Positions 1 through 64,000 are shown, numbered from the stretch's first letter. The stretch is 64,000 nucleotides of DNA from a virus (IMGVR_UViG_3300027983_002389); one strand, 5' to 3'. The notes: generated by a model from the sequence alone, not told the origin. Numbers and translations: made by a program.

Positions 1-831
1 ATGACTAAAATTGGAGTGATCGGAGCCGGTATTGTAGGCAATGCTTTTTATGAAGGCATGAAGCACGCCTTTGATGTCCTGCGTTATGATACTCGTCCTG
101 AGTTCTCTGATGTTGGGAGTTTGGTTGAGCTTTTACAAGTAGACGGTCCAATATTTGTGTGTGTTCCAACGCCCATGAATGTGGACGGCAGTGCAAGTAC
201 GGCGATTGTGGAGAGTGTAGTTGGCAACATTTACGGATGGGGCGAGCGACTTGTTGTAATCAAGTCAACAGTTCCTCCGGGAACTACCGATAGGCTGAAC
301 AAAATGTTCGGTCCAACTTTGTCGGTTGTATTTAATCCTGAGTTCTTGACTGAAGCCAAGCCAGTCGAAGATTTCAAAAATCAGGATCGCATTATTGTGG
401 GTGGTAAGTCAGAGGCTACACAGATTGTGGCCGACATTTACTCAGTTGCTTATCCTGGCGTCATGCAGGTTCAGTGTGATGCAACGACCGCAGAGATGGT
501 CAAGTATGTCGGAAATTGCTTCCTGGCTACCAAGATTAGTTTTGCGAACGAGATAAGTCAAATTTGTGGAAAGCTAGGTGTTGATTATGATGACGTAATC
601 AACTTAGCCATGCTGGATAAACGCTTGGGGCGATCTCACTGGAAAGTTCCGGGACCAGATGGACATTGTGGGTTTGGACTTACATGCTTTCCAAAGGACA
701 TAAACGCTCTTATTGCCGTTGCCATCGAACTCGGAGTTGACCCTAAAATTCTTCGAGCAGTTTGGGAGAAGAATTTAGAAGTTAGACCCGAAAGGGATTG
801 GGAAAAGATGAAAGGCAGGGCTGTTATATGA
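1..831 (+). CDS. ugd: UDP-glucose/GDP-mannose dehydrogenase family protein
   Basis: GAGIVG Rossmann motif, CVPTP, KSTVPPGT, FNPEFL, AEMVKY, GFGLTCFPKD. Confidence 0.9.
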   Translation: MTKIGVIGAGIVGNAFYEGMKHAFDVLRYDTRPEFSDVGSLVELLQVDGPIFVCVPTPMNVDGSASTAIVESVVGNIYGWGERLVVIKSTVPPGTTDRLNKMFGPTLSVVFNPEFLTEAKPVEDFKNQDRIIVGGKSEATQIVADIYSVAYPGVMQVQCDATTAEMVKYVGNCFLATKISFANEISQICGKLGVDYDDVINLAMLDKRLGRSHWKVPGPDGHCGFGLTCFPKDINALIAVAIELGVDPKILRAVWEKNLEVRPERDWEKMKGRAVI

Positions 832-1316
832 CAGGCTACAAATTTAGCCAAGATGAGTTATTGGCATTCGCTAAGAAGATTTATGAGGAAGCCTGTTATG
901 GATACATGGACCTCAAAGAATCTGTTTGTGATGCACTGGTTCGTGAATTTCTTGACGGAAGAGAAATAGTTTCGTCGATTGATACTAATGTAATGGCAGT
1001 CCCAGATCATGGCAACGCTTATAATGGAAGTATAGTGACATATGGCTCAGGCATGACATTTACTGCTTCCAGTGCCAATGAAGCAATGATTGCCGTTGGC
1101 ATGGGAGATGTAAGCATTAACGTCAATGAAGTATTGCATGGGTTTCATCCCATGAATTCGACTGAACCACCACCAGCGGCAGCACCAGTTTCGACTGAAC
1201 CACCAGTTTCGACATTTGAACGCTGGGGGCAAACTTGGGAATCTCCTCAAGTGCGACCTGAAGAGTATGTTCGCATAGAACAAAATTTCCTTGGCAATGA
1301 ATCCGAAAGAATTTAA
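828..1316 (+). CDS. hypothetical protein
   Basis: ORF; ATG overlaps the ugd stop (ATGA). Confidence 0.65.
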   Translation: MTGYKFSQDELLAFAKKIYEEACYGYMDLKESVCDALVREFLDGREIVSSIDTNVMAVPDHGNAYNGSIVTYGSGMTFTASSANEAMIAVGMGDVSINVNEVLHGFHPMNSTEPPPAAAPVSTEPPVSTFERWGQTWESPQVRPEEYVRIEQNFLGNESERI

Positions 1317-1329
1317 CAAAGGTTTAACA

Positions 1330-1713
1330 ATGGCAAAGAGCAAGATTTTGGCCCCATCAGGGCTGTCTATTTCCAGTAGCACCCCGATCATCGGGCAGCA
1401 GACATTCACCCCTGTTCCAGAGATTACAGGCGTTAAGCCATGTGGCTCGCAGGTATTGATTGAGATGTTGACGGCACAGGAATTGGCAAATACGACAATT
1501 ACCATTTCCGAAAAGACGGACCTCAAGGTTCCTCTTCAGGGATATGTGCGATCAGCAGGCCCAGGCTTTAAGAGTGGAGATTGGGGCTTCAAAGTTGGCG
1601 ACCGAGTGTTGATTTCAGGTGGTGGCGTGATTGCCCCTAACTATGATGAATCGCATCGTGATCGCTTTTTCATGGAAGCACACGCTGTTAAGTGCGTGCT
1701 GAATGAGGAATGA
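1330..1713 (+). CDS. groES: GroES/Cpn10-like co-chaperonin
   Basis: VKPCGSQVLIE...GYVRSAGPG...FKVGDRVL pattern; next to dnaJ. Confidence 0.75.
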   Translation: MAKSKILAPSGLSISSSTPIIGQQTFTPVPEITGVKPCGSQVLIEMLTAQELANTTITISEKTDLKVPLQGYVRSAGPGFKSGDWGFKVGDRVLISGGGVIAPNYDESHRDRFFMEAHAVKCVLNEE

Positions 1714-2792
1714 AAGACTTCTATGAAGTCCTTGGCATAACCAAGAATTCAACTGACGAAGAAATCAAGAAGGCTTACCGTCAAGGAGCCAGGCAGCACC
1801 ATCCAGATGTTAATCCTGGCGATCTTGAAGCGACTGAGCGGTTCAAAGAAGTTCAAGAAGCATACGAAACCCTAAGCGATCCCGCAAAGAAAGCTAGGTA
1901 TGACAATGCTACTCCGCACATGCGGTTTCGTCGTAGACCGCAAACCAAAAGTAATCCTGGCACGCCACCGCCAGGATTTTCTTTTGAAGAGGTCATGGAA
2001 GAATTCTTTGGGGGTAGTACATTCAAGGGCAGGAACATTACTGTCCGTTTAGAAGTGGACTTCAAGGAAGTCTTGACGGGTTGCACGAAGCACATCAAAA
2101 TCAAAAAACGTAAGCGATGTACGGGCTGCGCAGGCAATGGGTTCACTGGTTTTCAACCGTGTCCTAATTGTGAAGGCAGTGGCGCTGTGCAGGTCGCTGA
2201 TTCTCCGTTTGGTTTCCGCACAGCTTGTCAAGTTTGTGGCGGAACAGGTAAGGCAAGCGTAGTAAAGTGTGGTGACTGTATTGGCTTTGGGTATCTCCCA
2301 GGCTACCACGAAAAAGCTCTCGACATTAACATTCCTGCGGGTATCGAAAACGGTATGCAGGTGCGGTTGGCCGGAGAAGGGGAAGAATCCCTTCGAGGAG
2401 GCAGGGCCGGAGATGTTATGGTCTTTATTTTGGTGAAAGAACACCATTTATTCACCAGAGAAGGCTTTAATGTATCTGTTGAAGTACCTGTGTCATATAC
2501 ACAATTGGTACTTGGGGACGAAGTAGAAATACCTACTTTGGCAGAAGGCTCCATGAAGGTCAAAGTTCCTGCTGGCAGTCAATCTCATACGAAGTTCCGT
2601 CTGAAGGGGAAGGGTTTCCCTACTGGCACGGGTTCGTTAGGCGACCTAATAGCTACTTTGAAGATCGAAACGCCTAAATCTTTCGATGAAGATTACAAAC
2701 AAGCTCTGGAAAGGCTTTCTGAGCTAGAAAAAAAGAACGTCACGCCCCGACGAGAACAATGGGCAAAAAAAGTCAGCAGTGAGGGTAAATAA
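1710..2792 (+). CDS. dnaJ: DnaJ chaperone
   Basis: J domain with HPD, four CxxCxGxG repeats, DnaJ C-terminal domain. Confidence 0.95.
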   Translation: MKDFYEVLGITKNSTDEEIKKAYRQGARQHHPDVNPGDLEATERFKEVQEAYETLSDPAKKARYDNATPHMRFRRRPQTKSNPGTPPPGFSFEEVMEEFFGGSTFKGRNITVRLEVDFKEVLTGCTKHIKIKKRKRCTGCAGNGFTGFQPCPNCEGSGAVQVADSPFGFRTACQVCGGTGKASVVKCGDCIGFGYLPGYHEKALDINIPAGIENGMQVRLAGEGEESLRGGRAGDVMVFILVKEHHLFTREGFNVSVEVPVSYTQLVLGDEVEIPTLAEGSMKVKVPAGSQSHTKFRLKGKGFPTGTGSLGDLIATLKIETPKSFDEDYKQALERLSELEKKNVTPRREQWAKKVSSEGK

Positions 2793-2830
2793 GATAATGG
2801 AGTGTTACCTTATCGTCGTCAGGAGTTCTC

Positions 2831-3115
2831 ATGAACAATAATAACAGCAATAAATTACTTTGGGTCGTCATCGCACTAACGGTGATTATGATTGGGGTCG
2901 GTGTTGGTAGCAAGGTTTTGGTGGACAAAGTTGCCGACCGGGTTATTCAAAAGTTACAGAAGGAATATTCTCCTTCTCCTTATGGTCCCGGAATTGATCC
3001 CGACAAATTAGACTCTGAGAAATTGAATAAAACATCAAATACGCCAGCGGCACCATTTAAGGCGATTCGACCTACTGCTGCTTGGAGTGAAGATTGGGAA
3101 AAACAGCGTAAGTAA
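2831..3115 (+). CDS. hypothetical membrane protein
   Basis: AGGAG RBS, N-terminal hydrophobic helix. Confidence 0.7.
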   Translation: MNNNNSNKLLWVVIALTVIMIGVGVGSKVLVDKVADRVIQKLQKEYSPSPYGPGIDPDKLDSEKLNKTSNTPAAPFKAIRPTAAWSEDWEKQRK

Positions 3116-3469
3116 TTAGATTACTTTGCATTTAACTATTTGAGACGGCAATTCAGAAGTATCGTGGCCTAGACGTTGCATGGTGACAACCATAGTCTTG
3201 CCCCGCTCTGGTTTGCCGTCAATTCTTTGATATTCATCGTGCGTGAAAAACAATTTAGAATTGTCAGAAAGTTGCACATAGATTGGATTTTTCTTATCCA
3301 TAATGATTTCAATCCGGCCTCGCTTCTCGACATTAGGCAGTTCTAACTGGTGCGAAGGCAGCGATTGTGAAATTGACTTAGCCCAGGCAAAATTCTCCGG
3401 GATGAGAATCGCTCCGTGCTGTTCAACACATTCGATCAAGTCAATGTAATTTTTGAAATTGCTATTCAT
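3116..3469 (-). CDS. hypothetical protein
   Basis: ORF preceded by CTAAATA on the - strand. Confidence 0.65.
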   Translation of the reverse strand: MNSNFKNYIDLIECVEQHGAILIPENFAWAKSISQSLPSHQLELPNVEKRGRIEIIMDKKNPIYVQLSDNSKLFFTHDEYQRIDGKPERGKTMVVTMQRLGHDTSELPSQIVKCKVI

Positions 3470-3513
3470 GGTACTACCTTATTTAGCAGCCCTTAGATGT
3501 TTTTAGGATCAAT

Positions 3514-3828
3514 ATGGAACGTAAATATCAAGTCACATCGGCAACCAGTGTGATGAAAATGATAGTCACATTCAATAAAATTGAAGATGGAATTTCCGAG
3601 CCAATGATTATTCATGTTGGAGTGGACTATTTCAACGACCGGATATTTTTTGAGGGCGAACCAATTTCAGGTATAGATTACCAAGATTTGGAACAAGAAA
3701 TACTTGTTCATTTGCGTCCACCCATGATTGAACAGCCTAAATTGAACCCAGAAATGATGCAGAAAATATCTGATGTCAAAGCAGGCAATTATGGTACAGA
3801 CATAACAAAATACGGAGTTACTCGATGA
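3514..3828 (+). CDS. hypothetical protein
   Basis: ORF, coupled to the next gene (ATGA). Confidence 0.65.
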   Translation: MERKYQVTSATSVMKMIVTFNKIEDGISEPMIIHVGVDYFNDRIFFEGEPISGIDYQDLEQEILVHLRPPMIEQPKLNPEMMQKISDVKAGNYGTDITKYGVTR

Positions 3829-4298
3829 GTACAAACAACACAGAGAATCTTGGTTTCAAAGTATTAACTATGGGCCGTGAGGAGTTCGATGCACGCAGAC
3901 CATGCAATTTGCGTCCTATGACTTTGGCTCGCCTGCACGCCTGGATTGATTCCAAGACTATTGATGTTCGGCTGAAAGCCGAGTTAAAGAAATCTTCTGC
4001 CGCATATCCTCAACAGGCACTTGGAACTTGGTTGAGGATGTATCCTCGCCATTTAGCGACAGCGCAAAATTCACTACAAGAGAAGCCTGCGGACATCAAG
4101 GAATTTTTGGTGGAACTAGGTGACGAACCAGAAAGAGAAAATTATGAAGAAGAAAACACCATCCCCTTCAACGACGAATTTGACGCTGGGTGGGAGAGTT
4201 CAAGTCCAGATCAAAGCGGACAACCCCCAATTCCTCCCAATGTACAAGACGAAGGGTTCAGCGGCGGCAGATTTGATAGCGAACATTCCGCCGAATGA
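3825..4298 (+). CDS. hypothetical protein
   Basis: ORF with GGAG RBS; acidic tail overlaps dut. Confidence 0.6.
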   Translation: MSTNNTENLGFKVLTMGREEFDARRPCNLRPMTLARLHAWIDSKTIDVRLKAELKKSSAAYPQQALGTWLRMYPRHLATAQNSLQEKPADIKEFLVELGDEPERENYEEENTIPFNDEFDAGWESSSPDQSGQPPIPPNVQDEGFSGGRFDSEHSAE

Positions 4299-4644
4299 TT
4301 TCGGCGAGCAAGTTCTTCGATTGGCTCCCGGTCATATTGAAACTATTGATTGCGGTTTCTGTATGGCTTTGCCACCGGGTTGGGAAGCTCAAATTCGTCC
4401 TCGTAGCGGTTTGGCCCAAAAGGGCATTCAGGTCACGAATAGCCCTGGAACCATTGATGATGACTATCGTGGTCGATTGATGGTGGTTCTCAATAATGCT
4501 GGTCGGGAAATCGTAAATATCAAGCATGGCGAACGCTTTGCTCAGATTGCTCTCAAGCCAGTTTGGTATTTTGCTTGGAATATCGTAGACGAACTAGACG
4601 CTACTGAACGTGGTGCTTCTGGGTTCGGAAGTACCGGCGTGTAA
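4144..4644 (+). CDS. dut: dUTP diphosphatase (trimeric)
   Basis: AAADL, RPRSGLA, GTIDDDYRG, AQI, RGASGFGSTG motifs. Confidence 0.95.
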   Translation: MKKKTPSPSTTNLTLGGRVQVQIKADNPQFLPMYKTKGSAAADLIANIPPNDFGEQVLRLAPGHIETIDCGFCMALPPGWEAQIRPRSGLAQKGIQVTNSPGTIDDDYRGRLMVVLNNAGREIVNIKHGERFAQIALKPVWYFAWNIVDELDATERGASGFGSTGV

Positions 4645-4692
4645 TCTCCATTAACTTGACGAAAAAAATGTCTCTTGCTGAATATATAAAAC

Positions 4693-5499
4693 ATGATGTG
4701 TTTAGAGACAGCCCTATCAAGATATTCCAATGTCAAAGTCTTGAAAAAATGCGACCAATGCGGAAATATTCATAATATTTCTTACAGAAGAACTGTTGAC
4801 AACTATGAAAAATATTCTAGTCATTTATGTACTTCTTGTTCTAAAAAAATAAATCCAAACAATAGAATTTATCACTACGATAGGAGTTTTTTCAAGAATA
4901 TTGATTGTGAGGAAAAGGCTTACTTCTTGGGATGGGTGGCGAGCGATGGTTGGATGGAGAAAGATCGAGTTTGCATCGCAGTTCACAAACGAGATAAAGA
5001 GATACTTGATAAATTGCGAGACATAATTTGTCCTCATTTACCCATTGCGAACAAAGATGTTAAAACCGTTTGTTTGAGGATTAGCTCACATGAAATAGTT
5101 TCTGATATTTGTAAATGGTTGTCTGTATCTCCTGGTTCTAAATTTGCGACCGTGAGGTTTCCAAAATTGTTAGATAAAAGTCTTAATTGTCATTTCATGA
5201 GAGGTTTATTCGATGGTGATGGACACATTAGAAAATCAAATGTTAAAGGACAATCACTTTCTTGTTGTTTGCGAAGTTCTTCGCCACACATGAGAGACTC
5301 TGTAATGAAAATATTTGGCGGCACAGAATATAAAAATAGCGTGAACTGGTGTCTCAAATCCGGGGCGATTAGTTTTTTAGATGAAATTTATTTCAACTGT
5401 AAATGGCATTTGAATCGCAAGTTAGCAACTTACAATAATTGGAAGGATCACTATGAAAGTGTTTGTAGTAATGTCAATAGCAAGGCAAGTAGACGGTGA
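4693..5499 (+). mobile_element. free-standing double-motif LAGLIDADG homing endonuclease with N-terminal CxxC pair
   Basis: YFLGWVASDG and FMRGLFDGDG motifs; AT-richer than neighbours; directly after dut. Confidence 0.85.
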
Positions 5500-5668
5500 G
5501 TGGTGTGTGTTAAAGGCAGAGAAAGCCTTCACTCAGGCTTCTAAAGCTGATGAGTATGCCAAGGGTTTAGCTAAGCGATATACTGAATCAATTCCTACTC
5601 CAAGTGGCCCGATGGCCTGTATCTGTGAGCGAGGAGTTTTTGATTTAGATGTAGATGAAGAAGAATAA
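5453..5668 (+). CDS. hypothetical protein
   Basis: ORF with AAGGA RBS. Confidence 0.6.
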   Translation: MKVFVVMSIARQVDGEWCVLKAEKAFTQASKADEYAKGLAKRYTESIPTPSGPMACICERGVFDLDVDEEE

Positions 5669-5721
5669 TTGGCGATTCACTCTTTTAGCTTAGATGGTTA
5701 TTTTTTCCCCGAAGGAGCAAC

Positions 5722-6477
5722 ATGGCAAATTCAATTACGCCGCATACGAACCAAGCGGTCCACAATCCCCTAGAGGGCGATAGACCAGAACTGAGCGTCA
5801 AACTTCATGAGAATACTGACGAGCATGTTTCGATTATCGTGGTTCATAAAGACAGACCTGAATATCTCAACATTTGTCTTCAGTCTATTGCAGTAGCTTC
5901 GTTTAACAACAATTACGAAATTATTGTCGTTGACAACGGCAGCGGCAAAGAGTCTCAGGAATTCCTGGACGAGATTGAAGGCGAAGTGAAGGTTGTTCGC
6001 AACGAGAAGAACTTATACTGGTCAGCCGCCGCCAATAAGGGTGTTCAGGCCGCTGACAAGAACAGCAAATACTTCATCTTTATGCACTGTGATGTGGTTG
6101 TTCTTAACCCAGCGTGGATTGACCTGTTGATTAACGTCTCCGAGGCACAACAGTCTGGTTTTGTTGGTATCGACACCCAGACTTACATGATGGGCAATCA
6201 GCGAGTTGACTTCTTGCAAGAACACGTTTTGTTGATTACTCGTGAAGCCTGGGATGATATTGGCCCTTGGCCAGAGCAATTGCCTCAGATCGGACCATCA
6301 TTCATCATGACGCTTAAAGCACAGAATCGTGGTCATAAACCACAAATCATGAAGAATCAAATTGTTCATCATTATCGCATCTTCAGTTTGGACATTAGTG
6401 AGTTTGAGCGAATGACGGAACAGGCAATGGTGGTTTTGCCAAAATTGATGAGTGATGTACAGTCGAGGCCGCTATGA
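5722..6477 (+). CDS. glycosyltransferase family 2
   Basis: SIIVV, EIIVVDNGS, NKG motifs of the GT-A fold. Confidence 0.85.
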   Translation: MANSITPHTNQAVHNPLEGDRPELSVKLHENTDEHVSIIVVHKDRPEYLNICLQSIAVASFNNNYEIIVVDNGSGKESQEFLDEIEGEVKVVRNEKNLYWSAAANKGVQAADKNSKYFIFMHCDVVVLNPAWIDLLINVSEAQQSGFVGIDTQTYMMGNQRVDFLQEHVLLITREAWDDIGPWPEQLPQIGPSFIMTLKAQNRGHKPQIMKNQIVHHYRIFSLDISEFERMTEQAMVVLPKLMSDVQSRPL

Positions 6478-7157
6478 AAGCAACTGCTAAAGATGCTAAT
6501 TTGGCTGTATTCGATGAAGTCTTTGAACAAGATAGATTCCATTATTTTTGGAATTATTTTAATGGACTGGATTATGCTTATAAATCAAGCACAGCTTGGC
6601 ATAAAGTTTGGCGAATCAATGACGGTCAGGTTTTAGCTAGTCTTTCTTCACATCACTCAAAAGCTCCGTTCAACAGTCCAATGGATTGGATTGACCAAAC
6701 TGTAACTGCGATAGCAGGGCAGCTTGAGGATGTTGTGGGCAAGAAAGGAGAAGATTGGAACGATATTATTTATACGCCTTACATATACCCGGCAGGAACC
6801 AAGATTTCCTGGCATGACGATACTGGATATACTGGAGCTTGTATTTTTTATCCACATCCAGAATGGAGTCCGCATTGGGGCGGCGAACTTTATGTTGCCA
6901 AGACGCCTTCGCCGGAAGAGAGCAAGCAACTTGTTTTGAATAATGCCAAGGGGTCAGTGGTGGACATGATGACTCGTGATTATGTTGCCCCGCTTCTGAA
7001 TGCTTATGGCATGGGAACTTATATTTCTCCTTTGCCTAACCGAATGGCGTTTACATCAGGGGCCGTTTGGCACGCTGTTAATCGAGTGGATACAGCGGCA
7101 GGAGACAAGATGCGATGTTCTATTGTTGCTTTCTTTTTGCCCGAAAAGATTCAATAA
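6474..7157 (+). CDS. 2OG-Fe(II) oxygenase
   Basis: WHDD, WGGEL, PLPNR, WHAV..V, terminal R-x-S. Confidence 0.85.
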   Translation: MKATAKDANLAVFDEVFEQDRFHYFWNYFNGLDYAYKSSTAWHKVWRINDGQVLASLSSHHSKAPFNSPMDWIDQTVTAIAGQLEDVVGKKGEDWNDIIYTPYIYPAGTKISWHDDTGYTGACIFYPHPEWSPHWGGELYVAKTPSPEESKQLVLNNAKGSVVDMMTRDYVAPLLNAYGMGTYISPLPNRMAFTSGAVWHAVNRVDTAAGDKMRCSIVAFFLPEKIQ

Positions 7158-7610
7158 TTACTTTGGTAATTTCTTAATGAAGTTAAATCTTTCTTCATTG
7201 TGGTAAGTCGTTGGTGGGTGTTTTGCATAAACACTTGCATAGGTCATTGCAAAAATTTCCTCATCATTTTGATTCAATGCGGGACTCTTGCCCATCTCTT
7301 TTTTGGTTTTCTTAACAATGCTGCTCCACTCTTTTTTGAGTGTAGAGGTCATTTTGTATTCAAAAACCAAGTGAGCTATTTCGTGAAGTGTGGTGAATTC
7401 TCTGCCATAATTCCAGGGAGCCGCTACGACAATTTTGTCCTTGTGGATATAGCCAATATGTTCATCATCACCCTTCAGTGTATTTCCTGGGGTGTATTTG
7501 AATTTGTAGCCGTCCAATAGCTTTTGATGGCCAAGCGGCAGCTTAGAGATCATCGCTTTGACGTTCTCATGCTCCTCGCTTTCCAGAAATGTTCTAAATC
7601 CTTCCATCAT
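7158..7610 (-). CDS. zincin-like metallopeptidase
   Basis: TLHEIAH (HExxH) and downstream EEIFA. Confidence 0.7.
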   Translation of the reverse strand: MMEGFRTFLESEEHENVKAMISKLPLGHQKLLDGYKFKYTPGNTLKGDDEHIGYIHKDKIVVAAPWNYGREFTTLHEIAHLVFEYKMTSTLKKEWSSIVKKTKKEMGKSPALNQNDEEIFAMTYASVYAKHPPTTYHNEERFNFIKKLPK

Positions 7611-7675
7611 AATATTTTCTCCCTGGTGTATTTAGAACTCTTTGATGTTTTTTATCGGCGTGCATACAATACATT

Positions 7676-8153
7676 ATCACGGCCCCATTCGGGGAGGAGT
7701 CGATTGCCTTAAACATCGAGAGCCATTTGTGGTTGGCTACAAATATTCCATAATGCGGAGTCTGCAACAAGACCGGGAGAACCATCTCCTTAAAACTGAT
7801 CGCTTGTCTTTTAGCGTTACATCAGACCGCTCGTTTATTGGCGAGACAATAGCAAGGTGACGAAAACGACCTTAACTGACGGACAGCCCTAAGAGAGCGG
7901 CAATCTCTTAACCGTGGTCTTGGAAGGTACGGGTATCCGTGGTAGGAGCAGAAATAAAGTACATCAACTATTGTCTGATTAAGGAGTTCCCCAATGTCGT
8001 ATCGGGGAGTTTTAATCCAAGCTGGCCTTGGTTGGATCATGACGTACTTTCGACATTCTGTAATGACCAGCCTATGCTAAATGCGCCGGAAAAGAACAAT
8101 TTCGTGGAAAACTGACCATCCTGGGGAGCTTGTGTAAACAAGCTCCCTTTTTT
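7676..8153 (+). ncRNA. putative large structured ncRNA (about 470 nt)
   Basis: TACAAT at 7665, terminator at 8124-8153, several nested helices, no convincing ORF. Confidence 0.55.
8124..8153 (+). terminator. intrinsic terminator
   Basis: GGGAGCTTGT-GTAA-ACAAGCTCCC followed by a T run. Confidence 0.85.
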
Positions 8154-8197
8154 AATGTTTGATACTAAATAAGAACAACGAGGAGCTTAAATAAAGC

Positions 8198-8923
8198 ATG
8201 GCACGACAAAAACCCCAAAGGGCTGAAAAGCCTACCAGCAGACGAGACACCGCAATTCCTCAAGCTCAAGGGAAACGTCATCCGTTTCATCTCGAATTTC
8301 TCAATCAGGCTCAGAAAATGGCCTGGGGAGCATTCGATCAACACGATGTATTGTTTCTTTTAGGTCCAGCCGGATGCGGAAAAACCCACTTAGCATGTGC
8401 GTTCGCCATCAGTGAGATTCTTGCGAAACGAAAGAAGAAGTGTATTTTGACTCGACCTATTGTCGAAGCAGGAGAAGCTCTTGGTTTCTTGCCAGGAACT
8501 TTTGATGAAAAGGTCATGCCTTATATGATGCCCATGTATGACTGTATTCAGAAGTGCGTTGGCATTGAAGGCCCTCAGAGAGAGATCATTGACCGCAGCA
8601 TTGAAGTTGCACCTATCGCTTATATGCGTGGTAGAACTTTTGACAGTTCCGTGTGTATCTTTGACGAAGCTCAGAATGCCACGAAGTCCCAACTCAAGTT
8701 GTTCATGACTCGTTTTGGCGAAAACAGCAAGATTATTATCACTGGCGATCCTCAGCAGAGCGATCTTCGTCCTGGCGATCAGGGCTTGATGCACATTGTC
8801 AACAAGCTCGAAGATTTACCGGGTGTAGGGGTTATATACTTCAAAGCTAGTTCTATTGTTCGTCACCCATTGATTGCAGCAATTCTGGAACGACTTGAAG
8901 AAAAGGCCCCAGATCAACAGTAA
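8198..8923 (+). CDS. phoH: PhoH family ATPase
   Basis: GPAGCGKT, TRP, LGFLPG, YMRGRT, DEAQN, GDPQQSD, VRH. Confidence 0.95.
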   Translation: MARQKPQRAEKPTSRRDTAIPQAQGKRHPFHLEFLNQAQKMAWGAFDQHDVLFLLGPAGCGKTHLACAFAISEILAKRKKKCILTRPIVEAGEALGFLPGTFDEKVMPYMMPMYDCIQKCVGIEGPQREIIDRSIEVAPIAYMRGRTFDSSVCIFDEAQNATKSQLKLFMTRFGENSKIIITGDPQQSDLRPGDQGLMHIVNKLEDLPGVGVIYFKASSIVRHPLIAAILERLEEKAPDQQ

Positions 8924-8932
8924 AGGATATAT

Positions 8933-9346
8933 ATGCCACTCGTAATAGCAAACGTCGGAGAGTTAGAGCTTCTTGACAAGATGTTGAAGGATGCTCTAAC
9001 TGTAGACGAAAATTATACACTGAAATTGTTTACGAATAACGTAACTCCAGATCAAGCGTCTATTGCTTCTACGTTTACCGAGGCCACCTTTACAGGTTAC
9101 TCGGCAAAGGCACTTACTAGAACCGCTTGGAGTGCCGCCACTACGGTTTCCAATAAAGCTCAAAGCAGTTATTCGCAGCAAAGTTGGACTTGTGGTGCGA
9201 CGGGCGACACAATTTATGGATACTATGTGATTGCAGCTACGTCTACTGTTCTTCTGTGGGCAGAAAAATTTGATTCACCTAGAATCGTCGCAAATACAGA
9301 CGTTTTTAATGTCACGCCGGTCTTCACTTTCAATAGTGAAAACTAA
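8933..9346 (+). CDS. putative virion structural protein
   Basis: Thr/Ala-rich beta protein, LKLFTN..P...TEA...GY pattern reminiscent of phage tail-associated proteins. Confidence 0.5.
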   Translation: MPLVIANVGELELLDKMLKDALTVDENYTLKLFTNNVTPDQASIASTFTEATFTGYSAKALTRTAWSAATTVSNKAQSSYSQQSWTCGATGDTIYGYYVIAATSTVLLWAEKFDSPRIVANTDVFNVTPVFTFNSEN

Positions 9347-9427
9347 CACCTTTCCATGCCCTGTGATAAATCCCCGTTAGCTGCGGGGATTTTGTTTTTG
9401 TAGGGTAAATACTTCCAGGAAGGTGCT

Positions 9428-11011
9428 ATGCCAATATTTGATGAAATAGGTTCTGGTGGTTCAATCGGCGGCGGCGATGCTGGCGTTCTGGCTACATATA
9501 CGCCAGATGCAATCGTAGCTGGCGCTGTTGGAGCAGGCTCTGCTGCACTCACTGTTGCCTATTTCTATTTTCCAGATGGTGGAGAAGTTCTAACTGGCGG
9601 TGAGGCTCTTAGTGACTTCTCCCCCCAATTTGATCTGGTGCTTGAGTGGCAGACCAGAGCTACAATCGAAATTGACAAAGAATTTTCCTGGAACACAGGA
9701 CTTCTCCCGCTTCGTTGGTATCGAGTTCAAGGTTGCTGTGTTTTTCCCACCGCAGCAGGAGATGGGATTGGACGACAGTCGGGTGGTTGTGACGTTACCG
9801 GCATTCAGACTGATGACATCAAGTGCGTGGGAGCAACTGGCAAACAACAGTTCATTCAGAATCTTGTCGGCAGCAGCGTGTCAGATATTTGCCAGCAATT
9901 ATCCGATAGCAGATTGAATTGGGAAATTTGCAGCATCAAACAATGGAGTCGTCCTGCTGACGGCAGTTTGGTCCCACCAGACGATCAATGTAATGACTTA
10001 AAAGAAGTTCCTTATTGTGAAATTCCAGAGTGTCTAAATTTTTGCATACACACAAATTCAATTACAAACATTGGAGTTACCACATATGTCATTGAGGCAT
10101 TTGCTTCATACGTTGGTTCCGGTGGCGCTTTAACTGGTGGCGAGGCGTTGACAAGTATTGTTGGTGGCGGCGGAACAGAACAGTCTTTCTTCGAGTACAT
10201 CTCTGATGGTGGTGAAGTTTTGACTGGCGGTGAGGCTTTGACTTCATCTTCGTGGGACAATGATTTATTGACCACGATTGGTGTTACAACTTATGTTGAA
10301 AATCTCGAAGCAGTTTTTGGTGCCGGAACAGACGGGCCAGAATTGGAATTGCAGACGCAAGTAATTGGAACAAGTTGTGGTTCTTGCAACTCCATGCCGC
10401 TGGTTCTTTATTTCTTTCATAATTTAGTCAACGAAAGTGTATTGTTGAATTACATGCAACGCAATGGATTAGAGTTGCCTAATCCATTGCCTATGCACTA
10501 TAGTTCTAGGTTGCAGTCTTGGGTTGCTAATTTTCACATGACCGGCACAAGTGACGACAATTTAGGCAGTAGAGAGACTTGGAGGTTCTCATTTGAATGG
10601 TCTTGTGTTAGTTCTTTTGGTGGCAATGAGTTGGGGTCTTCCTCTTGGAAGTTTTCTATGCTTGTTGTTCGCAAGAATGAATTTACTGGCACTGATTTCG
10701 ATACCAGGGCGTTGGTTATTTTTTCGCCTGAGCAAATTTGCTTAACTACTCAAAATTTGGGCTTCGATTTCTCTTTTAAGTTCAACACACTTACCAAGTT
10801 CGTTTCCAACGACTCTGATATTGTGCCGAATGTGACTTTGCTGACGGATACAATTGGATTGTTCAAATCGAAATTTTGGACGAGAACGCCTAATTTTACG
10901 GTTCGTTTATCCAAGGCAAATATATCGAATGCCGTTCAACGACAAGACATATATCCAATATTCCCACAAGCGGTCAGCGAGGGAGCCACAACGTCCTTTA
11001 TTACAAGGTGA
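9428..11011 (+). CDS. putative structural protein with GGxxLTGGEAL repeats
   Basis: 527-aa ORF, three Gly-rich internal repeats, Cys-rich segments. Confidence 0.55.
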   Translation: MPIFDEIGSGGSIGGGDAGVLATYTPDAIVAGAVGAGSAALTVAYFYFPDGGEVLTGGEALSDFSPQFDLVLEWQTRATIEIDKEFSWNTGLLPLRWYRVQGCCVFPTAAGDGIGRQSGGCDVTGIQTDDIKCVGATGKQQFIQNLVGSSVSDICQQLSDSRLNWEICSIKQWSRPADGSLVPPDDQCNDLKEVPYCEIPECLNFCIHTNSITNIGVTTYVIEAFASYVGSGGALTGGEALTSIVGGGGTEQSFFEYISDGGEVLTGGEALTSSSWDNDLLTTIGVTTYVENLEAVFGAGTDGPELELQTQVIGTSCGSCNSMPLVLYFFHNLVNESVLLNYMQRNGLELPNPLPMHYSSRLQSWVANFHMTGTSDDNLGSRETWRFSFEWSCVSSFGGNELGSSSWKFSMLVVRKNEFTGTDFDTRALVIFSPEQICLTTQNLGFDFSFKFNTLTKFVSNDSDIVPNVTLLTDTIGLFKSKFWTRTPNFTVRLSKANISNAVQRQDIYPIFPQAVSEGATTSFITR

Positions 11012-11014
11012 GAT

Positions 11015-11416
11015 ATGGAATTTTCATTATTGGTTTTTTTGTCCGTTATATCGTTCATCAACTTCGTGTTTCTCTGTTTCATTGGAATATTTTTGGTCCG
11101 ATTCAAAGATCGGGTTAACAATATTTTTGCTGATTTAATTGAAGCAATGGAAGTTATGTGGGGAATTATGCCAGTTGCCCCACCCGTGGTTTCTGATCCG
11201 GTCGAACGTCCTAAAACATGGGATGAAAAATACGAAGAAGAACTTGAGGCAATGACTAGACGACTGCGATCCGATTCGGGGCTTAAAGATTTGTCTAATC
11301 CTGTTCTCTCATGGGGAGAACCGCCCGCATTGAATCCTCAAAATACAGATGGATTGTCGATCAAAGATGTATCAAAAACTCCAATGAACATCAACAGGGT
11401 TGATCGGCCAGAATAG
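11015..11416 (+). CDS. hypothetical membrane protein
   Basis: N-terminal TM helix. Confidence 0.65.
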   Translation: MEFSLLVFLSVISFINFVFLCFIGIFLVRFKDRVNNIFADLIEAMEVMWGIMPVAPPVVSDPVERPKTWDEKYEEELEAMTRRLRSDSGLKDLSNPVLSWGEPPALNPQNTDGLSIKDVSKTPMNINRVDRPE

Positions 11417-11444
11417 ATGCCGTAATATACTGTTGGAGACAAGC

Positions 11445-12464
11445 ATGATGTATTCGGCTGTAAAGTATAAAAAGTTCGTAAGCCAACGTAGATTTGGGGT
11501 CGAGCTTGAGACGAGCAATACACTTACAAAGGCGAAGGTTAAGTCTGTTCTCAAGACGCTTTCCGAATACGCTTCTTTAGTCACCAAATATCAATTGAGT
11601 GGCGACAATCCTGCATGGCATGTGAAGGATGATGCTACTTGTGGCCCAATGGGCAGATTAGGCCCTAAAGGGGTCGAAATAGCGTCGTTTGTTGGCAAGG
11701 GCATAAATGACCTTCAACATATAGCCGATGTCGCCGAGGGCCTCCACAGAGCCGGATGCAGGGTCAACAATAATTGCGGTCTTCATGTTCATGCTGAAGC
11801 CAAAGACCTGACCACGGCACAGGTGGGAGTTCTAATTGCTCATTGGATTAAAATTGAGCCGATTATTTCGATGTCGATGCCATTGAGTCGTTTTGACAAT
11901 GTTTATTGTCGAACACTGAGAAAAAATGATATTTTTGACTCAGCCGCTTTTAATCGCACCTTGCGATGGAATGGTGAGGATATTTGGCAAATGTTCAAAC
12001 CGGACAATTTGAACTTTTACGAAAACGAAGATCGTCGTGTCACATTGAATTTAGTTAATTTTGCACGAGCAATTCAGTTCGACAGCACGTATCGTAAAAC
12101 TTTAGAACTTCGATGGCCAGAAGGCACTTTAGATGGACGAGATGTTCGTTGTTGGGTCCGGCTTTTTTTGATTTTTATTGATACCTGCAAAGATCGCTCG
12201 ATGCCATCGAATTTGCTTGTGGCGAGTTTAGATGATGTTTTGACGTATTTTGGCTTGAATCACGATAAAGATTCCTTCCATGTTTTCAGTGAAGGACTAC
12301 ATGACACCAAGTCCTGGTTCTTGGAAAGGCTGATCCAGTATGGCAGCAGTGAGGCGAGCATGGCTTTGCATGGACACCCTGTACATAACACTCCAGGAGA
12401 TACCATTAAGGATGCCAAGAAGATATTGAATTTGATGTGGTCGCCGCTCAAAAAATACGCTTAA
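11445..12464 (+). CDS. putative amidoligase (COOH-NH2 ligase type 2)
   Basis: FGVELE, WHVKDDAT, GVEIAS, CGLHVH, TLELR. Confidence 0.85.
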   Translation: MMYSAVKYKKFVSQRRFGVELETSNTLTKAKVKSVLKTLSEYASLVTKYQLSGDNPAWHVKDDATCGPMGRLGPKGVEIASFVGKGINDLQHIADVAEGLHRAGCRVNNNCGLHVHAEAKDLTTAQVGVLIAHWIKIEPIISMSMPLSRFDNVYCRTLRKNDIFDSAAFNRTLRWNGEDIWQMFKPDNLNFYENEDRRVTLNLVNFARAIQFDSTYRKTLELRWPEGTLDGRDVRCWVRLFLIFIDTCKDRSMPSNLLVASLDDVLTYFGLNHDKDSFHVFSEGLHDTKSWFLERLIQYGSSEASMALHGHPVHNTPGDTIKDAKKILNLMWSPLKKYA

Positions 12465-12532
12465 TTGCACAACTTGAAACACTACAACACTATATAATAC
12501 TGTGACTTTCACTTACTTTCTAGGACTATCAA

Positions 12533-13075
12533 ATGACAAATTTTACTACAGCGGAGCGACATGCGCTCGTATTGGATCACGTTTTTTTGGCTGATAAGAT
12601 TGCCAAAAGCAGAAAAAAGAAACTTACTCAAGTTTCTTACGATGAGTTAAAATCGGCGGCATACTTGGGCTTGGTTGAAGCTGCTGCACATTATAATACG
12701 CAGGAAAACGATTGTTTCCCAGCGTATGCGGTGTGGCGAATCATAGGGGCAGTGAGGGACTATCTTCGGGAACTATCCTGGGGTCCACGTTCCAAACCAG
12801 TGAAGATGGTTGAAGTTTTTGTTTACGAAGAACACATCTTTGACCAACAAATCGTAGATCGTGCCGGATTTTTCGAGGACGTGATTAGGCAGTTACCAAC
12901 CGTTAACAAAACAGTTCTGAAACTTTACTATCAGGAAGGCATGAAAATTAAGGACATCGCCAGCGATTTAGGTGTTCACCAATCAAGGGTGTCTCAAATT
13001 CTATCCGAATCCCGACTAAAATTGAAGAATATATGGAAAGAGCAGCAGGCTGAATTATGGGCCACAGCAGCGTAA
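12533..13075 (+). CDS. sigma-70 family factor (FliA/WhiG-like)
   Basis: DELKSAAYLGLVEAA, YAVWRIIGAVRDYLR, region-4 HTH IASDLGVHQSRVSQI. Confidence 0.9.
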   Translation: MTNFTTAERHALVLDHVFLADKIAKSRKKKLTQVSYDELKSAAYLGLVEAAAHYNTQENDCFPAYAVWRIIGAVRDYLRELSWGPRSKPVKMVEVFVYEEHIFDQQIVDRAGFFEDVIRQLPTVNKTVLKLYYQEGMKIKDIASDLGVHQSRVSQILSESRLKLKNIWKEQQAELWATAA

Positions 13076-13097
13076 ATATGGTCATCAGGGAGGGATC

Positions 13098-14003
13098 ATG
13101 AAAAAGTATATCGGACTGTTAGTATTAGCAATCGCCTTCGGCTTTGCAGCAATTGGGCCAAGTAACATTGGCTCAACTGCTCAAGCTCAGGATTTAATCT
13201 ATCCGTATGGAGCGTCTGCTCCCACAGAACCAGACCTCAAAAGTCTGGAGTGGAACCGATACACAGCAGAGAACATTGTGATTTTGAGTATCGACAATGA
13301 ACAAGGTAAGTGGCTTAGTGAAAATATAGACAAAGTGCGTTCGTGGTGTCTGACACGCTGGGGATTTCCAGAGTCCGGTTTCACAAAAGAATGTCGTATT
13401 TTCTGTGTGCCTAATAAAGAATTGTTCAAGAAGCTGTTCAATCTGGAACGCCCTAAAGTTGAACTGCGAAAAGACATGACGGTGATATGGGTCGCAATGG
13501 ATGACAAGCCAGCCAAGTCGCTGCCGCCTCTGTTGACGCAAATCTGTCTTGCTGAGTTTGAGGCAAATTACAACGTAAAGATCGGCTGGTGGTTCAAGCG
13601 TGGAGCTTCACAACTAAACGGCACTGTTCCCGATATACGGCAAAGTATATTTGGTTTGAACGATATGTTGAAAAAAGATCAACCGATATTCGTGAGTGAA
13701 AAAATGTTCACGATGACCGAAGAAGAATATCTGAAAGAAAGTGTCGAAAACCAAAAGGTGTTCGATCAAGAAGCGGTCGCTCTTTGTATTATGCTTCGCA
13801 AAGAATTTGGAGAAGCAAAGTTGCAAGGATTTTTGCGGATCGCAAGTAGAAACAACTCACAGGATGTACTGAAAGTTGTTTACGACTTCAGTGGGTATGG
13901 GCATTTTGACAAGCAGTACATCAGGTTCATGAGAGACTTGACATCTGATGTCCTAAACAACAAGACGCCAGACACATATTTGGAAATTAAACCAGTTCGT
14001 TAA
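13098..14003 (+). CDS. hypothetical exported protein
   Basis: signal peptide ending AQA; GGAGG RBS. Confidence 0.7.
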   Translation: MKKYIGLLVLAIAFGFAAIGPSNIGSTAQAQDLIYPYGASAPTEPDLKSLEWNRYTAENIVILSIDNEQGKWLSENIDKVRSWCLTRWGFPESGFTKECRIFCVPNKELFKKLFNLERPKVELRKDMTVIWVAMDDKPAKSLPPLLTQICLAEFEANYNVKIGWWFKRGASQLNGTVPDIRQSIFGLNDMLKKDQPIFVSEKMFTMTEEEYLKESVENQKVFDQEAVALCIMLRKEFGEAKLQGFLRIASRNNSQDVLKVVYDFSGYGHFDKQYIRFMRDLTSDVLNNKTPDTYLEIKPVR

Positions 14004-14189
14004 GGATACTTGTTGGAAAAAAGATGGCAGTTTTCCTTCTCTTGATCGAATTGATTCTTTTTATGGATATATAGAAGGTAATGTGCAATGGGTTCACAAG
14101 GATTTGAATCTGATGAAGTGGTCATTGGGTCAAAACAGATTTTTGGAACTATGCAAATTGGTTGTCAGTACAAATAAACAGGAGGTTAT

Positions 14190-14489
14190 ATGTTGAGTAT
14201 ATTGATTTGGGTAATTTTTGGATTTTTGGTTGGGCTTTGCGCAAAAGCGATACATCCTGGCGATGAGCCTATTGGATGTGTTTCTACCATCGGCATCGGT
14301 GTTGGCGGTTCGTTTATTGGTGGCGGGATCAATTGGATGCTTGGCATGGGCAACCATCCGTTCCACCCATCAGGATTTTTAATGTCTATTCTTGGAGGTA
14401 TAGTTTGCTGCATGGCGTGGCGTTGGTATACACTCAAGGCATCTTCAACTGGACCTAAGAGTTTCTTTACAGGCAAGCGCTTGAAGTAA
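14190..14489 (+). CDS. GlsB/YeaQ/YmgE (transglycosylase-associated) membrane protein
   Basis: IFGFLVGLCAKAIHPG..., TIGIGVGGSFIGG; GGAGG RBS. Confidence 0.85.
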   Translation: MLSILIWVIFGFLVGLCAKAIHPGDEPIGCVSTIGIGVGGSFIGGGINWMLGMGNHPFHPSGFLMSILGGIVCCMAWRWYTLKASSTGPKSFFTGKRLK

Positions 14490-14527
14490 CACTTGATTCA
14501 AGTTTGCTTGTGGGGTAATATTCAATT

Positions 14528-14758
14528 ATGTTAGACCCTACAATTATCGAAAAACTTCGGGAGCGTTATCCCGATCTTCATCCGTTGCTTTTTCATCGTT
14601 CCGTGGAACGTGCAAAGAGCAACGGTGATTTATTTGATATACTGGATACAATAGCCAAAAAATATCCTTTGATTTGGTGTGAAGACACCTATCGGTGGGT
14701 CACAACTAATGAGTTGTATCTATCTGAAGAATTTTTTGGAGCAATGAAAGATGAATAG
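14528..14758 (+). CDS. hypothetical protein
   Basis: ORF. Confidence 0.6.
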   Translation: MLDPTIIEKLRERYPDLHPLLFHRSVERAKSNGDLFDILDTIAKKYPLIWCEDTYRWVTTNELYLSEEFFGAMKDE

Positions 14759-15380
14759 CGCCTTGTTTCTTTTGGTTGCGACATTGCCAATCACGCAATG
14801 TCCTCAAGACGGCTACGGACCTGTTTTTTATGGTCCTCCAATCGTGTGCGCCCCTGCCGACTATAATCACATTCACTTCACTGGTGATGTGTACAGCAAA
14901 AAATATGTCACCGCAGCAATGGACGATGGACAAAGGATGACAATCCCTGTCATCAATGGCATCCTTCCAACAGTCAACTACAAAAGACTTGCCAGTGGTG
15001 GTATGCAAAGGGACTTCTGGTACGACGAAGGATTCAAATATGGTGGAGAGGCTGTCGTTGAATACTATTCAGAAGATTTGCCGCTTTCTAAGAAGGCTGG
15101 CGTTCGTGAAGAAAGCAGTTTTGAAGAAGCTCCACCCAGGGCCAACATTCGTCCTCCGAAGGCTAGAGTTCGAGAGGACGAAGAATTGCCGCCAAAAAAG
15201 TCGCAAATGCCCGATCCTAAGATTCAACAATTGCAAGATTCGATTGGCGAGCTTCAGAAAACGGTTGTTGAATTGAGAGAAACGGTCAAGAGGCAACAGG
15301 CCCAGGTTGTTCCTGAGCCAAAGGTTGACGCTCTTTCTCCGATGAAAAAGCCGTCTGAATTCGACAAAGAACCAAAGTGA
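14751..15380 (+). CDS. hypothetical exported protein with coiled coil
   Basis: hydrophobic N-terminus, heptad segment. Confidence 0.6.
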   Translation: MNSALFLLVATLPITQCPQDGYGPVFYGPPIVCAPADYNHIHFTGDVYSKKYVTAAMDDGQRMTIPVINGILPTVNYKRLASGGMQRDFWYDEGFKYGGEAVVEYYSEDLPLSKKAGVREESSFEEAPPRANIRPPKARVREDEELPPKKSQMPDPKIQQLQDSIGELQKTVVELRETVKRQQAQVVPEPKVDALSPMKKPSEFDKEPK

Positions 15381-15383
15381 AAA

Positions 15384-16022
15384 ATGCGGCTATACGAAGA
15401 GTATTTCAAGCGACATTCAATTGTAGATGTCCCGGTTGCACAACACTGCTCTGCCGGTTCGTTGATTTTAAGAACCACCGATCCTTCCATTTGGAAGAGT
15501 CGGTGGGTTCTCGTTTCAATGCGTTGGGAAAATCACGATTACCATCCTGGTCAATACCAAATTGGAATCAACTATCCTATCCACGATGGCTACCTCAACG
15601 ATCAATTGTTCACTCAGTCCCTTCCTGTTGCAAAAAAGTGGCATGAGTATGAGGACTTCTTTTTAGATTGGAGCAGCAATCTGAAAGCCGCACGTCCCGT
15701 GATTGGTCCACACGAAGTTGTTTTGGCTGCATGGGAAATGTTCGTTTTTTCCTACGATAGCTGGTTCATCAAACAGCCTTTTGAGATCAAAAGATCGTTA
15801 TTTGAAGCGGTAGATAAAGAAAATCCAATTCATCATCGGTATCAACATTATCAGGATGTTGCTATATTTCTTTCAACACACCATCCAGCAGTGTTGCGAG
15901 CCTGGAAATACGAAGTTTTAGCCCGTGTACAGAATTATGCTGATTGGTTGGCAGCAATCGTAGATAACCAATGCAAAACGGAAGAGAAAAATATTCGCCC
16001 GTTCAAATTAGAAACCCTATAA
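15384..16022 (+). CDS. hypothetical protein
   Basis: 212-aa ORF in gene run. Confidence 0.65.
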   Translation: MRLYEEYFKRHSIVDVPVAQHCSAGSLILRTTDPSIWKSRWVLVSMRWENHDYHPGQYQIGINYPIHDGYLNDQLFTQSLPVAKKWHEYEDFFLDWSSNLKAARPVIGPHEVVLAAWEMFVFSYDSWFIKQPFEIKRSLFEAVDKENPIHHRYQHYQDVAIFLSTHHPAVLRAWKYEVLARVQNYADWLAAIVDNQCKTEEKNIRPFKLETL

Positions 16023-16846
16023 GTCGGGACCATCTTGTTCGTTTACTGCCTAAACAGAAGCTCCATCTTGTCTTTACCAAGCCTGAATTTAGATCATGTA
16101 GCGTAAGTATCGCTGGTGATTTTCTAAAGCTAGATGACATAGAGCAAGTCAAGAATGGATGGGTCGCTTCCATATCTCAATCGTGGGATATAAAGGAGAT
16201 CATCAATACTAGCCTTTACCTCGGCGAAATCAATGTGATGAGTTCTGATGGTCTTGTGGCTTCTCTCTGTGTTGTTTCTGACGTTGCCAATGCCGATTGT
16301 TTGCGAGTTGTTCAACCAACCATAAACCAATTCAGAATTGAGCCGCATCAAGTTTTAGATGTGATGTTTTATTCATTGGAATTTGGAGATCAATGGGTTT
16401 GCACGGCTGGCGCAGGCAAATTGAATATGGAGCAAATAGATCAATGCTCTCGAACTTTTGGTGGATTTGACGCACCAATTTCGCCAAGTTCCAATCAATG
16501 GCCTGTGGAAGAACACTATTTTAGATTTAGACTGGACGCTCCAAGCATCGAACTGATTCAGAGTTTGCCTCACGGTCGATATGATGGAGGAAACCTTTCC
16601 TTTTTCAAAACCAACGGGACTCTAAATCGGTCAAATATACAAATTGTGTTAAACTGGCGTGATAAAAAAACAACTGTCTATAAGGCTTTGCTCCTCCCAA
16701 GGAATCCCCAACAGGGTGTATTAAAAGTTCATTACAGACAAAACAAAAAGACAAATTGTGCAATTCAGTCCACAATTGTTTTGAAAAAGATAGAATGTGA
16801 TGAGATAGATGCAGGGTGCAATGTGATTTTTGCCAAATGCCGTTGA
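15971..16846 (+). CDS. hypothetical protein
   Basis: 291-aa ORF. Confidence 0.6.
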   Translation: MQNGREKYSPVQIRNPISRDHLVRLLPKQKLHLVFTKPEFRSCSVSIAGDFLKLDDIEQVKNGWVASISQSWDIKEIINTSLYLGEINVMSSDGLVASLCVVSDVANADCLRVVQPTINQFRIEPHQVLDVMFYSLEFGDQWVCTAGAGKLNMEQIDQCSRTFGGFDAPISPSSNQWPVEEHYFRFRLDAPSIELIQSLPHGRYDGGNLSFFKTNGTLNRSNIQIVLNWRDKKTTVYKALLLPRNPQQGVLKVHYRQNKKTNCAIQSTIVLKKIECDEIDAGCNVIFAKCR

Positions 16847-17522
16847 TTTAGATAATTCCACCTTGGCAGAGAGCGAGGGCAACATGAAGGCTTCGTTTGG
16901 AGAAGTTAAAAAGTTCAAGTGTCATACTCAACCTCCGGTTAGCAATTATGCTTTGGAGGCCGAGCCACCAAAAGACGTGCATTGGGATCATTGTCGAGAG
17001 CAATTTGCCGCTAAGTTCAATGAACTAACGCCAGGGTTTTATTTTTCACACCCGTCTGGCAAATCTTATGACGTAGGAGAGTTTCTGGCGAAGTTTGAAA
17101 CGATAATTGGATTGTCAGAAGCATCAAGTTATTCCAAAACTGAAAAAGAATCGGTTCTATGGATCGTGCCATCTAAATTTTGGGGCAACTGTCAAATGAA
17201 AAGGTCGTTGATGACGATCCTTCTTCGTTGTGGAATCAATTATGATTCAGCTAGAGATAATTTTGACGATGCCTTGTTCGGAGACTACAAAGAAACCATT
17301 TATGCAAAAGAAACACGTTCAGCAATGTTGCGATTTATGTTTGGTTTCACAAAGTATACAGGCACACTCAATCCAATAACTTCTTCTACTTCTGTCATTA
17401 AGCATGGCTGGCGTGAAGAGTTTCAAAAATTAGACGATTCTACTATTCGTCGTCGGCTGGTACTCCCTGAAGGAGCTTCCAGAGAATCAAGTATCATAGG
17501 CGTGGAGTCTCTTTGGACATGA
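16830..17522 (+). CDS. hypothetical protein
   Basis: 230-aa ORF. Confidence 0.65.
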   Translation: MPNAVDLDNSTLAESEGNMKASFGEVKKFKCHTQPPVSNYALEAEPPKDVHWDHCREQFAAKFNELTPGFYFSHPSGKSYDVGEFLAKFETIIGLSEASSYSKTEKESVLWIVPSKFWGNCQMKRSLMTILLRCGINYDSARDNFDDALFGDYKETIYAKETRSAMLRFMFGFTKYTGTLNPITSSTSVIKHGWREEFQKLDDSTIRRRLVLPEGASRESSIIGVESLWT

Positions 17523-17821
17523 AAGCATTAACAGAATCAACATTCGATACAGAAGTCACAGCCGATTCAAATTGGTTGGTCATGTTTTGGGCTGCGTGGT
17601 GTGGCCCTTGTATTGATGTAAAATACCTTGAAGACTTTGAGATCGTCACTCCGGGGACGTTGGTTGGACGAGTTAACGTCGAAGAAAATCCAGATTTAGC
17701 TGCCACCTACTCTATTATTGCCGTTCCTACTTATGTGCTTTTTAAGCACGGACAGCCAGTCAATCGGTTGATCGGCTTGCAAACAAAAGAGTCTCTTCAA
17801 GAAGCTATAAGATTACAATGA
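17519..17821 (+). CDS. trxA: thioredoxin
   Basis: WAAWCGPC, VPT, FKHG. Confidence 0.9.
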   Translation: MKALTESTFDTEVTADSNWLVMFWAAWCGPCIDVKYLEDFEIVTPGTLVGRVNVEENPDLAATYSIIAVPTYVLFKHGQPVNRLIGLQTKESLQEAIRLQ

Positions 17822-17920
17822 AAAGAGTTTTACTTATGCACAACAACGGCGATCTAAAGCCAGAAGTTGAATTCCGTAAAGGATTAGAAGACATAGTAAA
17901 TTGGACCTGGGTAGTTTAAT

Positions 17921-18775
17921 ATGCTTAATGTTTTAAGTGCATTGCCAAAGAAGGTTGTCTTTCCGCCTCATGAAAATTGGCTTAAATCAGAAGATGAATA
18001 CCTTCGTAGATTCTATCAGTATTTTGTGAACACGGCCTTGTATGCTGGAATTGAAGTCGCTTATGACAACACGCTGAAATCATTTAGCGATCAGGCTATT
18101 CCTTTTGTTGTGGACGGCATCAAATGCGCTTATGACATTTCTGATTACAGTGTGATCCAACTACAAGCATGGAGTGGCGAATTCAAATGTTACTTCATGC
18201 TTCATCATTTGCCAGTGTTTAATGTATATCCCAATTTAGGCTCTGTGCCACAACAGTCTTTTTTTGATTGGGATGAATACAATCGCTTATCTGAAGGACA
18301 ATATGATTGTTCGTCCGATCTGATTTTACACTGTCAGAATTTAGGACAAATTAGAAGACGCAACTTGGCAAGAAAGTTGTTGACTGAAAAAGAATACAAC
18401 TTAACTACGTCTTGTTGGCCTCTGTCTGAATTTTGGAAACTCGGTCAAAAATGTTGTGCGAGTGTTCATATTCCAGGGTCTACTGCTCACATGATGGATC
18501 GAGGGCAGCTTCAATTGATGGCAATGGGAGTTTGTACTGTTTCTCCAAACATCTATTGCTCATTGGGTGAATTGCGACCTGAGCCGGGCATTCATTATGT
18601 TTGTATCCGAGATGACTTTTCTAACTTGACTGAAAAAATTGACTGGTGTTTGAACAATCCAAATCAGTGTGTTGAGATTGGCAATAATGCCAAGAAATTG
18701 TTCAATGATTCTTGCATTCCTTATGCAATATGGAAGTACATCAAGAATCGCATCACACGCCCGATTTTGGATTAA
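17921..18775 (+). CDS. putative glycosyltransferase (GT-B C-terminal / YkvP-like)
   Basis: PGIHYV...DDFSNL.EKI.W...NP....IGNNAK pattern. Confidence 0.65.
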   Translation: MLNVLSALPKKVVFPPHENWLKSEDEYLRRFYQYFVNTALYAGIEVAYDNTLKSFSDQAIPFVVDGIKCAYDISDYSVIQLQAWSGEFKCYFMLHHLPVFNVYPNLGSVPQQSFFDWDEYNRLSEGQYDCSSDLILHCQNLGQIRRRNLARKLLTEKEYNLTTSCWPLSEFWKLGQKCCASVHIPGSTAHMMDRGQLQLMAMGVCTVSPNIYCSLGELRPEPGIHYVCIRDDFSNLTEKIDWCLNNPNQCVEIGNNAKKLFNDSCIPYAIWKYIKNRITRPILD

Positions 18776-19312
18776 CCATCCTTGGGCGGTTTGTTTTTTA
18801 TAGGACACCCAGGCGGCTTGTCCCATGATTTCTTGTATGTTGTGAACTAAGTCATTGGTTATCACTGCGTTTTCAATTTCTTCTTCGGTGATTTCGACCC
18901 AAGCCCAACCGGGAGTTGCGAAGTCATGCCCCAATATGCAGTCATCTTCTTTCAGATATGGAGCGAATTCATTGAATTCTCTGACTTTATCGCCGCCATC
19001 ACAAAACAATATGGTCTTACCATGGCGTCTTATCAGTTTGATGATTTCAGACTTGTATTGAAACACATCTTTTTGATGTGGGAATGCTGTTTTTGGCAAG
19101 TTTTCAGGAATTGGTGAAATATCAAAAGTATGAATTGTTACATCTGGCTTTATGTCTGTCAATAGTGTTGTCAAACCACCATTATAAGTGCCAATTTCAA
19201 TGATTGTTGCTGGGTCTTCTAGTTCAAGCAATGTCTTCATGCACTCAATCACCTTTGGTGGTTGACACATGACCATTCCTTTGTACGAAAAATTTCGTTC
19301 GTAGGGTTTCAT
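18560..19312 (-). CDS. class I SAM-dependent methyltransferase (CmcI/Methyltransf_24-like)
   Basis: IIEIGTYNGG, TFDI, FCDGG, LGHD. Confidence 0.75.
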   Translation of the reverse strand: MKPYERNFSYKGMVMCQPPKVIECMKTLLELEDPATIIEIGTYNGGLTTLLTDIKPDVTIHTFDISPIPENLPKTAFPHQKDVFQYKSEIIKLIRRHGKTILFCDGGDKVREFNEFAPYLKEDDCILGHDFATPGWAWVEITEEEIENAVITNDLVHNIQEIMGQAAWVSYKKQTAQGWLIQNRACDAILDVLPYCIRNARIIEQFLGIIANLNTLIWIVQTPVNFFSQVRKVISDTNIMNARLRSQFTQ

Positions 19313-19320
19313 GAACTAAA

Positions 19321-19881
19321 TTAGTAACCCAGCAAAGATTTAACTCGCTCGAAATCTGCTTCTATATTGTCACATCTCCATACCCAGAAGGCTCCCACAT
19401 TGAGAGTTGGGTGGTAGTTTGGTGCGACAATAGCAGCAAATCCCTCGAAATCTTCGGCCCACCATCCAGACTTGTGGCATTTAGGATCAGGATTTCCAAC
19501 TTCAACCATGTATTCGCCGATCGGCGTAAACAGAATTTGTTTGTCTGAAATCGCTTTCATTCTCTCGACCAGACGAAATCCATCTTCTTTTGTCAAGTGT
19601 TCGATGCCATCAGAACAGTTCGCTACCGAGTAGTGCTTGTTAAAGCATTTGTGGTTCCCCAGAACGTCTGCTTGCACGAATCGGTGCATCTGTCCTGGAA
19701 TATCCCAACAATCCAAAGCATCAACGTAAACCTTGTCTTTGAACTCAAGGTTTCTTGTTACTGTCGCTTCACAGGAACAAAGGTCTATAAGGGTTTGTTC
19801 ATCAATGGTATTGCCAATGATTGCCTTGATTACTTTTTCATAAAGCGGGAAGCTGCCGTGATCTTGGATGGTTAGTTTCAT
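19321..19881 (-). CDS. putative SAM methyltransferase-fold protein
   Basis: LIDLCS, ADV, DGIEHL, FTP, HKSGW pattern. Confidence 0.6.
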   Translation of the reverse strand: MKLTIQDHGSFPLYEKVIKAIIGNTIDEQTLIDLCSCEATVTRNLEFKDKVYVDALDCWDIPGQMHRFVQADVLGNHKCFNKHYSVANCSDGIEHLTKEDGFRLVERMKAISDKQILFTPIGEYMVEVGNPDPKCHKSGWWAEDFEGFAAIVAPNYHPTLNVGAFWVWRCDNIEADFERVKSLLGY

Positions 19882-20005
19882 GAGAGTATTTAGCTACTTT
19901 CTTCGTTTTTCTCCCGATGGCGATAGAGCTAACGAATTTTTACCTCATTTCAAAATACATACCTTGTAAAGTAACCCATTAAGCACACAAGGAGGGCATG
20001 GCATC

Positions 20006-20557
20006 ATGGGCATGGGCATAGGCACGGAAGAAGAAAACAAGCCAAAGCGAACCAGAAGGGAATTTGAAGAAGATCACACGCCATTGTGGATCAAAATCTT
20101 TGGCGGTTCAATTGTCAGCATTACCTTTTTGTGCGTGATTACGCTCACCAGCTATATCATAAGCAACATCAATAGCATTCAAACACAAGTGAATTGTGTG
20201 AACGTTGATATGATGACGAAGAAAGATCAAAAAAACATCTGGGATATGATGAAGGTTGACAGTGACAATATAGCCAGCTTGAAGGAACGATTGAATGCTA
20301 TTGAGACTTTGGCCAAAGAACGGCAATTATGGATGGAAAAATACGAAGCCAAGATTGCTGACCAAAACAAATCACTCGAAACGGCCTGTAAAGAAATTGC
20401 GGCTCATAAAGAGCGAGCAAATAGCGCAGAAACACAGTTGGTACAACTTCGAGAAGAAAATAGACAGCTTCAAAAAGACATTCAATCACTTCGAGAAAGA
20501 GTGGCTGGTATCGAAGGAAAAACTGGCGCACCAGCCCCAGAAAATAAAAAAGAATAA
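20006..20557 (+). CDS. membrane-anchored coiled-coil protein
   Basis: one TM segment then long heptad region; AGGAGG RBS. Confidence 0.7.
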   Translation: MGMGIGTEEENKPKRTRREFEEDHTPLWIKIFGGSIVSITFLCVITLTSYIISNINSIQTQVNCVNVDMMTKKDQKNIWDMMKVDSDNIASLKERLNAIETLAKERQLWMEKYEAKIADQNKSLETACKEIAAHKERANSAETQLVQLREENRQLQKDIQSLRERVAGIEGKTGAPAPENKKE

Positions 20558-20600
20558 CTCCTTCAATTGAGAGGCATATAATCTCTCTAGGAGTAAATTC

Positions 20601-20888
20601 ATGAAATATCTAGCTTTCGTTTTGGCTTTGCTGGCAGGCAGCATGTTCGCTGCTCCAGCAAACGCCCAATATCACCATCACCATTATCACAGCGGATATT
20701 ATCAATATCCAGTTTATCCGGTCTATCCAAGATCGTATTATCCACAGCCGCAAATCAGAGTGTATCCGGTTTATCCTCAGTATAATCTGTACTACAACAA
20801 CCCGTATTACAATCCGCATGTGCCATACACGCCGTACCATCCATATACACCCCGATACCAGTATCAGTTCCAAATCTATCGTTGGTGA
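20601..20888 (+). CDS. small exported Tyr/Pro/His-rich protein
   Basis: signal peptide ending ANA-Q, low-complexity YP tail, AGGAG RBS. Confidence 0.75.
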   Translation: MKYLAFVLALLAGSMFAAPANAQYHHHHYHSGYYQYPVYPVYPRSYYPQPQIRVYPVYPQYNLYYNNPYYNPHVPYTPYHPYTPRYQYQFQIYRW

Positions 20889-20890
20889 GC

Positions 20891-20919
20891 TTTACAGGAT
20901 CGAAAAACTACGGTAGAAT
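20891..20919 (+). promoter_or_regulatory. sigma70-like promoter TTTACA-N17-TAGAAT
   Basis: one of 10 copies of this motif in the window. Confidence 0.7.
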
Positions 20920-20950
20920 GAGTCTAATTCCAAAAAGAAAGAGAAATTTA

Positions 20951-21820
20951 ATGTGGTTTTTCAGTGCAGATTGGCATCTTGGACATGCCAATATCATCAA
21001 GTATTGCAAGCGGCCCTTCTTGAACCGTGAGGAGGAAGGGCTACTTTCAATGGTGGACCATGGCGTCATTCCAACCAGGGAATTGCGTATTTCCCAAGAA
21101 TCCACCAACCGAATGACGGACACTATTATTGACAGCACAAATGCTGTTGTAGGTCCAGACGACACGCTGGTTGTTGCTGGGGACTTTTGTTGGACTCCAA
21201 AGGATGATCGTTTTGCAGTTGCCAAAAAGTTCCGTGATCGTGTCATCTGTAAGAACCTGTTTTTAATTTGGGGAAATCACGACGACCGGCGAATTCTTTC
21301 TCCGCTTTTCAAAGCCTGTTATGACCAATACGTTTTCAACGTAGACGGTCAGAACATCTTCGTCAACCATTATCCTTGCCGATCTTGGGATATGGCCCAT
21401 CATGGCTGCTGGGATTTATACGGTCACGTTCATGACTTGTATGGACCAGAAGACAATGGCGACCTGATGTCTTACGAGAAGCAAGTTTTTACCGAAGGCT
21501 TTCAGTCAGTGCTGGAGCGATTTGGCATTAAGAATGAAAGTGGCGAGCGAGATCAGGCGGTACAAGACCTTCTGGCTGTTTGTGCTTCACTTAACGGGAT
21601 TGACCTTACCGTAGATGTCGGAGTAGACAATCGCATTCGAGGCGATGACGTGCCATTTGGTACGCCGTGGAGTATGAATGACCTTCGTACTTACATGGGC
21701 AAGAAAAAGACTCGTTGGGATGCCCGACACGAAGGATACAGGAGTTTGAGTTCCGCATCCAGTTTGAAGGCGGGAACCCTAACGCCGATCCAAAGTTCTG
21801 ATAAAAGATGCAAATTATGA
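20951..21820 (+). CDS. calcineurin-like metallophosphoesterase
   Basis: ADWHLGH, GDF, GNHD, HYP, GHVH, DVGVD. Confidence 0.9.
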   Translation: MWFFSADWHLGHANIIKYCKRPFLNREEEGLLSMVDHGVIPTRELRISQESTNRMTDTIIDSTNAVVGPDDTLVVAGDFCWTPKDDRFAVAKKFRDRVICKNLFLIWGNHDDRRILSPLFKACYDQYVFNVDGQNIFVNHYPCRSWDMAHHGCWDLYGHVHDLYGPEDNGDLMSYEKQVFTEGFQSVLERFGIKNESGERDQAVQDLLAVCASLNGIDLTVDVGVDNRIRGDDVPFGTPWSMNDLRTYMGKKKTRWDARHEGYRSLSSASSLKAGTLTPIQSSDKRCKL

Positions 21821-22077
21821 ATATGCAAGAACACGAAGATCGCTTGCGTCAGCTTGACATTGCTGGTGTGATTGCTTTATTTGAAGCTGCTGGAGACTAT
21901 CACCAAAAACATAGTACGGGTCCAGGTGGGTCTGCTATTTGCGTTTGTGGTGCTGGTTGTGGTGGCTCTAAAGCCTGTCGTGGCTTGTCCGTTATTCGTG
22001 ATTTATTTCAATATGCTGATTTAGACGACCCAAAATGGCGGGAACGGTTTGAATTTGTTCGACAATGTTTTGGATAA
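21817..22077 (+). CDS. hypothetical Cys-rich protein
   Basis: ORF coupled to previous gene region. Confidence 0.5.
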   Translation: MNMQEHEDRLRQLDIAGVIALFEAAGDYHQKHSTGPGGSAICVCGAGCGGSKACRGLSVIRDLFQYADLDDPKWRERFEFVRQCFG

Positions 22078-22143
22078 ATTAAATGAATGCGAATGCAAGC
22101 GATGGTTCTTTGTTGAATCGTTTTCACCAATCTTGAAACAATT

Positions 22144-22872
22144 ATGAACATCAATCGAGTGACAATAACAGGAGCAGACAATAGCGTTCGTCCTGAAGAC
22201 CTTTTGGTTTTGTCAGCCGAATTCCCATTCGTTGAGTGGGCAATCCTTTTAAGTAGCACCAAAGAAGACAACCCACGGTTTCCTAGTCGAGCCTGGATTG
22301 ACGAACTTGCTGCTTTAGGAAAATCCCACAACCTTCAGTTGGCTGGGCATGTTTGTGGAGCCTGGGTACGAAATCTGGTTGTTAAAAAAGACCCCGCTGT
22401 ATTTTTGGAACGACCGGAATTCCTTGAATACTTTCCTCGTATTCAATTGAATTTTAGCCCGTATCATGCTGCTCAATTGTTCTTGGATGTATTGAAGCCG
22501 TATAACAACGAATTCATATTTCAAGTGGGCAGCAATGGTAAGACAGACAAAATATCACTGCTTAACCTTGGTCGCAGCATGGGGTTAAACCTTTCGATTC
22601 TGTTTGATAGGTCTGGCGGCAAGGGTGTAGTTCCGTCCGATTGGCCGGAACCTATTGATCCGTTTTACCTTGGATATGCTGGTGGTTTAGGACCAGACAC
22701 ATTGTCTGACCAGTTGCCGAAAATTTCAGATGTTGTCGGCGAACGCACTATTTGGATCGACATGGAATCCAGAGTTCGTTCCGAAGACGACCAACAGTTC
22801 GATCTGGATAAAGTTCGTGCTTGCCTTGAAACATCAAGACCTTGGGTTGAACCAAAGGTCCGACTTTCCTGA
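22144..22872 (+). CDS. TrpF (phosphoribosylanthranilate isomerase)-like TIM-barrel protein
   Basis: LFDRSGGKG, YAGGLGP, WIDMESRV, FDLDKV. Confidence 0.65.
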   Translation: MNINRVTITGADNSVRPEDLLVLSAEFPFVEWAILLSSTKEDNPRFPSRAWIDELAALGKSHNLQLAGHVCGAWVRNLVVKKDPAVFLERPEFLEYFPRIQLNFSPYHAAQLFLDVLKPYNNEFIFQVGSNGKTDKISLLNLGRSMGLNLSILFDRSGGKGVVPSDWPEPIDPFYLGYAGGLGPDTLSDQLPKISDVVGERTIWIDMESRVRSEDDQQFDLDKVRACLETSRPWVEPKVRLS

Positions 22873-22883
22873 ATATAGTCGGT

Positions 22884-22912
22884 TTTACAACCAACAAAAA
22901 ACGTGGTACAAT
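22884..22912 (+). promoter_or_regulatory. promoter TTTACA-N17-TACAAT upstream of ligA
   Basis: motif match with extended -10 TG. Confidence 0.7.
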
Positions 22913-23027
22913 GTCTACATCGGGCATTGCCCACGTTTTTTTGTTGCAAGGTCGAACCAAATCGACGGTTCGCTCTCTTGGTTCTACGAGATAACTACCA
23001 ACTAACCCAACCAACTAGGATTGCAAA

Positions 23028-25148
23028 ATGGCCGTCAAACAGCAGCAAGATCAAGAAGTCTCGGAACTTGAGTCAATCATCGAAACCCTCGACACTTTTT
23101 ATGAATTGGGCGATGATTGTGTTCATCCGATCACCGGGAAGTTGGTTTTGGACCCGGAATACGATACGCTCCGTAAGCGTCTTTTTGATCTTCATCCTAC
23201 GTCCTATATTTTCAAGGACGTGACGGCTTCAAACGCAGTGCAGCACAGCAGGAAGGTTCCTCACAATCCTCCGATGGTGTCGATCTCCAAGGCTATTGGG
23301 CCTTTGCAGGAACGCACCGATACGTTGAAGGATTTCGTCGGCAAGGTTGAATTGGAACTTGCCTATGCCGAAAGCGAAGAAAAGTATCTCGTTCAAGCCT
23401 ATAAGCGTGACGGCGTTGCCGTGGCGTTGTATTACGAGAACGGCATCTTGACTCGTGCTGGGCTTCGTCCTCGCAATGGCACTGATGGCGAAGATGTGAC
23501 AGAGAACATCAAGCATGTCGGCGGCGTACCGACAGAACTGTGGGAATACGACCGAGATGGAAACCGAGTCAAGTTTTTGAATGTGACTTGTTCCATCCGT
23601 GGCGAAATCGAATGCCCCAAGTCTGTCTTCCGTAAGGTTGTGGAAGATTGGAATGATCCCAAGTTCGGCCTCGATTCGGAACCCAAGAATCCCCGTAACT
23701 ATTCAGCGGGCAGCATTCGTCAATTCTCTAATCCTGCCATCACCAAGGAACGTCGCTTGACGTTTACTGGATATTCCATCCTCGGTTGGCATTCTAAGGA
23801 CAATAGCCCGGCCCCTTTCAAAACCGAAATTGAGCGGGCAAAGTACAGCAATGCCAAACTTCGCATTCCATTCGTCCAAGTTCGTCCGTTCCGATGGGCT
23901 GATCTTCAGATTCTCGAAGACTTGGCTTCGCAGTTATGCTACGAAGTTGATGGCGTGGTGATTTCTGTCAACAATCTCGAAGATGCCGAACAGATGGGTA
24001 CTCATGGCGGCACTGCCACGGGAAATCCCAAGGCTAAGATTGCTTGGAAGTTCGCAGAAGAATCAATTTTGGTTGAAGTCGAGTCCATCGAATGGAACCC
24101 AGGTCGCAGCGGTACACTGACGCCTATTTTGCACTTTAAGCCTGTGCAACTCGATGGGACTACGGTTAAAAAGTGTACTGGACACAGTCTTGGCTTTCTC
24201 GATGGGACCAGCAAGGCTAGTCTTGGCGAAATTACCAGGTGGACGGAAGTTCGCATCATCAAGAGTGGCAAGATCATTCCGAAGGTGATTGAAATCACCA
24301 AGAAATGGACACATAGCAATTTAGATGTTCCGACAAAGTGTCCTTCATGCAACTCTACATTGGAAATTCGTCAGGGTGGCGACGGCAAAGAATTGGTGTG
24401 TGCTTCTGATTTCTGTGGTGTTCGGGCTGTGGCTCGTCTCGTTCACTTTCTCTCAACGATTGGCGTAAAGGGAATTGCAGAAAGCATTCTGACTCGACTT
24501 CTGGATGAGAAGTTGGTTCAATATCCTGATGAACTGTATAGCCTTTCGGTTGGCAAGTTGACGACTATTGGATATTCCAAGCGTCAAGCATTGTTGATCG
24601 TGGCTCGGCTTTACTTGCACGATGATCCTGCTCATGTTACAGATGATGAACTGGAACAATTCATCAAGCAGAAGAAGACCATCAAGATTCCGGCATGGCA
24701 GTTCTTCGCCGCCTTCGGCATTTCTGGTGCAGGCAAGTCCGCAGGACAGGCACTTATCGGCCACTTCGGTACATTTGATGCCATCAATTCGGCAACTATT
24801 GAACAACTTCAGGAAGTCGCTGGGCTGGGAGAAACTTCAGCCAATGCCATTGTTACTTTCTTCGGCGAGCATGATGTCATGGTGAAGCAACTGCTCAAGT
24901 TTATTGAGCCAGAAGGGAAGAAGCAAGGAAAGTTGTCAGGCCATACGTTCGTGTTCACGGGTGGCTTCGACGGTGGCAAGGCAGCTTGGGAAAAGAAGGT
25001 GATTGACCTGGGAGCCGCTGTGTCGGGATCGGTTAGCAAGACGACAGATTATGTGGTTGTCGGAACCGATGCAGGCTCCAAGGAAGCCAAGGCTAAACAA
25101 CTCGGCATCAAAATGTTGACGCCAGATCAACTCGAAAATCTGTTGTAG
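23028..25148 (+). CDS. ligA: NAD-dependent DNA ligase
   Basis: KRDG adenylation motif, GEDVT, RGE, NPRN, DGVV, Zn finger, HhH, BRCT. Confidence 0.95.
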   Translation: MAVKQQQDQEVSELESIIETLDTFYELGDDCVHPITGKLVLDPEYDTLRKRLFDLHPTSYIFKDVTASNAVQHSRKVPHNPPMVSISKAIGPLQERTDTLKDFVGKVELELAYAESEEKYLVQAYKRDGVAVALYYENGILTRAGLRPRNGTDGEDVTENIKHVGGVPTELWEYDRDGNRVKFLNVTCSIRGEIECPKSVFRKVVEDWNDPKFGLDSEPKNPRNYSAGSIRQFSNPAITKERRLTFTGYSILGWHSKDNSPAPFKTEIERAKYSNAKLRIPFVQVRPFRWADLQILEDLASQLCYEVDGVVISVNNLEDAEQMGTHGGTATGNPKAKIAWKFAEESILVEVESIEWNPGRSGTLTPILHFKPVQLDGTTVKKCTGHSLGFLDGTSKASLGEITRWTEVRIIKSGKIIPKVIEITKKWTHSNLDVPTKCPSCNSTLEIRQGGDGKELVCASDFCGVRAVARLVHFLSTIGVKGIAESILTRLLDEKLVQYPDELYSLSVGKLTTIGYSKRQALLIVARLYLHDDPAHVTDDELEQFIKQKKTIKIPAWQFFAAFGISGAGKSAGQALIGHFGTFDAINSATIEQLQEVAGLGETSANAIVTFFGEHDVMVKQLLKFIEPEGKKQGKLSGHTFVFTGGFDGGKAAWEKKVIDLGAAVSGSVSKTTDYVVVGTDAGSKEAKAKQLGIKMLTPDQLENLL

Positions 25149-25221
25149 ACAGTCGTGGTGCTGATCGACAGAAATCAAGTGCAAAATACCACTTGCCTTT
25201 CGTTCCAGATTGAGAGATGAC

Positions 25222-26334
25222 ATGAACCGTCAAGAATTGCTCAATGGCATTATTGCCCAATTAGATTTGGTTGTCTCCGAAAGTGACATTCGGGTATTGG
25301 CAAATCAGTTATGGATTGATGCTGGTTCGCCTCTTGGTGATGGCGAGTCTTTCTGGTTGCTCGCAGAGAATCAACTACTTGTTTCCAAACGTGAACAAAC
25401 TGCCAAGCGAATTCTCACTCAAGCGTTGCTTCCCGCCATTCAAGAATCTGCTGCCTCAATTCAAGATGAGGCGCAAAAATATACACAAAATGCCATTGGT
25501 GTTTTGCAAAAGGAACTTTTGGAAAACCAGCAATTGGTTTTGCCAGAAGGTGTTCGTTTTCATAAACGAGTTGGCAAGATCGACTATCTTGTCATCGAAC
25601 AGCAGCCTATGGTTCGCACTGTATTGGTCGATACCAGTTACCATAATGGAAAGATTGGTGAATCTCGATATCCTGATGCCAGTTCACAAGGGGCGAAAGA
25701 GTTTCACATTGCTTTACCTTATGTGATTTATCAGATTACGTTATCTGATTATCAATTGGCGAAATTCTACATTGCTTTTCGCACAGAGCCGCTGAAGACC
25801 CTGAAGGACAAACTGAGTTTATGTGTTATGCCCAACTCTCATGAAGAAGGTTCTGTGTGTTGTTCTTTTTCAAAACATAATCACGCCAACATCGTTGATG
25901 CTGTTCGGCACATCATTGGATTTTATTGGCAGTCACAATATCGCTATTGTCTTCATCACCGATTCCCCGACGACCCAGCATTCAAAACCTGGGATGCCTG
26001 GGAAAAAGCAAGTAGGGAAAATCCTTTGTTCATTTTGAATTTGAAGTGGCCCGAATTGGAATATACATTGGCTAAATTTTTAGGGGATGCCGCCAAAGAA
26101 CAGCCGCCAGCGCCACCAGCAGGCTTTCAGGATTTATCCTCTAAGTTTATTCAAGCAGCTTCGGATATTTTGACCTGCAAGGAAATTCTAAAGCCGGTGC
26201 CGCCATCGTTCGTCATCGACTATGACCGGCGTCATGACGAACGATGGCTGCGTGATGACGATGACGATGACGATGACGATGAAGATGAAGATGAAGATGA
26301 AGATGAAGATGAAGATGAAGATGAAGATATTTAG
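25222..26334 (+). CDS. prokaryotic E2 family D-like protein with N-terminal DUF2934-like motif and poly-acidic tail
   Basis: IRVLANQLWIDAGSP.G....FWLLAE; IEQQP..RT, ALPYV, PNSHEEGSVCC, FYWQSQY. Confidence 0.7.
   Translation: MNRQELLNGIIAQLDLVVSESDIRVLANQLWIDAGSPLGDGESFWLLAENQLLVSKREQTAKRILTQALLPAIQESAASIQDEAQKYTQNAIGVLQKELLENQQLVLPEGVRFHKRVGKIDYLVIEQQPMVRTVLVDTSYHNGKIGESRYPDASSQGAKEFHIALPYVIYQITLSDYQLAKFYIAFRTEPLKTLKDKLSLCVMPNSHEEGSVCCSFSKHNHANIVDAVRHIIGFYWQSQYRYCLHHRFPDDPAFKTWDAWEKASRENPLFILNLKWPELEYTLAKFLGDAAKEQPPAPPAGFQDLSSKFIQAASDILTCKEILKPVPPSFVIDYDRRHDERWLRDDDDDDDDDEDEDEDEDEDEDEDEDI
26253..26328 (+). repeat. (GAY)n/(GATGAA)n coding microsatellite
   Basis: encodes a D/E tract of about 25 residues. 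Confidence 0.9.
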
Positions 26335-26339
26335 TCTGC

Positions 26340-26368
26340 TTTACAATCGGACATATGCAGGGTATAAT
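26340..26368 (+). promoter_or_regulatory. promoter TTTACA-N17-TATAAT
   Basis: motif match upstream of sigma gene. Confidence 0.7.
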
Positions 26369-26376
26369 CTGGCATT

Positions 26377-27039
26377 ATGACCATGCTTATTGAACTAACA
26401 ACAGCCGACGATTTGCCCAAGGTGGTTAGCAGGGACGCTATTGATCCGGCCAAATACATTTTTTTGGTCGAAGCAATCTCACATAAATTTCGCAAAAAGT
26501 TTCGTGGCGACTTCGAGCAAATTGAGGATACCGAGCAATATTCCATTGCCTCTATGGAACTTGTAAAGGCTGCTGCTGGGTATGATCCTGAAGTGGGTGA
26601 AGATTTCGCCCGATACGCATTTCGTGCCATGAGGAATGGCATTATTGAAGCCATTCGTCATCAGAATCGTCAAAAACGAACTGCTGAATTTTCTAAATTG
26701 ACTGATCTTGAATGGCAAGAACTTCCAGAAAAAGAACCAGTTTTATCGAATGATATTCCCCCCGATGTATATCGGACCCTGATGGTGAATCACCCTGAAG
26801 ACACTGACCTAGATCGTGCTGATAAGGCACTTTTGACAGAAATTTACATTCAGGGCAAAAAGATTCCATTCATTGCGGAAAAATACGGAATCACCAGAAT
26901 GACGGTCTACAACCGTCTTCGTCGCATCATTGGAAAAATTCGTCAGCGTCATGGCGACCTGATTGAGTCACATGGGGGAATGCTCGATGAATGTCATGAA
27001 AGAGAGCCTTGTTGTCTTCACCGAAGGGGCGAGGGTTAA
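26377..27039 (+). CDS. sigma-70 family factor
   Basis: ELVKAAAGYDP...FARYAFRAMRNGI region 2; IAEKYGITRMTVYN HTH. Confidence 0.8.
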   Translation: MTMLIELTTADDLPKVVSRDAIDPAKYIFLVEAISHKFRKKFRGDFEQIEDTEQYSIASMELVKAAAGYDPEVGEDFARYAFRAMRNGIIEAIRHQNRQKRTAEFSKLTDLEWQELPEKEPVLSNDIPPDVYRTLMVNHPEDTDLDRADKALLTEIYIQGKKIPFIAEKYGITRMTVYNRLRRIIGKIRQRHGDLIESHGGMLDECHEREPCCLHRRGEG

Positions 27040-27493
27040 TTTCAAGGTCTACGGCTATTTGGTTCCGATATTTGCAGGTTTGCTTGATGGTGAACCACAA
27101 ATCTTTGGAGTCGCTTGGGAAGACGCCGCTCAAAAAGACGCCTTTGCTTTGAAAGTTCGTGACTGGATCGCTACTGATCGTCTCAAGGAATATATCATGG
27201 TGGTCGAAGCGTGGACCGCCAATACCTCTTGGAGAGATCAAGCCAAAGTTCTACAATGGCTTGAAACTCACGGGAGTTTGCAAAACTGGCCCGACCGTAG
27301 CGAAGTAGTTATGGTTATATATTGCTCACCTACTGAAGAAATTCAGTATACAGCAGACATTATTCGTGGTAGAATCCCTGTACCAATAATCGGGGAATGG
27401 AAAATCAGCCATCGGCAAGTGAAATTCAACCTCGAAGATTTTACCACACGATTCCAAGGCTTGTTCCTTAAAAGCAAAGCGGGGCAAAACTAA
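26987..27493 (+). CDS. hypothetical protein
   Basis: ORF; TAATG coupling to next gene. Confidence 0.65.
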   Translation: MNVMKESLVVFTEGARVNFKVYGYLVPIFAGLLDGEPQIFGVAWEDAAQKDAFALKVRDWIATDRLKEYIMVVEAWTANTSWRDQAKVLQWLETHGSLQNWPDRSEVVMVIYCSPTEEIQYTADIIRGRIPVPIIGEWKISHRQVKFNLEDFTTRFQGLFLKSKAGQN

Positions 27494-28641
27494 TGCCAAC
27501 TCAAGAAGAAATTGTCAATGCTGTCGTTCGCCAACTGAAGGGCAAAGACCTCAGCCAACAAGCAGTCATGGTTCTCCAGAAGGCGACGGCACGAGTGCTG
27601 GAACGCATCAAGCAGAACGTCGATGTTCAGGTGAAGGAAGACTCTTCGCCCATTGTGGAAAAGTTCGTCAAGAATGCCGCTACCAAAATGTCGGCAATGA
27701 CCCAGCAATGGGCTGATGGTGTCAAGAATGATCTCGTTGTGTTCCCGGAAGGAACTCGGTATATTTGGCGTGACGGCCAAATGACGACTATCATCGTCGA
27801 ACAACAGCCGCAGGTTCGGCACATCAACGTATATGGCAAGATTTATTTGCTATCGTTGCCATACGTCCAGTTCATCTTGCATTTCAAGAATCATGAGTTA
27901 CAACATTCACTTCGGGTGACTTGCACCAAGAAACCAATCACCGATCTCGATCAGGCGGCGAATTTCATCCCATTGGGGAATATCGATAGTAATCACAATG
28001 TCTGTATGGGCAATTTCAGGTGGCCGACTACCGGCAATATGACTGATGTTGTGAATGCTGTTATCGGAGAGTTCTGGCAAGGTCAGTTCAACTACGATGG
28101 TGGTGGGCATATGTTAGAGTTTTTCTCTGACAATACGCTTGCAGCCAAGACTGCACGAGATTCACGAGAAGACGATCGAAACGGGATCGTTCAGCCTGGG
28201 TTTACAGCCTGGGCGAAGAAGACTCAAGAAAACGCCTTGTATGGAACAGAGCGTACTACAAAGTACAGACCTGGCGCTACGTTCCGTCGATTCTTGGCTA
28301 CTGACAGTGGCGACAAGAATGGTTCGCAGTCGATTGTCAATAACCTCAAGCAAGAAATCATCACGGCGGTTGGCGCTATCGGTGGCGATATTCAAGCAAT
28401 ATTGACAGCTACGGATTTGGAAACCGAGAACCGGGAAAAGGTACACGTCGAAACCCTACAAGGCATTCTCAAGGAAATCATTGTTCAGGCTTATGCTGAA
28501 CTGTGGGAATACTTGCAGAAGCAACTTCAGGATGAACGAGCCAAATTGCAAAAGGAAATGCAAGAGGCAGCGAACAAATTGAAGAACAAATTGAAGAACG
28601 ATTTTGTGTACTACATGGACCAAAAGAAAAAGGTGTGGTAA
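27493..28641 (+). CDS. prokaryotic E2 family D-like protein
   Basis: VEQQP.VR, LSLPYV, PLGNIDSNHNVCMG, EFWQGQF; paralogue of 25222 ORF. Confidence 0.75.
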   Translation: MPTQEEIVNAVVRQLKGKDLSQQAVMVLQKATARVLERIKQNVDVQVKEDSSPIVEKFVKNAATKMSAMTQQWADGVKNDLVVFPEGTRYIWRDGQMTTIIVEQQPQVRHINVYGKIYLLSLPYVQFILHFKNHELQHSLRVTCTKKPITDLDQAANFIPLGNIDSNHNVCMGNFRWPTTGNMTDVVNAVIGEFWQGQFNYDGGGHMLEFFSDNTLAAKTARDSREDDRNGIVQPGFTAWAKKTQENALYGTERTTKYRPGATFRRFLATDSGDKNGSQSIVNNLKQEIITAVGAIGGDIQAILTATDLETENREKVHVETLQGILKEIIVQAYAELWEYLQKQLQDERAKLQKEMQEAANKLKNKLKNDFVYYMDQKKKVW

Positions 28642-29696
28642 TGGCTAGTGCCAATATCCAGGATACGATTCGTCGTATTCAAGAAGAGGCGAAACGAAAG
28701 GTCGAGACGGCTCGCTTTAGTAAAAGCAAGCCGTCTATTCCCAAGATCGCTGTTGCTCAGACTCCCACACTCGATGAGGTCGTGGCGAGTCTTCGTGAGC
28801 AACTATCTACGGCTATTGCACAGGCTTTGTCCACTAAGGCTGCTCGTCGTTATGTAGGCGACATTACAGAATCGTTGCAAGATATTGCTACTGAGGCACT
28901 AGAAAATGCTCGAATCAAAGTTGATTTTGGCGGTGCTGCTCAAAAAGAGGGCAAAGTAATCATCTATCCCAACAATTGCAAACTGCTCGTGCAGAATGAT
29001 TCTGGTCAGGGGTCTTTGATTATTGAAGAACCCCCGCAATATCGAACTATCTTAACCTATACCCGGCAGGGGAATAAGTCTTATCGCATTGCTTTGCCGT
29101 ATATGGTTTATTTGATCGGTTTCCAAAACATTGTTAACTCATATAAGCATGTTGCTTGTGGCGTTGGATTTGGGAATGAACCAATTGATTCGGTTGACAC
29201 TTATTTGCTTAATCCTAAATTGCCTCATACGCAAGGAAATATGCACGTTTGTCAGCCAATAAATCAGACCAATCACAAGACCGTCAAGGAATTGGCCGAA
29301 TATATCGTTCAGACTTTTTGGAGTACAACTTTCATTTACACGTTTGAACATGCCAAATGTGTGTTTGATGTTGGCAACCAACGAATCAAGAGTTTCGCTG
29401 ATTGGCAAAACAAAGTCAAAAATCCTCTCGATATTTTGAAGGGTAATTTTGGTCGAGGACAAACTGTTGGTGACGTTTTAGGTCACATGGGTCAAGTTTA
29501 CGAAACTCGTAGCAACAACACAGTAGGCCATAAGATTCAATCAGTGGTTGCTCGTGTTGTAGGTCGTGTCAATCACAGCATTTCCGCAGAAGAATTGGCG
29601 ACTGTCATTCGTCAAACGGCTGAGGAAATTGTCAATGTTGCACTACAAAACGCTATTGGCGATTCTGCTTTACAGCAATCAAAAGTAGTGGTATAA
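28641..29696 (+). CDS. prokaryotic E2 family D-like protein
   Basis: IEEPPQYRT, IALPYM, LPHTQGNMHVC, TFWSTTF. Confidence 0.7.
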   Translation: MASANIQDTIRRIQEEAKRKVETARFSKSKPSIPKIAVAQTPTLDEVVASLREQLSTAIAQALSTKAARRYVGDITESLQDIATEALENARIKVDFGGAAQKEGKVIIYPNNCKLLVQNDSGQGSLIIEEPPQYRTILTYTRQGNKSYRIALPYMVYLIGFQNIVNSYKHVACGVGFGNEPIDSVDTYLLNPKLPHTQGNMHVCQPINQTNHKTVKELAEYIVQTFWSTTFIYTFEHAKCVFDVGNQRIKSFADWQNKVKNPLDILKGNFGRGQTVGDVLGHMGQVYETRSNNTVGHKIQSVVARVVGRVNHSISAEELATVIRQTAEEIVNVALQNAIGDSALQQSKVVV

Positions 29697-29697
29697 T
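29669..29697 (+). promoter_or_regulatory. promoter TTTACA-N17-TATAAT for JAB-E1-Ubl
   Basis: motif match with extended -10 TG. Confidence 0.7.
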
Positions 29698-29749
29698 CTT
29701 TCACTTGAAATGTCGGTTCCAGTTTTCAACAAGTTTTCAGGAGTACCAG

Positions 29750-30637
29750 ATGGCAGACCAACCCGCTCCCCTTGCACTGTTTCCGGTGTATTTGTTCGAT
29801 CATGAATTCGAGCTTCCTACAACCGGAACGTACTATCTCGTCACCAAGACGGGAATCTATCTGCACAAAGAAACCAAGGCGGGCAATGCACTCGTCAAGG
29901 TCCAAGGTATTCCTTGGTTGCAAGAACCGACCATCGAATTCCATCTCAAGCTGCCGAAGATTCCGGGCAGCATCATTGGTCAGGCTCTCACTTTCTTTCG
30001 GAAGGTGTTTCAGCAGTACAAGTCCGAAGCGTATGTGACGCTTCTGTACAGTGCCAAGTCCAATCAGTATCGTCTCTGGTGTCCGGCACAGAAGGTGTCT
30101 GGCGGCAGTGTCAACTATGACCGAACCGATCAGCCTTCGTTCGAGGATCGAACCACCAACGATTGGCAAATGTGTGGCACTATCCACTCGCACTGTGACT
30201 TCAGCGCATATCACTCCGGCACGGATATTAGCGACGAAGAAACATTCGATGGAATACACATCACGCTGGGACACGTCAATCGGGCGCAGTTCAGCATGGA
30301 AGCCTCCGTTGCCATCAATGGAAAGCGGGAGAAGTTGGAGCCAGAAAATTGCTGCTCCGGCGTCATTCGCATCACCAATAAGGAAGTCGTCAATCGTTCG
30401 TATATGACCTGGGGCGAAAGTTGCTTCTTCGATCTCGAACTGTCGGAAGAAGATGCACAGCAACTTGTGGCTGATACGGCGATTATCAATACTGAATGGA
30501 TGCCAAAGGTTGAACACAACGACTGGCAAGCCAAGAATAAACACAACAATTGGATGGGCGGCTCGAAAAAAAACGGCGAAAACGATGATCTTTTCGATCA
30601 GGGATTCACCGCTGATTGGTGGCGAAACCAGAGTTAG
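29750..30637 (+). CDS. JAB/MPN+ metallopeptidase
   Basis: upstream E (SEAYV), GTIHSHCDFSAYHSGTDISDE. Confidence 0.9.
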   Translation: MADQPAPLALFPVYLFDHEFELPTTGTYYLVTKTGIYLHKETKAGNALVKVQGIPWLQEPTIEFHLKLPKIPGSIIGQALTFFRKVFQQYKSEAYVTLLYSAKSNQYRLWCPAQKVSGGSVNYDRTDQPSFEDRTTNDWQMCGTIHSHCDFSAYHSGTDISDEETFDGIHITLGHVNRAQFSMEASVAINGKREKLEPENCCSGVIRITNKEVVNRSYMTWGESCFFDLELSEEDAQQLVADTAIINTEWMPKVEHNDWQAKNKHNNWMGGSKKNGENDDLFDQGFTADWWRNQS

Positions 30638-30727
30638 GTCGAACCAAATCGACTTTTCGCTCTCTAGTTCATTAGTTCATTAGTTCATTAGTGAAGTCTC
30701 AAAAATCTTTGTGAAGGGAATAGCCTC

Positions 30728-38934: not shown

Positions 38935-38984
38935 TTATATTGGCTTTTATCAAAAGTTTTTGTTAAAAGCTGCATAGATAGTGT

Positions 38985-39479
38985 ATGAAAAAATGCACTA
39001 TTTGTAAGTTGGAAAAGAAGGAAGCTGAGTATAGTAAAAACAGATGTCGAAATGATGGTCTTCAAAACGTATGCAAAAATTGTAATGCACTGCGTTCAAG
39101 ACAGTATTATCTTGAAAAAACCGACGAGCATAGAGAGACAACAAAACTCCGTCGTAATAAGAAACGCCTAGAGCTAAAAAAGAAAATTGATGAATTAAGG
39201 GCGTTGTGTGGGTGTGCGAAATGTGGAGAACAGGATTATGTGTGTATTGATTTTCATCATACTAATCCCGAAGAAAAAGATTTCAATGTATCAATGTCTA
39301 CATCTTATGAGTGGCCTTGGTCCAAAGTTTTAGAGGAAGTATTGAAGTGCGTTTGTCTTTGTGCAAGTTGTCATCGAAAACTGCACGCCGGAAGGTTTGT
39401 GATTGAACCTAGTATGCTTTGTCAGATTGCATTAGAGACAAAAGGTTATGAAACTGCAAGATGTGACGGGAATGAGTGA
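38985..39479 (+). mobile_element. HNH homing endonuclease
   Basis: CxxC pairs, CAKCGE....IDFHH.NP, CLCASCHR..H. Confidence 0.85.
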
Positions 39480-39867
39480 CGCTGATCCGATTCATCGTTA
39501 CTTAGGGATGGTGGATAAATTCCTTGGGGATCACGATTGGTCTGACACCTATCGTAAACTCCTACAGGGCGAATTGATTGAGGCGATGTGGTTATGCCTC
39601 GGTCATCCAGTCCAATATCCAATAGTTGAAGATTATTGCCTCGATAACTTCGAGGAATATCTGAAACAAAAAGGCGAACCTGTAATCGCCGAAATTGTCT
39701 ACAAGTTGAGGCGACGAAAAGGGGAAGAAGGAATTGATAACCACGGTGTTCGAGTTGTTGTCATGTGGCTTGTTGCCAATATGGATGACCTGAAGGCAAG
39801 ATATTTGGAGGAAAGAAATCACCATCGGAAAATAACAGCCGATTGGGGTCCAAGTATGGTGATGTGA
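39448..39867 (+). CDS. hypothetical protein
   Basis: ORF. Confidence 0.6.
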   Translation: MKLQDVTGMSDADPIHRYLGMVDKFLGDHDWSDTYRKLLQGELIEAMWLCLGHPVQYPIVEDYCLDNFEEYLKQKGEPVIAEIVYKLRRRKGEEGIDNHGVRVVVMWLVANMDDLKARYLEERNHHRKITADWGPSMVM

Positions 39868-39872
39868 AATAT

Positions 39873-39962
39873 TTTCCGGTACGCTAATTGGTAAGCGGCG
39901 AAGCTGTTAACTTCGTGCAATCCGTCTCGCACGGTATGAAGGTTCGAGTCCTTCCTGGGGAG
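39873..39962 (+). tRNA. tRNA-Asn(GTT), long variable region
   Basis: CGAAG-CTGTTAA-CTTCG; 22-nt V region. Confidence 0.75.
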
Positions 39963-39987
39963 CTTGTTCCCGATAGGGAATAAAAAA

Positions 39988-40049
39988 TCCCGTTCGGGAA
40001 TAAATGGTGTTCATCAGCAATGATTTACATGATTTATTCCCGAACGGGA
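39988..40049. repeat. perfect 18-nt inverted repeat
   Basis: TCCCGTTCGGGAATAAAT / ATTTATTCCCGAACGGGA. Confidence 0.8.
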
Positions 40050-40053
40050 ATGA

Positions 40054-40127
40054 CGGGGTGTGGGCTAAAGGTGAGCCGCCTGATTTGGGATCAGGACATC
40101 GAGTGAGTTCGATTCTCACCACCCCGA
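40054..40127 (+). tRNA. tRNA-Pro(TGG)
   Basis: CCTGA-TTTGGGA-TCAGG. Confidence 0.85.
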
Positions 40128-40163
40128 CTGATTTTGTTCTTTGACAATTTGGTTGCCAATTAT

Positions 40164-40235
40164 GGCCTGTTAGACTTCGGGTGAGGTCGTCTGCTTCTCA
40201 GGCAGAATAGGTGGGTTTGACTCCCACACAGGTCA
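40164..40235 (+). tRNA. tRNA-Glu(CTC)
   Basis: TCTGC-TTCTCAG-GCAGA. Confidence 0.8.
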
Positions 40236-40242
40236 TTTATAT

Positions 40243-40313
40243 GGGGCGCTGGTATAACGGGATTACGTCTGCTTTGCAAGCAGATTATCGGGGTTCGATT
40301 CCCCGGCGCTCCA
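40243..40313 (+). tRNA. tRNA-Ala(TGC)
   Basis: G3:U70, TCTGC-TTTGCAA-GCAGA. Confidence 0.9.
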
Positions 40314-40321
40314 CTGAATTT

Positions 40322-40395
40322 CGGCATATGTTGTAGTGGTTTCTGCAAGCCGTCCTGATAAGACGGAAGTTCTGGTTCAATTCCAGGTATGCCGA
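40322..40395 (+). tRNA. tRNA-Ile(GAT)
   Basis: CCGTC-CTGATAA-GACGG. Confidence 0.85.
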
Positions 40396-40473
40396 CTGAA
40401 TTATGGAATTTATGGTGTAAAAAATAAAGACTTGCCGCACAGCAAAGAGTCTTGGATGGTACAAAATGATTAT

Positions 40474-40545
40474 AGGGACGTGGTGCAAAGGCTAACATGG
40501 CAGTCTCCAAAACTGTTGATCTCGGTTCGAGTCCGAGCGTCCCTG
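40474..40545 (+). tRNA. tRNA-Trp(CCA)
   Basis: GCAGT-CTCCAAA-ACTGT, G73. Confidence 0.9.
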
Positions 40546-40567
40546 CTGATTGGTTCTCGACAGTCAT

Positions 40568-40640
40568 TCCCTTGTAGCTCAATTGGTAGAGCGGCACGCT
40601 GTTAACGTGAAGGTTCTAGGTTCGAGTCCTAGCGAGGGAG
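40568..40640 (+). tRNA. tRNA-Asn(GTT)
   Basis: cloverleaf, CTGTTAA loop. Confidence 0.9.
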
Positions 40641-40660
40641 CTAGTTTGAAGTTTTTATAT

Positions 40661-40736
40661 TGCCGGGTATTCGGTGTTGGTATCCGTTCTCTGTCTTTGA
40701 AGCAGAAGGTCGCTGGTTCGATTCCAGCCCCGGCAG
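40661..40736 (+). tRNA. tRNA-Gln(TTG), atypical D arm
   Basis: TCTGT-CTTTGAA-GCAGA. Confidence 0.75.
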
Positions 40737-40765
40737 CTTGAGTGGTGACTCTATAGTGTTGTTGA

Positions 40766-40836
40766 TACTCTATAGTGTAATGGTAGCACACAACACTTTG
40801 ACTGTTGTAGTCATGGTTCGAGTCCATGTAGAGTAA
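40766..40836 (+). tRNA. tRNA-Gln(TTG)
   Basis: CAACA-CTTTGAC-TGTTG. Confidence 0.85.
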
Positions 40837-40839
40837 TTT

Positions 40840-41091
40840 GAGGGTAGTAGTGTGAATAGCCGACTGAGGCATCTTCACAAAAGTTGAAGGAAGTGCAAAG
40901 CTAAAACTGCAAGCAACAATTGCAAAAGCTATAAAAACCGTGAGTTAGGGGCAGGGCCTAAACAGGCTTGTAGACAATAACTTTGCACAGAGATCAATGA
41001 GTAGTGTTTTGAAGTAGGTTGGTAGGCAGCACAGAGGCATAAGCATTTGCAATTGGAGCCTTTGGTTTAGGTTCGAGTCCTAACGCCCTCG
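40840..41091 (+). ncRNA. about 250-nt tRNA-like RNA (tmRNA-like layout)
   Basis: GAGGGT/GCCCTC ends, TTAGG-TTCGAGT-CCTAA T arm, AGGC/GCCT inner helix. Confidence 0.5.
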
Positions 41092-41119
41092 CTTGTTTGT
41101 TTGATGATTGTTGATTTAC

Positions 41120-41192
41120 GGTTCCGTGGTGTAGTGGCACTGCATACCTCCCTGTCACGGAGAAGGTGCGAGTTCGATTCTCGTCGGGACCG
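41120..41192 (+). tRNA. tRNA-Asp(GTC)
   Basis: CTGTCAC loop, G73. Confidence 0.85.
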
Positions 41193-41194
41193 CT

Positions 41195-41266
41195 GTGATT
41201 GAAGCCAAACGGTGCGGCGTCTCTTTGTGAAAGAGATAATAGTGGGTTCGACTCCCATCAATCACC
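41195..41266 (+). tRNA. tRNA-His(GTG)
   Basis: TCTCT-TTGTGAA-AGAGA, C73; no encoded G-1. Confidence 0.85.
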
Positions 41267-41277
41267 TGTTAGTTTTT

Positions 41278-41350
41278 GGGCGTGGAGTTCGGTCGGTAGA
41301 ACATCCCCCTGTCACGGGGAAGGTTGCGGGTTCAACTCCCGTCACGCTCG
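41278..41350 (+). tRNA. tRNA-Asp(GTC)
   Basis: TCCCC-CTGTCAC-GGGGA. Confidence 0.9.
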
Positions 41351-41359
41351 CTGTTGAAT

Positions 41360-41431
41360 GCCTTCGTGGTATAGTGGTATTGCGCTTGCTTGGTAAGCAA
41401 GAAATTCTGGGTTCGATTCCCAGCGATGGCT
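41360..41431 (+). tRNA. tRNA-Thr(GGT)
   Basis: CTTGC-TTGGTAA-GCAAG. Confidence 0.85.
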
Positions 41432-41434
41432 CTT

Positions 41435-41507
41435 GATCTTGAAGCTCAAATGGATGAGCGACCACTTGTCTAGTGGAAGGTTGTAGGTTCGACTCCTACT
41501 GAGATTG
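41435..41507 (+). tRNA. tRNA-Asp(GTC), atypical loop
   Basis: CCAC-TTGTCTA-GTGG, G73. Confidence 0.7.
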
Positions 41508-41571
41508 CTATGTTCATTAGGTCTGCTAACTTGATGAACAGAAATGTTGCAGCGAATGGCAGTTCGTATGA

Positions 41572-41648
41572 GGGTGTGATCGTCTAGGTTGGTCTAGGAC
41601 ACCCGCCGTTTGAGGCGGGAGACATGGGTTCAAATCCCATCACATCTT
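41572..41648 (+). tRNA. tRNA of undetermined isotype (8-nt loop or 6-bp stem)
   Basis: CCCGC-CGTTTGAG-GCGGG; Glu/Asp-type D arm. Confidence 0.6.
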
Positions 41649-41659
41649 CGCAACTTTGT

Positions 41660-41732
41660 GTGTATGTGGCCGAGCGGCAAAGGCGCTAGTTTTCCAAACT
41701 GGTTTAGGTGGGTTCAACTCCCTCCATACACT
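41660..41732 (+). tRNA. tRNA-Gly(TCC)
   Basis: CTAGT-TTTCCAA-ACTGG, U73. Confidence 0.8.
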
Positions 41733-41740
41733 CAATTTTT

Positions 41741-41819
41741 GACCGTGGAAACGAAAGCTCCGTGGTGGAGCATCAGACTGCAAATCTGATGTTAAGAGGT
41801 TCGACTCCTCCTGCGGCCT
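41741..41819 (+). tRNA. tRNA-Cys(GCA) with extended acceptor-D linker
   Basis: TCAGA-CTGCAAA-TCTGA, U73; 9-nt linker. Confidence 0.7.
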
Positions 41820-41821
41820 CT

Positions 41822-41891
41822 GGCCATGTTGATGTAACGGTAGCAGGAAACCTTAAATGGTAATTTGAGTGGTTCGACTCCACAGTGGTCA
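41822..41891 (+). pseudogene. degenerate tRNA
   Basis: GTAACGGTAGC D-loop and GTGG-TTCGACT-CCAC, broken anticodon arm. Confidence 0.5.
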
Positions 41892-41901
41892 TTTATTTTA
41901 T

Positions 41902-41972
41902 AGCTCGTCCTGTGGATTCAGGCGTTGGGTCTACGAAACCCGATTGGATAGGTTCGATTCCTTCACGAGCTA
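41902..41972 (+). tRNA. tRNA-Arg(ACG), non-canonical core
   Basis: TTGGGT-CTACGAA-ACCCGA; AGCTCGT/ACGAGCT. Confidence 0.75.
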
Positions 41973-41980
41973 CTTGATTT

Positions 41981-42051
41981 GCCCGGTTGATGAAATGGTA
42001 TCGTGTCTGCATTACAAGCAGAATTCGGGGGTTCGATTCCCTCACCGGGTA
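41981..42051 (+). tRNA. tRNA-Val(TAC)
   Basis: TCTGC-ATTACAA-GCAGA. Confidence 0.8.
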
Positions 42052-42063
42052 CTGAGTATTTTT

Positions 42064-42135
42064 GGCCCATTCGTCTACTGGCTAGGACCGCTGTTTTTCA
42101 GGCAGCAGAAGACGGATCGAAACCGTCATGGGTCA
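42064..42135 (+). tRNA. tRNA-Glu(TTC)
   Basis: GCTGT-TTTTCAG-GCAGC. Confidence 0.8.
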
Positions 42136-42140
42136 CTTAG

Positions 42141-42290
42141 TTATTGGATCAATTAGTGTAACGGCAGCACGCCTCCGTGGAGGGGGAAGAGTGGTTCGAT
42201 TCCAATACCAACAACTAAATGAGACAAATTAGTGTAACGGTAGCACGCCTCTCACCAAGGGGAAGATTGGTTCGATTCCAATACTCATTT
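42141..42290 (+). ncRNA. tandem pair of tRNA-like RNAs with 5-nt anticodon loops
   Basis: both have TAGTGTAACGG.AGCACG, CCTC(C/T)-N5-(G/A)GGGG, TGG-TTCGATT-CCA and a bulged acceptor. Confidence 0.6.
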
Positions 42291-42292
42291 AT

Positions 42293-42374
42293 GCCGGGTT
42301 CGCATAGCGGCGATTGCACAGGTTTTGTAAACCTGCGGAGTTATCCCTCGTGGGTTCGAGTCCCACACCCGGCT
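42293..42374 (+). tRNA. tRNA-Thr(TGT), long variable arm
   Basis: CAGGT-TTTGTAA-ACCTG; V arm GGA-GTTA-TCC. Confidence 0.8.
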
Positions 42375-42403
42375 CTGAACATTTAACCTTTTGGGGAAAT
42401 ACT

Positions 42404-43127
42404 ATGGTGCGTCTTTGGCTCGAAACTGTGCGGATTTAGACCAACGGGTCGGTTACACTTAGGTCATTATTTCTCGGTGATTCAACCGGGACAGGCTGGG
42501 TGTACTGTACTGGTGGCAAACTATCATGCACCGGAGGTAAATAATCTGGAAGTTTCCGTGAACGCCTTACGGCAATACGGTGTCCAGACCATAGTGATTC
42601 AGAAGGATGTGTTTAACGCTGAATTGTTTTTTCGATTATTGACGCTCGCAAAAATGGGTGATCTTGGTCGAATGACACAATTCAAGTCAACGGAAGAGGA
42701 CGATAGAACTGGTCAATTGCTGACTTATCCTGTTCTTATGGCGCATGATGTTGCGGGTTACTCCGAGGTCATTGTGGGTCTGGATCAGAAGCAGCATTTG
42801 GAATATGCCAGAAAGCTGTTGAAAAAATACAACAGTGTATATGGCACGACATATCCAATCCCGATAGCCAATATCGTGGTGGGACGTGTCAAAGATTTGC
42901 GTGATCCGACGAAGAAAATGTCGAAGTCATCGCCGCAGGGATGTTTATTCCTTGATGATACGGTGGATGATATTCAACAAAAGATTCGGAAGGCGACCGC
43001 AGATGAAGAGGGCCTGAATAACTTGAAGTTTTTGTATGGGGAGTTTGTAAGAGAAACGCCTCCAACAAGCAATCAAGAACTGAAAGAGAAACTGGCTAAT
43101 TCGATTGTTATGCGTCTAAGGTGTTAG
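42404..43127 (+). CDS. trpS: minimal tryptophanyl-tRNA synthetase (about 240 aa), start in a different frame (+1 frameshift)
   Basis: GFRPTGRLHLGH upstream of the called ORF, YPVLMAHD, VGLDQKQH, KMSKS; RBS+ATG at 42404 is out of frame. Confidence 0.85.
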
Positions 43128-43184
43128 TGGCAGCATACTTGGCTCTTAACCAAGATGGTTCCGGTTCAAGTCCGGGTGGACGCA
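43112..43184 (+). tRNA. tRNA-Lys(CTT)
   Basis: CTTGG-CTCTTAA-CCAAG; overlaps trpS stop. Confidence 0.85.
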
Positions 43185-43194
43185 CTTGATGAAT

Positions 43195-43320
43195 GGGATG
43201 TGAGTACCTACTAGGGGAACCGAATTGATCTCATAAGGGTCAAAGTCAGGACTTGGTAAAAGTCACAAGTTGCCCTGACCGGGGCTTGTGACATAGCGGG
43301 TTCGAGTCCCGTTCATTCCA
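43195..43320 (+). ncRNA. tRNA-like RNA (CAT loop) with pseudoknotted variable region
   Basis: GCGGG-TTCGAGT-CCCGT, TTGAT-CTCATAAGG-GTCAA, GTCAGG/CCTGAC crossing GTCACAAG/CTTGTGAC. Confidence 0.6.
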
Positions 43321-43329
43321 CTTATTTAT

Positions 43330-43401
43330 GGCGTGTTCGACTTCTGGTGAGGTCATCTGCCTTTCAAGCAGATTAGATGAGATCGAAACTCATACACGTC
43401 A
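43330..43401 (+). tRNA. tRNA-Glu(TTC)
   Basis: TCTGC-CTTTCAA-GCAGA. Confidence 0.85.
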
Positions 43402-43736
43402 CTTGTTGGTGAAAGAGTTCATATACAGTTGCCCAAAATAAGGGCTACCAGGGTCATTTGAAGGCCACTGGAGAACTGGAATATTGGCCACCTGAAACCA
43501 ACAAAACGATTGAGAAAACCGAAAGAGATCGACAGCAGGCTTTCCGTCAAGCAACGCACGACGACGGCATTCAAAGTGTGAATAGAAATAAAGAGTATTA
43601 TGCTGTCGGCCACCTTTTGGTGATTTCTTTCACAACGGTTAGAGGGTTTGTACTCGACGCCGTGGATTGCCAATCTTGGGTGGGCGGCATTCCGAAAGTG
43701 CGATCTTTGACAATTCGGTAGAAATAAAGCCAAGAT

Positions 43737-43871
43737 GTGTCTGTGGTGTAAGCTGGTTTGGAGCAACGTGGAAACACGAAACACTACATTGCACGTGAAA
43801 TCATAATTCCGGCAAGACCGGGCTATATGATTAGCGTCTAATGCAATAGAGGTCGATTCCTTTCAGGCACA
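43737..43871 (+). ncRNA. tRNA-like RNA with internal inserts
   Basis: GTGTCTG/CAGGCAC acceptor, AGG-TCGATT-CCT T-like arm, ATTGCA/TGCAAT helix. Confidence 0.55.
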
Positions 43872-43906
43872 CTTCCTTTCAGGCACACTTCCTTTCAGGC
43901 ACACTT
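43857..43906 (+). repeat. 16-nt tandem repeat x3 of the RNA 3' end
   Basis: TTCCTTTCAGGCACAC x3. Confidence 0.9.
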
Positions 43907-43936
43907 CCCGATCCAGAAATGGATCGGATTTTTGAC

Positions 43937-44085
43937 TTGTCGTTCGTCTAAATATACGCTTCGGTGTATCTCAGGACGCCCGCACCGCTAACGCCCGCAC
44001 CGCTAATGCCGCTCAGCGGTTTGATGTGATAGGTTAGGTTGGAACTTCTCAAGCCGGGAGACGCAAGACGAACTTGCACGACAGT
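43937..44085 (+). ncRNA. tRNA-like RNA with D-loop and anticodon-arm inserts
   Basis: TTGTCGT/ACGACAG, GTCT/GGAC, CCCG/CGGG, GCAAG/CTTGC. Confidence 0.6.
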
Positions 44086-44093
44086 CTTTATAT

Positions 44094-44166
44094 GGTGATC
44101 GTAGTGTAGTGGTCTGCACGACTGATTGTGGATCAGTAAGTGGGAGTTCGATCCTCCTCGATGACC
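44094..44166 (+). tRNA. tRNA-His(GTG)
   Basis: G-1, ACTGA-TTGTGGA-TCAGT. Confidence 0.85.
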
Positions 44167-44268
44167 CTTGATATTTTTTCAAAATGGTTCACTCTTTTAA
44201 GTCGGTATTGATCGACTTCGAGATTCGGATATACTGATCTCGTCTCAACCTTAGAAAGAGAGAAAAAT

Positions 44269-45075
44269 ATGGACCCAAAATATACTGTCGGGCAAAAGGT
44301 TCTTTTTGCCAATCAAGAAGCCATTATTCGCAAGTTTGAAGAAAATGACGGAGTAGTCAAGTATTACTGCGAAGTTGGTGGTGTTCCGCTGACCATGTGG
44401 ATTCCTGAAGATTCTTTGGATGTCGGAAACCCTTCTGGACCGCCATCTGTATTCTTCAATCGCAGAATGCCACATTTGATGGTCGTAGATAATTTCTACA
44501 AAGACCCCGATGATGTGCGAGCTTTTGCCTTGGAGCAAGACTTCAAGCCGAACTTGAACAACTATAAGGGAAAGAGAACCGAGGAACGATTCCTGTGGCC
44601 TTTCCTCAAAGAAGAGTTTGAACGACTATTGGGTCGTCCGATTGTTGACTGGTTGAACCAGCCTTGCAATGGCTGCTTCCAGATTACTGGTTTCGATGAT
44701 CCGTTAGTTTGGCACTCGGACTTGCAGAGTTACGCCGCTGCGATATATTTGACGCCAGATGCCCCGGTAACTGCTGGGACGAGCTTCTGGAAAGATAAGA
44801 CACACGGAAGTCGCCGTCCGCCAAATCACCCGCTTGAGTTCGACCGATTCGATTCAGATGAAGCACGAGCTTTAGCGGCCAGTGAGATTTACAGCGGATA
44901 CAATATCCTTCACCCGGATAATTGGGAATTGGTCGATAAATTTGGAGCCGTATACAATCGGCTTGCAATTTGGGATGCTCAAATGATCCACTCGGCAAGT
45001 TCCTATGAAGGCATGGTAAGTGGCGATCCTGATAAGGCTCGACTTGTCCAATTGTTTTTCTTTACCGTAAGGTAA
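44269..45075 (+). CDS. 2OG-Fe(II) oxygenase-like (DUF6445-type)
   Basis: VVDNFYKDPD.VR, WHSD, IYLTP, GTSF, YNRL, HSA, RLVQLFF. Confidence 0.8.
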   Translation: MDPKYTVGQKVLFANQEAIIRKFEENDGVVKYYCEVGGVPLTMWIPEDSLDVGNPSGPPSVFFNRRMPHLMVVDNFYKDPDDVRAFALEQDFKPNLNNYKGKRTEERFLWPFLKEEFERLLGRPIVDWLNQPCNGCFQITGFDDPLVWHSDLQSYAAAIYLTPDAPVTAGTSFWKDKTHGSRRPPNHPLEFDRFDSDEARALAASEIYSGYNILHPDNWELVDKFGAVYNRLAIWDAQMIHSASSYEGMVSGDPDKARLVQLFFFTVR

Positions 45076-45078
45076 TCA

Positions 45079-45357
45079 ATGTCTTTCCGGCTGAGTAAAA
45101 AAGTTTCTCTCGAAAAAGGCGACAGGATACGAGTATCCGGTGGTCCTTATTTTCTCACTCAAGCCGGAACAAAAATCAACATGGGCGAGCGAGGAGTCGG
45201 GACATTTGTGGGATCGGAAGAAAACGGCGAGGCGATATACGTCAAATTTGACCGCACGTCTGCCCCAAGATTTGTATACATTGGGCCTGAGCGTTTATCG
45301 GAATCAACCGGGACAACGCTCAGGCCACATAAAATCGTCAAACTACGAAAGAAGTAA
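45079..45357 (+). CDS. hypothetical protein
   Basis: ORF. Confidence 0.6.
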   Translation: MSFRLSKKVSLEKGDRIRVSGGPYFLTQAGTKINMGERGVGTFVGSEENGEAIYVKFDRTSAPRFVYIGPERLSESTGTTLRPHKIVKLRKK

Positions 45358-45601
45358 GACCTTTGCTACACCGAACATTGTTGGCGACTTGCGGGTTTGA
45401 TTTCCCTGGTCTCAGTGTTTTTTCGAGGACGCCGTGCTTCGTGAGAATACGAACGACCTGCATTAGATCAGCCGATAGACTGCCTGGATGCCGGTATCCG
45501 GTTTCGAGGATGAATCGCACAAGTTGAACGTGGTTCACACCTTCGGGATGAACGTACACGGCATTGATGACGAGTTGCCGAAGGGTTTCTCGGTTTTTCA
45601 T
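45338..45601 (-). CDS. hypothetical protein (possible winged helix)
   Basis: ORF with AAGGA RBS. Confidence 0.5.
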   Translation of the reverse strand: MKNRETLRQLVINAVYVHPEGVNHVQLVRFILETGYRHPGSLSADLMQVVRILTKHGVLEKTLRPGKSNPQVANNVRCSKGLTSFVV

Positions 45602-45718
45602 GGCACTGATCCTTGAATTGTTTATAATTTACTTTGCCGATAATGGAACCGGCTACAAGTGTTTTTCTTAACACCCAAAGATTAGTCAAGCAAAGTTTGT
45701 GCCAACGGGAGAAAAGAG

Positions 45719-46051
45719 ATGTGGTATGTTCTGGATGACCAAAATGAACCAATTCCTGCGGACACGTTGGTTGCTGATCGGTTCCTGGAAGACCAGGGTG
45801 TGCGACGAACTGTCGCATACGACGCCATGCTTGACGGCAGTTTGTTGTCCACGGTGTTCATGTGTTTAGATCACTGCATGGGTCGTTCGGACGGGCCGGT
45901 TTTGTTCGAGTCGATGTGGTTTGGTGGTCCTCATGACGGGCATCAGCGACGGTACAAAACTTGGACTGAAGCTGAAGAAGGTCATGCCGATATGTTGGCG
46001 GCATATGGGGAATATCTGACCTATATGGCAGATAAATTAGCGAAGATGTGA
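45719..46051 (+). CDS. hypothetical phage protein
   Basis: STVF..LDH....PVLFESM.FGG...RY.TW.EA..GH pattern. Confidence 0.65.
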   Translation: MWYVLDDQNEPIPADTLVADRFLEDQGVRRTVAYDAMLDGSLLSTVFMCLDHCMGRSDGPVLFESMWFGGPHDGHQRRYKTWTEAEEGHADMLAAYGEYLTYMADKLAKM

Positions 46052-46055
46052 TTAT

Positions 46056-46126
46056 GCGGCCATGATGTAGTGGTAGCCTGTTTGCTTGCCGAGCAAGAAG
46101 TGCGAGTTCGATTCTCGCTGGCCGCT
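46056..46126 (+). tRNA. tRNA-Gly(GCC)
   Basis: TTTGC-TTGCCGA-GCAAG, U73. Confidence 0.75.
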
Positions 46127-46168
46127 TTAATTTCCATATAACCTCCACTATATAACAGTGGAGGTTAT

Positions 46169-46576
46169 ATGGAAACAACAAATTCAAAAGGTGACTTAGC
46201 TGTGGCTAAGGTTCATTTGCTTTCTATTGAAAAAGGTTTTATTGTAAGTAAACCATTATCGGATTCTGCTCGATACGATTTAATTGTTGATGATGGGGCC
46301 TTGAAAAGAACGCAGATTAAATATGCCGATGGAAAAGGATCGCACGGATCACAGGGCGTTGTTCGAGTTGCTTTAGAAAAGAAGTACAAAGACAAAATTC
46401 TTTTTTATTCGGAAAAGGATATTGATTTGCTTTTGGTTTATATTCCTAAAATAGATCGAATTTGTGCATTCAAATCAGATATATTTGCAGGAAGAAAAAA
46501 TTTGTATATTAGATACGAACCTGCTAAGAACGGGCAAAAAAAAGGTTGTCTTAGTGCGTCTGATTATTTTTGGTAG
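46169..46576 (+). mobile_element. PD-(D/E)XK homing-type endonuclease
   Basis: KGDLA, RYDLIVD, QIKY, Y...DID; AT-rich. Confidence 0.8.
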
Positions 46577-46579
46577 TAT

Positions 46580-46651
46580 GCGACTATGGTGTAGAGGTTG
46601 TCACGCTTGCTTGCCAAGCAAGAGGATAGGGTTCGAGTCCCTGTAGTTGCT
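46580..46651 (+). tRNA. tRNA-Gly(GCC)
   Basis: CTTGC-TTGCCAA-GCAAG. Confidence 0.8.
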
Positions 46652-46710
46652 CTGAGGTTCTCTTGGTGTGAGGCCAGGGGCTAAGTAGAATGCGAGTTCA
46701 GCCTTTTCAT

Positions 46711-46781
46711 GGCCCATTCGTCTAATGGCAGGACGTAACCCTCTCACGGTTAAAACAGGAGTTCGATTCTCCTATGGGTCA
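46711..46781 (+). tRNA. tRNA-Glu(CTC)
   Basis: TAACC-CTCTCAC-GGTTA. Confidence 0.9.
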
Positions 46782-46790
46782 CTGGTATTT

Positions 46791-46914
46791 GCCGGGTTAG
46801 CTCAATGGTAGAGCGCCAAAAATACTCTCAGCAATATTTGGGCTTCGGCCATGCTCGTTGGGATTACATTCCATTCTAAGGAGGAGGTTGTTGGTCCGAA
46901 TCCAACACCCGGCA
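46791..46914 (+). ncRNA. tRNA-like RNA with about 65-nt anticodon-arm replacement
   Basis: GCCGGGT/ACCCGGC, GCTC-AATGGTA-GAGC, GTTGG/CCAAC. Confidence 0.7.
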
Positions 46915-46916
46915 CT

Positions 46917-47753
46917 ATGATTTGCGTATACCTAGTAAACGAAGAACCGGCGTATATTGGGATGTTGTCCCTTAGCCTTAAAATGCTGCGGCAGCACAAT
47001 CCAAGTGTGCCAGTTGTCGTTTACTATGTCCAAGATGGCAAACGAGACTCTCGAAGAATTCCACTGACAGAGATAACCAGAGCTTTGAATAAGTTGCCGA
47101 ACGATTATTTATCGTTCAGTAACTTGTGCGAAGAACTCAATGTCGAAGTTCGAGTTCGTAAGTCAAAGCAAGAAGAGGCATATTACTCTTTGCATCGCCT
47201 ATTGCTGCAAGAGATTGAAGAAGAGACAGTGCTTCTGTTAGATGGCGACACGTTCATATTTGGCAATATTGAGGGGTTCCCTCAGATGTATGCTGGATAC
47301 GATTTTGTGGCAACGCCGAATTCTTGGGGTATGGTCCATCCGGTTCCTGGTTTAGACCCCAACTTCAGATCGTTTAATTCTGGCGTCGTGCTGTGCCAGA
47401 ATGGTGTTTTCAAGCGATGGATGGATTCAATTGGCGATTATTGTCAAAGGTTATATGATGGTTGCCATCCACAGTCAGAGTGGTTGTGGAGCGTAAGTGC
47501 AGAATGTGCTGGAAGAGAAGAGTTGGCAGCGAGTTTGTTTGTTTTGGACAATGGCTTGAAGTATAGATACTTCGAGAATGAGCATGTGCAAATGGGGAGT
47601 TACGATAGTAACGCCCGCATATTGCACACACTAAGTCCAAATTGGCATTCATTATACAATGAATGCTTTAAGCCACAGCGTAAAAGGCTTTTCAAGCCAC
47701 GCTTAAAAAATGATGCAGATGCCGGTGGTCAAACAGATAATGATCTTGATTAG
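46917..47753 (+). CDS. glycosyltransferase (GT8-like)
   Basis: SL..LRQHNP, LLLDGDT (DxD), FNSGV. Confidence 0.75.
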   Translation: MICVYLVNEEPAYIGMLSLSLKMLRQHNPSVPVVVYYVQDGKRDSRRIPLTEITRALNKLPNDYLSFSNLCEELNVEVRVRKSKQEEAYYSLHRLLLQEIEEETVLLLDGDTFIFGNIEGFPQMYAGYDFVATPNSWGMVHPVPGLDPNFRSFNSGVVLCQNGVFKRWMDSIGDYCQRLYDGCHPQSEWLWSVSAECAGREELAASLFVLDNGLKYRYFENEHVQMGSYDSNARILHTLSPNWHSLYNECFKPQRKRLFKPRLKNDADAGGQTDNDLD

Positions 47754-47846
47754 CCACCAAAGGCCGATGGCAATACCGCCAATTCCTAATCCGAACAACC
47801 AAGTTTTGAATGATTTAAGTTTAGAAATGAACTTATCCTTGTCCAT
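47703..47846 (-). CDS. small membrane protein
   Basis: GGAGGT RBS, hydrophobic 47 aa. Confidence 0.6.
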   Translation of the reverse strand: MDKDKFISKLKSFKTWLFGLGIGGIAIGLWWLIKIIICLTTGICIIF

Positions 47847-48129
47847 ATGTACCTCCTTGAATACGATATACGATATAAGGTATATATGCAGGTGACTACT
47901 ATGAAAAACAAGAAGACCGCAAAGCAGTTGAAAAAGCAAGAAAAGCGTGAACATCGTGTAACAATAGCTAGCTGTCCATGCTAAGTGCGATTGTGGCTGT
48001 TGCACGGCGACGATGCGATTCAAAAACAAAGTCAAAAGCAGGGCTTGCTAATTCGGCAACAATAGTTGATGATGAAGGCGTCGTTCAAGAAATTTGCCTA
48101 CCATTGGCACACCTCAGAAAGTACACAGC

Positions 48130-48354
48130 ATGGATTTTCCAGCCCTCGTCAAAGCCGAATTAGAAAAAGCTCGTCGCAAGCATCCTGGCGAACAACGCAA
48201 CCTTCATGAAGGTTATGCGGTGATTCTTGAAGAAGTTGATGAGTTTTGGGATGTGGTGAAAAGCCAAAAACCCGATACGGCTCATGCGTTAGAGGAACTG
48301 GTACAGGTTGCTGCTATGTGTCAGCGAACTGCGGAAGACGTGTTGGGTCAATAA
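48130..48354 (+). CDS. MazG-like NTP pyrophosphohydrolase
   Basis: ILEEVDEF...EELVQVAA. Confidence 0.65.
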   Translation: MDFPALVKAELEKARRKHPGEQRNLHEGYAVILEEVDEFWDVVKSQKPDTAHALEELVQVAAMCQRTAEDVLGQ

Positions 48355-48355
48355 T

Positions 48356-48430
48356 CAGGCTGTAGCTCAGTTTGGCTAGAGCGCTTGGCTGGGGGCCAAG
48401 AAGTCGCAGGTTCAAATCCTGTCAGCCTGA
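48356..48430 (+). tRNA. tRNA-Pro(GGG)
   Basis: CTTGG-CTGGGGG-CCAAG. Confidence 0.9.
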
Positions 48431-48444
48431 CTGATACATAGAAT

Positions 48445-48515
48445 GCCTCATTGGTCTAATGGTATGATACTTCTTTCGTAAAGAAGTTGCAGGGGTTCGA
48501 TTCCCTTATGAGGCT
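48445..48515 (+). tRNA. tRNA-Thr(CGT)
   Basis: CTTCT-TTCGTAA-AGAAG. Confidence 0.85.
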
Positions 48516-48519
48516 CTTT

Positions 48520-48593
48520 ATCGCTATGGTGCTGGGTACACAGTTGTCTCTCATAAGGACGACGTGGTGAGTTCGATTCTCACCTTAGCGACT
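48520..48593 (+). tRNA. atypical tRNA with CAT anticodon (Met/Ile2)
   Basis: GTTGTCT-CTCATAA-GGACGAC extended stem. Confidence 0.6.
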
Positions 48594-48645
48594 CTATTTG
48601 TGTGAGGAAATGTGTCTTTCATTGACACCGACACTACATAGTTTC

Positions 48646-49569
48646 ATGTTAAAACATGCGACATATGAAAAAGTCAAACATCTAATTGGCACTCGACCCG
48701 GCATCATTGTAACCAACGCCTGCAATTTATCATGCGGTGGTTGTTATGCCCAATGTGGAAAATTCTCAAAGGAACAAATGTGGTTTATTTCGATGGATCA
48801 ATTCATCGAAAATCTTGAGTATATCATTGAATACATGTACCGTGGCAAAGTGATTTTGTTTAACGGTGAATCAGTCGATGTTAATTCTCAATCCAATGGC
48901 ATTGATTTGATTGGAGGAGAGCCAACTATTCATCCTGAATGGGGTAAAATTTGGGAACTCATAACGACAAAATATCAAAAAATAAAATTCTTGGTTTCGA
49001 CAAACGGCAGGATAAGTTTCCCACCAGCCAGCAATGTGGATTTTCATCTAGCATATAAAACCAAAACTGTGGGACTTGATTTCGTCTCAACCTTGGTGGC
49101 TCCAATAGATATTATTGGTAATCCAGATCGAAATTATTATTGGCAAACTGCTCAAACAGATTGTGGCATTTGGAAGTCGTTGGGGTGTGTTAATCCCATT
49201 TACAAAAATTCGATTTCTATTTGTTCAGTTGCTTCTTCCTGGAGCGATCTGTTGGATTTGGATTTATGCTGGCCGCTCACACCAGGAAAAAACCCATTTT
49301 CTGAATTAACAGACAAAGACATTAGAGCTATGGCCGAGCAGGTTTGCTATCGTTGTGGTTGGTCAAAAAAAATGGACTTACCTGAGAATCAGCAGTCACA
49401 GTTATATGATTTGGTGAGCGAAACCAATCTTGAAGTTTTGATTAAAAATCCTAGAAACAAACCGTACAAAGTGATTTCCCGAGAAGGAGATCAGTTGAAA
49501 CTTAGTGAGTTGAAAAATTCAAAAAACGACTTAGTGTCTTTGACGTACAAGGGAAGTGCGTTGTTGTGA
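48646..49569 (+). CDS. radical SAM protein
   Basis: CNLSCGGC, GGEPT, STNG. Confidence 0.85.
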   Translation: MLKHATYEKVKHLIGTRPGIIVTNACNLSCGGCYAQCGKFSKEQMWFISMDQFIENLEYIIEYMYRGKVILFNGESVDVNSQSNGIDLIGGEPTIHPEWGKIWELITTKYQKIKFLVSTNGRISFPPASNVDFHLAYKTKTVGLDFVSTLVAPIDIIGNPDRNYYWQTAQTDCGIWKSLGCVNPIYKNSISICSVASSWSDLLDLDLCWPLTPGKNPFSELTDKDIRAMAEQVCYRCGWSKKMDLPENQQSQLYDLVSETNLEVLIKNPRNKPYKVISREGDQLKLSELKNSKNDLVSLTYKGSALL

Positions 49570-49602
49570 AATTTTGCTGGAGTCAATTTTCTACATAATT
49601 GC

Positions 49603-50187
49603 ATGTTAAAGTGTCAACCCATAGATTTATTTTGGCAGGACTTGGTTGATTGGCTCGTTTTTTTTGGGCATGATCGCAATCAGGTTGTATGCGGCTCAAT
49701 GCCAAAAGAGACGATTCTGCGTCTTTCTCAAATATTGACTGGTAATGGATTGCAGATTGGTGGTTTCGTTGGTGTGGCTCATTGTTGCTTGGCAAGGATG
49801 TTGTCCTACAAAGGCACAATTTGCACAGTGGACCCTAACTTAACTCATCGGGATATTAAAAATCCACTCCTTGTGCTTTTCCAACTTGTCCAACATTTTA
49901 ATCTGTCAAGCAATTCAATGTTGGTCTGTGGACATGCTAATGAGCAGATGAGAATATTCGCTGCGATGGGTATGAAATTTGATTTCATCATATTGGATGG
50001 AAATCATGATTACTCTTTTGTCGCAAATGAAATCAAGCTGGCCGATCCGATTCTCAAATCGGGCGGCTATTTGGTTTTAGATGACATTGACTATTGGGAT
50101 GGTCCTAAAAAGGCTATTGACGAAACCTTGCCGGGTTATGTCCGTATCGAACTGGACTCCAGAGCAGGACTTTTGCAGAAGAAATGA
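49603..50187 (+). CDS. class I SAM methyltransferase (Methyltransf_24-like)
   Basis: FDFIILDGNH, LKSGGYLVLDD. Confidence 0.8.
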   Translation: MLKCQPIDLFWQDLVDWLVFFGHDRNQVVCGSMPKETILRLSQILTGNGLQIGGFVGVAHCCLARMLSYKGTICTVDPNLTHRDIKNPLLVLFQLVQHFNLSSNSMLVCGHANEQMRIFAAMGMKFDFIILDGNHDYSFVANEIKLADPILKSGGYLVLDDIDYWDGPKKAIDETLPGYVRIELDSRAGLLQKK

Positions 50188-50222
50188 TACGCTCGTAAAA
50201 ACCACAAGTTATTTCTTGTGAC

Positions 50223-50251
50223 TTTACAACAGAAATAACCTGTGGTAGAAT
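50223..50251 (+). promoter_or_regulatory. promoter TTTACA-N17-TAGAAT
   Basis: motif match. Confidence 0.7.
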
Positions 50252-50365
50252 GGTTGGTCGGTAAAAATCACGTCTTTCTTGAAAAGTTCAATTTCCTTAA
50301 CTGAAATGTGATTGTGAATCCTAAATATCTTGGACTGCTTCGGTGGTCCAAGTGTTTAGGAATAT

Positions 50366-50440
50366 CGGGGTGTAGCTCAGTTTGGCTAGAGCGCTTGCTT
50401 TGGGAGCAAGAAGTCGCAGGTTCGAGTCCTGTCACCCCGA
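50366..50440 (+). tRNA. tRNA-Pro(TGG)
   Basis: CTTGC-TTTGGGA-GCAAG. Confidence 0.92.
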
Positions 50441-50545
50441 CTTCGCCTAAGACAACCAGTGCTGGTCTTGGATGACGTAAAATGCTTAAATTCTGCGGTG
50501 TGACTGACAAGGAAAACCAACGATTCTGGTCGAGGCGATCTCATT

Positions 50546-50812
50546 ATGAAATTCAAACGTCGCAAGACTGACAAGGGATTTCTCTACATATTCTGGTGTC
50601 CAGGTTGTCGAGCAAACCATACATTTGATGTTCGGGACGGCGAATGGGAGTTTGATGGTGATTGGGAAAATCCAACTTTCTCGCCATCATTGAATCTCTT
50701 GCCACAAGGCGGTAGATGTCACCTATTTGTTAGGGAGGGCATTATTGAATTCTTGGGCGATTGCAATCATCATCTTAGAAGTCAGCAAGTCCCGATGGTT
50801 GAAATAGAATAA
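50546..50812 (+). CDS. DUF6527-like Zn-binding protein
   Basis: CPGC...H, W.FDG...PTFSPS, CH.FV..G.I. Confidence 0.7.
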   Translation: MKFKRRKTDKGFLYIFWCPGCRANHTFDVRDGEWEFDGDWENPTFSPSLNLLPQGGRCHLFVREGIIEFLGDCNHHLRSQQVPMVEIE

Positions 50813-50950
50813 CCCGTCGTTCCTCTCCCGGAAACGGTGACGAACATAAGGGGCGGGTATATAAAGGGAATAAAGTCATTTACTTTGAGTTTGGAAATTC
50901 CGTAGCTCATATTTTTCTCATTTTCTTGAGATAAGTGAGCTACATATGGT

Positions 50951-51445
50951 ATGGAAAAACATGCTATTGAAGAACTTATTCAAATCAACCTTTCGCAAAG
51001 GGAGATCGCAGTCAAATTGGAATGTTCCCAATCAACTGTTAAATACTGGCTCAAACAGTTTGGGTTAAAAACAAGACAAGCCCAATACAACGAAAAATCG
51101 CAATTTGAGTGTGAGTGTGGCGAGAAAAATCCACATAAGTTTACAAACAGAGGCAAAGGGCGTGTTTGTAAAACTGTTTGTAAAAGTTGTCACTATAAAC
51201 AAAGAATTGAAAGATACCGTAGCAAGAAGCTAAAGGCTATCGAATATAAGGGTGGAAAATGCAAAAAATGTGGATACGATAAGTGTCCTGGTTCTTTGCA
51301 GTTCCATCACAGAAATCCATCTGAAAAAGACCCTAATTGGAAGCATGTTCGTAGTTGGAGTTTTTCTAAGACCAAAAAAGAACTTGATAAATGCGATTTG
51401 TTATGCGCTAATTGTCATGGTGAAGTTCATTGGGACGTGGTGTAA
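50951..51445 (+). mobile_element. HTH + HNH homing endonuclease
   Basis: SQREIA..L..SQSTV HTH; GGKCKKCGY...LQFHH, LCANCH. Confidence 0.88.
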
Positions 51446-51503
51446 TTGGGAACACACAACAATGGCATTCAAGAGGTCAGGGGTTCAACTCCCCTCGGCT
51501 CCA
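51432..51503 (+). pseudogene. chimeric tRNA-Ala(GGC)
   Basis: Ala-type 3' half (CGGCTCCA) does not pair with 5' half; ATGGCAT loop. Confidence 0.6.
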
Positions 51504-51507
51504 CTAC

Positions 51508-51700
51508 CTCTGGTTGTTTACGACCGGAAGGCTGAATCAACAGTGTATCGGTCGTATTACGACTGATGGGGACTTCGGATCAGACCGGCTTTGGAATAAG
51601 CTAACTCGCAGGGCGTAGCTTCGTGCAACATTCGTCCCGGTAAAACCGTTCTTCGGATGCCCATATCGGAGGCTGTATTGGTTGTCAGTCACCCACTCTG
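51508..51700 (+). ncRNA. putative structured RNA
   Basis: GGCTGA..CAGT pairs with GCTG..TCAGTC; ATCGGTCGT/ACGACTGAT hairpin. Confidence 0.4.
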
Positions 51701-51728
51701 GAGAATCAACAAATTGGTCCGACTTTAT

Positions 51729-51799
51729 ACCCGATTGGTGAAACGGTATCACACCACTATGACACGGTGATGTCAGAGGTTCGACTCCTCTATCGGGTA
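51729..51799 (+). tRNA. tRNA-Val(GAC)
   Basis: ATGACAC loop; ACCCGAT/ATCGGGT. Confidence 0.85.
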
Positions 51800-51804
51800 C
51801 TATC

Positions 51805-52143
51805 TTGAACACGACATGGCTACTCACAATTCCAGCATTCCTAGTATTCTGTGCCGGTGCTTATTGCACTTACAATAAAGGCATCAGAGAGTCCTGGATA
51901 TATTTTCCCGTCTACGTTGGCTTGTCGCTCATCTCTTCATTTATTTGGGTTTTCGTCGCTCGCCGACTTGATACCACAAATAATCTTCTCTTGTTCTCTT
52001 TGGTTTGGGACGTATTGATGGTGCTGGCGTATTACGCTGGTCCTCTCGTCTTCAAAGGTGAGAACCTAAGTTGGCAGGCATATGCAGCCGCCGCTCTCAC
52101 TGTAACCGGCATATGTTGGTTCAAAATCGCCATTGGCGATTAG
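51805..52143 (+). CDS. small 4-TM membrane protein (DMT/SMR-like)
   Basis: four hydrophobic segments, FKGE.LS motif. Confidence 0.6.
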   Translation: MNTTWLLTIPAFLVFCAGAYCTYNKGIRESWIYFPVYVGLSLISSFIWVFVARRLDTTNNLLLFSLVWDVLMVLAYYAGPLVFKGENLSWQAYAAAALTVTGICWFKIAIGD

Positions 52144-52425
52144 TTTGTGTTTTCACCGTTCCAGAAAACCTACGGAAATCTGGTTCAAGCAACTAACCAC
52201 CTTCACCCTGGTAAGGAAGTCTATGTCCGGAATTTGCAGTAGACATATTGAAAAAGTAATTGGTTGCCCGTTGTGTGATAGCACACCTTCCGACGTACTG
52301 ACTAATTTTGGTTGGCTCGTCCATCCACGATGACACCTATACCGGCTACAAGTGTTGGGAAGGTTATTTTGAAAACTTTGAACTTTGTGAAGTTCAAAAA
52401 ATGACAGTGCAAGGATAGGTTAAAA

Positions 52426-53169
52426 ATGGCAGTCAATTGTGGACCAGTGGGCAGCTTCATAATTCGCATTTGCCCTCCATTGAAGGGTAAAAAGTTTTGC
52501 TTGCAAATTCGCAATCATCGAGTGGGCAGCAATACTTTTCAATGCCACAAAGAGGTCGTTGACAATAAGTGGCAAGGCGAATGTGTCATCTGCGATCAAT
52601 GCAACAAGTTCTACAAAGAACATTTTGACAATGACGGTTTAGGCTTTCTTGCTGCTCCGCATGATAAGCCTCGGTTCTTTTCAGGCAGTGTCGAAGATTT
52701 TAAGCGTGAACTCAATTCGATCAAGCCTAGCGAACGCTATTACTTCAACAGCATTGTGCGAGGCGAAGAAGAACGTGGTGTTCTAAATTGGTCCTGTGGT
52801 AAAACCATATACGCCAAAATCCTGGAAGGCATTGTCGGAAACGAAAGTAATCCAAATGTGGTTGCTCTAGGCGATATAACCGACCCTAAGAAGGGATTTG
52901 ATCTGCATGTCAGAAGGACTATCAAAAATACCGATAATGGACCATGGCCAGATTATTCGAGTTCGCAGTTCCTTCCATCAACACCAATGGGTAAACCCAA
53001 GCAGGTTAAATTGTGGCTGGCTCAATTGCGTGACTTGACCGCTCTGCGTATTCTTTCTTCTAAAGAAGATATGATAGACGCTATGGAAGATGTTTTTGGG
53101 CATCTTGGTCCTGTGAACTCAAAGCAAAAATATCGTTCCATTTCTGATCCATTTGTTCCTTCTTGGTAA
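52426..53169 (+). CDS. T4 gp32-like single-stranded DNA-binding protein
   Basis: H...CVIC, ERYYFN.IVR, GKTIY.KI, DP.KGFD, PDYSSSQF. Confidence 0.7.
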   Translation: MAVNCGPVGSFIIRICPPLKGKKFCLQIRNHRVGSNTFQCHKEVVDNKWQGECVICDQCNKFYKEHFDNDGLGFLAAPHDKPRFFSGSVEDFKRELNSIKPSERYYFNSIVRGEEERGVLNWSCGKTIYAKILEGIVGNESNPNVVALGDITDPKKGFDLHVRRTIKNTDNGPWPDYSSSQFLPSTPMGKPKQVKLWLAQLRDLTALRILSSKEDMIDAMEDVFGHLGPVNSKQKYRSISDPFVPSW

Positions 53170-53179
53170 TATATAAGAT

Positions 53180-53590
53180 ATGCTCCCTAGCAAGCTGAAA
53201 CTGTATTTTGACGGATCATGCGAGCCAAAGAACCCCGGTGGAATAGCCGGGTATGGATGGCGTCTAGTTGACATGGATGGCAACGAGGTCGATACAGACC
53301 GTGGTGAGGTCTGCCGGGGTCCGGGAGCAACAAATAACATTGCTGAATGGGCGGCGGTAACGAATGGACTGCGTTACCTTAAAGAAAAAGAATGGCAAGG
53401 CACACTGGAAATATTCGGTGATTCCCAACTTGTCATTCGTCAATTGCTTGGGGAATATAAGGTCCGCAAGGACACCTTAATCCCATATCACAAAGAATGT
53501 GTGTCTCTTTTGGAAAACCTTCAGTGGAAGGCAATTTGGATTCCCAGAGAACAAAATGAGGAATGTGATCGACTTTCTAAGCACGGCTGA
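53180..53590 (+). CDS. rnhA: ribonuclease HI
   Basis: YFDGSC..NPG, TNNIAE, GDSQLV, WIPREQN..CD. Confidence 0.92.
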   Translation: MLPSKLKLYFDGSCEPKNPGGIAGYGWRLVDMDGNEVDTDRGEVCRGPGATNNIAEWAAVTNGLRYLKEKEWQGTLEIFGDSQLVIRQLLGEYKVRKDTLIPYHKECVSLLENLQWKAIWIPREQNEECDRLSKHG

Positions 53591-53651
53591 TTGATCGAGG
53601 TTTAATTCTCCCATATAATTGGATATTCCAGTTTCAAATAGGGAGATCAAC

Positions 53652-54899
53652 ATGCAGGTCAATTATCGTGTTTCGGCTTCGGGCTATCCTGTTTACCACG
53701 TTCAAATGAAAGATGCCTCCGTTTGTGAGGCACATATCGTTTCTAATTGCGGGTCTTCCCATGAAGACCCTGATTCTTGGGGCGTGGCACACTTCCTGGA
53801 GCATATGTGCTTCCAAGGAACTCCTACCAAGAATAAACACCAAGTAAGTCGTGAACAGTCGTTAGTTGGTTCGTACAACGCATATACGAATCAATTCAAT
53901 ACTGTCTATCACTTTGACTCACTCAACGAAGACTTCGAGAAGGGCTTTGGACTTCTTAAAGAGGCCGTCTTTGATTCTTGTTATCCTGAAAAGGAATTTG
54001 AGAAAGAAAAGAGCGTAATCATCGAGGAGTGGAGGATGTATGACAATTATCCCTCGGAACACTTCTCTGACTACATTCTTGAAAAATGCTACGGTGCTGC
54101 TGAAGGACACCCGATCATTGGCACGGAAGAGTCCATCCAGTGCATGAACCCTGAAAAGTTGCATCGGTTCAGGAACAAGTGGTATGGCAAAAACAATATC
54201 TTTGTTGTTATTGTCGGGAATCTGGACTTCGAGAAGGTGATGGAAGTTGTCGATAAGACGCTCCCGCCAGCACCAGATGTTGAAACCAGTCCTATTTGTT
54301 TGAATGATTTCTTTGCAGACCAGCCGAAGTATAAATTCGAGACTGATCGCTTTGAACAAGCTGCGTTTGGTCTAGTCAGCAAGTGGCCATCGCCAAAAGA
54401 GGTTTATAAGAATCGCTATATTGCGAGCTTCTTTTCCTCTGCTTTGTCCAAGTATATGTATGAGTATATTCGAGATGACCTGGGTTTGTGTTATGGAGTA
54501 TGGAACAGTCGTTTCCGTCACTTCGATAATTCTTACTTGATGATCTCGATGCTCACCAATAATGGATATTTGGAAAAGGCTGAAACCGAGTTGGAGAATT
54601 TGTTCTCCAAAATCAAATCGGAAGGCTTCCCAAATGAAGTCTTTGAGATCGCCAAGAAGAAACTGACCTACAATCAAGTCAAGACGCTGGACAACGTAAG
54701 TGGCATTGCCGGATCGGTTGTGAATAGCGTGCTTGGTTCCGCTGACAAAGACTGGTTTCTGTCAGAAGGACAAAAGGGCATGGACCCTGCTTGGTTGAAG
54801 TCGGTTGCTGCTCAACTGAGCCAGGACGACCTCAAGGAATTTGCCAACAATTGGCTTGGTGGTTTCACCAAGTTTGCGATGGTTTCCACCAAGAAGTAA
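53652..54899 (+). CDS. M16 (insulinase) family peptidase
   Basis: GVAHFLEHMCFQGT, NAYT, EK.VIIEE, IRDDLGLCY. Confidence 0.9.
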   Translation: MQVNYRVSASGYPVYHVQMKDASVCEAHIVSNCGSSHEDPDSWGVAHFLEHMCFQGTPTKNKHQVSREQSLVGSYNAYTNQFNTVYHFDSLNEDFEKGFGLLKEAVFDSCYPEKEFEKEKSVIIEEWRMYDNYPSEHFSDYILEKCYGAAEGHPIIGTEESIQCMNPEKLHRFRNKWYGKNNIFVVIVGNLDFEKVMEVVDKTLPPAPDVETSPICLNDFFADQPKYKFETDRFEQAAFGLVSKWPSPKEVYKNRYIASFFSSALSKYMYEYIRDDLGLCYGVWNSRFRHFDNSYLMISMLTNNGYLEKAETELENLFSKIKSEGFPNEVFEIAKKKLTYNQVKTLDNVSGIAGSVVNSVLGSADKDWFLSEGQKGMDPAWLKSVAAQLSQDDLKEFANNWLGGFTKFAMVSTKK

Positions 54900-54948
54900 T
54901 TTACAGTCTTCGCATCCTGTGATATCATTGGAGGTAAGGAACCCAACC

Positions 54949-55455
54949 ATGAAATACGTTGAAGCATTCTCAATGGAACACGCCGCCCAATATCGTGGCG
55001 GGCCTCTTGGCAATATCGAGCCTGGAGAGAACAGCTTATTCCTTGGTGGTGGCATCACAGGTTGCATTGATTGGCAAGCTGAGATGTGTCGCTTGTTGAA
55101 GGACACCGATCTCGTGCTTATCAATCCTCGGCGAAAGCATTGGCCGATGAATGATCCAAACGTATCTGACAAACAGATCAGGTGGGAACACGAGCATCTT
55201 CAGACGGCGAACATGATTATGTTCTGGTTCGCCCCTGAAACGCTTTGCCCGATCACCTTGTTTGAGTATGGCAAGTGGTTGGTTCGCAATAAGCCTTTGT
55301 TTGTAGGGTGCGACCCGGAATACGTGCGGCTGTTGGATGTTCAAGTGCAGACGGCGCTGGAGCGACCTTTTTTGAAGGTCATGACCAGTCTCGAAGAGGT
55401 TGCAGATAGCATTCTTCTGCACATTGACAGGTATACGCCAACCGAGTTTTGCTAA
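54949..55455 (+). CDS. nucleoside 2-deoxyribosyltransferase-like protein
   Basis: FLGGGI, DWQ, NPRR, QI.WE, PITLFEYG. Confidence 0.8.
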   Translation: MKYVEAFSMEHAAQYRGGPLGNIEPGENSLFLGGGITGCIDWQAEMCRLLKDTDLVLINPRRKHWPMNDPNVSDKQIRWEHEHLQTANMIMFWFAPETLCPITLFEYGKWLVRNKPLFVGCDPEYVRLLDVQVQTALERPFLKVMTSLEEVADSILLHIDRYTPTEFC

Positions 55456-55544
55456 TGCCAGTCACAACGATTGAAGAACTCTGGCACGAAATCCTTCATG
55501 GTTTCGTGCCAGAATCAAAGGCTTATTACAGAACTGAATATTAA

Positions 55545-55784
55545 ATGGGGCAAGCAGTTGCTACATATGCTGATAATGAGACTTTCATGATGTCGCCAGA
55601 ACTGAAGATGTATATTCCAAAGATTCTTCAGGCTTGCCGAGATTGGGGTCTGGACTTCTATCTAACTGTGCCAGTGTTTCCAAAAGATAAGTGCCACATG
55701 GATGAACTCAACACACCTGTCGAACACAATGAACGACTTGCAACTGTGCCAGTCTTCAATGAACCTTTTACGCTTCTTGAATAA
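55545..55784 (+). pseudogene. SpoVR-like N-terminal fragment
   Basis: KILQACRDWGLDFY resembles the SpoVR start, then diverges and stops. Confidence 0.45.
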
Positions 55785-55788
55785 ATAT

Positions 55789-55858
55789 GTCTCGGCCTGC
55801 GGATCAGGCGTTGGGCCTCCGAAGCCCGAATGAAAAAGTTCGACTCTTTTCCGAGATA
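55789..55858 (+). tRNA. tRNA-Arg(CCG), non-canonical core
   Basis: TTGGGC-CTCCGAA-GCCCGA. Confidence 0.75.
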
Positions 55859-55863
55859 CTTAT

Positions 55864-55931
55864 GCCCCAGCCGTCGAACGGAGCCAGCGGTTCTAACGCA
55901 GGCGTAGTAGGTTTAACTCCTACCTGGGGTA
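55864..55931 (+). tRNA. tRNA-Arg(TCT), non-canonical core
   Basis: GCCCCAG/CTGGGGT, GTTCTAA loop. Confidence 0.65.
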
Positions 55932-56142
55932 CTTTGAGTCAAATGCCATGATGGGAGTACATTCTTTTCAAATGACCCCTCTCATCAAATAATTTGTTGA
56001 CTCATTTTTCTTTATCAAGGGGATGGGCGTGTAATATGGCAGTCAAGAGGAGATTTGTGGAATGTGAATGCGGTGAGGTATTCACGGAAGGCAAAAATAA
56101 TCAACTTGAAGGCACAAACTGGGTTTAGCGAAAAATGATTAT

Positions 56143-56213
56143 GGCTCGTAAGTGTACCGGAAACACACTGGTCTTCGGAACCAGAAAAGCAGGTTCGATT
56201 CCTGCACGGGCTA
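56143..56213 (+). tRNA. tRNA-Arg(TCG)
   Basis: CTGGT-CTTCGGA-ACCAG. Confidence 0.85.
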
Positions 56214-56264
56214 CTCATGAAATATGAAATATGAAAAGATGGAAAATTTGCGGTAGAATAAAGC

Positions 56265-56774
56265 ATGAACACTCAGTATTTTTTCATCCACATTGTTCTT
56301 CTTGTGATTTTGACGGTTGCCGCCCTTGTTGGTTCGGTGATTTTCGGAATCTCTTATTTTGGCGACACTGATCGAGCAAAACAGAAGAAACCAAAATGGG
56401 CGATCATATCGCTAGTTTGTGGTCTTTTGTTTTTTGGTGGGTTGGCATGGTTTATTGCATCGAGTAATGAGCCGTGGCGTCACGAATACACATCCTTGCA
56501 TGACGTGAAAGACGTAACATTCCCCGATGGATCAAAAGTTCAGATGTTTACTTGTGATAACACACACCACAATGTAACATCTATGTTCGGCAAAGTGGTT
56601 GACGAGAAGGAATGGCAAATGCGCCGAGTACGATGGAGTCCTTTGTATCTCGGAATAAGTTGGTCAACCTGTCAGCGTTGCACTCAAGGAGATTGCTTTT
56701 TTCTTGAACATAAAAAAGGCGAACAGCCCTCTATTGAGTTGACGCCAGAAAAAGAGGCTGAAAATCCTAAATAG
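56265..56774 (+). CDS. hypothetical membrane protein
   Basis: two TM segments. Confidence 0.7.
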   Translation: MNTQYFFIHIVLLVILTVAALVGSVIFGISYFGDTDRAKQKKPKWAIISLVCGLLFFGGLAWFIASSNEPWRHEYTSLHDVKDVTFPDGSKVQMFTCDNTHHNVTSMFGKVVDEKEWQMRRVRWSPLYLGISWSTCQRCTQGDCFFLEHKKGEQPSIELTPEKEAENPK

Positions 56775-56781
56775 TTTGTAA

Positions 56782-56854
56782 GCGGAATGCGCATAATGGC
56801 TGTTGCCCCTGATTTCCAATCAGGTCTGAATGGGTTCGATTCCCATATTCCGCA
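56782..56854 (+). tRNA. tRNA-Gly(TCC)
   Basis: CCTGA-TTTCCAA-TCAGG. Confidence 0.8.
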
Positions 56855-56864
56855 TTGAACCCTT

Positions 56865-56936
56865 GCGGGTGTAACTCAGTGGTAGAGTTCCTGCCTTCCA
56901 AGCAGGTAGTCGTGGGTTCGAGTCCCATCGCCCGCT
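56865..56936 (+). tRNA. tRNA-Gly(TCC)
   Basis: canonical cloverleaf. Confidence 0.92.
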
Positions 56937-56953
56937 CTCTCGAAAGTATATCC

Positions 56954-57322
56954 ATGAAAACTGAAGACCAAATCGTAGCAGAATTCCCCGACTATTTTCC
57001 TGATTTCCGTGGCGACCCAGGCAAGACGTGTCTTGCCTGGGGTATCGCCATTGGCGAAGGTTGGATGGAGTTATTCCATCAATTGTGTCGTGACATAAAA
57101 GCGGCGTTTCCAGAGAAATTTCAGTTCGAGCAAATCAAAGAAAAGTTTGGCGGCTTGCGGGTCTATTATGTGGGTGGCAATGAAGCCATTCATAATCTCG
57201 TATCGAAGGCTGAGAGGGATTCCTATGGTGTCTGTGAGGGCTGCGGCTCGAAAGAAGATGTCACATCAGATGGTGCTTGGATAACGACTCGTTGTGCAAA
57301 GTGCCGATCACCAAAGGTTTAA
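56954..57322 (+). CDS. conserved phage hypothetical protein
   Basis: GEGW, QIKEKFGGLR.Y, CEGCG...C..C. Confidence 0.75.
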   Translation: MKTEDQIVAEFPDYFPDFRGDPGKTCLAWGIAIGEGWMELFHQLCRDIKAAFPEKFQFEQIKEKFGGLRVYYVGGNEAIHNLVSKAERDSYGVCEGCGSKEDVTSDGAWITTRCAKCRSPKV

Positions 57323-57329
57323 GGCTATC

Positions 57330-57728
57330 ATGCTGACTATCGATTCAATTCGTCAAAGGCTGACGGCCTTTTCTCTTTATAGTCCAGAACAAGTCGTGTA
57401 TTGCAAAGAGGGTGATGGTAACATCTATCTCAATTGGCAGACCGGCTCAATGTCGCCAAGAAATCGTGGGACATACTTTGATACGCAGGTGACGAACGGG
57501 ATGTTCTACTTGCTCCATATTGAGATCAATCAAGAATATCGTGGTCAAGGATTGGGGTTTCAACTGTATAACATCATTGAGGAAATTGCCAAAGACTCAG
57601 GAAGTCATACAATTGAGATGACTCCTTCCGGCTGGACAACGACTAGGGAATCTAGGATGGCTTATGTTTGTCGTAAGCTGCACTATCGTCCCCAAGGTAT
57701 TGTCGCCGTTAAGAAATTGCGAGACTAA
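57330..57728 (+). CDS. GNAT-family acetyltransferase
   Basis: EYRGQGLG acetyl-CoA motif. Confidence 0.75.
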   Translation: MLTIDSIRQRLTAFSLYSPEQVVYCKEGDGNIYLNWQTGSMSPRNRGTYFDTQVTNGMFYLLHIEINQEYRGQGLGFQLYNIIEEIAKDSGSHTIEMTPSGWTTTRESRMAYVCRKLHYRPQGIVAVKKLRD

Positions 57729-57747
57729 ACCCTCCATGCCTCGTAAT

Positions 57748-57807
57748 GCCGACCATACATAAGCCGACCATACATAAGCCGACCATACATAAGCCGACCA
57801 TACATAA
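57748..57807 (+). repeat. 15-nt tandem repeat x4
   Basis: GCCGACCATACATAA x4, running into the clpS RBS. Confidence 0.9.
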
Positions 57808-57820
57808 GGAGCGATTCAAC

Positions 57821-58147
57821 ATGAGTGAAACCATTGCACCCCCGGAGCCGAAAGTCGATAAAGATAAAAAGACGAAGCGTCAGCCGCCATATAACGTCAT
57901 TTTGATGAATGACGAATTTCACACAGTTGAATATGTCGTGGCACTATGCCAGAAGATATTTGGTTTTCCTGCGGAGAAAGGTCTACAGAAAGCCAAAGAA
58001 GTCCACAAACAGGGTCGTTCCATTTTGTGGACTGGTGCTTTTGAGTTGGCCGAGTTGAAGCAAGAACAAATACATTCTGTCGGAAAAGACCCGCAAGTAA
58101 AGAACTGCAAAGGCAGTATGACTGCGGTATTGGAACCGGCAGCGTAA
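57821..58147 (+). CDS. clpS: ClpS N-degron adaptor
   Basis: PPYNVILMNDEFHTVEYV, EVHKQGR, E.AELK. Confidence 0.9.
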   Translation: MSETIAPPEPKVDKDKKTKRQPPYNVILMNDEFHTVEYVVALCQKIFGFPAEKGLQKAKEVHKQGRSILWTGAFELAELKQEQIHSVGKDPQVKNCKGSMTAVLEPAA

Positions 58148-58158
58148 GGAGAACAACA

Positions 58159-58614
58159 ATGCGAGGAATTTTGGTTTCGTTGGTTGTCGTGGCTGGTTTT
58201 ATAATCGTGATCGCTTTGGTGCATCAGAAGCCTAGCGAGCCACAGCAAATTGCCATTATTTCAACAGAGTCCCCTGTTCCCGTCACGGTTGAGCCAAAAG
58301 AGTTAGAAGCTCCTTCGGCAACCATGAAAGCGCCGGAGCCAATCTTGATTACATCTTATAAAGATGTTAATCGAATTCCAGATGCCGGTCTTCGCACTTT
58401 TGTCCGTAGTAAAGCAGATTTCCGACGTGATAATGTTCTCTTCTTTGAGTGGAAGGGAGTTCCTGGCGATAAGATGACAGGCGAGATAAAAGACAAAAAA
58501 TATACAATCACATTGCATCCATCTCGAACTGCGTCGTTTGGACAAGAAGTTGTTCATCGTCAAATATTTGTCATTCCTGCTGCATATGCTTATGTTTGCG
58601 AAGTCGCCAAGTGA
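58159..58614 (+). CDS. hypothetical membrane-anchored protein
   Basis: AAGGAG RBS, N-terminal TM. Confidence 0.65.
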   Translation: MRGILVSLVVVAGFIIVIALVHQKPSEPQQIAIISTESPVPVTVEPKELEAPSATMKAPEPILITSYKDVNRIPDAGLRTFVRSKADFRRDNVLFFEWKGVPGDKMTGEIKDKKYTITLHPSRTASFGQEVVHRQIFVIPAAYAYVCEVAK

Positions 58615-58626
58615 TATACTGTAATC

Positions 58627-58860
58627 ATGAATCTTTGGCTCAAACTTGCCGTTGCACGAAGGATTGCAGCGGAACTGCAAATCAAGTATTGTGGTGCGTC
58701 GTACGGTGACGACTCTGATCCTATCGAAGATGAAATGATTGAACATCTTTGGACACATCCAGACTTCGATGACGATATGTGGCTCAACGTCCATTGGGAT
58801 GATTTTGAATGCGTCTGTTGGGTTCAAATTGGAGTCGGTCTTGAACTCGTTCCGAGGTAA
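58627..58860 (+). CDS. hypothetical protein
   Basis: short ORF. Confidence 0.5.
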   Translation: MNLWLKLAVARRIAAELQIKYCGASYGDDSDPIEDEMIEHLWTHPDFDDDMWLNVHWDDFECVCWVQIGVGLELVPR

Positions 58861-58890
58861 TGATGCCAAGAATCAGTAAGATCATCTGGA

Positions 58891-59142
58891 TTGAAGATGA
58901 TGACGGTACAATGTCATTGGATAGAATTCCTGGGGTTACACAACAGGATATATTTCAGGCTTCCAATTGTCATCACAGATAAGGGACGCATTTTGAAGAA
59001 TCGCTCCGGCCCGGATTCAAAAGTCATTCCATCTTTCGATCTTGTGAAGCAAGACATGCCTGTGAAAAATAAACTAAAGTCCACGTCTAAATCCAAATAT
59101 AGGTCGATATTTGACCCAATGGACGTGCAGGCCGAACTATGA
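58891..59142 (+). CDS. hypothetical protein
   Basis: short ORF ending KYRSIFDP...; coupled to next gene. Confidence 0.5.
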   Translation: MKMMTVQCHWIEFLGLHNRIYFRLPIVITDKGRILKNRSGPDSKVIPSFDLVKQDMPVKNKLKSTSKSKYRSIFDPMDVQAEL

Positions 59143-59390
59143 GCGAATCAATTTGGTTAGAGGCGGCGGTCAAATTTCTAAAAATATCCTGGGAAGACGT
59201 GCAAGACGGAGACGTGGTGTATTACCGAATTATCCGTCGCCACCATGATAATAATGCCCACGGTCCATTTATCGTGGTCGATAAAACCCGTGGCAGATTA
59301 CGAAATGGCAGTGGGTTTGAACTGAATTTCAATTCTGCTAATTTAGAGTTATTGAAGTTCGATCTCGTGTCCATATTGATGGGCGATTAG
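59139..59390 (+). CDS. hypothetical protein
   Basis: ORF whose stop lies in tRNA-Val. Confidence 0.5.
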   Translation: MSESIWLEAAVKFLKISWEDVQDGDVVYYRIIRRHHDNNAHGPFIVVDKTRGRLRNGSGFELNFNSANLELLKFDLVSILMGD

Positions 59391-59454
59391 CTCAGTTGGT
59401 TAGAGCATCTGCTTTACACGCAGAGGGTCGGGGGTTCGAGTCCCTCATCGCCTA
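59381..59454 (+). tRNA. tRNA-Val(TAC)
   Basis: canonical cloverleaf. Confidence 0.92.
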
Positions 59455-59498
59455 CTCGAATTTACAAGCCGTCGCTTTTATGGTATAGTTCCACCACT

Positions 59499-59960
59499 AT
59501 GGCACAGAAACTTTTTATTCCGAATCTCGGAACGCTGATGATTTTGGCTGAGGATTGGACGTTCAAGCTCTTTTTTGAGAGCAGAAACGACACTATGATT
59601 CAGGCTTTTGGCGGCAAAAAGGGCAAATGGTGGTGGGAAGACGATCTCAACCCCGATGATTTCGTGGACGGTATAGTTCCACCCATCGAATATGAGAAGG
59701 CCATGTCCGAGGAACAGTTGGATAATTCCTATAAATCCTTCCGGGCAACCAACGCCAAAGACAAGCCATATATTCGAGTCACTCTGCCCAAAGGCACCCA
59801 ACTCAAGATCGACCGAATCTACGTTCGCCGAGGCAGTGAATCGTTCAGTTCTGTGACATTTCGTACAACCAAAATTTGCCCTGAAAAGAAATTCGCAAGT
59901 AAGCGTTTTTGGGCAAAACTTCGGGAAGCCAATGAAATTGTTGCCGACGTTATTGGGTAG
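59499..59960 (+). CDS. conserved phage hypothetical protein
   Basis: ORF after TTTACA-N17-TATAGT promoter at 59461. Confidence 0.7.
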   Translation: MAQKLFIPNLGTLMILAEDWTFKLFFESRNDTMIQAFGGKKGKWWWEDDLNPDDFVDGIVPPIEYEKAMSEEQLDNSYKSFRATNAKDKPYIRVTLPKGTQLKIDRIYVRRGSESFSSVTFRTTKICPEKKFASKRFWAKLREANEIVADVIG

Positions 59961-60076
59961 TTCGCCCTGTAACATGCAACACACTCAAGTTTGGAGATCA
60001 CCGCAAAAAATCGACTGTAAAAACTAACTTTTTCGTGGTAAGATAGGTGAAGATATGTCAAAAGATAGGTGAAGAT

Positions 60077-60328
60077 ATGTCAAAACAGCTCAAAGGTCCG
60101 AACCTCGAAGGTTTCTCTGTGGGATCGTGGTGTCCGACGCCGGACGGCACAGGAAAACCAACCGCAGTTGCCATCACTTTGCAGGTTCAAGGCTTAGGGG
60201 ATTTGGTGATGAAACTAAAATCTCCAGAACGTGTTGATGAAATTGTGCGATTACTCCTACAATATAAGCAGGAGGTTTGGCCGAAACCGACTACAGATGG
60301 TCAGCATCGGCACGCAAACCTCAACTGA
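60077..60328 (+). CDS. hypothetical protein
   Basis: ORF; RBS/start region duplicated in tandem. Confidence 0.55.
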   Translation: MSKQLKGPNLEGFSVGSWCPTPDGTGKPTAVAITLQVQGLGDLVMKLKSPERVDEIVRLLLQYKQEVWPKPTTDGQHRHANLN

Positions 60329-60331
60329 TAT

Positions 60332-60402
60332 TGCCCGATGGTGTAATGGTAGCACGACTGACTCTGACTCAGTTGGTCCAAGTTCGAGTCTTGGTTGGGC
60401 AA
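60332..60402 (+). tRNA. tRNA-Gln(CTG)
   Basis: ACTGA-CTCTGAC-TCAGT. Confidence 0.88.
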
Positions 60403-60906
60403 CTAAATATGGCAAGATCATCATGCAAAGACCAAAGCATCACTCAAAAGAATGATGCAAGCAGCATTGGAAACAAGCATTGGAAACAAGCGTCGGAAGG
60501 CTCGTAAGGCCAAGACAAATTCCAATAAACGTGACCGACAATTTCTTCAGAAAGACTTAAAGGAACAGATCATGGAATTGTGTTAACTTAAATGAAGCCC
60601 GGTCCTCGATGGACAAGGCTGTTGACTTTTTCCGTGACCAGCTAAGAGGCATTATGTACGGAGAAATTTCTCTATGAGCAGCGTTTGCCCTCAAGCAGAT
60701 CTTATTGACTTCAAGGTGTCTTGTTTATGACTCATCCGAATATGATCCCGGTCAGTTGCTCCAATGTAGCCGAAATGCGTATGTTGGCGAAACAGATGCG
60801 GGTTTTATGTCTTTCGGACCCTGATAAGGTTGAGGGATATGAGGCATCGTCTACCAAAGTAGAAGCTGATGGTGTTGCCGACGAGGCGAATGTCTTTGGT
60901 TTCACC

Positions 60907-61008
60907 TGACAAGCGATCTGCTGCGTTGCGGGAAGATATTGTAGCGAGTGGACATTTTGACAAGCGATCTGCTGCGTTGCGGGAAGATATTGTAGCGAGT
61001 GGACATTT
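60907..61008 (+). repeat. 51-nt tandem duplication inside a coding region
   Basis: TGACAAGCGATCTGCTGCG...GGACATTT x2. Confidence 0.9.
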
Positions 61009-61251
61009 GCGATTCATTCACTATTCACCAGACGGTCGTATCGTGAATGTTGTGTATACTTTGCTGGAGCCACCAGAGAGTGCAAAGGAATGGAACCTAT
61101 CCATGAGCCATGCCACTCTCGCCGGGCCGAGGCGTGTTGAAGATGATCTTGCCAAAATGATTTGCGAAGCGTTTTTGGATGACCTCTATCAAGAGGTTGA
61201 CCCTAAAGCGTATTGGAAAAACGTGAGACATTTTGTCAAAGCTGTGTGAAC

Positions 61252-61548
61252 ATGATGGTTGGTTTTGGTTTGCGTCAATATTATTACGTTGACTGCTAAA
61301 CCAGGGGAGATAACCGGAGATTGACTCTATCGTACAAGTAGTACGCCTAGCGATGGCATCAAAGGGAGATCCTTGGTAAATCCGTCAGGCCACCAGTTCA
61401 CTGAGTTCTGCGGGCTAGTCCGAGGTGAGAAGGTTGAAGGGGAAAATATCCTGTACGCAAATCAACAACGCCTACGAGTTAAGACCGGAACCGATAGTCT
61501 AGCAGTCCTTTGGTAGTGGGTTTAATTCCCACGGGGACCAACCATCGT
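61252..61548 (+). ncRNA. about 300-nt RNA with tRNA-like 3' end
   Basis: ATGATGGTTGGT/ACCAACCATCGT terminal helix, GACTGCTA/TAGCAGTC, GTGGG-TTTAATT-CCCAC. Confidence 0.55.
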
Positions 61549-62186
61549 GCTTTTAGAAAGTTGTGGCAAAACAGAAGGCTAAATGACCAATATCTACAAA
61601 CCTATCCGAGACGGTCCAACAGGCAGTCAAATCCTTGATTGGAACTACTTAGAGAACCTAATGCCACTAAAGCGAATTATTCGCAGATGTTGGATGCCCT
61701 CTGGCCACCGGCTTGCCGAGATCAGAGACATGGTTTGAGTGGGTCTTGGCACTGGCAGGCTGTCATAAGTGGGGATTTTGTCATAGAATAGCCGAACTAA
61801 GGTTTGCTCAAAGGGAGTGGACACGAATAAGGCAAATAAAGACAGAATGGGACCACAGATTATCTGCTACATTTACCCCGTCCGTTGGATTGCGGCGTCG
61901 AGTTTCCTAAACTTGATAAATTGGTTCGATTCCAATACGGGGTACTAAGGAAGCCCATGAAATATTGCACCTACATTCGACTCCAAGGAATCTTGGGCTG
62001 GTTTATCGGCTGGTTTTTGGTTGGCATATCTGATGAAGAACGAACTTCTGGATATGTGACTGATTTCGCCCAATTTGGCATCAAAATATTGCTCCTTGAA
62101 ATGGAGCCGCCACTAACTCAGAAATTTCACTTCATCCCCAAGGGGGCGAAGGTTGTAGGCTCAGGAACAATGGCGATATACAAAAC

Positions 62187-62600
62187 ATGAGGCTTTGGTC
62201 TATACATCCGTCGCTTTTAGATCAAAAAGGCTTAGTTGCTCTTTGGCGGGAGTCTTTGCTGGCTCAGAAAGTTTTGTCGGGGCAAACCAAAGGTTATAGG
62301 CAGCATCCACAACTGAACAGATTCAAGGCTTTTGAATTTCCTTTGGCGGCGATCTCAACATATTTGTGGGATGTTCAAGAAGAAGCGACTGAGCGAGGCT
62401 ATTCGTTCGATTCAACTAAAATTGTTGAACAAAGAAGTCCAGTTTCTTTGTTCGTGACTCAAGGTCAGATTGACTTTGAAGTTGAACACTTAAAGAAAAA
62501 GTTGATTCATCGTGATCCAAAATGGAAAATAACTGAAATCAAACCACATCCTATTTTTTGCATTATTGATGGGTTTATGGAATCCTGGGAAAAAACATGA
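62187..62600 (+). CDS. pyrimidine dimer DNA glycosylase / endonuclease V family
   Basis: MRLWSIHP..LD.KGLVALWRE.LLAQ, GY.HPQL.RF. Confidence 0.88.
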   Translation: MRLWSIHPSLLDQKGLVALWRESLLAQKVLSGQTKGYRQHPQLNRFKAFEFPLAAISTYLWDVQEEATERGYSFDSTKIVEQRSPVSLFVTQGQIDFEVEHLKKKLIHRDPKWKITEIKPHPIFCIIDGFMESWEKT

Positions 62601-62788
62601 ATAAATTGTCTTTTTTTGTCTTGTTGATTTTGGTTGGGTGTGTACACAAACCAACTAAGGTGACGAATCCGACGCCGGGCGGCACAATTGTTGTTGATGA
62701 AGAAGGAAACGAATCAGAGTTCCCTCCTCCTCTGACCGAAGCAGAGTTCAAAAAATTCCAAGACGACCTCAGAAAGAAACAACCGTGA
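62597..62788 (+). CDS. small lipoprotein
   Basis: lipobox LVGC. Confidence 0.6.
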   Translation: MNKLSFFVLLILVGCVHKPTKVTNPTPGGTIVVDEEGNESEFPPPLTEAEFKKFQDDLRKKQP

Positions 62789-62997
62789 AACAATATGTGA
62801 TTTACGAAAAACCCAAGGACTATCCAACCAAGTTCTTGGTGCGGGAATGGATCATTGGTCCTGGAACGGTACAAGCAGGACCAATGATCTGTGCCGCTGA
62901 TACAATTGAGGAAGCACGAGCCAGCCTACCCGAAGGCGTCGATCAGTTTCCTGTGTTTGAAAACGACGATCCGGTGATCGCCGAAGTTTGGATGTAG
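62785..62997 (+). CDS. hypothetical protein
   Basis: ORF, coupled start. Confidence 0.6.
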   Translation: MKQYVIYEKPKDYPTKFLVREWIIGPGTVQAGPMICAADTIEEARASLPEGVDQFPVFENDDPVIAEVWM

Positions 62998-62999
62998 AT

Positions 63000-63071
63000 G
63001 GGCTGTTAGTTTAACGGAAAAAACAGTGGCCTTCTAAGCCACCAATGGGGGTTCGATTCCCTCACGGCCTA
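63000..63071 (+). tRNA. tRNA-Arg(TCT)
   Basis: GTGGC-CTTCTAA-GCCAC. Confidence 0.88.
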
Positions 63072-63243
63072 CTAAGTAGTTTTGGATGAAAATGCGATCT
63101 TCATCTGACATAAGATTATGGTCAAATTCCCAATGATGGTTTTTGCACATGGCAATCAAATTGTTGATGTGATTGATTTCACAAATCAAGGGATCTTTTG
63201 AAAACGAAGAGATGTCTTTAAGGGAAAAGAAAGAAAGTCAATC

Positions 63244-63618
63244 ATGCCGCACGAAGGAAAGCCTACATGGAATGGAGAATACGTCAATTTTGGAGACATA
63301 GTGGGCAAGTTGTTTCCGGTATTGGGAGCCGAGCCATTTGTTATTGCCATAGAAGGCAGTGAAGATATGTTCTTCATGCTTTTCTCTGACGAGGAGAAGC
63401 TGCGAGACACCAGCACGAAATTTCTCAAGAAGTTGGGCGCACCAGAGAACCTTTTGAGCGTGGGACGTGTCACAAGTGAAGAGTTCGTTCAGTCCATGAT
63501 TGGCATGGGCATTCGACTCATGTGTGATCCGGTCGTAATTGACAACCACCACACCAAATGGGCAGAAATTGTTCGACAAGGCGACATTTACAAATACGTC
63601 GATGCCCAAAACAACTGA
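63244..63618 (+). CDS. hypothetical protein
   Basis: 124-aa ORF. Confidence 0.6.
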   Translation: MPHEGKPTWNGEYVNFGDIVGKLFPVLGAEPFVIAIEGSEDMFFMLFSDEEKLRDTSTKFLKKLGAPENLLSVGRVTSEEFVQSMIGMGIRLMCDPVVIDNHHTKWAEIVRQGDIYKYVDAQNN

Positions 63619-63742
63619 AGTGGATGAACAATTGCAAATTTCCAAAGCGTATTTGGAAAGTATTGAATCTGGCAGAAGGATTCAAAGCCGAGGGGTGGAC
63701 AATTATTTGCGGTTGTTCTTTGCTAAGGAAATTCAATTTTTT

Positions 63743-63844
63743 GATCGGATAACTCAGCGGCAGAGTCCACAGTGCGTTCGGGTGGTTTTATAGTTGCCAT
63801 TGCGAATAGCTGTGAGGTCACAGGTTCGAGTCCTGTTCCGATCA
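63743..63844 (+). ncRNA. tRNA-like RNA with extended anticodon arm
   Basis: GATCGGA/TCCGATC, ACTC/GAGT, CACAG/CTGTG closing a roughly 37-nt insert, ACAGG-TTCGAGT-CCTGT. Confidence 0.75.
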
Positions 63845-64000
63845 TTTGGTTCCATACATACCAATATGGACGAGTTCAAGGATTTAGTTTATGTCAATGA
63901 AGAAGAAATCGACGGACAAGCCGGATGGTTGTGGCCCAAGGCCGATCTTTATGGTTGGCGGGGTATCTTTGCTAATTGGCGGGCAGAGCATAGGTGGGCT

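What the first reader, a model, noticed from the sequence alone, without database searches (positions are those of the whole stretch)
42391..43127. Minimal phage TrpRS apparently gated by a prfB-like +1 frameshift at a Trp codon (CUU-UGG)
Seen: the TrpRS frame contains GFRPTGRLHLGH upstream of the called GTG, but has no ATG back to the stop at 42384. The RBS-ATG (GGGGA...ATG 42404) reads ATG GTG CGT CTT TGG and stops after 11 codons. A +1 slip from CTT (42413) to TTT (42414) gives MVRL-GSKLCGFRPTGRLHLGH..., a normal-length TrpRS N-terminus. A GGTG lies 3 nt before CTT. Established: prfB shifts +1 at CUU-UGA with an internal SD 3 nt upstream when the A site is slow to fill. Inference: a hungry UGG codon would trigger the shift, so the synthetase is made only when Trp-tRNA is scarce. 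That would be a negative-feedback sensor, and tRNA-Trp(CCA) is in the same array.
Basis: partly seen in the sequence, partly recalled or inferred. Interest (0 to 1): 0.92.

Follow-up and report, generated by a model that had tools for sequence, protein, structure and literature searches.

The report
Trp-codon frameshift switch in phage TrpRS
A compact tryptophanyl-tRNA synthetase gene of a family of huge phages can be translated only if the ribosome slips one base forward at a Leu-Trp codon pair (CUU-UGG), a release-factor-2-like switch that probably lets the ribosome set synthetase output by how slowly it can read tryptophan codons.

Summary
Contigs from four studies show no indel at the site. 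Twelve lineages (52-97% protein identity) keep the same layout: an SD-ATG one base out of frame, then GGTG-NNN-CTT-TGG, with the ATG frame stopping 0-6 codons later.

In most lineages the synthetase frame has no usable start. In one lineage a stop codon lies inside the motif, which leaves only four codons (ACT CTT TGG CTC) where the shift can occur. The N-terminus, including the HIGH motif, is under strong purifying selection in the synthetase frame, so it must be translated. CUU_U is the only slippery site. The layout copies prfB (SD-like element, 3 nt, CTTT, C after the A-site codon) but has UGG where prfB has UGA.

New support for Trp sensing: the core region (from the ANYH motif onward) of 121 family members contains no tryptophan in 25,009 residues. 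The productive path therefore needs no Trp-tRNA.

Regulation by Trp-tRNA supply remains an inference and needs a reporter test. I found no published description. Earlier unchecked notes of this scan report analogous Trp-codon frameshift leaders before trpS in CPR bacteria and archaea. I class this as a new variant of a known kind, with high interest.

The parts
42384..42386 (+). TAA stop that closes the TrpRS frame upstream. It lies 9 nt after tRNA-Thr(TGT), which spans 42293-42375.
42393..42397 (+). Shine-Dalgarno element (GGGGA; GGAG in close relatives) serving the out-of-frame ATG.
   Evidence: In 10 of 12 lineages an SD-like purine run lies 7-8 nt before the ATG of this frame.
42404..42439 (+). 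Zero-frame leader ORF of 11 codons (MVRLWLETVRI) ending at TAG 42437-42439. It is the fate of ribosomes that do not shift.
   Evidence: In relatives the same frame stops 0-6 codons after TGG.
42406..42409 (+). GGTG, complementary to CACC of the anti-SD, with a 3-nt spacer before CTT. It is the candidate internal SD-like stimulator.
   Evidence: present at -7..-4 in 11 of 12 lineages, and L108 has GAGG at the same place. The spacing matches prfB (PMC12421855).
42413..42416 (+). Slippery CTT_T. The P-site tRNA-Leu would re-pair from CUU to UUU.
   Evidence: Invariant in 12 lineages. It is the only slippery site in the 4-codon shift window left open in L109.
42416..42418 (+). TGG, the zero-frame A-site Trp codon at the shift site. 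It is the only Trp codon met on the way to the enzyme.
   Evidence: Invariant in 12 lineages. The enzyme frame has no Trp codon.
42417..43127 (+). +1-frame coding part of the compact TrpRS, from GGC to TAG 43125-43127. The predicted product is MVRL joined to GSKLCGF... (about 240 aa).
   Evidence: PF00579 E=7e-30 and TIGR00233 E=1e-30. AF2 pLDDT 93.7, and the best structural matches are bacterial TrpRS with TM 0.82-0.84.
42456..42467 (+). HIGH motif (HLGH). It lies upstream of the first canonical in-frame start, GTG 42477.
   Evidence: 816 synonymous against 122 non-synonymous codon differences over the 21 N-terminal codons.
42915..42929 (+). KMSKS motif.
40474..40546 (+). Phage tRNA-Trp(CCA) with G73, the presumed substrate, in the same + strand tRNA array.
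   Evidence: A tRNA-Trp lies within about 3 kb of trpS in 7 of the relatives' short loci (L001, L002, L007, L102, L106, L107, L109) as well as in the window.
43112..43185 (+). tRNA-Lys(CTT). Its first 16 nt overlap the last codons and the stop of trpS.
   Evidence: The same overlap occurs in L106 and L109.

Best explanation
The gene encodes a compact bacterial-type tryptophanyl-tRNA synthetase. It is expressed through a programmed +1 ribosomal frameshift.

Proposed path:
- Ribosomes start at the SD-served ATG 42404 and read Met-Val-Arg-Leu.
- With tRNA-Leu on CUU in the P site and UGG in the A site, some ribosomes slip one base, from CUU to UUU.
- These ribosomes continue at GGC 42417 in the synthetase frame and produce MVRL-GSKLCGF....
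- Ribosomes that decode UGG stay in the leader frame and terminate after a few codons.

The cassette copies prfB: an SD-like GGUG, a 3-nt spacer, CUUU, and usually C after the A-site codon. The difference is that the sense codon UGG replaces UGA.

What is shown: the arrangement is conserved; the N-terminus is translated in the synthetase frame; no other entry into that frame exists in most lineages; and CUU_U is the only slippery site inside the permitted window.

What is inferred (about 0.55 on its own): the shift competes with the arrival of Trp-tRNA(Trp). Less charged tRNA-Trp would then give more synthetase, and more synthetase would shut the shift down. That is a homeostat for the phage's own tRNA-Trp/TrpRS pair. 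The enzyme frame contains no Trp codon, so it can be made when Trp-tRNA is lacking.
For: (1) Twelve lineages at 52-97% identity have an SD plus ATG in the -1 frame relative to TrpRS. CTTTGG is invariant, and G at -7 and -4 is invariant.

(2) TrpRS-frame stops lie just before the motif in L007, L008, L099, L100 and L105. In L109 the stop lies inside it (TGA at -5..-3). Together with the zero-frame TAA at +9, that leaves only ACT CTT TGG CTC for the shift.

(3) Codons from LCGF through HIGH show 816 synonymous against 122 non-synonymous differences in the TrpRS frame. The other two frames show 70/919 and 71/913.

(4) The candidate alternative starts are not conserved. The Leu codon is CTG, TTG, CTT, CTA, CTC or ATT. 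The window's GTG 42477 is GTA or GTC in the others.

(5) Of 120 homologous proteins, gene callers started 74 in or after HIGH and 21 at the Leu codon. Only 12 have an ordinary start. All 11 non-ordinary members for which DNA was seen carry the cassette, and the one ordinary member seen (L107) lacks it.

(6) A clade of 111 rows (SH-aLRT 97) holds nearly all the cassette-type rows. Ordinary-start members are mostly basal.

(7) There is no indel in contigs from four studies.

(8) The layout equals the prfB logo of SD-like, 3 nt, CTTT, stop, C (PMC12421855; PMC3711429).

(9) For sensing: the core region of 121 members holds zero Trp in 25,009 residues. The single W in the family is in P0069, an ordinary-start member. 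For comparison, distant TrpRS have 0.57% W and the window's ORFs have 1.9%.

(10) Slow A-site codons are known to drive +1 shifts: Ty1 CUU-AGG-C and hungry codons (PMC5009743), and Trp-codon frameshifting under Trp depletion in human cells (PMC13751296).

(11) The Trp-binding Met and Asp, and the HIGH and KMSKS motifs, are invariant.
Against: There is no expression, protein or reporter data. No RNA run was available.

GGUG gives only four base pairs with the anti-SD, and in a different register from prfB's AGGGGG, so its stimulatory role is uncertain.

Shifting on a sense codon without a strong stimulator may be only a few per cent efficient.

Two lineages have an in-frame ATG that could bypass the shift. 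In L003/L004 it lies 8 codons upstream of the motif, without an SD. In L108 it lies 4 nt after the leader ATG. The switch is therefore not obligatory everywhere.

The Trp-free composition is also seen in basal ordinary-start members. It predates or is independent of the cassette and does not by itself prove sensing.

The host is unknown, so the properties of its tRNA-Leu and tRNA-Trp pools are unknown.
Confidence: 0.72

Rival explanations
1. The +1 frameshift is real but constitutive. It acts as a fixed throttle that keeps the synthetase at a low level. UGG is used only because it is a generally slow, single-tRNA codon, and there is no feedback from Trp-tRNA charging.
For: The SD-like element is weak. 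There is no conserved RNA structure. There is no experimental evidence of regulation. Ordinary-start relatives exist (L107), so the enzyme tolerates unregulated expression.
Against: A weak ribosome-binding site would give a throttle far more cheaply. Of the 16 UNN codons compatible with the slip, the one kept in all 12 lineages is the enzyme's own codon. The enzyme frame is entirely Trp-free. Any shift that competes with A-site decoding must by kinetics respond to the supply of the cognate ternary complex (hungry-codon literature, PMC5009743).
Confidence: 0.2
2. No frameshift occurs. Translation starts inside the TrpRS frame at a non-canonical or upstream codon (ATA 42399, CTG 42426, GTG 42477, or an upstream ATG as in L003), and the out-of-frame ATG is a decoy or small upstream ORF.
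For: L003/L004 and L108 do have an in-frame ATG. Several relatives have TTG at the Leu codon, and a soil variant of the window has C42426T, which gives TTG.
Against: L007 has no ATG, GTG, TTG, CTG or ATN in frame between the TGA and GFRPTG. L109 has a TGA inside the motif. The Leu codon is CTT, CTA or CTC in five lineages, and position 42477 is GTA or GTC elsewhere. The SD sits at the right distance for the out-of-frame ATG in 10 of 12 lineages. The invariance of CTTTGG would be left unexplained.
Confidence: 0.04
3. The frame change comes from four-base decoding (CUUU or UGGC) by a special phage tRNA rather than from P-site slippage.
For: The arrays encode tRNA-like genes with irregular anticodon loops. 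ARAGORN marks them '???' at window 41572-41649 and in L001, L002 and L109. Reading UGGC as one codon would also land in the TrpRS frame.
Against: None of the odd loops seen is complementary to CUUU, UUGG or UGGC. The base after UGG varies (C 9, T 2, G 1). The prfB-like SD spacing and CUUU fit slippage.
Confidence: 0.03
4. The gene is a pseudogene or carries an assembly indel.
For: One base separates the ATG frame from the enzyme frame.
Against: The same offset occurs in 12 divergent lineages and in contigs from four studies. Purifying selection is strong along the whole enzyme frame. The fold is confident and complete.
Confidence: 0.01

Closest known systems
prfB (release factor 2) autoregulatory +1 programmed frameshift, CUU_UGA_C with an internal SD 3 nt upstream
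   Same: Both have the same slippery CUU_U, an anti-SD-complementary element with a 3-nt spacer, and usually C after the A-site codon. In both, the zero frame ends early and the full product needs the shift. In both, the gene product is the factor that speeds up reading of the A-site codon, which is the logic of negative feedback.
   Different: The A-site codon is a sense codon (UGG), read by Trp-tRNA rather than by the protein itself, so feedback would be indirect through charging. The SD-like element is GGUG or GAGG rather than AGGGGG. The site is at codons 4-6 rather than about codon 25. The gene is phage-borne and unrelated to prfB.
Yeast Ty1 +1 frameshift (CUU_AGG_C) and Gallant's 'hungry codon' frameshifting
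   Same: Both involve P-site tRNA-Leu slippage on CUU, driven by a slowly decoded sense codon in the A site. Neither needs an RNA structure. The frequency is set by the supply of one aminoacyl-tRNA.
   Different: Ty1 exploits a constitutively rare tRNA to fix a Gag:Pol ratio. Here the limiting tRNA species is the substrate of the encoded enzyme, which closes a feedback loop. This system is bacterial and has an SD-like element.
T-box riboswitch leaders of trpS and other aaRS genes in Firmicutes
   Same: Both give the same physiological logic: synthetase expression rises when charged cognate tRNA is scarce.
   Different: A T-box senses uncharged tRNA by RNA-RNA pairing and acts on transcription or initiation. 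Here there is no leader RNA structure, and the translating ribosome would be the sensor.
Antizyme (OAZ) +1 frameshift
   Same: It is also a sensor-type +1 shift that sets the level of a regulator of the sensed quantity.
   Different: It senses polyamines, uses UCC_UGA with a pseudoknot or upstream elements, and is eukaryotic.
Bacterial TrpRS (for example Geobacillus stearothermophilus 1i6k/1m83; TIGR00233)
   Same: It shares the Rossmann catalytic core, HIGH, KMSKS and the Trp-binding Met and Asp. Structural TM is 0.82-0.84 over the model.
   Different: The phage enzyme is about 240 aa instead of about 330. The C-terminal helical (anticodon-binding) domain is reduced to three helices. It scores below the TIGR00233 cut-off (107 against 176.75). 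It contains no tryptophan.

Membership tests
prfB-type +1 programmed frameshift cassette | Slippery CUU_U with Leu codon in the P site | tested here: met
   CTTT is invariant in 12 lineages. It is the only slippery site in the shift window of L109.
prfB-type +1 programmed frameshift cassette | Internal Shine-Dalgarno-like element 3 nt upstream of CUU | tested here: inconclusive
   GGTG (11 of 12) or GAGG (L108) sits at -7..-4 with a 3-nt spacer. It makes only 4 bp with the anti-SD and is weaker than AGGGGG. Its function is untested.
prfB-type +1 programmed frameshift cassette | A-site codon is the in-frame stop UGA read by the gene's own product (RF2) | tested here: not met
   The A-site codon is UGG in all 12 lineages. 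This is therefore not a member of the prfB family, although it works like it.
prfB-type +1 programmed frameshift cassette | Zero frame terminates early and the full-length product requires the +1 frame | tested here: met
   The leader frame stops 0-6 codons after TGG. HIGH through KMSKS lie in the +1 frame.
prfB-type +1 programmed frameshift cassette | Shift frequency falls as product activity rises (autoregulation) | not testable with these tools
   This is inferred from UGG invariance and the Trp-free enzyme frame.
Hungry-codon +1 frameshift (Ty1-like) | Slowly decoded sense codon in the A site next to a slippery P-site codon, with no RNA structure needed | tested here: inconclusive
   The sequence layout is met, and no conserved structure is present. 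Slow decoding of UGG in the unknown host is not testable here.
Bacterial tryptophanyl-tRNA synthetase (class Ic; PF00579, TIGR00233) | HIGH and KMSKS signature motifs in a Rossmann fold | tested here: met
   HLGH lies at 42456-42467 and KMSKS at 42915-42929. PF00579 scores 104.8 bits against a cut-off of 21.1. AF2 plus Foldseek matches TrpRS structures.
Bacterial tryptophanyl-tRNA synthetase (class Ic; PF00579, TIGR00233) | Trp-specific pocket residues (Met129 and Asp132 of the G. stearothermophilus enzyme, from my own knowledge) and GxDQ | tested here: met
   M and D of LMAHD, and DQ of G(L/E)DQ, are invariant columns. They align to LMAAD and GEDQ of 3fi0.
Bacterial tryptophanyl-tRNA synthetase (class Ic; PF00579, TIGR00233) | Whole-protein score above the equivalog cut-off, with a full C-terminal anticodon-binding domain | tested here: not met
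   TIGR00233 scores 107.1 bits against a cut-off of 176.75, and the match covers profile positions 6-222 of 328. The PDB profile match ends at chain residue 227 of 328.
Bacterial tryptophanyl-tRNA synthetase (class Ic; PF00579, TIGR00233) | Charges tRNA-Trp with tryptophan | not testable with these tools
   The only support is circumstantial. A tRNA-Trp(CCA) with G73 lies in the same array.
Leader-peptide attenuation (trpL / TnaC type) | A separate leader ORF, with the downstream gene having its own start codon | tested here: not met
   Most lineages have no start codon in the enzyme frame. No alternative helices are conserved.

The most novel reading that the evidence does not exclude
The cassette is a ribosome-based aminoacyl-tRNA gauge. 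A single UGG placed after a slippery CUU lets the elongating ribosome measure charged tRNA-Trp and set synthesis of a Trp-free TrpRS accordingly. Analogous leaders are noted by this scan in CPR bacteria and archaea. If those notes hold, this would be a recurrent, convergently evolved and so far undescribed way of autoregulating aminoacyl-tRNA synthetases. It would be the sense-codon counterpart of prfB.
Probability: 0.5. Interest if true: 0.92.

Novelty: new variant of a known kind. Interest (0 to 1): 0.88.

Why it matters
It would be the first synthetase gene found to be controlled by programmed frameshifting at its own cognate codon. That extends the prfB principle, in which the product speeds decoding of the codon that gates its own synthesis, from termination to aminoacylation.

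It is directly testable with a 60-nt reporter. The cassette could also serve as a compact genetic sensor of the charging of a chosen tRNA.

It affects annotation. About 80% of this family's gene calls are wrongly truncated: 74 of 120 start in or after the HIGH motif and 21 start at the Leu codon. The catalytic HIGH motif is therefore missing from 74 of the 120 database entries.

It adds to the picture of how huge phages manage the translation apparatus that they carry, namely tRNA arrays plus a compact synthetase.

Tried and rejected
- Megablast of the locus against phage records gave no match.
- The metagenome-contig scan returned only distant, ordinary TrpRS genes at 48% identity or less, so it added no family members.
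- One contig look-up returned no DNA (P0030).
- No whole genome is held for this window, so other synthetases and tRNA-Leu could not be surveyed.
- No RNA holder was listed among the sequencing runs, so expression and RNA-level slippage could not be examined. A T3 run is in any case too short for transcriptional slippage (my knowledge).
- RNAalifold found no conserved structure around the site: 4 weak pairs at -3.3 kcal/mol.
- Alternative genetic codes showed no sign. Code 11 gives a dense + strand gene array, and the upstream stop is TAA.
- The compact class II synthetase-like gene next to trpS in L103 has an ordinary start, so the cassette did not generalise in the one case available.
- The TrpRS genes of the published huge phages LR756501 and LR756502 have ordinary in-frame ATG starts.
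- The careful maximum-likelihood tree did not finish in time, so the quick tree was used.
- Seven completed literature searches found no description of a frameshifted synthetase gene (one further query was rejected for syntax). Reading the 2016 recoding review, the GeneTack paper and Mukai et al. 2017 found none either.

Full report
**The sequence**

The window carries a + strand array of 40 tRNA genes. A 741-nt open frame (42387-43127) sits between tRNA-Thr(TGT) at 42293-42375 and tRNA-Lys(CTT) at 43112-43185. It matches class I W/Y synthetases (PF00579, E=7e-30) and trpS (TIGR00233, E=1e-30 but below the cut-off, profile positions 6-222 of 328).

The frame opens after TAA 42384. It has no ATG, GTG or TTG until GTG 42477, which lies after the HIGH motif. 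GGGGA at 42393 serves ATG 42404 in the frame one base behind. That frame reads ATG GTG CGT CTT TGG and stops at TAG 42437.

**Not an artefact**

Contigs from four runs in four studies lie on the site without any indel: freshwater at word depth 341, estuary, soil and glacier. The last two carry 3-13 substitutions, so they are different strains. The soil strain has C42426T.

**Relatives**

IMG/VR holds two near-identical loci (L001, L002) and three diverged lineages (L003/L004, L007, L008) on contigs of 23-511 kb. A protein search found a large family of about 200-285 aa proteins on contigs of up to 673 kb.

Of the 120 best cluster representatives:
- 74 are called from a start in or after the HIGH motif;
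- 21 are called from the Leu codon of (K)LCGF;
- 13 run through the motif and read W-C-x-F-G there;
- 12 have an ordinary Met-x(2-4)-CGF start.

I fetched DNA for eleven members. Together with the IMG/VR loci, this gives 12 independent cassette lineages at 52-97% identity, plus one ordinary-start member, L107.

All twelve show the following:
- an SD-like run (in 10 of the 12, 7-8 nt before an ATG in the -1 frame relative to TrpRS);
- GTG, one variable codon, then CTT TGG;
- a leader-frame stop 0-6 codons later, often TGG CTC TAA.

CTTTGG is invariant, and G at -7 and at -4 is invariant. GGTG occupies -7..-4 in eleven lineages, and L108 has GAGG there. In L105 the ATG directly before GTG is ACG and the start has moved two codons upstream, yet GGTG is kept. 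GGTG is therefore more than part of a start codon.

The pattern GGTGNNNCTTTGG occurs once in the window, against 0.21 expected. Among 112 loci it occurs only at this position in family members.

**Why a frameshift is required**

- *The N-terminus is translated.* Over the 21 codons from LCGF through HIGH to Pro, pairs of lineages differ by 816 synonymous and 122 non-synonymous codon changes in the TrpRS frame. The other two frames give 70/919 and 71/913.
- *There is no conserved entry into that frame.* The frame is closed by a stop one or two codons before the motif in L007, L008, L099, L100 and L105. In L109 a TGA lies inside the motif (K W stop L F G). The Leu codon that some callers use as a start is CTG, TTG, CTT, CTA, CTC or ATT. 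The window's GTG 42477 is GTA or GTC elsewhere. In L106 the called GTG start lies inside the SD.
- *The shift window is narrow.* In L109 it is bounded by the TrpRS-frame TGA (-5..-3) and the leader-frame TAA (+9). Only ACT CTT TGG CTC remains, and CUU_U is the only site there where a P-site tRNA can re-pair in the +1 frame. It is the same slip as in prfB.
- *Other routes are unlikely.* No conserved RNA structure accompanies the site. Nothing suggests an alternative genetic code.

**Comparison with prfB**

The prfB logo is an SD-like AGGGGG, three nucleotides, CTTT, the rest of the stop codon, then C (PMC12421855; PMC3711429). The phage cassette is GGTG or GAGG, three nucleotides, CTTT, GG, then C in 9 of 12 lineages. 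The difference is one base: UGA becomes UGG.

The gene is a TrpRS, so the codon that holds the ribosome at the slippery site is the codon whose decoding depends on the gene product. The slip fixes the first base of the A-site codon as U, and 16 codons would be compatible. The same one is kept in all twelve lineages. The Gly that its last two bases encode in the +1 frame is not needed by the enzyme, because ordinary-start relatives lack it.

**A second line of evidence for sensing**

From the ANYH motif onward, the 121 family members contain no tryptophan in 25,009 residues. The only W anywhere in the mature region of the family is in P0069, an ordinary-start member. Distant TrpRS genes fetched in the same session have 0.57% W, and only 7 of 57 have none. 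Long ORFs of the window have 1.9% W.

A ribosome that shifts therefore never has to read a Trp codon to finish the enzyme. That is what one expects of a protein needed when Trp-tRNA is short. A caveat applies: basal ordinary-start members are also Trp-free, so this trait may predate the cassette.

**Evolution**

A quick ML tree (the careful search did not finish) places nearly all the cassette-type rows in one clade of 111 (SH-aLRT 97). Eight ordinary-start members lie outside it and four lie inside, and the four are best read as losses. Relatives at 35-48% identity have ordinary in-frame ATG starts, as do the TrpRS genes of the published 642-735 kb phages. The cassette thus arose once in this family and has been kept through deep divergence.

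**The protein**

AlphaFold2 on a 42-sequence alignment gives pLDDT 93.7. Foldseek's best matches are bacterial TrpRS structures, with TM 0.82-0.84 on the model and about 0.6 on the targets. A family profile aligns to residues 5-227 of the 328-aa G. stearothermophilus enzyme.

HIGH, KMSKS, GxDQ and the Met and Asp of the indole pocket are invariant. The C-terminal helical domain is cut down to three helices. A tRNA-Trp(CCA) with G73 lies 1.9 kb upstream. A tRNA-Trp also lies within about 3 kb of trpS in seven of the relatives' short loci.

**What remains inference**

Untested points are that shifting actually occurs, how efficient it is, whether GGUG stimulates it, and whether its frequency follows Trp-tRNA supply. 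Experimental precedent exists. Slow sense codons drive +1 shifts at CUU in Ty1 and at hungry codons in E. coli (PMC5009743). Trp depletion induces frameshifting at Trp codons in human cells (PMC13751296). L003/L004 and L108 have in-frame ATGs that may allow shift-independent expression.

**Novelty**

Seven completed full-text searches and three targeted readings found no report of a synthetase gene expressed by a frameshift at its cognate codon.

Earlier unchecked notes of this scan describe analogous Trp-codon +1 frameshift leaders before trpS in CPR bacteria and in DPANN and other archaea. I did not test those. If they hold, the phage family is a further, independent instance of the same principle. 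With twelve lineages and a four-codon shift window, it is a well-constrained one.

Noticed in passing
window 43112-43127; L106 2222-2236; L109 2187-2202: The last codons and the stop codon of trpS lie inside the 5' part of the downstream tRNA-Lys(CTT) gene, an overlap of 15-16 nt, in at least three lineages. RNase P processing of that tRNA would cut the mRNA before its stop codon.
   Followed up: partly
window 41572-41649; L001 1822-1896; L002 2272-2346 and 2444-2516; L109 285-356: These are tRNA genes with irregular anticodon loops, which ARAGORN marks '???' with two-letter anticodons. The window copy folds with a 6-bp stem and the 6-nt loop GUUUGA. Rfam tRNA scores 35.9 bits. None is complementary to the shift site.
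   Followed up: partly
window 42141-42290: Two tandem tRNA-like units lie just upstream of tRNA-Thr and trpS. ARAGORN does not call them, and Rfam tRNA gives only 26.1 bits for 42223-42290. Their 5-nt loops are GUGGA and CACCA. Contigs of other runs show the repeated unit as loose ends.
   Followed up: no
L102 2463-2624: Two tRNA-Trp(CCA) genes lie in tandem 340 nt downstream of trpS. One is 84 nt long, which is unusual for tRNA-Trp.
   Followed up: no
L103 2422-3147: A very short (241 aa) class II synthetase-like gene (PF00587) lies 280 nt downstream of trpS in a 614-kb phage contig. It has an ordinary ATG start, contains several Trp residues, and has no frameshift cassette.
   Followed up: partly
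family-wide: Public gene calls for this family are mostly wrong at the 5' end. Of 120, 74 start in or after the HIGH motif and 21 start at an internal Leu codon. Two are labelled tyrosyl-tRNA synthetase by their source.
   Followed up: yes
window 44269-54899: Genes interspersed in the tRNA array include DUF6445, a PD-(D/E)XK nuclease, a radical SAM protein, a methyltransferase, a gp32-like ssDNA-binding protein and an M16 peptidase.
   Followed up: no
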